Part shown: positions 1-64,000 of the stretch, one piece after another | Numbering within the stretch: position 1 is the first letter of the stretch | Layout of the letters: the number at the start of each line of letters is the position of its first letter | Assembly (NCBI GenBank): GCA_044892525.1 | Contig: CM097888.1 | Coordinates: 36,580,001-36,644,000 of the forward strand | Direction of reading: 5' to 3' | Length of the DNA stretch: 64,000 nt | DNA from: Schmidtea polychroa | Taxonomy: Eukaryota | The notes under the pieces: model-generated | What the model was told of the DNA's origin: nothing | What the model saw: the letters and a program-made list of their open reading frames with translations, nothing else | Databases searched by the model: none | Position numbers and translations under genes: made by a program

Positions 1-757
1 CTAAACTCGTTCTTCTATACGAGCTTATAATCGGGGCATGCATTTAATATTTCGAAGTCGAATAAGTGTAAAAAAACATTTTATACAATGTCAGGATTTT
101 CTTGTGTACTCTAAAATTAAAATTTTCGATACATTCTATGTTTTTTCTATCAATCTTTTATGTCTTCATCATAATAACTCTTTTTTTAATTCAACGCCAC
201 TTTTACATTTTTTAAAATAGTGCCATCCATACCTTGATAATTCTTATGCACTGTTTTTAAGTAGTGTTTACTTTTGTTAAGTAGAAAATTGAAATGTGCT
301 GATAAAAAATGGTTACTATAAGTGAGAAATTCATAATTCATACGGATACCGGGCTCCAATGTTTGTCAAAATAAATTGTGATCTGTCTTTCGTCAAATTT
401 CGAAATTTATTATTACTGATATAAACCATTTACTATCATTATTTTCTTATAATTTCAAGAAAATATTATTTTGAAAATTACGCTTTTAATTTGGCTTTAA
501 ATTTCAACTTCTATATATCAAACAAAAATCTTCTAAAGATGTATGCAATATTTAACTTTTCAACGAATCTTAGAAGTTTGCTAAATGATGCTTAAAACTT
601 CGCTCGCGTTAGTTATTGAGTTACTGAAATTGTGTTATTCAATTTTATTCTAATGATAGTTTCAGTAAATTTACATATTTATACTGACTGATGATCTTAT
701 ATATAAAATTAGTTATTTCACATAATTTTTTACATGTAATTATTCAGTAGCTAATAA

Positions 758-1018
758 TCTCTCTATATATAAAAAATCTAAGGGTCCTCTCCATCCGAAT
801 TTTTCTTTTTTTTCTTTATTTTTTTTATCGAGTATTTTTTCTTATGTACTTAAATTTTTTGAAACGATTTATGCTATTATCTTTTATCATAGTTATGTAA
901 ACATATTAATAAACTGAATCTTACTCCTGTCCAAGAATACCCTGGATATTTACATTAACATTAACCACACGTTCTAACGGGGTTGGTAAAGCGAAGCGGA
1001 CAGGGGTGGAGCCCCTAG
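758..1018 (+). mobile_element. Short non-autonomous Helitron-like element
   Basis: Starts TCTCTCTATATATAAAAA after an A. Ends GCGAAGCGGAC-AGGGG-TGGAG-CCCCT-AG followed by T, giving a 3' hairpin plus CTAG terminus in an A/T target with no TSD. Confidence 0.6.
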
Positions 1019-3230
1019 TATACTTTAAATGTTCAATAATAATTGTTTACTATGGGTAAATAATAAAATGAAACATATTAAGTAATTTAGGAATTATTTT
1101 TAATTTTATTAATTAACTCTTTATGTTATATATCCGTATTACATTTTTAGCAATGTCATTGAGTGCAAGCTTCATTTATATACCATTATATTATATTTAT
1201 TTACATTTTCATATTGAAAACAAGTATATACGGACATTGGAAAGTTATCATTGCAAATTTGAGCGATTAAATTAATTTCTTTTAAATAAATCACCAAATC
1301 AATTAATACGAAAATAATATATAATAAATCATAAAAAATGGTAAAAAAAATCCTGAAACCAAAGGGTTAAGGTAAAGTATTTACTTATGTAGTAAAAAGT
1401 GTTAGATTGCTCATAGGTTATATCATCCGAAAAAATGGTAATCATTTTGTTGAGACATAGGTTTTAACTGGAATCAATCAAAAGAATGCTTTCATAATAC
1501 GAATTGATATTACTTTAAGTGAAACTATGTTGCTCTTTGCTATGAAATGCAGATAATATAATATTATGGCGTTTACAAAGATAAATAAATCGCAAGGATA
1601 AATCTTTGATTTCTTAGAATTGTTTCTTTATTAGCTATATTTAGCTTTATTGAGAAGTAAAAACGAAGTACAAATTAAGATTCATGTTACATAAACTAAA
1701 AATGAAAAGTGAACTATTAAGGTATGGGAGTTATTTAAGAGTTATTTAAGGAGTTATTTATGGGAGTGAGTTAAACAGCATAAAAGGAGGTTTGATAAAA
1801 TAATTAATAAAGTTAAAATTTATTTTACTGTTTCATATTTCCAATTTTAATTATGATTCATCAATTTTTAAAATTAATAAATGTAAATTAACTTTATATT
1901 AAATTGACTCATTCTGTATTTATGATGGGTAATTATGCTAATTAATTATAATTGTTTTTTATTAATTTATTATCTATAAAAGACGAAACAGCGATATTAA
2001 TAAAATGAACATCTAAAACTGCTTGTGATTTGTTGATTTCATATAGTTATAATATTTTGAAATTTAAAATTATGGAATTCAAGATTTTTTTTCTACGTCT
2101 CGTTAAATTCAGATGTTCATTTGTTTCAAAAAAATGAGATTAAATATATAAAATTATAATAATCCTACAAAGATGCTATATTTAAAATATGTAAAACAAA
2201 TCATTTCATTTAAAACAAGAAATTTTATTTTTTTTTAAATAGGGTGGATTGAGAATTACTGGGAGTGGTTTTCTGAAATAGTACGCCTATTTTAAGGAAC
2301 TCAATTAAGAATTTAAGAATTTTAAGAATTTATATATATATATAGAGAGAGAGAGAACAAACCAAACGTAAAATTAACCTGAAAATTAATAGATTATTTA
2401 ATAAAAAATATAACAATCCAATCGGTTCTAATAAATTTCCTGATAAAATCAACAACATTTACCAAACATTCCTACGAGATTCCACGAAAATAGTGAAAAG
2501 CTTTTATTGGGTGGAATTAATGTTAAAATTTGAATGCAAATATGATGAATTTTACACTGAAATGTATAATTTATGTGTATATTTTACATTAAAAAATAAA
2601 AAATTGAACAAAAATTTCATAGTATTGTATAATATCTATAATTGTAAAATAAAAAAGGACAAAGTATGTAGGAAAATAGTAAATTATCTATTATAAGATA
2701 AATTTCGAGATTAATTTTATTAAAAAAGCTTTTTCAGTAAATTATAATAAAGATTGTAATAATTATATTTTTATAAGAAAACCGGAAGTGAGAAAAGTAA
2801 GATACGTATAATAATTAAAAAATAGCTTTTATATTATATATCGCTTGCTTAATAATTAATGTAACATGTAAGATCAATAATTAAAAATAGATAATATTAA
2901 TAATGAAATACATATGAAAGCCTTTTGATGTGCAAATAATAGTTCGATAAAAATTTTACAATAAGTAAATCTAAATAAAATAATTGCCAGTGGATAAGAA
3001 AATATTTACCCCAATGTAGCGCTACTAGTGTTATATTGTTATAAAATCTATAAAATAATTAAATTTTTGATATTAAAAATAATTGAAAATATATATATAT
3101 ATATATATATATATAACTGAAAATGTTAATCAAAGAATAATAAAAAGAAAATCCGTAATATAATAGATGTTGCATTAAAATAATCAAGTGTGTTATTGTA
3201 ATTATGTAAAAACACAGGAAATATCATTAC

Positions 3231-3403
3231 CCCTGACTGGTATTTCTGATTCCCACAATACCCAAGCCCATTGTTTCCTGTGGATGTGACTGCTTGTGGG
3301 AACATCTTTCGAATGAGTGATAGTTGCTGGAATCCAGGTTGCGCCTCCGTCATTAGACAGCTCTACACGAATAATCCCGCGGCCTGCACCACTCCAGGCA
3401 TAA
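3231..3403 (-). CDS. SUOX: Sulfite oxidase exon 7 (dimerisation domain: (G)YAWSGAGRGIIRVELSNDGGATW...QWAWVLWESEIPVR)
   Basis: Manual translation matches the SUOX motifs GYAWSGGGR..RVDVS.DGG.TW and WAW. The AG acceptor is phase 2, matching exon 6, and a GT donor is at 3230. The last exon was not found in 1-3230. Confidence 0.92.
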
Positions 3404-3824
3404 CTAAATTAAATCATAACGAATGAATAAGATGGATATTTTTACATGAAAAATTATTTATAAAATATTGATCATCTATTTTATTGTGTAATCTGTAAAT
3501 AACTTAATGAATTTATGGTATTGATAAAATATGCAAAAATTCTTTCATTTCCGTGTTATTGTTTTTCCACAACAAAATAATATAAATAAAGAAAATATCA
3601 TAGATAATCTTAACTAAGTAAAATTAAATACAATTTTCTTTTTTAACAATAATCATAAATAATTTTCTTTGTTTAAAATACCTAGGAGTTATTTTAATTT
3701 GCTAATGATTTGTAAAGATAAATAATAATTAATAATAAAAACAATTAATATTTTTTATTTGTATTATTATAAGAACTTTTTTCAAATTTCACCACTGATT
3801 TTTTTTCAATTGACATTATATTAA

Positions 3825-4121
3825 CACGTTGACGGACACTTGCGTCCATAAACGTCAATGCCAAGTTCACAATGTAACATGACTGCAATAGCCGTCAAAA
3901 ATGAAAAGGTCATTTTCAGAAAATGCTGATATAACTGTTTAAATTTACCAACATAGGACTAGAAGCATTGTGTCACATCTGCAACAGTTTATTTTAGGTT
4001 AGGTTCAAACTAAGTTTATTTAAACATAAATAGTACAGGTATGGTTCTAACATCTCTAGAAAGTTCAAAACATGGAGTGCCAATTTTTTAACTTTATTCG
4101 TTCCGAGTGTTCGTGAACGTG
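3825..4121. mobile_element. piggyBac-type MITE (297 bp)
   Basis: TTAA at 3821-3824 and 4122-4125. Imperfect TIRs CACGTTGACGGACAC / CACGTTCACGAACAC. Confidence 0.7.
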
Positions 4122-6285
4122 TTAAAAAAGTTTGGCTATGAACCAGTAAAGATATCAAAAAAACATCGATATATTTACTGATTCATAATCAAGCTTTTTT
4201 AATAAATACAATGTTAATTGGATTATCTATTTATTATCAGTTGAATAATATAATTTGATTTGTATGAACGTATGAAGATATGAAACGCATATATATCCTT
4301 TGATGTTCACCTCTGATTTCTTTTCAATTGGCATTATACAGTACTAATTTGTTAATTCGGAAACCTAATAATTCGAACATTTTACATCTGTTATAAAAAA
4401 TAATGAACTCTATATATTTGCATTTACCTAATACATTAAAACTTTGTTAACTCGAAAACCTTGATAGAACCTAATTCTGAGATCCCAATATTTAGTATTA
4501 TCGAGGTTTTACTATATTTTTTATAAAAATTGACTATGAATCAGTAAAGATATCGATGTCTTTATTAATATTCACAAATTTTCGGCACAGCCTTTTTCAA
4601 CTATATAAAGAAGTTATTAATTACATTTATTTCATTTTAAATATTTAATAACAAAATTCAATAGTAAGGCAACGGGGAATGCAACCGGTAATTTATGGTG
4701 GCCATAATCTTTACTATAAATATAATAAAAGTAAATATTTTCATGTGCAGATTAAGGGTGAATTTCAGCCCAGAATTTTGTCGAAATCTTGTCGAAGTGA
4801 TTTGGTTTAATTAAGTGATGTAATATTTTTATAGTCTGAGAAAGAAGTAATGATGCAATAGCTTCCATATTAAAGTTTTAAAACTTTTAAGCAATTTATT
4901 CATTTTTAAACTCTATTAACTTCACTATGCATTTATCTTTGAATGTTTCTATGAACCACGCATATCTTGAGCACACATATTGAAATTTTAATTTTTTTTC
5001 AGAATATGTAAGAGTGAGATATAGATTGTTTTAAAAACTGTTTTAAAGGTTAGTTTTTTACTAATAACATTTCAAAATCAAAATTTGAAATATTATTTAA
5101 ACCAAATAAATTCACAAATATTAAATTATATTTAATTAATTATAATAAATTATAAATTAATTACAATAAAACGGCAAGACTGAAAAGAAATTATATAATC
5201 CCTTGAAGGAAAAATGGGACGAGTACAAGAGGTGTGTTCATATATTTTTTACCAGGCATAGTAAGCGACGATCGGAGCTCACGTTTATTTATGAGAAACA
5301 ACAAATGTCCTAGCTTTGAAGTGAAATTAAAAGGGTATGGCATAATCATACATAATAGTTAACATCAATGATTTTAGATGAGTCTAAATGCGTTGTTTAG
5401 CATGCTACAAATTGTATAATAATTTCAGGTATAAAATTACAAATACAATTTTATAGATTCATATATCTGGGTATACCTGGACTGAAAATATATCAGTAAC
5501 ACTAGAAATAGATACGTTTATTAATAACTATCTAATTAACCCGGCTTTACTCAAGATTTGAAGTATATAATTTTCAAAATTTTTTTAAATTTGTATTTAA
5601 TTTCTAGTTGGATTTCTGCTGAGATTCGTTTGAGCTTGAAACATTGAAGGTTTCCGCTTTATTTCGAAATTTAATAAAATTCCGAAAATGGATCGTTAAA
5701 AATAAATCCAAAATAAATCCACTATACCAAAAAAATCTCAACGTTTAACTCGACAACCCCAAAATCTTTCAGTCAAACATTAGTTAAAAAGCTGAAATTT
5801 TAATGAATATATGAAGAATAATAACCTCTTTTTAAAGATCAAAGATAACCTCAAAGTGACGAATATATGAATGGCAGTTGAATTACGTCCGATTTTTTTA
5901 ATCAACTCCGATTTAGTGAAAATCACGACACGAATATTTGATACACTACACATTTAATTACGCATGTTAACACATGTTTTTTTGGTAATAGCCATCTGAT
6001 AGCCATAAACATAATTTATATAAAATTTGATTTTTTTAAGAAATATTGATCCAATTTCGAAATTTTAGTTTTATATTAGAAGCATCCATGAAACATTTGG
6101 TAACCAATATATAACTAATGCAATATTTTATAGAGGCTTCCAACTATTTATTAAAAGATTTAATACGATTATAAAACTGGCCGAAATCGATTACCCCATC
6201 GGCTTTTCACATTCCCAAACACCCGTATAATCAATCTGCCCTTGATTATGATTATAATTATAATTATTATTAATATTATTTATTA

Positions 6286-6288
<3 letters not shown>

Positions 6289-6357
<69 letters not shown>
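6289..6357. repeat. (ATT)n microsatellite adjacent to the SUOX exon 6 donor
   Basis: Directly visible trinucleotide run. Confidence 0.95.
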
Positions 6358-6360
<3 letters not shown>

Positions 6361-6382
6361 TTAATGAAACAACATAACTAAC

Positions 6383-6576
6383 CCTTTTACAATCAAAAAT
6401 CCATCATTACGAATTAATTGTCCATCTAGGGGTTCACAGATGGCAGATTGCACATTTGGTTCTATGACTGCAGGCATAGACGAATAATCAATTTTATCAA
6501 AATCAATATTCGGAGAAAAGGTTTTGTAATCATTTTGTTGCCAAAAACTGTCACTTTCTTTATCACTTATTACTAT
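6383..6576 (-). CDS. SUOX: Sulfite oxidase exon 6 (IVISDKESDSFWQQNDYKTFSPNIDFDK...VQSAICEPLDG...LIVKG)
   Basis: Matches the SUOX segment EES.S.WQ..DYK.FSP...VQSAI. TTTCAG acceptor and GTTAGT donor, with phases consistent with exons 5 and 7. Not in the ORF track. Confidence 0.93.
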
Positions 6577-9500
6577 CTGAAAATATAATGGAATTTGTCT
6601 TTAATCGCAAGCAAATTACTAGATAATGCATTTTCTTTTTAATGCTTCAAAGTACTATTTATAAATTGGTTATTAAAAATCACCAAAATATATATGCTAT
6701 CTAAAGAAATGGTGTTGCATAATATGTCAGTGAACAATATATGAAAAGGTTTGGTAAGTCAATACTTGATCAAAAACAAATAGCTCCGTGGTGTGAAAAG
6801 ATAATAAACTCAAATAGTCGTAAGAAAAATTAAAGTGATTAACATTGCCCAATTTCTGTAAATGGATGGTAGCAACATCCTTAATAAAATATAAAATGTT
6901 GGTAATTGAAAACTTGGTTAATTCTGACTGTGTGCGCATACTTTTTCTTGCCTGAGTGCAGACGCGAGTAGTCAAGATTTTTTTTTAATATTGAGGAGGA
7001 ATCGATTCTTCTTTGATGGCTTCTGGATTTTGGTCAGTTGTTTAAAAAAGTATGTTTTCTGGAATTTACGAGTTTCGGTTTCTATTTGGATTTCTGTTGA
7101 TGAATGTTGTTTTGTTTCTGGAATTTTTTATATTGAAAAAATAAATTTCTTTCGGAGTCTTCTCTTATTTCAATTATGAATGGTTTATTCGTTAGATCTG
7201 ATAATAAAAGTAATGATAAAGAGGTAATGACAAATACCACTTTAATAACTGATGGAGAAGTTATTTTCGATATTTCCAAAGTTGACAGAAGATCCATGAC
7301 TCAAATTATCCTAGATTTATTTTCAGTAAATTTCTCATCAAATTATTATAAATGAAAATTTCCACCACATACTGCCTCTTTTAAATTATGCCAATCTTTA
7401 TGTTTATCATTATGTTAACTATCTAAGTTCTAACTTTTATTTTTTATTAAATAATGATTGGAATTTGTCACTAGGCCCGATTAATGTGGATTTTTATTAT
7501 TTTAAAAAAGGTTGACCTTAATTTAGACACATGAATAGCAGGTTATTTAATTGATAGGTTGTCAAACTTGATAATTTATCACTTTTCTATAAGGATATTT
7601 GTGTGATCAAATTACAAAAATCTAATAAGGAGCATCAATAAACTTGAAACCATAATTATATATTAATAAACAAATCTCCCTCACTCTATAAAACTGCTAA
7701 AAAACAATTGATTATTGTGATTTAATATCAAAAACTTCTTTTTGCAAGGGAAATTTACAGTAAAAACTTTGAGAAAAGAAATAAAAAATGAATTAAAAAT
7801 TATTTTAAATATACCAAAAATTCGTAAAACCTGAAAAAATAAGTTGGTATAGAAATCAGTTTAATTCATTGCTTTAACCTTTTCATTCGAAAACCTCAAT
7901 TTATTCAATGGAAAATTGCAAGCATCAATTTACGTTGAAAGTAATTGTTGATACTGCCATATCCTAGCTATGAACGATGTAATAATAAGTTTAATTTTAA
8001 TTACTATATTACTATATTAATTACTCATTACTGGCCGCTAAAAATATTTACTCCAACCGGTGTTAAGCCATGCCTTGTTTACATAGCGATCGTTGAATAC
8101 CGCTAATGTACGGCGCAATGTAGAGGGAAGAGCCGCTATAGTTTATATCACATCTAGGGCTTAAATTAATAGGCTTAAATTAAATCTCAAAAAATGGCAA
8201 AGCTATAAACAAAAAATACATATAAAGAAATAATTAACAACTTTATTGTAATAAAACTATAATAAACGAATAAACCAAATAATTAGTAAAGTTGTTCGAA
8301 CAAAAAAATACCAAATTTGAAAATTGAATTTCTAGTAATTTCTTTTAATATGGTTTTCCTCAAAACATTTTACAACACATAGAGAAGACATTTAAAAAAT
8401 TTTCTCCGTAATAAAAGGATAAAAATTATTGACTTTCAATAAATTGAATAATAATCCTATTAGTTTAAATTGAAAATTTATATTAAAAAAAATTTTTTTA
8501 ATAATTAATATTGTCGAAACAATGATTGTTTAACGATGGATTTGAACGCTTGTTTCAAGATATAAAATTATGATTTATGATTCTGTCTAAAAATGAATTT
8601 TTGCAGCGTTAACATCTCCTCTGTAATATGTGCTTTGAGAAAGGAAATACGGAAAGCAATAAACAGAAATAACGATGATATGTTGATGGCATGTTATAAA
8701 TCTAACAGAAATTCATTTTTTGTCGAATTGTAAATATAAATATCAATTATTTAAATCAACCTGAACAACGATGATTATTATTATTCATTTCATTAATTTT
8801 TCCGTGAATTTTCAGAAAGAAATTTCAATTAAAATAAAAAAAATGGCTCCCATTGATCAAGTTGCAAAATCATCCTGTTATGCGTTGTACTGGTTCAATG
8901 TCATTGTTCTTTTTTCAATACTTTCTCCAATGTCCATTAATTAAACTGGAGAATTCGATTACTTCCGTGACTTAAATTTTTGGTATAATTTGTACAATGA
9001 AATTTCCGATAATAATCTCAATTATTTGCTAAAAATTTCCAATTTTTTGAAGGGAATTTGAAATTAAATTGTATTGAAACTATTACATTAGTTATCTACT
9101 TGCTAATTGTAAGTAAGTGTTTATAGTAAATTAAGAATGCAACTTTTTACTTAATTATAACAAAATTTACCAGGAATATTGTTCTGTCTGTGATTTATTA
9201 ACAGAATTAAACCTTTCACGCCGGGCAATTTTTACTATTAGTAATGTCAATGAGATGGGCTGTTTTTTTCGGAATCGTAAATACGTACACAGTAAGAAAT
9301 ATAAATTGCGTATTACTCAAATTACAGATGAATATTAGAATAAAAGACAAGTTTAAACAATAATTTTTGCACGGAAATATACGTTCCTCGGCACGAAATT
9401 TAATTGACAACTTGACATTTTTAACTGAAAATAAAACGTATATATTGAATATACAATCTCGAATTTGGATGAATTGAATGAAATATTAAATTTTGCAAAC

Positions 9501-10893
9501 AAAAAAATTAAATCAATGTGAAATTTTGAATATTAACCCTTAATTGTATTGTGTAGCAAATTTGCAACATACCAGAATTTCACGTTTAGATCGCCTAAAA
9601 TAAATAAGAACTAACCATTTCATAGTGTTGCTTGTGAGCTACAAAGCTGTTTAATGGATATTAAATTTTACATTAGATTTTTTAAATTATTTTTATAATA
9701 ATATATTCAGTCAAACGTTATTTTATCTTATTCAAAATAAATAAAAAAATACAATACAGGGTTAAAATTTTATTATTAAAAGAAATGTTAACTATATATT
9801 GTAACTAAGAAGAATTTTTATTTGCTTTAAATTATCAAAAATAATTTACGAATAATTAATTTTAACATTAATAAATTACTTAAATAAACACGGTAAAGAC
9901 TTTATTAATAAAAATCGCCATTCGTACATCTTTTTCACTATATATATCGATAGCGTTGCTATCATCATCAGGTTACCTACATTCACTAGAGATGAATAAC
10001 TATACAATATAAATAATTAATAAACAAATTATTAAATCTATAAATTTTTTAAATTATAAATAACAATTTTAAATAATTACTTTCAAAAATAATTTTCAAC
10101 AAACAATTATTTTTCACTCTTAAAATTCTTTAAAAAATATTATTTTGATTATTTTTTTAATTATTTAACATAACTATTATTCAATATACATCAACATACA
10201 TACACAAACTTAAACTTAATAAATAATTGTTCTTATTTTATATTAAAATATAATGTACTTTTAAAATTTTATTTATTTCATTACGAATATAAATCAATAT
10301 TTTTCTATTATGTAACACAAAAATTTTCGACATTGCTTGTATCAGGTGCTCTTAACTCTTTATTATTTATAAGAGAACACTGAATAACAAACTTATTAAT
10401 TAAAATATAGTTCAAATTTATCAATTATAATTCTGAAGTTTTCCAACTGATATAATTTAATTCAATAATCTTCATTAATATTTGTAAGACTAGATCCAAA
10501 CAATATATAAGGTACACAGTTTTTATACAGTTAAAAAAAGATCAAAGATGAAACCAGAGGTTAAATATTAAGATAAATTATTTATTTTCATTCTATGTAA
10601 TTTTGGTCACCATCAGCCTCGATATGTCCAGTGTCGAAAATTTGTGTTACATTTGTGTAAAAGATTTGATATAGTAATGATAAAAAATAAATTAAATTAA
10701 CAATTTACTATGTTTATTTTTGCATTATTTGTCTACGAAGGGCCGAGAAAATTTAAATATATTAAATTATTCCATTTTAGCTTTGTGTGGGGATTTTTGC
10801 TTTTAAAATTAAAATTTTTTATTAATTTTTAGCACTTATTTTATTTTTTAATTTTGTTAAATTATGGATTTTGAAATTTTATGAAAAACATAC

Positions 10894-11377
10894 TTTAGTA
10901 AGCCATTTAACTTGTCTGGCTCCTACAACACCTGGAATGATTACTCGCAATGGATAGCCATGATCTACGGGAAGCTCTTCATTATTCATTTCCCAAGCTA
11001 AAAGAACATCTGATTGAGAATCGAGTGCTATTTCAATAGGAATTGATGCACCGTATCTCGCACCAACTGGATCGAAATCCAGGCCTTCAAATTGAATATG
11101 TTTAGCACCCATTTCAACGAGATCTTTGTAATGCAAATCATAGGCATTAAGAAAATCAACCAATTTTATCCCAGTCCATTTTGCTGTTGATATTGCACCG
11201 TAACTCCATCCCAGACCTTTAACGTGTTTGAAATTAAACATGTCCTTGCGTCTATTGCCAGAACACATAATAGTAGATTCAACACTATTGACAGAAGCCA
11301 AATTTTTAATTTCATCTATTTTCAAATTAATTTTCTTATTCTCTGTTCCGATTCCTTCCACAGTTAAACGAAATTTT
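10894..11377 (-). CDS. SUOX: Sulfite oxidase exon 5 (Mo-cofactor domain)
   Basis: Contains TIMCSGNRR (Mo-ligand Cys), GAISTAKWTG, DVLLAWEMN, DHGYPLRVIIPGVVGARQVKWL. AG acceptor at 11378-11379 and GTATGT donor. Confidence 0.97.
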
Positions 11378-11487
11378 CTAAATCATAAAAATTACTGAAT
11401 GTATTGTATTTTTGAAAAAAATGTTTATATATATACAGCACGTCAAAATGAAAACTATTTCCATAAACTGTATGATAAACTATATCA

Positions 11488-12260
11488 TGTTAGAAACTGA
11501 GTTTTAATACTCAATTACGATAAGATAAAATGTGAGTGAGTGTAAAGAGCCGGGTGCTAAGCTTGAATCTGGTGCTTCCGATTTTGTTATGTAATAATAT
11601 AATTTATTATGTAATAATATAAAATGATTGTAATATATTGTTGCTTTTTATTTTTAAAAATCGGTTCTCTCTCTGACTCCTCGTGTTCTTATTCAAACAA
11701 AAAAGTCGAAACTCAACACAGAATAATTTTATTCAATTTCAAATAAATTACAACTTGCCACTATTTGCACCTTTCGCTCAATCTAATTATCGCTCGATAA
11801 GGAGCAATCAGTTTTTCTGGTACGAGTCTTAAACTTTTTTTGAATTACTAGATTTCTTTTCTGATCACTGATCGTCTGATTTCTGAGCTTCCCTTTCTTT
11901 CTTCGACCAAATGGCGGCTTGTCTGTTTCTGAGCTTTATTTTATACTGTTTCTGAGAGTTATACTGATTTCTACAGAATTTCAATTAATTATTTACCGGA
12001 AATCCTAGATAATCATTTGAGGGTTTCCAAATAGTTTTAATTTGTTTATCCTAGATTGGGACTCGAAATATTCCCTATCTTATCTGATCTATCTGGTCTC
12101 ACTACGCATCGGGTTTCCCATTGGCTAAAGCTTTCCGTTACAGATTAAATAATTTTAATTCATTTGTTTTTCTGCATTAAATTTCCCTCTGAACACCTTA
12201 TTAAATTTTCATTAAAATTTCGGAACTCGTCTATCAATTTGGCGTTCAACCATACCCGAT
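11488..12260 (+). mobile_element. Possible decayed LTR followed by a PBS-like TGGCGTT
   Basis: GC-richer non-coding block starting TGTTAG and ending AATT-TGGCGTTCAAC (12240). Shares GCGGCTTGTC and AATT(T)TGGCGTT with 59700-60480. No TSD found. Confidence 0.3.
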
Positions 12261-14010
12261 ATTCAATATTGATTTTTGATTTTTAGTAAGTTTTAATTAA
12301 TTTTGCACTTTTATTGATTTTACCATTATTTGTTATGCTTTCCATTTATATATAAATTCTTTTGGTTTTTGCGCTAACCCTAACAATAACTAACTATTAA
12401 TACTTTTTGAATAATTAGATTTAGCAGGTATTCTAGTTTAAGGTACATATTTCTAATTTTTTACATGTAGGCAAGTTATTTGAACATCACAGAAAAATGA
12501 AATAACATAAAAAAATCATTACAATTTTTTATAATTTTACAGATTCTACTACTTTGATGTGGCAGTGGTACTTAGCTTAGCTAACAATTGCACATAGACT
12601 TTGCATGGTTCACATAAAATCATTATTGATATTGTCGTACCTAAGATATTTTGCTATATCATATTTAACTGAAACAAATGATAAGCTCGTCAGGTGTTTT
12701 TGTCTTTTAAACATATTAAATTTTTGGAATAATTAGAAAAAAAATTGCGGTATATATATTAGGGCTGTACTGATTAAAAATTCCTTGTTCGATTAATCGG
12801 AGAAAATTTTAATCGATCAATTATAACGCATATATAAATCCAATTATTTGTATCTGATCTGCTACAATCAATGACTTAACTTCAAGCGCACACAAAAATG
12901 TTGTAATTTCAAACTATAACACAGACGTAAGCGTTTTTTCTAAAACTTGAAAAAAAACGTAGAGTTATATATATATCATCTAAAATCGGCCGCATAACTT
13001 CAATATCGTCTCTGGAACCTGATCACATAATGATCATGTTATGAGAAATAGCTTCAGTAGATAAGTTCGTGTAGTTGGTAAGGTCTACAGAATAAAATAA
13101 TATGTGTATAAATAATATTTCTATTATATATTCTTCGTTTAAAACTATTTATTCGAAACTTTCCATTTCTCTTTGCTTTCTAGATGATTGACAGAAGTCT
13201 ACGAATCAATTTTGTAAATTTATTTTTCGAAAAACTATCCTGAATCACTTGAGCACTGTCAAAAATGCGTTGACACTCAAGAAAATTAATCGTATAAAGA
13301 AAAACGTTGTTATTAGTTTGTTATGAGAAAATCATTTCTTGTATTTTGAACACCTCTTTCTATGGCATGCTTATTATCTAGTGGGCTTTCCACGAATAAA
13401 ATTTTAAATTAAATTAAGATTTTTATTGAAATTAATTGAAAACAACAAATCAGTCACTTTGGAGTTATAATATATTTTAAATTATTCAATCATAATTCTA
13501 ACGTTTTCCAAATGATATAATTACTATTTTTTTAATTTACTATATATTTTCATTTTGTAATTTCTGTCAAACTATGTAACGATAGACTTTTCCATAATTT
13601 CATTTGTCACCAAATATTTTACAATAAACCAAAAAAATTCTTAAAAATAACTAAAAATTTTCGACAGTCTTAAAATGTTTGTGAATGAATTTTAACTTTC
13701 CTCATCTTGATATTTTTGAAAAATTTTATTTGGTGGTGAAGTTTACAAATTTTTTTTATTGTCATTACGACTATTAATCATAATTTTTCATGACTATGTA
13801 AAAAAAAGACTTCGGTGCTGCTTTTAATAAATGTTATGGATGGATAAACCTTAGTTCATTTTTTAATTAGGGAAAATAAATTTTGATCTATAGTTATAAT
13901 GAAAATAAATGAAATGGTAAAAGAAAGCAGAAATCGATCAAAGGTGAACAAAAGTATTTGAAATTACTTTTTAAATGCAAATGAACCACGTAGTTATTTA
14001 TCGTATAAAT

Positions 14011-16499
14011 CAAGGGTGGGCAAACTTTTTCTATAAAGGGCCACATAGAAAACTTGATTGTTATCGGGGGCCGCATATATATTTTGTCTACTACTTTACT
14101 TTAGTTACAATTGTTACAACTTATGAAAATATGAATTGATGAGAATAGTCATGTATTTGTCAGTTTATTTCACATTCCCACTCTATTACAAAGGCACATT
14201 ACATTTTCAAATAGGAACTAAACGAATTGCTAATTTGGGAATAAGATTTTACTATTCATAATTATTCCAACAAAAGTTTATTGTTACACGTCATAATAAT
14301 TATGAAGACAAAGAAACTTTATTTACATACAAGCCGACCACAATGTACAAATATAATTAATGAGAAGTATGTAACTGTTCACAATTTTGAATAATTTTCT
14401 TGAACTGTGGAACCAGTTTACTGGTTGTGATTCGTATAACTGCATTTAAATTGCAGTTAGTCAACATCGATCTGTTCTTAGACTTATTTATTTTCATACA
14501 AGAAAACGCTTGCTCACAAATGTATGTGGACCCAAATAGTGACAAAAGCTTGGCAGCAAAGTGTTTTAGCTGCGGAAATACTGCTGCTAACAAACAGCCA
14601 TAAGAACTGACTTGAACTTCTTCAGGTCATTTTCTGCTTGTAAGTCAAGCAGTTCTAACTGTATATCCTCTGGGGCTGAATCAGCTTCTGCACTAAATGG
14701 CGAACTGAGGATATTGAAGAGTGGTTCTAGGGTTTTGAAGTCTTGGAACCTCCTTTCAAACTCCACAACCAAGGCATCCAACTGAGCCTTGTACTTGTCA
14801 GCCATTTGACCAGAAATGGTATTCTGATTCAGCAAAGGGAAATTGCAAAACCTGTTTTCACCAGCTTGCCTAGAGAACAGGGAGAGTTTTGCCTGAAATG
14901 ATTTAACATGTACATACATTCCATGTGCAAACAAGCTATTGCCCTGAAGTTTAACATTCAGCTCATTCAACTTTTCCATAATGTCAATGGCAAACATGAA
15001 GTCTGACTTCCACTCTTCGTTAACAATGTTAGTGGCAAAGTCACAAACAACCCCCTTCATCTCCAAGAACATAACTATTTTTTCCTTGAGATCCCACACT
15101 CGCCTTAATATCTTGCCTAGGCTTAGCCAGCGGACACTGCTGTGGTAGATAACGTCAGAATGTTCAGTTTCCAAATCTTTAAGCAGTGTCTGAAACTGCC
15201 TGTGATTAAGTGCCCTGGCTCTGATGAGTTTTATCACACTGACAACTGGATCAATAACATGCTTAATATGCAATGCAGCTTTACACAGACTTTCCTGATG
15301 GATGACACAGTGGAGAGGTAAAGTGCATGGTTAGGATGTTTTTCTTTAATTTTATTATTCATCAACTTCACCAGACCAACATTTTTTCCAGTCAAAGCTC
15401 GCGCTCCATCGGTTGTTACACTTGCCATCTTGTTCCACATCAACCCAGTTCTTTCAACACAGTTCTCAACAGAGTTGAATAAATCCTGGCCTGTGGTTGT
15501 GTCTTTGAGCGGCTCAACACAAAGTAATTCTTCAGTAAGCTCGAAACGAGTGTTTATTCCCCGTATAAATACCAACATTTGGGCTGTGTCCTGTACATCG
15601 GTACTTTCGTCCAATGCAAGAGAATACCACAAAAAGTCTTTGCTTGCATCTCGAAGTTGGTGCATCAAATTGTCACTTATCTTTTCAACACGCCTGACTA
15701 CGGTTCTCCTTGATAAAGAAATGCTGTCAAATCTTGTTTTCTGTCTGGACACATAATGCTTGCTGCATCTGGCAAGCATTCCTTAATGAACTCGCCGTAA
15801 GAAAAGGGCTTGTTACGTTTTACAATCTTATGGGACAGCATCAAACTGGTCTCGGTTGCAATATCTTGTATTACAGAATGTTTGGTGAGAACAGTTTGCT
15901 GCTTCTTTAAATTATTAACCAACTCCTGGCATTTCTTTTTTCTCTCTTCGTTTGTTAAATTGCGCCCGAAATCCAAATGTCTTGTTTCGTAGTGTCTTTT
16001 CAAGTTGTACTCTTTAAAGACGCTCACACACTCACGACACAGCAAGCAGACTGATTTGCTCCCAACGCTCGTGAAGCAGTATTTAGCAGTCCATTCGACA
16101 TTAAAAGCACGACATTCGTCTTCAATCTTTCTTTTTTTAGCAACACTCATGGGTAATTCAAAGTCTATTCGCTTTAAAATTACAATTTTTACAAAGACTT
16201 TCAAAATGTAAATTGTAAATAAAATCCTCTTCTGGTTGAGCGGAAAAGCAGTTTCAATGTTAACTAGTAATGACCAGTAATAAATAATATTCTGGAGCCA
16301 CAAAATCGATTTAATATCCATAAATTCGAATCAAAGCAATAAGAAATACATTTCAAAAATATAGACAAAACTGCAAGTCTAAGCTCCAAACAAAGAAAAT
16401 TAATTTCGCATAGGATCGCCACATGTACATGCATACGGGCCGCATAATATACTCTGTCGGGCCGCATGCGGCCCGCGGGCCGTAGTTTGCCCACCCCTG
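14011..16499 (-). mobile_element. Full-length hAT DNA transposon (Charlie/Buster/SPIN-like), 2489 bp
   Basis: TIRs CAAGGGTGGGCAAACT / CAGGGGTGGGCAAACT (1 mismatch). Perfect 8-bp TSD GTATAAAT at 14003-14010 and 16500-16507. Confidence 0.96.
14357..16150 (-). pseudogene. hAT transposase (SPIN/GTF2IRD2-like) broken by three frameshifts
   Basis: MSVAKKRKIEDECRAF..CLLC..FKEYNLKRHYETRH (BED-like finger), LALDESTD, TTDGA, RWLS and FGSTYICEQAFS are spread over four ORFs, with shifts near 15735, 15325 and 14590. Confidence 0.93.
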
Positions 16500-17229
16500 G
16501 TATAAATAAAAATGAGATTTATAAAAACTAATTTGTATGCTTTAAATAGTATTATTGCATTTATACTACGATGTAAAAATCAAGTAATATAATACTGTAA
16601 AAGTTGTCACTATGTAATTGGCAGATATAATGTATAAGTGCACAAATGTACCAAAATAAGTTTTAAAAGTGCATTTGTTGAAATTGAATTTTATTGGATA
16701 AACATTTTGAAAAGTCATTATTATAAAAATAAAATGTGAAATTATTTTTCTTTTAATATTTACAAATAATTTATACACTAGCAGTAAAGAAATAATTTAG
16801 AGTTAATTATTTTCCCAAAAAAAAAATAATTACCGCTCTAGTTTTGAATTGATTTATAAATCTATAAATCAATATTTCACATAATTCAATAAAGCAAAAT
16901 TTGCAATTTATGAATTGAATTTTCAAAAATGAATAAATCAAATTGTCATTTTTATAAGAAAAATATTTTCTATATAAATTCTGAATTGGAGTTTATCATG
17001 TTATTATTATTTTTTATTTAAATTCACATTTATGGTTCTAACATCTAAGTATAAAACTAACAATGAGAGTGAACTAAATATTTTGATAAATTTTGCGCCA
17101 AATTTAATTTCCATATTATTACCAAATAGGATTTATCAGATTTGAAAGTATATCGGTCATCAGTATGCAATTAATCGACTATAACTAAGGTAACGACGTA
17201 CTACTTTTTTGATAGCCTGTTCTGCCGAA

Positions 17230-17780
17230 TTTTATGTACTCCTTAAGTATTGTGTTTCTCGTGCTATGTACTTTTAACCTGTTTTGGATAATAATGTGAA
17301 AATCAATTATTATAGTTTTGATTGTATGGATTTTCAAAGAGAATTGCGAGATACAGGAAATATAAATTAAATTGGGAAGAGATTTTGAAGGCAGTTCATT
17401 ATATGATAGAAAATCACGAAATTATTATTGATGACAATTAACTCTTTGATGAAGTTAGGCAAGTAAACATGTATTGTTTCACGGAAAATTTATATGAATG
17501 CAATAAAAATAAAATAAGTGAGCATATTCATATAGAAAATTTGAAATTACTTTTTGAATTTGCAATGTGCTTACCTATACTAATTAGACAGCCGAAAGTG
17601 TATTTTCAATAATTAATGATTTCTAGAGAAGTGACAAGGCGAGATTAAACAGAAACGTTATCAGCAGCGACTTCAGAGAAGGTGAATCATCAGTATGCAT
17701 GTGAAGACTTTTGTAATGTTTTAAAGATTAAACATTTTTGAAAAAAAATTATTCAAATGAAAAATATCATGAAAAATAAA
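17230..17780 (+). pseudogene. Highly decayed hAT transposase C-terminal remnant
   Basis: Fragmentary translation WEEILKAV..IDDN/LFDEVRQV, LFEFAMCLP, AESVFSIIND, KARL, KVN, SNEKY resembles hAT dimerisation-domain ends. Many stops and shifts. Confidence 0.5.
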
Positions 17781-19228
17781 AATATTGAACTTTTTTAAAA
17801 AAAAATTTGTAAAGCGCAAAATAACCCGCACTTTTCCATCCTTTGTACTGCTTTTAATTTAAAAATTTGGCCACCTTACTATAATTATTTTTAATCGATA
17901 AAATGACAATGTTATTTCAGTTTTATCTGAAAATCAACTTTATCTATTAAATAAAGCAAAATTTATTCAGAAACATCATTTTTTTTATGTTCATCTTTGA
18001 TCTGTTACTTAATTAAAATTTCTTTAATCTTAGTTTACTTTAGATTAGGTAATACAAATTTTTGGCACTGTCTTTTAAGTTAATGAGAATATGAAAATCA
18101 CCAACGTATTAACCATGTTTATTTCAAATTTATTTCAAAATTTTCGGGGTTCTCACTTAACTTTGGGACAATGTTGCATATATGCGCATATGAAAATTTA
18201 GGAACCGTCCCAAAAAATGCAGTGTGATGAAAATTCATTAGCAGTTACACCTGCCAATTTATTATAGGACTCAAAAAAGGGTAGAAAAAGTTAATTAAAC
18301 ATACAAACATGACGCATGCCATTTCTATAATGAAACAAGCATTCTAAGCGGTAAAATACACCACCTAAAAAAATACACCCATTTTTAAGCAAATAATTTT
18401 TTTAACAAAATTAGAAAACATTTCCGAAGTCACTATTCGAAATACACTTTCATTTGCGGCAAACGAAGAGATTTGTGAATTTTAATTGTTTATTATTAAT
18501 AATTGTTGTTAATTTATGGGTAAAAATCATTTCCACTATATTTAAAATTACTTTAAAAAATCTTTTATAAAAGAGAAAAATTATGGCCGATTAGCTTAAT
18601 ACCTTTGTAAATTTTGCTAATATTTATTTAATTATTTATTAAATATAAAAATTAAAATTAACGTCTTTTTTGAAAAAACTTCCATTAAAATTCAAAGATA
18701 ATTGCCAAAATTTCATAAAAAAATAGGAATATTAATATGTTAACAGTAATTACTCTTTTATTGAGTGTAAATACTGCAAACACACTATAAAAGTTTTTAT
18801 CAAATGCAGCGCCATGTATTTATTATATCGCTGCAAAATGTCTGATATATTTTTGGGTTGAATTTATATACTTTACAAAAAGGCATTTTATAAACAAAAT
18901 ATTAACTAAATATTATTATTAGCTACAATTTATCTTCATTTAATGCGCACCTCCTAATTCTGAAAACAAAGTATGTATTAAACATAATAATTCTGATAAT
19001 GCATTATATTTTTTAAGTTATCTAATTGAATTTTTTCTAGTTCAAAGAAATTGTAGAGGTTGAAACGTGTTAATACATGGAGAGTAAAGTGAATTTGATG
19101 TCTCATTTTAAATGCACTATTTTAATTGGTGATTTCATTCTTTTTCTTTCACTAAAACTGATAAATGTTTATATTTTTATATCTAATTGTTTAAAATTTT
19201 TATTGTCAACAACGCGAATTTTTGTTAA

Positions 19229-19469
19229 CCCTTTCCAGCCCAAATTTTTTCAAAACAAAAAAAAAATATATGCAGTAAGTAGGTACCAAAACTACTTATT
19301 TTATCATAAAAATATTTTACTTCATTTTTTTTGTTGCCACCTGTGCCAACTGTTAAAAACATATCTTACTATAGTTCTCACTAGTTACTGCCAACCGTTT
19401 TGGTAGTAGAGAGAAAAAAACTGAGTTTTTAACTAATGATTCCATTTGGAATCACTGGGCTGGAAAGGG
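19229..19469. mobile_element. piggyBac-type MITE (241 bp)
   Basis: Perfect 14-bp TIR CCCTTTCCAGCCCA / TGGGCTGGAAAGGG flanked by TTAA on both sides. Confidence 0.92.
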
Positions 19470-20269
19470 TTAATGAATACTGGTTTAAGAATAATTGGTT
19501 AATAAAACTGGTTTAGTCTTTATGGATGAGTTTTATCGACCGTAGCTAATATTTGTTTCGATAAATTTTGTATCAATTCTAATGATAGACTAGTTTTTAA
19601 CTAATTTTACTGTCATTAGTAAAATATAAGAAACTCAATCCCTCTAGAAATCGAACACAGTGATATTATAATTAGGTTCGAGAACCTGTGAGTTATATGC
19701 CGATAAATATTCTAACAATATAAAAACCCAAAAATGTGATAAATTCTACACTGAAACTTGATGGTTATCAAAGAAGATTATTGATCTATTGTCATCTAAT
19801 AATACAGCAAAATTTAGATAAATTACTTCACTGAATAATTGAGATATCGTTGCATAATTGATAAATTATTATCAAAGCTCCTTGTATACAAATAATTATT
19901 CATATTGAATTCGTAATTCCTTTGATAATTTATCAAGACCAAACATTATTATACGATATTTAAACATTCATACGATATCAATCGAACATTTATATCATTT
20001 TAATAACTGGTTCCAATAGTGTTTATCTGTTAAATGAATATACTTACTATTACTTATTTTGAGGGTAATGAAAATACAAAATTGGTGTAAACAGTTCATT
20101 TACTTCAATGACTCCATCGAGATGATATACTTTAAATATATATATTTTAAATATTATTGTATAATGCTTTAAATACATGATTCTATTTTAAGGTTTTAAT
20201 CAGTATATTTCTGGCGTAAACATTTATATATAACCAAAATGTGTGTGTGTGTGTGTGGGGGGGGGGGGG

Positions 20270-20701
20270 GTGATTCATAAGTCTCTGTCTCTTTCACTGT
20301 TATCATGAAAGCAGTTTTTCTTGTCATATGTTGGTTGCGGTGACTATCACTCACATTTTCTCGTTATTCTTCTGCGAGTTGATTAAGTAACAAAAATTCT
20401 CTCTCCTAATGGATCCATGTGAACCTGAAATTCTGGCTAGTGCAGCCATTATTTACAATAGTTCAACTGAAAATTCGTTGGCAAAGATCCCAACCAAGAT
20501 GATTCAAGCTTGTTATCGCGAATTTGTGAAGCGTTGTGAAGTGTGCTTACGCGAAGAAGGACGCCATGTTGAATATCTTGTGTAACGTTACTTTTTGTAG
20601 TACTTCAAGTATTCCGATTATTTTTTAAAATAAATAGATGAGATTATCTTCAATTTAAAGTGTTTTATTGCTTTACAAACAGTGACAGACTTATAAATCA
20701 C
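20270..20701 (+). mobile_element. Internally deleted Tc1/mariner-like element
   Basis: Imperfect TIRs GTGATTCATAAGTCTCTGTC / GTGATTTATAAGTCTGTCAC. 20478-20585 reads LAKIPTKMIQACYREFVKRCEVCLREEGRHVEYLV*, a typical IS630-Tc1-mariner transposase C-terminus. Confidence 0.65.
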
Positions 20702-22879
20702 TTTTAAAATACATTTTTTCCTAAACTCCGATACAAATTTAATTCTTCACTCTCAAACTAAGAAACTCTCCGCAACGTTAAGATGCCTTGAAACAAATAA
20801 ACATCTTCAGTTTAAATTATTATCTAAGCGTTTCAAAAATTATTGAGAATGTATTACTTGTGGGGCTATTTTAGAAACATTTTAGAAAAAAATATTAGAA
20901 GTGCAATGTTAAAATTATTTCAAAGTCTTGTAAAGTTCGTACCATTTCCTGTAATAATTCCGTGACGCTTTTTAGTCAATGTTCTAATCTTGTATATCAA
21001 TTTACTTGTAATGGGTTTTATACTGTGCATATAGTGCATTCCATCTTCGTGTATTGAATGATTCATTTCTGGCTGGATTGAGACTGCTCTATTTTGAATG
21101 CAAGTTTATAATATGTAGTGCTAACTTGATTTAATGTTTATGTGATTATCTACTTCGTTGTTGATATACTTAATTAATTTTGATCAAAATAAAATAAAAT
21201 TATTTTTCAATGGCACCGAATATTGTGCTCCAATGTTTCAATTTATATTTTGTACCTGGGCATCGAATACTGTCGCTACGCCTCTGATTACAAATAAACA
21301 TATAAGTAAAATTGTTTTTATTCAAGTTGTTTATTGCCAGATGATGACAGCCAAGTTGTGGAATTATATTGCAAAATATGTTCTTTTATTTATTAGGAAT
21401 AATTGATAGCATTTTATTCTCTTTTCATCAGCATGCTTTTACATGTAACCTGGTTCATATTAAGATATTGTTGGGTCCCTCAAAAAGAGGTTTAATTTTA
21501 AAAGATCGATACAATACACTTATTATTACTTCTTTACATGGAATAAATATGCAAAAAAGAAATAATATATATTCTTAATAATATATGTTCTATTTCCGAT
21601 TTAAATACATTCATTCACATCAAAATCATTATAACATTTCTTTTTTCCTGAAGCATAGAGTTCGCAGATTATCATGTTCCATATTCAGAATACTTAAGTC
21701 AATGAGGGTGTTGTCAAATCTTCCTTCACGGACACGGATTAGTAGGAATTTTTAGTAATAACATTTTGTTTTATGTTTAGATGCTAACCTATCACTGGAT
21801 TGTTATATCAGGAACTAAGTATTGTCATTTTCCCAAATAAAATCTAAAGTAATCGACTTTTTTTCGTAGGAAATTATCAAATAAATCTGGCCTTGCATTT
21901 AACCTCTACTTGATGGTTTGTCTTTCCAGAGCCCGAGTTTCCTTCAATCAGCTATTTATTCTCTCAACTTGCATTTGTGACGGTTGTCGAGGATAATGTT
22001 GTTTATTTAATTTTATTGATTTATGACCATAATTAACTGTATAATTAATCAAATAATTTGATTTGTGTTATTAAACCTCCTAACTTCACCCTCTCATTAT
22101 CTAAAACCTATTGGTCATATACTCACTTTATTAATAATCATTCAGTTCATTCGATTCTCATAAAGTTTATTGATTTTTCCATATGTAATTCTAGTAATTA
22201 TTTGTGTGTTACTAAATAGAAATTGACCAAGCCTGGATTCGCCAAAATATGTATCAAATAAATAAAATATATTGATCAAAAGTTCGAAAGCAAATGGGGA
22301 TTTGGGAAATTGAAACTTTAAATTGTAGTTTTTTTAATTATATTTATCAATTGTTTATCTTATATATAAAACTCTAAATATGCCAAAGCTGCAAACTAAA
22401 AAGAGATTTTTTTGATAGCTCGATATAAAGTACAACATTTATTTTATCGTAAATGGTGCAAATTCGACGTTATAGTTTTTTTCTTCCTGCCAATTGTCAA
22501 TTATTCTCATGGACAACTGTTTTTGAAAACCTTTAAATTCACTGTCCTACAAATTAAGATTGCTGTGAGATTTCGTTGCTTTTCGTTTTCATTATATTCC
22601 TTCGCTTATGGTTTTATAGGCCGTAATCAGATCTAATTATATTCTAATTACTAATTATTAAAAAGCTTGACTATGAATCAATAAAAATATCGATGTCTAT
22701 GATATATTTACTGATTCATAGTCAAGCTATTTAATAAATACAATGTCAAAGGAAAAGAAATCAGTGGTGGAATTTGAAAAAAAATATTTTAATTACAAAT
22801 TATTAAAGTTAGAAAATTTTTATACCCAAAAAAATATGTAAATTTTCAAGGTGATTTTACTCGAAACAAAACGAAATTG

Positions 22880-23490
22880 ACTTGGATAAATGTTATGAAG
22901 GAATGAAGGAATGTATTAAAGCAGATATTAAGGTAAACAAGTTTTCTGAATTATTTAGTTTTATTAAGGATGGAGATGGGTAAGTTGAAGAGGAGGACGG
23001 AAAAATTAATTTTACGGACAGCTATGTTAGAAAGTTAGATATTTCAATATTTTAACTGAGAGAATTGACCCGAAATTTAAGAACTTGAGCATTAAAGAAT
23101 CTTCATTGTTGAATGATAAGGAGATTCTGATCCCTACAAATGACATGTCAGTAATTATGAATAATTCATTATTAATGAAGCTAGCATCTGAAGAATAGTA
23201 ACATATGAATCATTGATGTATATGGGGTAGAATACGATTCGTTACCCAGTTGAGTTTTTGTATACCCTTAGCTTAAATTACTCTAGACTTTATTACAAAT
23301 AGGGAGCTTCAATAGTATTGCTACACAATATTAAGCCTCAAAATCGGCAAACTCTTTTTATATTTATATTGTAACTATTAATATTATGCTAATTATAAAT
23401 AATGTGAAAAATGAAACTTAGTAATCGATTAAAACATGAATTAATTAGAAAAATATAACCGTAGCGAAGCACGAGAATACGGGTAATATA
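22880..23490 (+). mobile_element. Helitron RepHel helicase remnant with a Helitron-like 3' hairpin
   Basis: Fragments FSELFSFIKDGDG, ILIPTNDMSVIMN and RYPVEFLYTL resemble PIF1-type Helitron helicase motifs. CCGTAGCGAAGCACG near 23459 resembles Helitron 3' ends. Confidence 0.6.
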
Positions 23491-23513
23491 TAAATATATA
23501 AAGGATCACTGAC

Positions 23514-23695
23514 TCTATGTCGACCACTGGAACTGGTAGATGATTTCTCACGAAAAATAAGGGATTTGGAGTGAGGAAATTTTCCGCTAATAACTCACTG
23601 GGAGTCTCAGCATTGAAAGGCTTCTGATTGACAATTTTCAATGCTGGGTGACGTTCAGGGTCAGTACGGAAGGGATCAGCAATGCACTCATTGAT
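23514..23695 (-). CDS. SUOX: Sulfite oxidase exon 4 (INECIADPFRTDPERHPALKIVNQKPFNAETP...FFVRNHLPVP)
   Basis: Matches SUOX DP.RHPAL....PFNAE and FF.RNHLPVP. 52-nt upstream intron. The phase-2 GTCAGT donor joins exon 5 in frame (DIE|KFRLTVEG). Confidence 0.95.
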
Positions 23696-23747
23696 CTGGG
23701 ATATATTATGATTATTCTTGTGAACGATGACACGATTGTTAGATTAC

Positions 23748-24085
23748 TTTCTCATTTGGATCATTGACTAGCTCTCCGATTTCCAGTTCGTTTAAAATAT
23801 CCATTACTTCTTTGTTATCTTTGTGAACTGCATATAGTGACCAGTATGGTTCAACAGGCCCTCCAGCGGCAAGTTTAATTTTATCCCCGCCTGGATGTCT
23901 TTCAATGAAATTTGTTATGTCATACACTTTATTTTTATACGTAACCCATACTCCAGTTGCTTTCGATTTGTGTTTGCTGATTTCTTCTTTAGTGTACAAC
24001 TTTGCTGCGCAATATGCTGTCTGATGATTAAAGTTCTTTGAAACCTTTTTTATTCCAAAGTATAAAAAGCTGCCCAATAAAATAC
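23748..24085 (-). CDS. SUOX: Sulfite oxidase exon 3 (hydrophobic leader end plus cytochrome b5 heme domain)
   Basis: GVWVTYKNKVYDITNFIERHPGGDKIKLAAGG...YAVH with both heme His ligands. CAG acceptor at 24086-24088 and GT donor at 23747. Confidence 0.96.
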
Positions 24086-24127
24086 CTGGGTATTTTTAAT
24101 TTAAAAAAATTACTTACATTAATTTAC

Positions 24128-24224
24128 CGTAAATTGGAACTTTATAGCTGAACTTATCTGATTCTTCTGAATTGCTATTTTGTTTTGACTCATTTTCATG
24201 GTACCAAAGTGGAAATCTTAAATT
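24128..24224 (-). CDS. SUOX: Sulfite oxidase exon 2 (leader: NLRFPLWYHENESKQNSNSEESDKFSYKVPIY)
   Basis: Bounded by 48-nt and 42-nt GT-AG introns and keeps the frame between exons 1 and 3. Confidence 0.8.
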
Positions 24225-24272
24225 CTAATTATAATATATATAAAGTAATTTTTACATTACAATGACATTTAC

Positions 24273-24329
24273 TTTTAAATGAAACAAAATGTTATTTTTA
24301 TAAATTTTCCTAAGGAAGTAATTAGCCAT
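24273..24329 (-). CDS. SUOX: Sulfite oxidase exon 1 (MANYFLRKIYKNNILFHLK, mitochondrial presequence-like)
   Basis: ATG at 24329. Basic and hydrophobic with no acidic residues. Phase-0 GT donor at 24272, in frame with exons 2-7. Confidence 0.75.
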
Positions 24330-26553
24330 AAGATTTAAGACACGGCTAATTTTTAACTGAGAAAAATGAAAAAAATAATGACAAAATGATTTAAAATTAA
24401 TATTTAGGTCAAAATTAATTTTTGCAATTCAAGTCAAATTTTTTTCTGAAATACACATACTTTTACGATTATTAAAACGATAGTTATCAAGGTCATCTCA
24501 TGGAAATGAAATAATGAAATGAAAAGAAATAACTTTTACTCAATTCATCATTATCACACAGTTATACAATTTTGTTATAAATTTTATTTTATTTCATTCA
24601 AGTTGCTTATTGTATATGTAAAATTTATTTTTACATTTTCATATCTTGACTAAAAACTGAAGCAATAAATAATAATTTTTTATAAAATTTAAGATAAAAT
24701 TATTGTATGATCATTAAATGATTTACCATTTAAAATCGTTGTTTCGTTTCGGTTAGAATAAGGTCATTTGCTTCAATTCGACTTGTTTTTATCGACAGAT
24801 GTTGAAAAATGAGAAACAAAAATACAAATATTGTGATAGGTTGCGAGTGGAAAAACACTTCGTGCCTGTGCTCGGCCTGAACTGTCAAGATTTTGAATTA
24901 TATCCCTTTCAATATGTTACTGCACCTAATATTTTATATACTGCTAAAGGCCCGTCGCAAGCGACGTTGTGCTGCAATTTAGTAGGTGGTCGTCAGCAAA
25001 AGATGAGTATCCTCGCAAAGATTGTTAATGTTCTGGTGCGTCTCTGTGTTCATAGGGTATAACGCCTCATTTCCTCTTTTGCCCTCAACGTCATTTTTTG
25101 TTTATTTTAATTCTGTGTATTCGAATTTATCTAAGATTTCCGTTTCAAGATATTTAATTAATAAGAATACGAGCTTGTATGAAATTGGTTTAATCTGGAA
25201 CACTTTATGATTATGTACTTCGATTATATCAAAATATTTTGCAATTTAATTAATGAACTGGCTAATGTTGCTAAATAATGTTGTCGTAATTTAATTATTT
25301 TACGAACATTTGATTATAGTATATCTCGAACTAAAGATATGTTTATTAACTTGATAAATTTCATCTAAATTAGATACGAATAAAATGTTTATTTCTAAAC
25401 AAATGTCATTAAACTAATTTTATGATATGGAATTAACTAATATAGAAACAGGCACTTATGAAGAGAAAAGTGTAAAATATTTTTCAATGTTTTCCTAACA
25501 AAAATTTATGTGAAATTTATATTCAGAAAAGAATCTCATTAATAAATGAAAATTAAATAATTCAATTTATTCATTAATACTTTTATGGCTTAAAATTCAT
25601 TTATAATATATAAATGGTCATAATTGGATGTGGCGGTTTTTGAAATATTTTTGACATTATTTTAAATAATTTGCAGAGAAAATACTTTGTGGTCGCAGAA
25701 CCACTGTTCTCTATGTTGATGGTTTTTTTAAATTTAAAATAATTTTTTCGGTGGCAAAGTTTTATTAAATATATTTCAACCTACTTTAAGAATAAGTGAA
25801 GAACAAATTTATCATTTGTTAAATCTTAAAAAAATTGAATATATCACATATGAATAAATGAAACTACTGTGTAATTCATCAACTTATTATTTCTTTTATC
25901 TGGTGTGTTTTTATAAGAATCAAGATCTTGAGGAGTGATAATAATACTAATCGGCTTGAAAAAGTTTCTAACAGCAATATAATATTGCATTGCTTTTAAT
26001 TTCATTATTTTTTTTTGAATCAGTTACGTGCCTTGACAAATTATTTTCTTTAAATTTATGTTTGAATTAAAAGACTAAGTGAATGAAATTACATCATTAC
26101 TTTATTACTAGAGAAATTTTTTAGCATGTTTACCTAAAAATATTTTTCAATTCGAACTGTGTAGAAAGTAGAACAAATCCAATATCATTCCGCGAAATGT
26201 TTCCAGTGATACAAATAATATTTAAAAAAATTACAAATCAAGAAATAATAAAGAGAATAGTCCTCAAAATGAGAAAGAATTAACCTGAAGATTTCAAAAC
26301 ACAAAAGTATTTACATAGAAAAAAATACTCATTTTATATCAAGACTCTAAATTGTCAATCTACTCTTTGTGATCTGTGTAAATTGCCTGATAGTCCAGTA
26401 ATTAGATTTTGCATTAAAATGTTAAAAATTATTGGAGACTTTTCAATATTTTTTCACCTATTTTTATTTACCGACCGAAATTTTACGTACCGCATTAGGA
26501 GGCTCTCTGGTGCTTTTTCTATTTGATCGGTTTGCTATGTCCATTTGTTTATA

Positions 26554-37016: not shown

Positions 37017-38765
37017 TGGTATTTATTTCTAGATTTAATAAAATTAGCTAATTTAGCTAATTAAATAAATGAATAATAATTATTTTCAAATATTTATCAT
37101 TAATTTTATTGGTTAAATTTATTCCAATCTTAATGAAAATTTTTAAATTTTTAAAGAAATTTGAATTATTAATATCAATAAGTTTCATATAGAAATCCCA
37201 GTTATATTTTATATAATAATTACATTTATTTTTATTTGAAATTTAGATTTTCGAATTTTTAAAAAAGTATATTTTATAAATATTTTTTATTGTTTTAATT
37301 GTTTTAATTGTTTTAAATATATTTTACACTTTAAAATTTTATATTAAATATTTATTTTATGTTAACATCAAACAAACAAAGGTCATTAAAAGTTATACTA
37401 TATTTACGGTAAATATATTTTTTTGGAAAAATAAAGAACATCGAAGAAAATAAAAAAGTACCTTATAAAATCCATAAATTTATAACATTATTTTCAAAAA
37501 TAGCAGTGAAATAAAGGACTGTCCTCTTAAATGATCGACGTATGGTCACCAGTAGGTAGTTAATAGCTAGTCGCAGCAGTACCCTCACAAAGGGGTTGCT
37601 ACAGAATTTTTTTTCTCAATGGTTACTTAATTGCTGCAAAGTGCAACACTTATTTTTTCTGGTGTTTTCAATACAAAAAAAGTTCTATAGAAAAAAAGCC
37701 ATGTTTTTCTGACTATAGTGAGGGGTGTCCTTGGTTCTGGGATTTTAAATACAAATATCAGTCTACACTAAAAAACCAAGGAATCATTCGGAATCAATGA
37801 ATAATTCGGGTGGGTCTCTTTGGTATTGGGATTTTCAATACAAAAACATTGTAAATTAAGGATTAAAATGTAAATTATGGGTCTAAAAATTGAATTAAAT
37901 TAATCAATGGACTGAAATAAGTAAAGTAAATTAAATCAAAGGCCTGAAATTGAATTAATGTTCAAAATTTAAAATTAAATTAAATTTAGGTTCAAAATTT
38001 CAAAATAGAGTAAATTAAAGTAAGAATTTTAAATTTATTATCAAAAACTTTAAATCACAACCAACTTTTGAGAAATAAAAATTTTAAATGAAAATTTTAA
38101 TGAAATAATTTTTATTGACAATTTTAGATTGAAATTTGTTTTTGAAATATTTTTCAATGTTATATTTTAAAATTAAGTAATCAATGGTCTAGAATTTTAA
38201 ATAAGTAAATTAAAGTTAAAAATTTAATTTTAAAGTAATATTTTAAAATTAAAGTAAATTAATGTAATATGTAAATTAAAGTAAGAATTTTTAATTTACT
38301 ATCAAATAGTTTTAATAATATTCTGCTTTTGAGATATGAAATTTTAGGATGAAATTTTTATGAAATAATTTTTAAAATTAAATTTAAATGGAAATTTCTA
38401 TAAAACAATTTTGAAAGTCAAATTTAAATAGAAATTTTGCTAATAATAATAGTATTAATAATAATATTCAGAAAAGAATCTAACTAATAAAACAAAATTA
38501 AATAATTCAATTTATTCATTAATACTCTTATGGCTTAAAACTCATTTATAATATTTGAATGGTCATAATTGAATGCGGTGGTTTTTGCCATATCTTTACA
38601 TTACTTTATATAATTTGCAGTGAAAATAATTTGTGGTCGCAGAACCACTGTTCTATATGTTGATGGTTTCTTAGCATTTAGAATTAGATTTCCGTGGCAA
38701 AGGTTTATTAAGTATATTCCAAGCTACTTTAAGAATAAATGAATGAAGAACAAATTTATCAATTG

Positions 38766-39955
38766 TTACGTAACCCATACTCCAGTTTCTTTCGATTTGG
38801 GTTTGCTGATTTCTTCTTCAACGTACAACTTTGCTGCGCAATATGCTGTCTTATGATTAAAGTTCTTTGAAACCTTTTTTATTCCAAAGTATAAAAAGCT
38901 GCCCAATAAAATACCTGGGTATTTTTAATTTAAAAAAATTACTTACATTAATTTACCGTAAATTGGAACTTTATAGCTGAACTTATCTGATTCTTCTAAT
39001 ATGCTATTACTTTTTGACTCATTTTCATGGTACCTGTAATGTACAGTTATTTTTATTAATATTGTAATGTACAGTTATTTTTATTAGTATTTTAGTGTTC
39101 ACAATTAGGAATTGTGAATACTAAAATATAAAATGCCACCATCTGGGAAATCCAGATTTTCAAAAAAACTATATAGCCATAATTTACTATAGTAAATTAT
39201 CGCTATAGTAAATTGAAAAATTAAAAAAAATCAATAACCAAATAATACAAAACAAGCCAAAGCAGAAATTACTTACGAAAGTTAGGAAATTTAATCCAGA
39301 ATCAAACGAACGAAAAAAATCAAATAATCATTGATAACTTTAGTAAAGATAAAGATTCAACGATAATATAGTTTCAACTTTAGACGAAAAAATACAGAAG
39401 ACACAAGAGAGAAACCTATCAGAAAGAAATCTAAAATCGGGTGACGTCAATTCAGATAACGACAATCAAAGAACGTTACAATACAGTTGTAAAAACCTTG
39501 CGGATATAAGGAACTAAATTAAAAATAGAATACGGAAAAATTACAGTATCAAAGAATCAGAACAACAAAACTAAGAACGTTTGAAGTTAGCCGGTTGTAG
39601 AAACTCAGGTCATTCGTTTTTTTTATTTTGAAAAAAAGTTCTAGTTCGCTATATATTATTGTTTGTTATCATTTTTATTTTATTTGTAGTTACATTATTA
39701 GTAAACACAGCACGCACCCCGATTGTCCCGCCACAAGTTTTAACGGTGACTCTTTCGGGCTCATCAAATTTCTTAACAACAACATAATATAATACACAAA
39801 TATAATAAGAACATACTAATATAACAGTACCAAAGTGGAAATCTTAAATTCTAATTATAATATATATAAAGTAATTTTTATATTACAATGACATTCACTT
39901 TTAAATGGAAGAAAATGTAATTTTTATAAATTTTCCTAAGGAAATAATTAGCCAT
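38766..39955 (-). pseudogene. Truncated SUOX duplicate interrupted in exon 2 by a solo LTR
   Basis: Same junction stop as the other copies. Exon 2 is split at GTACC. Confidence 0.85.
39035..39826. mobile_element. Solo LTR, 792 bp
   Basis: TGTAAT...ATAACA termini and 5-bp TSD GTACC (39030-39034, 39827-39831). Absent from the paralogous SUOX exon 2 copies. Confidence 0.85.
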
Positions 39956-40979
39956 AAGATTTAAGACACGGCTAATTTTTAACTGAGAAAATTGAAAAAA
40001 TAATGACAAAATGATTTAAAATTAATATTTAGTCAAAATTAATCTTTGCAATTCAAGTCAAATTTCTTTCTGAAATACACATACTTTTACGATTATTAAA
40101 ACAATAGTTATCAAGGTCAGCTCATGGAACTGAAATAATGAAATGAAAAGAAATAAATTTTACTCAATCCATTATTATCACATAGTTATACAATTTTTTT
40201 ATAAAAGCACTTCGTGTCTGTGCTCGACCTGAACTGTCAAGACTTTCAATTCTATCCATTTCTGTATGTAACTGCACCTAATATTTCATATACCGCTAAA
40301 TGCCCGTCGCAAGCGACTTTTGTGCTGCAATTTAGTAGGTGGTCGTTAGCAAGAAACGAGTACCCTTACGAAGATTGCTAATGATCTGATGTGTCTCTGT
40401 GTTCATAGGGTATAACGCCTCATTTCCTCTTTTGCCCTCAACGTCATTTTTTTTATCCTAATTTTGTGTATTCGAATTTAACCAAAATTTCCGTTTCAAG
40501 ATATTTAATAATTAAGAATACGAGATTGTTTACCTAAAAATATTTTTCAATTCGAACTGTGTAAAAAGTAGAACAAATCCAATATCATTCCGTGAAATGT
40601 TTCAAGTGATACAAATAACATTTACAAAAATTGCAAATCAAGAAATAATAAAGAGAATAGTCCTCAAAATGAGAAAGAATTAACCTGAAGATTTCAAAAC
40701 ACAAAAGTATTAAATAGAAAAAAATACTCATTTTATATCAAAAAATTGTCAAAAAATTTTATATCAATATCTGAAAATTGTCAATCTACTCTTTGTGATC
40801 TGTGTAAATTGCCTGATACTCCAGTAATTAGATTTTACATTATAATGCTAAAAATTATTGGAGACTTTTCAATATTTTTTCACCTATTTTTATTTACCGA
40901 CTGAAATTTAACGTACCGCATTAGGAGGCTCTCTGGTGCTTTTTCTATTTGATCGGTTTGCTATGTCCATTTGTTTATA

Positions 40980-41349
40980 AAGTAATGGTGTAAAATATTT
41001 TTGTCGGATGTCTCACTTGAATAAAATAAACAGTACAAGCTTTGTGATACCCAGTGCAAATCCCAATAGTAGACTCGTTTCGAGCTTTTGGCTCTCATCA
41101 GTACTATGCAGGAGACACGAAAATTTCTCTTCGCGCCAGGTAAGTATACAATATTGTTGATTCAACTCTGAAGGTGATTATGATTTTTCATACGCCATGT
41201 TTACAAGTTTACAGATTTTTTCTGTGACCAAGCTATTTTGCAAGCGATGTGATTTTCAGTGTACCGGGGAAAGTATGCAATAGAGTTGAATCAACAATAT
41301 TGTATACTTACCTGGCGCGAAGAGAAATCTTCGTGTCTCCTGCATAGTA
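40980..41349 (-). mobile_element. 370-bp hammerhead-containing insertion, copy 2
   Basis: Perfect 12-bp direct repeats CATTTGTTTATA at 40968-40979 and 41350-41361. Confidence 0.78.
41066..41107 (-). ncRNA. Minimal type I hammerhead ribozyme, copy 2
   Basis: ATAGTA-CTGATGA-GAGC-CAAAA-GCTC-GAAA-CGAG-TC^TACTAT. The stem III loop is GA, so it is not palindromic. Confidence 0.88.
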
Positions 41350-41824
41350 CATTTGTTTATATTACAATATTTCATTTTTTTCAGGCCAAGAAATTTAATT
41401 CTGAGTTTTTTTGCTAATCATCTAAAAATGTGATCAAAAAGTAAGTTTCAAATGTTAATATCAGATTAAAAATTAGATATAATACTCATAAAAGAAGAAA
41501 TAGAATTCGTGAAAAACAATAAAGTTAATTGCAGCTCTGAAATTCGGTGAATTCCTCATTCAAAATAATTCAGAATTCAATAAGAAAATATTTACGAAAA
41601 AAATCCTTATCATTGAATCTTTGATATCACGAAAAATCAAAACACTTTGTGTAAAAGAGAATGATTTATTTTTAATTTGAGCTTTTTCAAAATTGTAAAC
41701 AAATCTGGGTGTAGTTTATTTATCAATGATTTTAAAAGTCATTCTATTGTTTAGTTTAATTTTAATAATAAATTAGTTACATTTTTTAGAAGAGCTTGTT
41801 TGCATTAGAAAGTTTGAACTAGAT

Positions 41825-42241
41825 CAGTGCTTCTCAAACTTTCTGATGTGGCGTACCGGCAGATGTTTTTTTTATTTGACAGGGATCGACTAGCCAATCT
41901 AGCTATCGCAAGAGGGAAATGGGAAAAAAAGCGACGACTAATCATGATGACATGAAGTCTTATTCAATTTAAGATCACTAATCATTGTCATGCAAGTCTT
42001 CCCATTGTGCCAGTAATCGGTAGCTTATATGTGCCATTTAATTAATTGTTTATGACCCAAGAAAATATTAATTGAACATTCGTAATAGTATTCATTTATA
42101 CTGGAAACATATAATGAATGTATAATGAGTCACATGACCCACCTGTTTCTCATGGCATGTAATTTTACATTTGTTTATTTTACTTTGAAAATCTCTTCGC
42201 GTACCGGCACCTGTACGCGTACCACACTTTGAGTAGCACTG
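41825..42241. mobile_element. hAT MITE, 417 bp
   Basis: TIRs CAGTGCTTCTCAAACT / CAGTGCTACTCAAAGT and 8-bp TSD AACTAGAT. Empty sites in paralogs near 27270 and 47033. Confidence 0.93.
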
Positions 42242-42750
42242 AACTAGATGACCTTCAATGTTTGGTTTATCATTTTAGGCAAGAAGAAAATGTATGTCAG
42301 GCTCAATATGTTCAACCCTGCAATAGTGAAACATTAATAAACTCACGAAACAAATTCCACATTTCTCTTTAAATATTGCACCTTCTAATAACCTATTAAT
42401 TTGAAATTATGTAATTTTATTTCTTTTGTCAATTGCTGCTTGTCTACATTTCATATGATTTATCTTGATTTTTACACCGGAAATTCAATTAATTTTAAAT
42501 AATTTACAAAGTAGTCGTTATATCATTATGATCCATTGAATGGATCACCAGTAATAACATAATTTATGGTTGTTATATAATTTGTCTTGTTTCTNNNNNN
42601 NNNNNNNNNNNNNNNNNNNNNNNNNNNNNNNNNNNNNNNNNNNNNNNNNNNNNNNNNNNNNNNNNNNNNNNNNNNNNNNNNNNNNNNNNNNNNNNNNNNN
42701 NNNNNNNNNNNNNNNNNNNNNNNNNNNNNNNNNNNNNNNNNNNNNNNNNN

Positions 42751-44006
42751 GTATGGAAAGCCATAGCTTAGGAAATGAGGCTCAACAACAGAATAACCAA
42801 CAGCTTCGTCACAAAAAATTCTGATCTTCCTAACTTCTACCACCTAATTAAAACTCACAAAGAGGGTCCTGGTATCAAAATTAGACCTATAGTGTCCAAC
42901 AAAAATGGACCAACAACTAAAACAAGTTGGCTCCTTGCAAAGATCTTGAAACCTTTATTGGACACGATACCACACCATCTTCAAAGCAGCGACTGCCTCA
43001 TGACAAGACTAAATAATAACATGACTTGTCATAGAGAATTCCAATACCCATTTAGTCTTGATGTCGTATCACTATACACATCTATAGAACCAACAGAGGC
43101 TATTCAATGTTTAGAAAAGAAATTAAGAGAAAGCAACTTGTTAATAAAGGAAATGAATATCGAGAATATTACCAAACTACTTACTGTTATTCTCGAGAAC
43201 ACATATTTTACCTTTGAACAAAATATCTATAAACAAGTTAAAGGTCTGCCTATGGGTTATCGCATATCAGGACTGCTAGCAATCATCTTTATGGATAACC
43301 TCGAACGACAGACACTGAGGACCATACAACCCATCGGTTTCTATGCAAGATATGTAGATGATATCTTCATCACGACCAAAAACAGAAAAGAAGCGAAGGA
43401 AATATTTCATACATTCAATGCGGCTCATCAAGATATTAAGTTCGAAATCGAATATCCGGAAGAAGATGGATCCGTCAATTTATTGGATTTGAGAATCAAA
43501 ATTGAAGGAAATACTCCAACATACGGGTTCTACAGAAAACCAGCTCTCAAAGAAATATTTATGCACCAAAGATCAGCGCTTCCATACTTACAGAAAGTAC
43601 ATGTCATAAGAAACGAGAAACGAAGAATAGCCAATCGATGCATGGAGAGAAATGAAAACTTTAAAGAACAATCAAATTTCAATAAAATCCTACAGCGAAA
43701 CGGATACCAAGGTACAGGACATTGAAAGAATGAATTCTACCCCAAGAAGATCTAGGGAATTAACACAAAAGAATCAGAAATATTTCTATCTGAATATCCC
43801 ATTCATCAGTGACATAATCGACTTCAAGATCCTGAAAGAACTTAAACGTACCGGTCTTCCAATTCGGATAGCACATAAATCTTGGACATTGAGAAGGGCT
43901 CTGGCAAGCAGCATAAATAGAGATAATAATTGCACAATGAAAAACTGCCAGACACCGAAAGATATGTGCTTTAGAAAAAACATCGTCTATTGCATCACGT
44001 GCAATG
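42751..44006 (+). mobile_element. Penelope-like element, partial copy (RT 42751-43725; GIY-YIG start 43652-44006)
   Basis: RPIVS, SLDVVSLYT, GLPMG, YARYVDDIF, NLLDL. The 5' part is in a gap and the endonuclease is cut at CITCNV by an LTR-like insertion. Confidence 0.93.
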
Positions 44007-44903
44007 TGTTGGCGTATGTGGGGAGAACGGGAAGGGTTATCATAAGGCATATACTCAGCTTCATTCGGCTCTGGCCTTTCCCCAGCATACCCACAATAAC
44101 TTTACAGAATATTCCCTCACGTGAGCCCGTGGAGGTCTTACACGTTGGTGATGCTCACATGGGTTGGAGTTGATTCACAGGTGAGTCCCTGCCTTAGGAC
44201 TACTGTTAACCCCCTCTCGGTTCGGGTTCCAAGGTGCCATAGAAGGCCTTACCCACACTCTCATACATAACTCGGTCCGACCCTGGTCCAAAGGGACGAC
44301 CTTCATCCGATGACTTACATTCGATTTAGCAATCAAGCCATACAATTCGTACAACAATCTCATAACTAACTCATCAAATGCCAAGAAAATTTATATTAAT
44401 TCCAACACACATTGATTACACCAAAAAACGTATTACACCGATATCTAATAAACACAGTAAAATGCATAGATGAATTTGTCCGCAGACAAGGATCAAAGTT
44501 AAGTCCAGTAGGGCGAATTAAACTTGACGTTGACGTTATGTTGGATCATCAGAAAATTTCTCCTTCGGCTAACATTTCATCTATATCCACGGGTAACCGA
44601 CAATCTGCAATGAACTTGATACCATCGGCCGGAACTACCCGGAATATTTCTTGGTTTGGAATTGAATGGGAATTGGAGATTTCCTTGATGGTGGATTGGG
44701 CCACGGATAGCGAAGCCTCCAGCGCGGCGATGGCGTCCCTGCGGTTTTGATTTTTCTCAGCGCGCGTCGGCCGCTTACGTTTCCGATTTTGCGTCTTGGT
44801 TTCAACTGTTGGTTGTATCTGGTGAGGCTGGAGAATCGGAGCCAAGATGGGGTCCGATGGACCCTTTGTCACGGGCCTAGAACTGGAGAGAGCTGGAGCG
44901 AGG
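44007..44903 (-). mobile_element. Truncated LTR-like fragment with a small basic ORF (44549-44872)
   Basis: Begins TGTTGGCG where PLE identity stops. Layout and KRKR-helix ORF resemble the left end of 50874-57205. The right end is replaced by the cassette junction. Confidence 0.55.
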
Positions 44904-45205
44904 ATATTCAGAAAAGAATCTAACTAATAAAACAAAATTAAATAATTCAATTTATTCATTAATACTCTTATGGCTTAAAACTCATTTATAATATTTGAAT
45001 GGTCATAATTGAATGCGGCGGTTTTTGACATATCTTTACATTACTTTATATAATTTGCAGTGAAAATACTTTGTGGTGGCAGAACCACTGTTCTATATGT
45101 TGATGTTTTCTTAGCATTTAGAATTAGATTTCCGTGGCAAAGTTTTATTAAGTATATTCCAAGCTACTTTAGGAATAAATGAATGAAGAACAAATTTATC
45201 ATTTG

Positions 45206-45598
45206 TTACGTAACCCATACTCCAGTTTCTTTCGATTTGTGTTTGCTGATTTCTTCTTCAACGTACAACTTTGCTGTGCAATATGCTGTCTTATGATTAA
45301 AGTTCTTTGAAACCTTTTTTATTCCAAAGTATAAAAAGCTGCCCAATAAAATACCTGGGTATTTTTAATTTAAAAAAATTACTTACATTAATTTACCGTA
45401 AATTGGAACTTTATAGCTGAACTTATCTGATTCTTCTGAATTGCTATTTTTTTTTGACTCATTTTCATGGTACCAAAGTGGAAATCTTAAATTCTAATTA
45501 TAATATATATAAAGTAATTTTTATATTACAATGACATTCACTTTTAAATGAAACAAAATGTTATTTTTATAAATTTTCCTAAGGAAGTAATTAGCCAT
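45206..45598 (-). pseudogene. Truncated SUOX duplicate, intact 100-aa spliced ORF
   Basis: ATG at 45598, both short introns retained, TAA at the junction 45206-45208. Confidence 0.8.
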
Positions 45599-47632
45599 AA
45601 GATTTAAGACACGGCTAATTTTAAACTTAAAAAATTAAAAAAATAATGACAAAATGATTTAAAATTAATATTTGGGTCAAAATTAATTTTTGCAATTCAA
45701 GTCAAATTTCTTTCTGAAATACACATACTTTTTCGATTATTAAAACAATAGTTATCAAGGTCAGCTCATGGAACTGAAATAATGAAATGAAAAGAAATAA
45801 ATTTTACTCAATCCATTTTTATCACATAGTTATACAATTTTTTTATAAAAACACTTCGTGCCCGTGCTCGACCTGAACTGTCAAGACTTTCAATTCTATC
45901 CATTTCTGTATGTAACTGCACCTAATATTTCATATACCTCTAAATGCCCGTAGCAAGCGACTTTGGTGCTGCAATTTAGTAGGTGGTCGTTAGCAAGAGA
46001 CGAGTACCCTTACGAAGATTGCTAATGCTCTGATGCGTCTCTGTGTTCATAGGGTATAATGCCTCATTTCCTCTTTTGCCCTCAACGTCATTTTTTGTTT
46101 ATCCTAATTTTGTGTATTCGAATTTAACCAAAATTTCTTTTTCAAGATATTTAATAATTAAGAATACGAGATTGTTTACCTAAAAATATTTTTCAATTTC
46201 AACTGTGTAGAAAGTAGAACAAATCCAATATCATTCCGCGAAATGTTTCAAGTGATACAAATAACATTTACAAAAATTGCAAATCAAGAATTAACCTGAA
46301 GATTTCAAAACACAAAAGTATTTACATAGAAAAAAATACTCATTTTATATCAAGACTCTAAATTGTCAATCTACTCTTTGTGAATTGTGTAAATTGCCTG
46401 ATACTCCAGTAATTAGATTTTGCATTAAAATGTTAAAAATTATTGGAGACTTCAATATTTTTTCACATATTTTTATTTACCAACTGAATTTTACGTACCG
46501 CATTGGGATGCTCTCTGGTGCTTTTTCTATTTGATCTGTTTGCTATGTCCATTTGTTTATATTACAATATTTCATTTATTCCAGGCCAAGAAATTTAATT
46601 CTGAGTTTTTTTGCTAATCATCTAAAAATGTGATCAAAAATTAAGTTTCAAATGTTAATATCAGATTAAAAATTAGATATCATTTCTTAGGTAAATCATA
46701 CTCATAAAAAAAAGAAATAGAATTCGTGAAAAACAAAATAAAGTTAATTGCAGCTCTGAAATTCGCTGAATTCCTCATTCAAAATAATTCAAAATTCAAT
46801 AAGAAAATATTTATGAAAAAAATCCTTATCATTGAATCTTTGGTATCACGAAAAATCAAAAACTTTGTGTAAAAGAAAATGATATTTTTAATTTGAGCTT
46901 TTTCTAAATTGTAAACAAATCTGGGTGTAGTTTATTTATCAATGATTTTAAAAGTCATTATATTGTTTAGTTTAATTTTAATAATAAATATATTACATTT
47001 TTTAGGAAAGATTGTTTCTATTGGAAAGTTTGAACTAGATGTTCTTCAATATTTAGTTATCATTTTAGGCAAGAAGAAAATGTATGTCAGGCTCAATATG
47101 TTCAACCCTGCAATAGTGAAACATTAATAAACTCACAACACAAATTTCACATTTCTCTTTAAATATTGCACCTTCTAATAACCTATTAATTTGAAATTAT
47201 GTAATTTTATTTCTTTTGTCAATTGCTGCTTGTCTACATTTCATATGATTTATCTTGATTTTTACACCGGAAATTCAATTAATTTTAAATAATTTGCAAA
47301 GTAGTCGTTATATCATTATGATCAATCTNNNNNNNNNNNNNNNNNNNNNNNNNNNNNNNNNNNNNNNNNNNNNNNNNNNNNNNNNNNNNNNNNNNNNNNN
47401 NNNNNNNNNNNNNNNNNNNNNNNNNNNNNNNNNNNNNNNNNNNNNNNNNNNNNNNNNNNNNNNNNNNNNNNNNNNNNNNNNNNNNNNNNNNNNNNNNNNN
47501 NNNNNNNNNNNNNNNNNNNNNNNNNNNNNNNNNNNNNNNNNNNNNNNNNNNNNNNNNNNTTGGTAGCAGCATTTATTATTTAAAACAATAAAATGATAAT
47601 TTAAGCCTTTTGCTGCAAATAATGTATTTAAT

Positions 47633-47671
47633 GTAAGAATTTTCGACTATACGATAGTCCTTGTCAATCTC
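47633..47671 (-). ncRNA. Candidate variant hammerhead (U3-A8) in the PLE pLTR
   Basis: GAGA-TTGACAA-G-GACTAT-CGT-ATAGTC-GAAA-ATTC^TTAC. Stem I is weak in this copy. Confidence 0.5.
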
Positions 47672-48046
47672 CTGGAATTTAGCAATGTTCTTCCCCAAAA
47701 TACCTTTCAATCCTTCTTTTATTTCCTTTCTCTTAATTCTCATTGGTTGTAAATATAATGAATTGTTTTACTAAAAACTTTTAAAATTTTTACATTTAAA
47801 ATTTCCAAATGACACAAACTAAAAATTTTTAAATTTTTTACAGCTTCTATAATTAGCTTCTAGAAGCCTAATAAAATATTTGAAAATATTTTAAATAAAG
47901 CTTCCAATAACTACTTATATATGCTATTTAAATATTTCAATAAATGTGTCAATTTTGATTTTCAAACCCTATTTTTAAAATTTTTTTCTATATTATTCTA
48001 ATTAATACTTTTTAATTTCTTTATATATTGTCAGTTATTCTCAAAG

Positions 48047-48679
48047 TCAATGACAACAGATCAAATTCATGATTTCATTGATTTCTTCTTTAATGTTGAT
48101 CTTTGGCTGTCTGTTTATGATGAGAATTGCTTCTTTGAATCTGATATTTTTCTTTTGGATGTTTCCATTAGCTATGATTTCTATTGAAATATTTTTTCTT
48201 TCCTCTGTTGGCTGACACTGCCGGAGATGTCTTCCCAACGAGGATGTTCCACCAGGATCTAGATGTTCTTTAACTCTTTGGTGCAATGTCCTGAGGGTAC
48301 TTCCAATGTAGATTTCATTGCATACATTGCACGTGATGCAATAGACGATGTTTTTTCTAAAGCACATATCTTTCGGTGTCTGACAGTTTTTCATTGTGCA
48401 ATTGTTTTCTCTATTTATGTTGCCTGCCAGAGCCCTTCTCAATGTCCAAGATTTATGTGCTATCCGAATTGGAAGACCGGTACGTTTAAGTTCTTTCAGG
48501 ATCTTGAAGTCGATTATGTCACTGATGAATGGGATATTCAGATAGAAATATTTCTGATTCTTTTGTGTTAATTTCCTAGATCTTCTTGGGGTAGAATTCA
48601 TTCTTTCAATGTCCTGTACCTTGGTATCCGTTTCGGTGTAGGATTTTATTGAAATTTGATTGTTCTTTAAAGTTTTCAT
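48047..48679 (-). CDS. PLE GIY-YIG endonuclease ORF, 210 aa, in a separate overlapping frame
   Basis: YLNIPF, VYCITCNVCNEIYIGST.RTLHQRVKEH, RFKEAILI..QPKIN. Confidence 0.9.
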   Translation of the reverse strand: MKTLKNNQISIKSYTETDTKVQDIERMNSTPRRSRKLTQKNQKYFYLNIPFISDIIDFKILKELKRTGLPIRIAHKSWTLRRALAGNINRENNCTMKNCQTPKDMCFRKNIVYCITCNVCNEIYIGSTLRTLHQRVKEHLDPGGTSSLGRHLRQCQPTEERKNISIEIIANGNIQKKNIRFKEAILIINRQPKINIKEEINEIMNLICCH

Positions 48680-50618
48680 TTCTCTCCGTGCATCGATTGG
48701 CTATTCTTCGTTTCTCGTTTCTTATGACATGTACTTTCTGTAAGTATGGAAGCGCTGATCTTTGGTGCATAAATATTTCTTTGCGAGCTGGTTTTCTGTA
48801 GAACCCGTATGTTGGAATATTTTCTTCTATTTTGATTCTAAAATCCAATAAATTGAGGGATCCATCTTCTTCCGGATATTCGATTTCGAATTTAATATCT
48901 TGATGAGCCGCATTGAATGTATGAAATATTTTCTCCGCTTCTTTTCTGTTTTTGTTCGTGATGAAGATATCATCTACATGTCTTGCATAGAAACCGATGG
49001 GTTGTATGGTCCTCAGTGTCTGTCGTTCGAGGTTATCCATAAAGATGATTGCTAGCAGTCCTGATATGCTAGAACCCATAGGCAGACCTTTAACTTGTTT
49101 ATAGATATTTTGTTCAAAGGTAAAATAGGTGTTCTCGAGGATAACAGTAAGTAGTTTGGTGATATTCTCGATATTCATTTCCTTTATTAACAAGTTGCTT
49201 TCTCTTAATTTCTTATCTAAACATTGAATAGCCTCTGTTGGTTCTATAGATGTGTATAGTGATACGACATCAAGACTAAATGGGTATTGGAATTCTCTAT
49301 GACAAGTCATGTTATTATTTAGTCTTGTCATGAGGCAGTCGCTGCTTTGAAGATGGTGTGGTATCGTGTCCAATAAAGGTTTCAAGATCTTTGCAAGGAG
49401 CCAACTTGTTTTAGTTGTTGGTCCATTTTTGTTGGACACTATAGGTCTAATTTTGATACCAGGACCCTCTTTGTGAGTTTTAATTAGGTGGTAGAAGTTA
49501 GGAAGATCAGAATTTTTTGTGACGAAGCTGTTGGTTATTCTGTTGTTTATCCTCATTTCCAAAGCTATGGCTTCCCATACTTTGTTGATCTTCATTTCGA
49601 TGGTGTTTGGTGACATGCGGCTGACTTTCTTGTATGTTTCGATGTTGCCGAGGTGTTCGTAACCAGCTTCACAGTAACGATTCTTCTCTATAATGCAAAA
49701 TTCTCTCCCCTTGTCACTTGGTAAGTAAACGTACGGTTTCTTTTTAAGGGATTTTAATATTGCCTGTTCGTCTTTCGTTAGGTTTGAGAGATATGGTTTT
49801 CTTCTTTTCTTCTCAACTATCTCCATGATTTTGTGACAGACCTTTGAGAGTGTTGAATCTAATTCTGCATCAGGATTTGGTTGATAGAGTTTATCTGTGT
49901 TTATGTATACTGGGAGCTGGTTTTCGCTATTTTCATTTTCATGCGGTATTGTATTGTTCCATTTGATCTGGTACGCAATACGACAAAGAGCTGTTTTGAA
50001 ATTGAGGATGGCTGCTTCATCTATTTCTCTGTTTATACTGAACTTTGGTCCTAGTGAAAGTAATCCTTTTTCTCCTTTGGATAGACAATTTGTGAGGTCG
50101 GTTACTAGTTCTTTGTTCACTGTAATGCTTTCGTTTCCGTCCAGTGTTTCATTGTTCGTAACAAGACCTGCTTTGAGCTCCTTTTTTCTCAAAATGTGTT
50201 TGATTCTTTTGTCAAATCGCAAGGAATAATGTGCTTCTGCTGTCATGAAGGATTGTCTTTGTACCTCGTAGATCAATTCTTTTGGGTGGTTATTCAAATA
50301 CGTTTTCAAAATGTTTTCTTGATTCTTTTGTTCCCGATGAGTTTCTCCGTACATACTTCTAATTAAATTTGTTAAAATATAATCTTTGATGTTTTTATTT
50401 CTCTTGATGTTTTGATCTTTGTTGAGAATCTGAGGTAAGTGGATGTTATCAATTGTTGTTGGATAGATCTTTATTTCCTTACATCGGCGAAGGAAATTTA
50501 TTTGGCAGTATAATTTCGCAATTTTCTCGTTGAATCTAGCTAAATTCCGTATTTCCAAGTATTTTACCCGGCTCAGGCCTTTTGAAAGTATAAAATGATG
50601 ATTGCTTGGTAGCAGCAT
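48606..50618 (-). CDS. PLE reverse transcriptase ORF, 670 aa
   Basis: PSDKG, FYHLIKTHK, IRPIVS, SLDVVSLYTSI, GLPMGSSIS, YARHVDDIF (Y>H relative to the other copy). Confidence 0.93.
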   Translation of the reverse strand: MLLPSNHHFILSKGLSRVKYLEIRNLARFNEKIAKLYCQINFLRRCKEIKIYPTTIDNIHLPQILNKDQNIKRNKNIKDYILTNLIRSMYGETHREQKNQENILKTYLNNHPKELIYEVQRQSFMTAEAHYSLRFDKRIKHILRKKELKAGLVTNNETLDGNESITVNKELVTDLTNCLSKGEKGLLSLGPKFSINREIDEAAILNFKTALCRIAYQIKWNNTIPHENENSENQLPVYINTDKLYQPNPDAELDSTLSKVCHKIMEIVEKKRRKPYLSNLTKDEQAILKSLKKKPYVYLPSDKGREFCIIEKNRYCEAGYEHLGNIETYKKVSRMSPNTIEMKINKVWEAIALEMRINNRITNSFVTKNSDLPNFYHLIKTHKEGPGIKIRPIVSNKNGPTTKTSWLLAKILKPLLDTIPHHLQSSDCLMTRLNNNMTCHREFQYPFSLDVVSLYTSIEPTEAIQCLDKKLRESNLLIKEMNIENITKLLTVILENTYFTFEQNIYKQVKGLPMGSSISGLLAIIFMDNLERQTLRTIQPIGFYARHVDDIFITNKNRKEAEKIFHTFNAAHQDIKFEIEYPEEDGSLNLLDFRIKIEENIPTYGFYRKPARKEIFMHQRSALPYLQKVHVIRNEKRRIANRCTERNENFKEQSNFNKILHRNGYQGTGH

Positions 50619-50678
50619 TTATTATTTAAAACAATAAAATGATAATTTAAGCCTTTTGCTGCAAATAATGTATTTAAT

Positions 50679-50717
50679 GTAAGAATTTTCGACTATACGA
50701 TAGTCCTTGTCAATCTC
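50679..50717 (-). ncRNA. Candidate variant hammerhead (U3-A8) in the PLE pLTR
   Basis: Identical motif in the upstream pLTR, about 60 nt before the RT ATG. Confidence 0.5.
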
Positions 50718-51247
50718 CTGGAATTTAGCAATGTTCTTCCCCAAAATACCTTTCAATCTTTCTTTTATTTCCTTTCTCTTAATTCTTTCTCTTAATATCC
50801 CATTCATCAGTGACATACTCGACTTCAAGATCCTGAAAGAACTTAAACGTACCGGTCTTCCAATTCGGATAGCTGGTGGGTTACTGATAGTTAATTAATT
50901 ACGCTCTTATGCTGTTACCAGCGTAACCCAGAATACAACATTATTTTCCTCTCGGTACCCGTTGAGCAATCAACGTTGGTACTGTACCAAGGGGTTGAGT
51001 ACTCGCAAAAAGTGAGCGCGTCAAGCACTGTAATTGTCGAGCACTCTATGGGTTCACGGACGCCGATAGAAGGCACGTGTCCGATTTGTTTCGGTCCCTC
51101 ATCGAGATTGTTTTCCCAAACGCTTTTCTGCCAACCATCTTATTTTAGACAACCGCAAAGTTCAATCACATACTCATTAGACAACAAGAATCATTTATTT
51201 ATTCACTACTATATTACAAAGATTGTTTACGCACTCTCGAACGTCTC

Positions 51248-51805
51248 TCAGGATCGTGGATTGGCTTCAGTCTCTTTCAATTTCTCCTGTTCGGCTAGCC
51301 AGGCCCTTTTCAATTTGTCGCGGGTATTCCGCCCTAGCCGTTTGCGTTTCGGCTTGCTTGCCTGGGCTGGTGGGTATATCTGGGCCAACTCCACGGAAAG
51401 TGGACGAATCTGCTCGCAAAGGGTGTCCTGGACGAATCTTTCGTTCAATTTACTCTCGAGCGAGCGCACTTGTAGCTTCAGCGCTCGGATCTCGAGTTGA
51501 TCTTGCTCCGCCTGGGTCTGGAGTTGTGAGATGCGCGTGGTTTGTTTCTTCATCTCAGCCGGACTGAACCACGTACTTTCGAGTTCTCGGCATTTGATCT
51601 TGAACTTCTCGACCCGACTTCGGAGGTCTTCGGCTTGTTGCTGGGCCTGTTCACGGTCCTTTCGTAGGTTTTCGAGGAATTTGTACACTGAATGGAAACA
51701 ATAATAAAATTCCCTCGCTCGCTGCCATGTGCGTAAAGGTGATTCACTTAGTGGTGTAAAATTTATAGCTGAAAGGTGAGTGAAGTCCCCCGATCCTGGA
51801 GACAC
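51248..51805 (-). CDS. Coiled-coil ORF with C-terminal basic NLS-like motif inside the LTR-like element
   Basis: Heptad-like LENLRKDREQAQQQAEDLRSRVEKF...LEIRALKLQVRSLESKLNE, then KPKRKRLGR. No ATG at the ORF start; possible splice acceptor at 51688-51689. Confidence 0.65.
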   Translation of the reverse strand: MSPGSGDFTHLSAINFTPLSESPLRTWQRAREFYYCFHSVYKFLENLRKDREQAQQQAEDLRSRVEKFKIKCRELESTWFSPAEMKKQTTRISQLQTQAEQDQLEIRALKLQVRSLESKLNERFVQDTLCEQIRPLSVELAQIYPPAQASKPKRKRLGRNTRDKLKRAWLAEQEKLKETEANPRS

Positions 51806-51997
51806 CCCATAAAATACAATCGCAGAAAAATTAATTTGTTATATGAGGAAGACACATGAACAAATATAATATTAATAATTTTAATAAAGTAACATCCTAC
51901 AAATTGTCGTATCAATTATTAAAGGAGTCAAACACAATTACAACAACATTATGTCCGATTGATCATATAGTTCATTCAAGTCATCACTGTCGTGGGA

Positions 51998-52366
51998 TTA
52001 GGCAGGGTTCTTCCGGGGTCTTCCCCGTTTCCTCGGAGGTGCCTCGGCCTCTTCTAGTTCCTCCAGGGACACCCCTCCTCTTTCGGCTCTGATCTGTAGA
52101 TCGATCTTCTTGAGCCGGGCCTGGGAAGCTTCCACATCGCAGACCGCCTGATCTCGGGCCTCTTGCAAACGGTCATTCTCCGGTTCCACCTTCACCCATG
52201 TCTGGGCATCGGGCTCTGGGCCGGTCCGGATAATCCGATTGGAACAGTCCAGGTCCCGCCCCTGACACCATCGATGAATATGATGCCAGATGTACCGCGT
52301 GCGAAGGCGGGTGATTGTCCATTGCTCGTCCTCTTCGTTGCTGTGGTTATCGTTTGGTGGTGCCAT
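51998..52366 (-). CDS. 122-aa AT-hook protein inside the LTR-like element
   Basis: ATG at 52366, GC-rich coding-like composition, C-terminal PRKRGRPRK AT-hook after a short coiled coil. Confidence 0.7.
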   Translation of the reverse strand: MAPPNDNHSNEEDEQWTITRLRTRYIWHHIHRWCQGRDLDCSNRIIRTGPEPDAQTWVKVEPENDRLQEARDQAVCDVEASQARLKKIDLQIRAERGGVSLEELEEAEAPPRKRGRPRKNPA

Positions 52367-52487
52367 GCCTGGAATGTATACGTTAATACCCGCTTAACTC
52401 ACGTCACTTATCAATGGTCGTCATAATAAAATACATCGAATTAACTCACATATCAATGACTAAGTTTACTACGATTGTTATAACTAC

Positions 52488-52794
52488 TTTTATCAAAGAA
52501 AAATAAGTTTTGTTTATAGGTTTTACCAATTTAATTTTTAACTACTTAAAATTAAATAACTTTTACCAAAAAAAATAAAGTTTGTGTATAGGTTTTACCA
52601 ATTTAATTTTTAACTACTTAAATTTAAATAACTTTTATCAAAAAAAATAAAGTTTGTGTATAGGTTTTACCAATTTAATTTTTAACTACTTAAATTTAAA
52701 TAACTTTTATCAAAAAAAATAAAGTTTGTGTATAGGTTTTACCAATTTAATTTTTAACTACTTAAAATTAAATAACTTTTATCAAAAAAAAATA
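52488..52794. repeat. 72-73 bp tandem repeat, four units plus a partial
   Basis: Unit starts at 52488, 52561, 52633, 52705 and 52777. Confidence 0.93.
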
Positions 52795-53320
52795 ACACTT
52801 ACAATTATTATCATCACCCTGATTTAAGGCCTTTTGTTTTATCACGGTAATCGTTGTTAAGGTTACGCAACAACTCCCACATTTCTTAATTTTAGTCAGC
52901 ACGGATATAATAAAGGGAAGGAATTCAGGTATCCAATATTCATATCTTAAGATTTTTCATCGCAACTTAGTGATATCAGTAGCCGACCCCAAATCTCGAT
53001 CAGTTACTATTGACTGATAATATGCTATGGTCCCTCGCATGGACGAAGAGAGCTTGGCGATGCCAAGGAGAAAAGTTGGCGATTGCCTCGATAATTGAGT
53101 CGATATTAACTTATAAAGAACTCAGTGATCCCGATTAGTAACCTTTGTTTGGAATTTTTTGTTTCGCTTGGATGCTAATATAACGTGAATCTTCGATTTT
53201 GGACAAAGTAAAACTTCCTAGTAAGGAAAAAACTTATTTTAACGAAGATGCTTCGATTTCTTTTAATTTTTGAAATTTCGGGAACTCCCCAGATCGGGAT
53301 CGGATCGATGAATAAGGTTA

Positions 53321-53610
53321 GTATGGATAATGATGATGATAACAATAGTAATTATAGTAAGAGTAATAGCAATGTCAATTATGATGATAGTAATAAATAA
53401 TAATAATGTTTATCCTGACAATACCAATGGTAATAGTAATCGCACTAGAATAACGGTAATCATGATAATATTAGTAATGATGATAATAACTTTGATGATA
53501 ATAATAGTATTAATAACCATAGTAGGATAGTTAATCATGATAATATTAGTCATGATGATAATAACTTTGATGGCAATAATAGCATTAATAATAATAGTAG
53601 GATAGTTTCC
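53321..53610. repeat. ATA/ATG-rich low-complexity tract with a roughly 75-bp tandem duplication
   Basis: ATCATGATAATATTAGT...AGTAGGATAGTT occurs twice (about 53460-53608). Confidence 0.8.
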
Positions 53611-56600
53611 CATTTTTCCATTCGAGATTCCACTTTCCTAATTGTAGAAATTCTAAGCTTATGATTTAGGGAGTTACCTTTACAATCTACAGATTTCTGT
53701 CTAGAATTCAGCGTTTATGTTTTACCATTTATGAACTTCTACCTTACAGTGTCTAATTAAATATATCTCGTATATAGTTTAATACTTTATGATTTGCTAT
53801 TCGGTATTTTGTTATTTTATAATCGCTGCTTCAAGTGTTGTAATTTATAAATTTGTGTTAGCTACATTTGTAATTTTCGGATTCCTAATTCATAGCGTTT
53901 TATGAATTTATAATTTATCAGTTCTCGTTTCATGAGTTAATTTTGTCGATTTTAGAAATTTATCCTCTACGATCTACAAATTTCCTTTCACTATGATAAT
54001 TGTGCACTCTTGGCTCTGCAATTGGTATGGTAAATGCGGGACTATCGTCTAGATACTAGTCCATGTTGATTGGACGTCTAACTGCAGTGCGAGGTCAGAG
54101 TTACCAGTCGGTGTGCTTGCAACTTCTATGCCCCGCAGAGTGAGAGCTTTTTGGTTCACCACTCATACGTTCTAGGTAACCTACAATCCTGGTAAGATAA
54201 CTGGAATAATTAATCGATTTCTCGTTCCTCTAATTCTAGAATGCGGAATGTGCAACTACGTCACTGGTGACTCACAAATTTGTAGATTATATCAATTACC
54301 TGATTGGTCTACCGATTGGCTAGAATGACTGCATGTTACTAAAAATAGATTTCATGCGTGTTGTATCGATCGTTTGATTCCTCCGTAAGTCTAATTTTGT
54401 ATAATTCTTAAGCCATAATTTATGATGATTAAACAGGTTCGTCGTAATGCTGTCGGAAGCCTCTTTGCGGATAATTTTAATTCTGAAGATTTTGGACTAT
54501 CGGAACTATTGAGTTCATAATCAGGCGGTACCCGATATACCGTTTGCCCTGCCAACGGCTTTGTCGAATACTCCATGGATTTATCAAACCCACTCGCTTC
54601 AAGTTATTCGTTGGATTTCGAAAACGATCTCACCGATACAATTGGACGTAAAACAGGATGACATCGCAATCGCTCAACTCCAATCTCAGATATCCATATT
54701 GAACGTTGCATGTGATTCCAATGACAATTATGATTTCCCATAAATTTTCTTATGTAATAAAGTATTTGTATGGTAAACTGTTTTTGTTTTTATTCAAGCT
54801 TAGCTGCACAAAATTATTCGAGTTTACTTGGTAGTGTGACCTACACTTTGGCTTTTGGGTATCTTTATTAATCGTTTTGCACCAGGATTTTTCATAAGTG
54901 GGACGGAATTTCCGTTTATTCTAGAAGCTGGACAAAATTAAGATTTATAGTTCGGAGGTCTTTAGAGGACTTAGAGAGCAAACAAAACTTAGATTATCAT
55001 CGGAAATTTTTAATCATTATTCTAATCGAGAGTCAAATAAAATCAGGTGTCTGGGTTATACGTTTCTAAAGCACAAGCATCAATCATAGACTCAGAGTTT
55101 ATACTTCGGAAATTCCAGAAAATATAACCTAAATATCTCGAGATTATGAACTCAGTTACCCTATCAAGCTAACATTATGCTTTAAGTATTCAGTCAAATT
55201 ATAGTTTATAATCAGTTACCTATTTAAGGAAATGCATAATACTACGCTATAATTTAGGTATGCATAAATTATCGATGGGGGAATAGGAGTTAGCATTATA
55301 CCTTTCAACACTCAAAAATTATATTTTATATGAAAACCCTAATTTCTAATTTAAATAGCTAAATATGTAAATAATTTATAAAATTCTATTATATTTTTCT
55401 GCCTTATATTTTAAAACTAGATTCCGCAATCTATTAAGTTACACTTTATCAATTGGTACTATTACATAATATACTCTATATTTTCAACGGGCATGCAAAG
55501 CCATATTTCTACTTCAACATTAATAAAATATAATATAACCCCAAATTATATCCCAATATCTTCACACATTATATTTTAAATAGGCATAAGGTTATATTTC
55601 ATAGTAAAAATTTATGAATTATTTCTGAATGCAACCTAAAAGTATATAATTAATAATTATAAATTATACTTCAAGCAAAGTTATTTCATAATTTCTAAAC
55701 ATTTAACATTTTTAGATTACATTTTCGGACTCATTATTAAGACATATTTCATAGATCAAGGGTAATACGTATTTATAGGTTGTAGCTTCGACTACAAATT
55801 TGAGCCGTAGATTTAAAGTTAATTAAGTACTTTCATTTGATTATTTACGTTTGTCGAACTTCTTTACGAGGATTTCTACATTTACTCTAAAAATTAAAGA
55901 AATTTTAAAATTATATATCTCAATGCAGTTCGACAAACGTATAGGCATAATCGAGTTTTCCCATGATGATCAACCGACTACATGTGTTCAATTTGGGTCT
56001 GAGTTCTACTCAATTATGACCTTAGTGTAACCCTATTGTCTACGATTTTTAATGTTGAGATTAAATATGTTTGCTTGTACTCGGGAAGAATGCTTGCTTA
56101 CACGGCCCCACTGTGACCGCTACGACAAGCCCTACTGTAATGTTGAGTCGAAACATCACTGTCGACCGATAAATAAATATATGGAGCCATAGCGGAGGGG
56201 TTTTATCGACACAACTCCATGGTAGAACCATGAAGTGGCCGACCTCCGATGACCGAACAAAAAAAAATATATACAGGATATTGCATGTCTGCATGTTTCA
56301 AAAAAATTTAACATCAAATGCAGGACTGAATAGAGACGCACTGAGACGCCGCTGATCAGTCGTATTTTTTAAAAAAAATTTTAATAAAAATAATTTGGTC
56401 TTATGGATATTAAAATTAATTTACATTAAAATGATTACATTAACCATAGGTGACAAAAAAAAAAAAATTTTTCTTACTATTAGTTTTCGGAAAAATCTTA
56501 ACAAAATATTGGCATAAACAAAAGTGATTTATTGTGACTGAAACGTGTCAGTATATATACCTATTTTGTACACGTGTATGTATTGATGCATTAAAACAAA

Positions 56601-57765
56601 CTCGAATTCTTTTTATTCCAGAATTTTCTATTTCACGATTTTGATATTTTTAATGGCAATTTTTGTGCCATAATTTTTGTTTTCATTTTTAAAATTTTAT
56701 TTTTTAATTATTTTTCGTTAATTTGACGTCCATGATGAATTTGGAACGGTTCCAGAACATTCTATTTTACTTTTAATTTAATTTTTATTCCAACTGGTGT
56801 TTTATGAATTTCTTTTTAAGATTTATTATTTTTAATACTAATTTATTTATTTTCTCTACTTTTTATGGCTTTTGTGATGGTCATCGCCATTTTAATGGAA
56901 TGTTCTGGGTTTTTCTGGAATTTTTTACTGTTTTTACCATCTTTTAAGTTATTCGAGTTTGCTTTTTGTAATTCTATGTTTATTTGGTTATTTTTGAGTT
57001 AGATTTTGCATAACTTCTTGCTTTTGTATAATTTTATTTAATTTGTGTGTTTATTATTCTTGTTGTTTTCTCTGTTTAATTACCATTGTTTATTTGGTGT
57101 AGGTTTTAATATTTAATTATACTTGGTGCTTTTTTACTTGCTGTGTACCTACACATTTCAGTCACAATGTGTATTTTGGGTCTAGAATTCAGTTCTAGCC
57201 CAACATAGCACATAAATCTTGGACATTGAGAAGGGCTCTGGCAGGCAACATAAATAGAGAAAACAATTGCACAATGAAAAACTGCCAGACACCGAAAGAT
57301 ATGTGCTTTAGAAAAAACATCGTCTATTGCATCACGTGCAATGTATGCAATGAAATCTACATTGGAAGTACCCTCAGGACATTGCACCAAAGAGTTAAAG
57401 AACTGACAATATATAAAGAAATTAAAAAGTATTAATTAGAATAATATAGAAAAAAATTTTAAAAATAGGGTTTGAAAATCAAAATTGACACATTTATTAA
57501 AATATTTAAATAGCATATATAAGTAGTTATTGGAAGCTTTATTTAAAATATTTTCAAATATTTTATTAGGCTTCTAGAAGCTAATTATAGAAGCTGTAAA
57601 AAATTTAAAAATTTTTAGTTTGTGTCATTTTGAAATTTTAAATGTAAAAATTTTAAAAGTTTTTAGTAAAACAATTCATTATATTTACAACCAATGAGAA
57701 TTAAGAGAAAGGAAATAAAAGAAGGATTGAAAGGTATTTTGGGGAAGAACATTGCTAAATTCCAG

Positions 57766-57804
57766 GAGATTGACAAGGACTATCGTATAGTCGAAAATTC
57801 TTTC
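57766..57804 (+). ncRNA. Candidate variant hammerhead (U3-A8) in the inverted PLE pLTR
   Basis: GAGA-TTGACAA-G-GACTAT-CGT-ATAGTC-GAAA-ATTC^TTTC. The 4-bp stem I GAGA/TTTC includes one G-U pair. Confidence 0.55.
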
Positions 57805-58363
57805 ATTAAATACATTATTTGCAGCAAAAGGCTTAAANNNNNNNNNNNNNNNNNNNNNNNNNNNNNNNNNNNNNNNNNNNNNNNNNNNNNNNNNNNNNNN
57901 NNNNNNNNNNNNNNNNNNNNNNNNNNNNNNNNNNNNNNNNNNNNNNNNNNNNNNNNNNNNNNNNNNNNNNNNNNNNNNNNNNNNNNNNNNNNNNNNNNNN
58001 NNNNTGTTAATATTTTTTTATATAAATAAATCTCATAAAATTGAACTGATTATTTAAAAAATATTTCATTTAATTCATTATTGTCTAAAAATTGACTCAA
58101 AACAATCTGGAGTTTAGAATTTATTATTTTGAGAATTAAATTAAATTATACATCAAATTGACAATTTCTTTATTTAATGAATCATACAGAATTTATTTTT
58201 ATTTACTAATATATATGTTCGTTATTTTGAACAAATATTCATGATAAATTTTATTTGAGAAGATTCATAATAATGTAAATGCCATGAAAATGAATCACAA
58301 AAAACTTGTATTCACATATCTTTCATCTGTATAAAAGGACGATTTATAAAATTAATTTTAAAC

Positions 58364-58704
58364 ATGAAAATCTTAGTTCTCTTTAGTTTGACTTTGGTCT
58401 TTGTTTGTTGGGCGCTCCCAGCAGAGGACTACTACAATGATATGGAAAATGAACCGGTTAATGAGAAATCTTTTGAAATTGGTAAAATGATTCTTGATTA
58501 TTATTTTTTATCAACTTCTTTATAGATAATAATGCTAATGAAAACCAGTTAGACAAGAAGTTATTTTCCCGTTGCAAACCAAAAATCAAAGATTGTCCAC
58601 AGCATTTAAAATACCGATGTAGAATGTGTATATACCACCAAAAACGAAAACCAATTCTTTGCCATTCAAATGGAACAATAACTTGTGTTCAAAAAAATTT
58701 TTAA
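58364..58704 (+). CDS. Second intact copy of the secreted 6-Cys cationic peptide precursor (exons 58364-58481, 58526-58704)
   Basis: Same 44-nt intron. Mature peptide identical. I10T and V48L plus three synonymous changes. Confidence 0.85.
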
Positions 58705-59699
58705 ATACAACTTTAATAAATGTATTTTTATTTTTATTTTATTTTATTTTCCTATTAGAAACTTTAAAATATATAATCTGGAAACATTGCATAAATAAAG
58801 TTCTTTTATTATAGTTTAAAATTTTTTCTTCATTCTTGTAATTTTCAATTTTCTTCATCTACATTTCTTTTCAGATTATCAATCAATATTTTGTTTTACA
58901 TGATAAAAATTTTTAATCCACCATTGTTCATGCATTTGTAGAAAGCTGTATCGATGATTCGTTTTAAAAAGAAGACAAATCAATGTTGTCAGAAAAGTAA
59001 TGAAGAATAAAAAAATGAAAATATCTCAATGGTGAAAAAGATAAAAGATTTAGCTGATATAATTGGCATGATAAATAGGACAATTTGATAATATGTTATA
59101 AGTTGAATACATATTTTGTTAACAATTAGGAAAATTTAATTTGGTTTTTTTATTATCAGGGTCAACTTCTCTATACAACACAAATAAAATTTCATTTAAT
59201 TTGCGAAATTAGTTTGAAATCTTTGTCAGGTCCTTAAATTTATTGTTAAAATGTTTCAATTGTTTTCATATAATCATTTTTTAGAAATTATATTTTATTA
59301 AATTGCATTATTTTTCCATATAGTAATAAATGAAACTATAAAAATGCATTTATTAAAAAATATTAAATTATATTAATTAAAGCATAATTTTTAGATACTT
59401 AAGTTGTGTGGGATTTTAAAACTCAAATTATTTAATTTTTGAAGTTCTGTAATAAAGTGATTTTTGAAAGTAGCATTTAGGTCTTTGAAATATTTTTTTA
59501 TAAAAGCAAAACACTTTAATTATTTTATTAAAAAAATGCTGCTTGTTAATTGCCTGCAAAGTTTTCATATATAATTTTAACCAATGATTAGAATAAATTT
59601 TCAAAAAATAATTAATTTAAATCAATGATTGGAATATTTTCAATAAATAATTTTAGTCAATGATGGGACATTTTAAGATATTTCCGTTGATAAGGCTAC

Positions 59700-64000: not shown

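Follow-up and report, generated by a model that had tools for sequence, protein, structure and literature searches.

The window, the whole 64,000-nt stretch of Schmidtea polychroa DNA analysed here, contains a 6.3-kb insertion that lies inside another mobile element and is real. Our leading explanation, to which we give a probability of roughly 0.55, is that a giant Gypsy-type retrotransposon left this insertion behind as a solo LTR, which carries two probable genes under a predicted heat-shock promoter. New here is a second, diverged element end (44007-44903), which cuts another Penelope copy and has an open reading frame (ORF) pointing at that end.

Insertion borders and termini

The insertion, its target and its ends are defined by the following features.

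50874..57205, minus strand as putative sense: the entire insertion of 6,332 bp, a probable solo LTR, from empty-site copies and end motifs
50870..50873, plus strand: left target-site duplication TAGC, present once in each of two uninterrupted Penelope copies
57206..57209, plus strand: right target-site duplication TAGC, from the sequence and empty-site copies
48047..50618, minus strand: host Penelope-like element with RT and GIY-YIG
50790-50873 plus 57206-57837, inverted relative to 48047..50618: partial Penelope copy, target of the insertion
50874..50880, minus strand: short inverted repeat at the left end (putative U5 end), 6/7 to YNYAACA
57199..57205, minus strand: short inverted repeat at the right end (putative U3 start), 7/7 to TGTTRNR

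The TG...CA ends given in the initial annotation are present (TG at 50874, CA at 57205), as is its 4-bp duplication restoring the interrupted Penelope sequence. TAGC flanks the insertion on both sides, and one TAGC occupies the insertion point in the uninterrupted Penelope copies at 48265-48542 (reversed) and 43789-44007. In a chance control, 203 of 1,770,023 TG..CA pairs spaced 0.3-10 kb apart in the window had both a 4-bp duplication and an inverted match of at least 8/10. A terminal signature this common by chance still carries weight in the present case, since the borders are set independently by the empty-site copies.

The 10-bp imperfect terminal inverted repeat (TIR) annotated earlier matches at 8/10 positions and does not extend further. 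The Gypsy/retroviral integrase end consensus is TGTTRNR...YNYAACA (PMC3601003); the chance of both ends agreeing with it as they do is 7.6e-5, with one end deviating at base 3. Two absences in the same annotation were also confirmed. There is no direct or inverted repeat from end to end, local alignments being at the null level, and a six-frame Pfam scan of 50874-56600 with stops read as X found no gag, pol, integrase or transposase family. Within the last 0.6 kb of the element no complete open frame reaches 80 codons. Neither a paired copy nor a PBS, PPT or gag-pol was seen, no copy of the element was found in metagenome and viral collections, and the right-end 23-mer had 0 matches to metagenome contigs. 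A tRNA search found none, and Rfam gave 3 weak matches, all under the gathering score.

The window also contains a sulfite oxidase (P0001), whose nearest relative is 96% identical over one exon. This relative and Paragonimus split from the 19 other rows with support 93/85, both on long branches, which links the host only loosely to flatworms. Of 20 sequencing runs listed, 14 share part of the stretch; seven of them, from one organism and three studies, contain 0.41-0.54 of its words, and runs with small shares are left aside. No RNA runs sharing the stretch are among the matches listed.

Predicted transcription signals and reading frames

Inside the borders, the element contains two ORFs on the minus strand, candidate splice and poly(A) sites, promoter-like motifs and repeats.

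51998..52366, minus strand: ORF A, 122 aa, with two predicted helices, an acidic stretch and a C-terminal AT-hook, RKRGRPRK
51248..51687, minus strand: ORF B, predicted long coiled coil and basic patch KPKRKR; its own ATG gives 101 aa, a splice at 51688 would give 146 aa
52369..52390, minus strand: 3' splice-site candidate 2 bases before the ORF A start codon, by motif
51688..51710, minus strand: pyrimidine-rich 3' splice-site candidate at the start of the coiled-coil part of ORF B, by motif
51194..51203, minus strand: likely poly(A) signal, two overlapping AATAAA followed by a G/T-rich stretch, 45 nt past the ORF B stop
56477..56559, minus strand: predicted LTR core, with TATA at 56559, AATAAA at 56533, initiator-like TCACTTT at 56527-56521 and splice donor at 56477
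56616..56628, unstranded: canonical heat-shock element, upstream of the minus-strand TATA by 57 nt
56750..56762, unstranded: second canonical heat-shock element
53272..53284, unstranded: canonical heat-shock element without an adjoining TATA
57146..57168, unstranded: arm of a 23-nt inverted repeat (87%), its partner at 56531-56553 overlapping the predicted core
52486..52791, unstranded: 72-bp tandem repeat, 4.2 copies, 96% matches
53320..53610, plus strand: low-complexity stretch of A, T and G that includes a 75-bp duplication; one of its frames is Asn/Asp-rich but interrupted

The tandem repeats reported in the initial annotation were found at 52486-52791 (4.2 copies of 72 bp) and 53457-53607 (2 copies of 75 bp). 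Its CCAAT-rich block near 54060-54330 is not enriched and was rejected as a promoter signal: it has 3 sites, and in 363 of 500 cases local shuffling of the element yields a 271-nt block with at least 3. On the minus strand, 56762-56477 holds a stronger cluster of motifs. Under the pattern used for heat-induced flatworm LTRs (PMC12801592), there are three canonical heat-shock elements in the 6.3 kb and one in the other 56.8 kb of the window, a concentration reached in 0 of 500 shuffles. The heat-shock element at 56616..56628 and the TATA at 56559 form the only such pair in the window. Heat-shock element, TATA, AATAAA, initiator and donor follow in order on the minus strand, which is the strand of both ORFs. 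The TATA-AATAAA-initiator series occurred in 9 of 3000 shuffles of the block beside the heat-shock element, for a pattern chosen post hoc and by eye; on its own it is found at 6 other places in the window. Together with the G/T-rich stretch the core motifs stand in a fitting minus-strand order, though they are common in AT-rich DNA.

There are six strong minus-strand donors between 56540 and 51690, and only that at 56477 follows A, the base that would complete the ORF B start. Further AATAAA motifs lie on the same strand of the element; downstream of the pair at 51194..51203 the T+G fraction is 0.71, the highest of the 9 AATAAA sites examined.

A second, diverged element end

Elsewhere in the window is a second end with which part of the 6.3-kb element can be aligned.

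44007..44903, minus strand: second, diverged end of the same kind, starting TGTTGG, with its own ORF at 44920-44549 on the minus strand
50874..51255, minus strand: non-coding terminal block conserved with the second end at 44007-44440, 235/355 aligned columns identical

The second end, which interrupts another Penelope copy and is truncated by a local duplication, is identical to the 6.3-kb element in 66% of aligned columns. The local score of the terminal block is 109 against a shuffle mean of 49, and 0 of 300 shuffles reached it. Folding of this block gave z from -2.0 to +0.9, with no clear structure. An apparent similarity between the second end and the element's right end was lost under composition-preserving shuffles (95/300).

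The ORF at 44920-44549 has the same place and direction as in the 6.3-kb element and points at the conserved terminus. Its protein has no significant similarity to that of ORF A or ORF B. Its DNA matches ORF B weakly (3/300 shuffles), and identity by codon position (33/47, 27/45, 25/45) shows no clear third-position excess.

The second end bears on the question of whether the whole 6.3 kb is LTR. It is possible, though we consider it unlikely, that the insertion is a composite solo LTR, in which a shorter LTR was enlarged in this copy by nested insertions or fused to an internal piece so that the ORFs lie outside the LTR proper. The element is indeed a patchwork of GC-rich and AT-rich blocks, and the 638-bp segment between the arms of the 23-nt inverted repeat could be a nested MITE bearing two heat-shock elements. 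In Retand, moreover, the extra ORFs and tandem repeats adjoin the LTR and are not inside it (PMC11963269). However, the second end likewise has an ORF beside the conserved terminus, the flanks of the 638-bp segment match over at most 2 bp and its arm occurs nowhere else in the window, and keeping internal sequence without any terminal redundancy needs two deletions.

Coding potential of ORF A and ORF B

Both ORFs are probably coding, as judged from their sequence, with no homolog in any search. The AT-hook ORF of the initial annotation is intact, running uninterrupted from ATG to stop (52366-51998, minus strand). The coiled-coil ORF was likewise called intact; its frame is open for 196 codons (51838-51248), but the first in-frame ATG (51553) gives only 101 aa, and the full ORF B would need a splice for its start. 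Shuffling produced two minus-strand frames of at least 131 codons in 5 of 1000 cases and the AT-hook core in 3 of 2000. Both ORFs have low GC at codon position 2 and sharp GC steps at their edges. In a codon model ORF A was the best of six frames (20/1000 shuffles), with a small lead over the opposite strand (1.5 vs 1.2), and ORF B was second of six (86/1000 shuffles).

It is also conceivable, with a slightly lower probability than that of a composite, that the giant solo LTR encodes no protein and that its ORFs arose by chance within GC-rich regulatory sequence or are dead remnants. Stops are rare in GC-rich DNA, so that a single frame of 131 codons turns up in 119 of 1000 shuffles, the opposite strand also has a 201-codon frame, the frame signal of ORF B is weak and homologs were absent in all searches. 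Against this, a perfect AT-hook stands right before the ORF A stop, acceptor-like sites lie at both frame starts, a poly(A) signal follows ORF B, the ORF edges coincide with GC steps, and the helices predicted for ORF B are long (mean pLDDT 85.6). Outside ORF B, the plus-strand 201-codon frame (50895-51500) is not coding-like (773/1000 shuffles as good). A plus-strand spliced RING-like gene at 54088-54743 is unproven: it has no Pfam or PDB support and several in-frame stops, and is not the best frame.

For ORF A, no homolog was found near its length (13 candidates), at all lengths among 1.84 billion representatives, in the Atlas by language-model features, in metagenome and viral contigs or among PDB sequences (best E 0.83), and Foldseek against viral and PDB structures returned 0 at E 0.001. 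Its AT-hook falls under the Pfam cut-off (E 0.16, 12.3 vs 17.4 bits). For ORF B there was none among proteins near its length (76 candidates) and none in viral contigs or PDB sequences; its generic coiled-coil matches in the Atlas (0.92-0.93, 117-130 shared features) were judged to be chance. An exact look-up of 10 window proteins found 0. The ORFs gave no match to host genes or ubiquitin, of the kind that a BEL/Pao solo LTR with captured host genes would show. The BEL/Pao duplication is usually 5 bp. The description of the ORFs as chromatin-binding genes rests on one AT-hook motif and basic patches.

A probable gene-carrying solo LTR

The element is best read as a solo LTR because long inverted repeats, direct repeats from end to end and matches to gag, pol or transposase are all lacking. 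The initial annotation, which proposed a solo LTR of a giant Gypsy element, is supported in part: the integrase-type 7-bp ends, the 4-bp duplication, the lack of a long TIR, the second related end and the Pol II promoter and poly(A) motifs speak for it, and the CCAAT block drops out as a promoter signal.

The two long repeats of a giant element would have recombined and left this LTR. Its sense strand would be the minus strand, with an A-rich U3 from 57205 to about 56526 containing two heat-shock elements and the TATA. Transcription may start near 56525, directly past an AATAAA, which would make for a very short R; only as part of a 3' LTR would this AATAAA end genomic RNA. A giant U5 or leader would take up the other 5.6 kb. 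A U5 of this length is far beyond what is known of animal LTRs, which counts against the reading. The donor about 48 nt past the start could join the acceptor before ORF A or that of ORF B, the latter splice creating an in-frame ATG. Termination of such spliced RNA at the AATAAA at 51203 would allow an LTR on its own to make complete mRNAs. The predicted products are small nuclear proteins, one an AT-hook plus helices and the other a long coiled coil plus a basic patch, likely acting on the element's own A/T-rich DNA or RNA. A bolder version is doubtful: giant LTRs of this family could each work as a self-contained unit of two spliced genes inducible by heat shock, so that any solo LTR in the genome could still make both proteins, and these would act in trans, under stress, on host chromatin or on the element family.

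Solo-LTR formation normally strips retrotransposon genes and is a main way in which genomes disarm such elements. If regulatory genes lie in an LTR with a stress promoter and a poly(A) site, recombination would leave them working, in many copies. If true, this would be a route by which dead elements continue to affect the host or their live relatives. LTRs that bear genes are known in principle, as in the case of MMTV sag; the MMTV LTR is much shorter than the 6.3-kb element. LTR-borne genes in planarian genomes would be worth attention because the planarian Burro1 element is reported to support stem cells (cited in PMC13465017).

Comparison with known systems

Ginger1 and Ginger2 share with the element TG...CA ends, a 4-bp duplication and a similar size (2.6-7 kb), and no paired LTR copy was seen, but it is improbable, and the least probable of the alternatives, that the insertion is a non-autonomous DNA transposon with cargo genes, never an LTR, moved by an integrase-like transposase of a Ginger-like or undescribed kind, since Ginger elements have TIRs of about 40-270 bp (8/10 bp here), prefer CCGG/CCGT (Ginger1) or RTATAY (Ginger2) targets (TAGC here) and encode a transposase absent from our six-frame scan, the last being compatible with a non-autonomous copy (PMC2836005), and since the AG-type termini and 6-bp duplication of Maverick/Polinton and its derivatives are lacking.

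Among LTR elements, the planarian Gypsy-like Burro/GYPSM1 are similarly very large and have accessory ORFs; the Burro internal region reaches 25 kb, for an overall length above 30 kb, which implies multi-kb LTRs (PMC6431247). Their accessory domains are in the polyprotein or an upstream accessory ORF, and the text available from that source mentions no genes in the LTRs. Among the literature covered, which does not include Grohme 2018, Lee 2026, Repbase or the PMC6431247 supplements, any of which may describe such genes, nothing places protein-coding genes within the LTRs of Burro or of other animal Gypsy elements. The plant Ogre/Tat lineage has LTRs of 1.9-6.5 kb and extra ORFs of unknown function, which lie in the internal region (PMC6431247).

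The antisense ORFs of Retand encode probable DNA-binding proteins beside tandem-repeat arrays and are proposed to regulate the element; they lie between pol and the 3' LTR (PMC11963269) and would therefore be lost in a solo LTR. LTRs of Macrostomum lignano and of ONSEN have 1-4 canonical heat-shock elements upstream of the start, shown to be necessary for heat induction, although two families bearing such elements are not heat-induced; LTR-internal genes are unmentioned in the portion of that paper at hand (PMC12801592). MMTV sag is likewise a protein gene within an LTR, and MMTV solo LTRs occur in mouse genomes, but MMTV is a vertebrate retrovirus with one gene in U3, whereas the element described here has two ORFs predicted to lie downstream of the start (PMC12548423).

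Borders and target of the insertion

The features discussed here are the following:

50874–57205, inferred sense minus: main element, a 6,332-bp insertion
52366–51998, minus: ORF A, 122 aa, with a C-terminal acidic stretch and RKRGRPRK
ending at 51248, minus: ORF B, a coiled-coil frame
44007–44903: second end, a diverged related terminus in another Penelope copy
44920–44549, minus: second-end ORF, which points at that end and carries a KRKR patch

The main element starts with TG, ends with CA, is flanked on both sides by TAGC, and has inserted into a partial, inverted Penelope-like copy (RT, E 4.9e-12; GIY-YIG, E 6e-6, Pfam). Two other copies of the same Penelope in the window read through the insertion site with a single TAGC, so the borders are independent of the end motifs. 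These empty sites matter because 203 of the 1,770,023 TG..CA pairs in the window have, by chance, both a 4-bp duplication and inverted ends matching at 8/10 positions. The initial annotation was correct in describing TG...CA ends, a 4-bp duplication restoring Penelope and a 10-bp imperfect terminal inverted repeat (8/10 bp, without further extension). It also held that the ends are not repeated internally and that gag and pol are absent; no direct or inverted repeat between the ends rose above shuffle level, and a six-frame Pfam scan of 50874–56600 returned no gag, pol, integrase or transposase. Identity of the Penelope flanks to the intact copy is 97.6% and 99.5%, which suggests a young target and a still more recent insertion.

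In both Penelope copies, 48047–50618 and 42772–44173, RT and GIY-YIG are read from separate frames with a 95-nt overlap. Penelope-like elements with a GIY-YIG endonuclease are described as having a single ORF in the available text of PMC6431247; the split could be due to programmed frameshifting or to a defect that both copies share. Within 47560–57837, the 3′ end of the main Penelope recurs as a 181-bp direct repeat (50606–50786 versus 47560–47740), upstream of which lies the inverted copy of the Penelope 3′ part that the main element entered.

Classification of the element

Animal Gypsy and retroviral LTR ends share the integrase consensus TGTTRNR...YNYAACA (PMC3601003, in part), which the two ends of the main element match at 7/7 and 6/7 positions (chance 7.6e-5 from window base frequencies). 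Ginger transposons likewise have TG...CA ends and a 4-bp duplication but, as excerpted from PMC2836005, differ in their terminal inverted repeats of about 40–270 bp and in their targets, and membership was rejected on both counts. Maverick was rejected on its ends and its 6-bp duplication (PMC6839031, partial text). With both sets of features failing, a solo LTR, as proposed initially, stands as the simplest reading, at a probability of about 0.85 with composite and non-coding versions counted in. The full model, a gene-carrying giant solo LTR with the predicted promoter and splicing, has slightly better than even odds. No copy of the main element was found in the public metagenome and viral contig collections searched.

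Coding capacity

The main element had been credited with intact AT-hook and coiled-coil ORFs. ORF A is indeed open for 122 aa, but its AT-hook falls below the Pfam cut-off (E 0.16); the core motif arose in 3/2000 shuffles. The open frame of ORF B spans 196 codons but yields just 101 aa from its first ATG, and its coiled-coil part begins at an acceptor-like site, 51688. In local shuffles two such frames occurred in 5/1000 and one in 119/1000. GC content is 0.53–0.59 in the ORFs versus 0.32 in the spacer, with codon position 2 low in GC in both. The six frames were ranked with a small codon model that had been trained on 7.3 kb of ORFs from the window and that put two of three controls first and the third second. 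ORF A led narrowly (20/1000 shuffles) and ORF B came second (86/1000). Single-sequence structure prediction gave two long helices for ORF A (pLDDT 68.9) and three for ORF B (pLDDT 85.6). Searches of protein collections (for ORF B, among sequences of similar length), viral contigs and PDB sequences returned no homologs of either, and metagenome contigs and Foldseek (viral and PDB) gave no match for ORF A. Both ORFs are probably real genes.

Elsewhere in the main element, the plus strand of 54088–54803 has GT-AG stretches, 48 and 52 nt long, that alternate with GC-richer blocks, one reading C-x2-C ... H-x2-C-C, followed by AATAAA at 54756. The frame holds several in-frame stops, no database support was found, and it is possibly a decayed third gene. 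A low-complexity region at 53248–53660, Asn/Asp-rich on the plus strand, has its frame broken near 53395–53450. A 23-nt inverted repeat (87%) joins 56531–56553, over the predicted start site, to 57146–57168, an arm 37 nt from the end, and could mark a nested MITE or form a stem in RNA. A hairpin at 55846–55941 (20-nt arms, 90% complementary) has a weak, below-threshold Rfam match. The suggested CCAAT-rich block is not borne out as an enrichment, being matched in 363/500 shuffles.

Predicted promoter and transcripts

With the heat-shock element (HSE) pattern of a Macrostomum LTR study (PMC12801592, partial text), three canonical HSEs were found in the main element (53272, 56616 and 56750) and one in the other 56,797 window bases. 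Three were reached in 0/500 shuffles, for a motif spotted by eye beforehand. In Macrostomum, HSEs were needed for heat induction of LTRs, and two HSE-bearing families were not induced (same excerpt). Downstream of the 56616 and 56750 HSEs on the minus strand lie TATA (56559), AATAAA (56533), an initiator-like TCACTTT (56527) and a splice donor motif, TA|GTAAGA (56477). The 56616 HSE and TATA 56559 form the sole HSE-TATA pair in the window; the TATA-AATAAA-initiator series occurred in 9/3000 shuffles of the HSE-adjoining block and at 6 other window sites. Among the 9 AATAAA sites examined, the one at 51203, 45 nt past ORF B, is followed by the most G/T-rich sequence.

Unspliced RNA would carry 4,159 nt and 69 ATGs ahead of ORF A. 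Among six strong minus-strand donors, only 56477 is preceded by A, and its join to 51688 creates an in-frame ATG and a predicted 146-aa ORF B. This fit is one coincidence, of modest odds, and gives a sharp prediction.

A second related end

The Penelope copy at 42751–44006 is interrupted by sequence starting TGTTGG, which over its first 430 nt shows homology to the main element's left end (235/355 aligned columns; local score 109 versus a shuffle mean of 49, 0/300 shuffles). The second-end ORF resembles ORF B weakly at the DNA level (3/300 shuffles; 137/206 aligned columns in phase), with no clear third-position excess and no significant protein similarity. Two diverged families thus share a layout of end, conserved 400 nt and convergent ORF, in which the ORFs themselves are only possibly homologous. 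A local duplication truncates this copy at 44903, and no internal region was found in 44007–44903. The insertions at 50873 and 44006 lie 134 bp apart in the GIY-YIG region of the same Penelope family, in the same orientation, and a target preference is possible (n=2).

Other genes and repeats in the window

A minus-strand sulfite oxidase gene (24329–10894) has introns of 42–52 nt, and its matched exons are separated by about 12 kb. Its nearest relative is the sequence P0001 and its next match Paragonimus; in the tree, these two split from 19 other rows with 93/85 support and long branches. A flatworm source for the window is plausible. The gap between the exons contains transposase frames (14587–16330), presumably hAT-like, with a weak DUF4371 match only in Pfam, and partial copies of the gene's 5′ end lie at 33169, 39050 and 45598. 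Two long single-frame RING-finger ORFs (29681–31042 and 35442–37022) lie in a 6-kb tandem duplication, the latter with an expanded 12-bp repeat of about 23 copies. A broken piggyBac-type transposase occupies 61463–62481 (DDE_Tnp_1_7, E 4e-26). A short frame at 58274–58525, with a signal-peptide-like start, an acidic tail and no Pfam match, lies in a segment repeated at 27890–29218 and partly at 34111–34956.

Proposed mechanism

A full element would have integrated, and LTR-LTR recombination would then have left one LTR. Its U3, of about 680 nt, would hold the heat-shock promoter, and the AATAAA just ahead of the start would end genomic RNA in the 3′ LTR only, an arrangement found in short-R retroelements. 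Splicing would yield transcripts for A or B that terminate near 51180 inside the LTR; unspliced read-through from the 5′ LTR would provide genomic RNA. Both products would be nuclear proteins, and A would bind A/T-rich DNA, for which the 72-bp repeat of the element is one candidate. Other layouts are possible: R could be long and end near 51180, or transcription could start near 51200, which would put both ORFs within U3; either keeps the ORFs in sense. Heat-induced, trans-acting genes in the LTR, the furthest extension of the solo LTR reading, seem unlikely.

Comparison with known systems

Burro sizes imply multi-kb LTRs, and the available text of PMC6431247 assigns its accessory domains either to the polyprotein or to an ORF upstream, whereas here the ORFs lie inside the putative LTR; assignment to Burro is tentative, at a little under even odds. 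The accessible portions of PMC11410931, PMC8532177, PMC13238120 and PMC13465017 add nothing on LTR structure. Solo LTRs, multi-kb LTRs (Ogre, PMC6431247), an LTR-encoded gene (MMTV sag, PMC12548423), extra DNA-binding ORFs beside LTRs (Retand, PMC11963269) and heat-shock LTRs (PMC12801592) are already known, as excerpted from these papers. The literature searched, with the primary Burro papers and Repbase outside it, contained no animal LTR uniting a gene, HSEs and multi-kb length.
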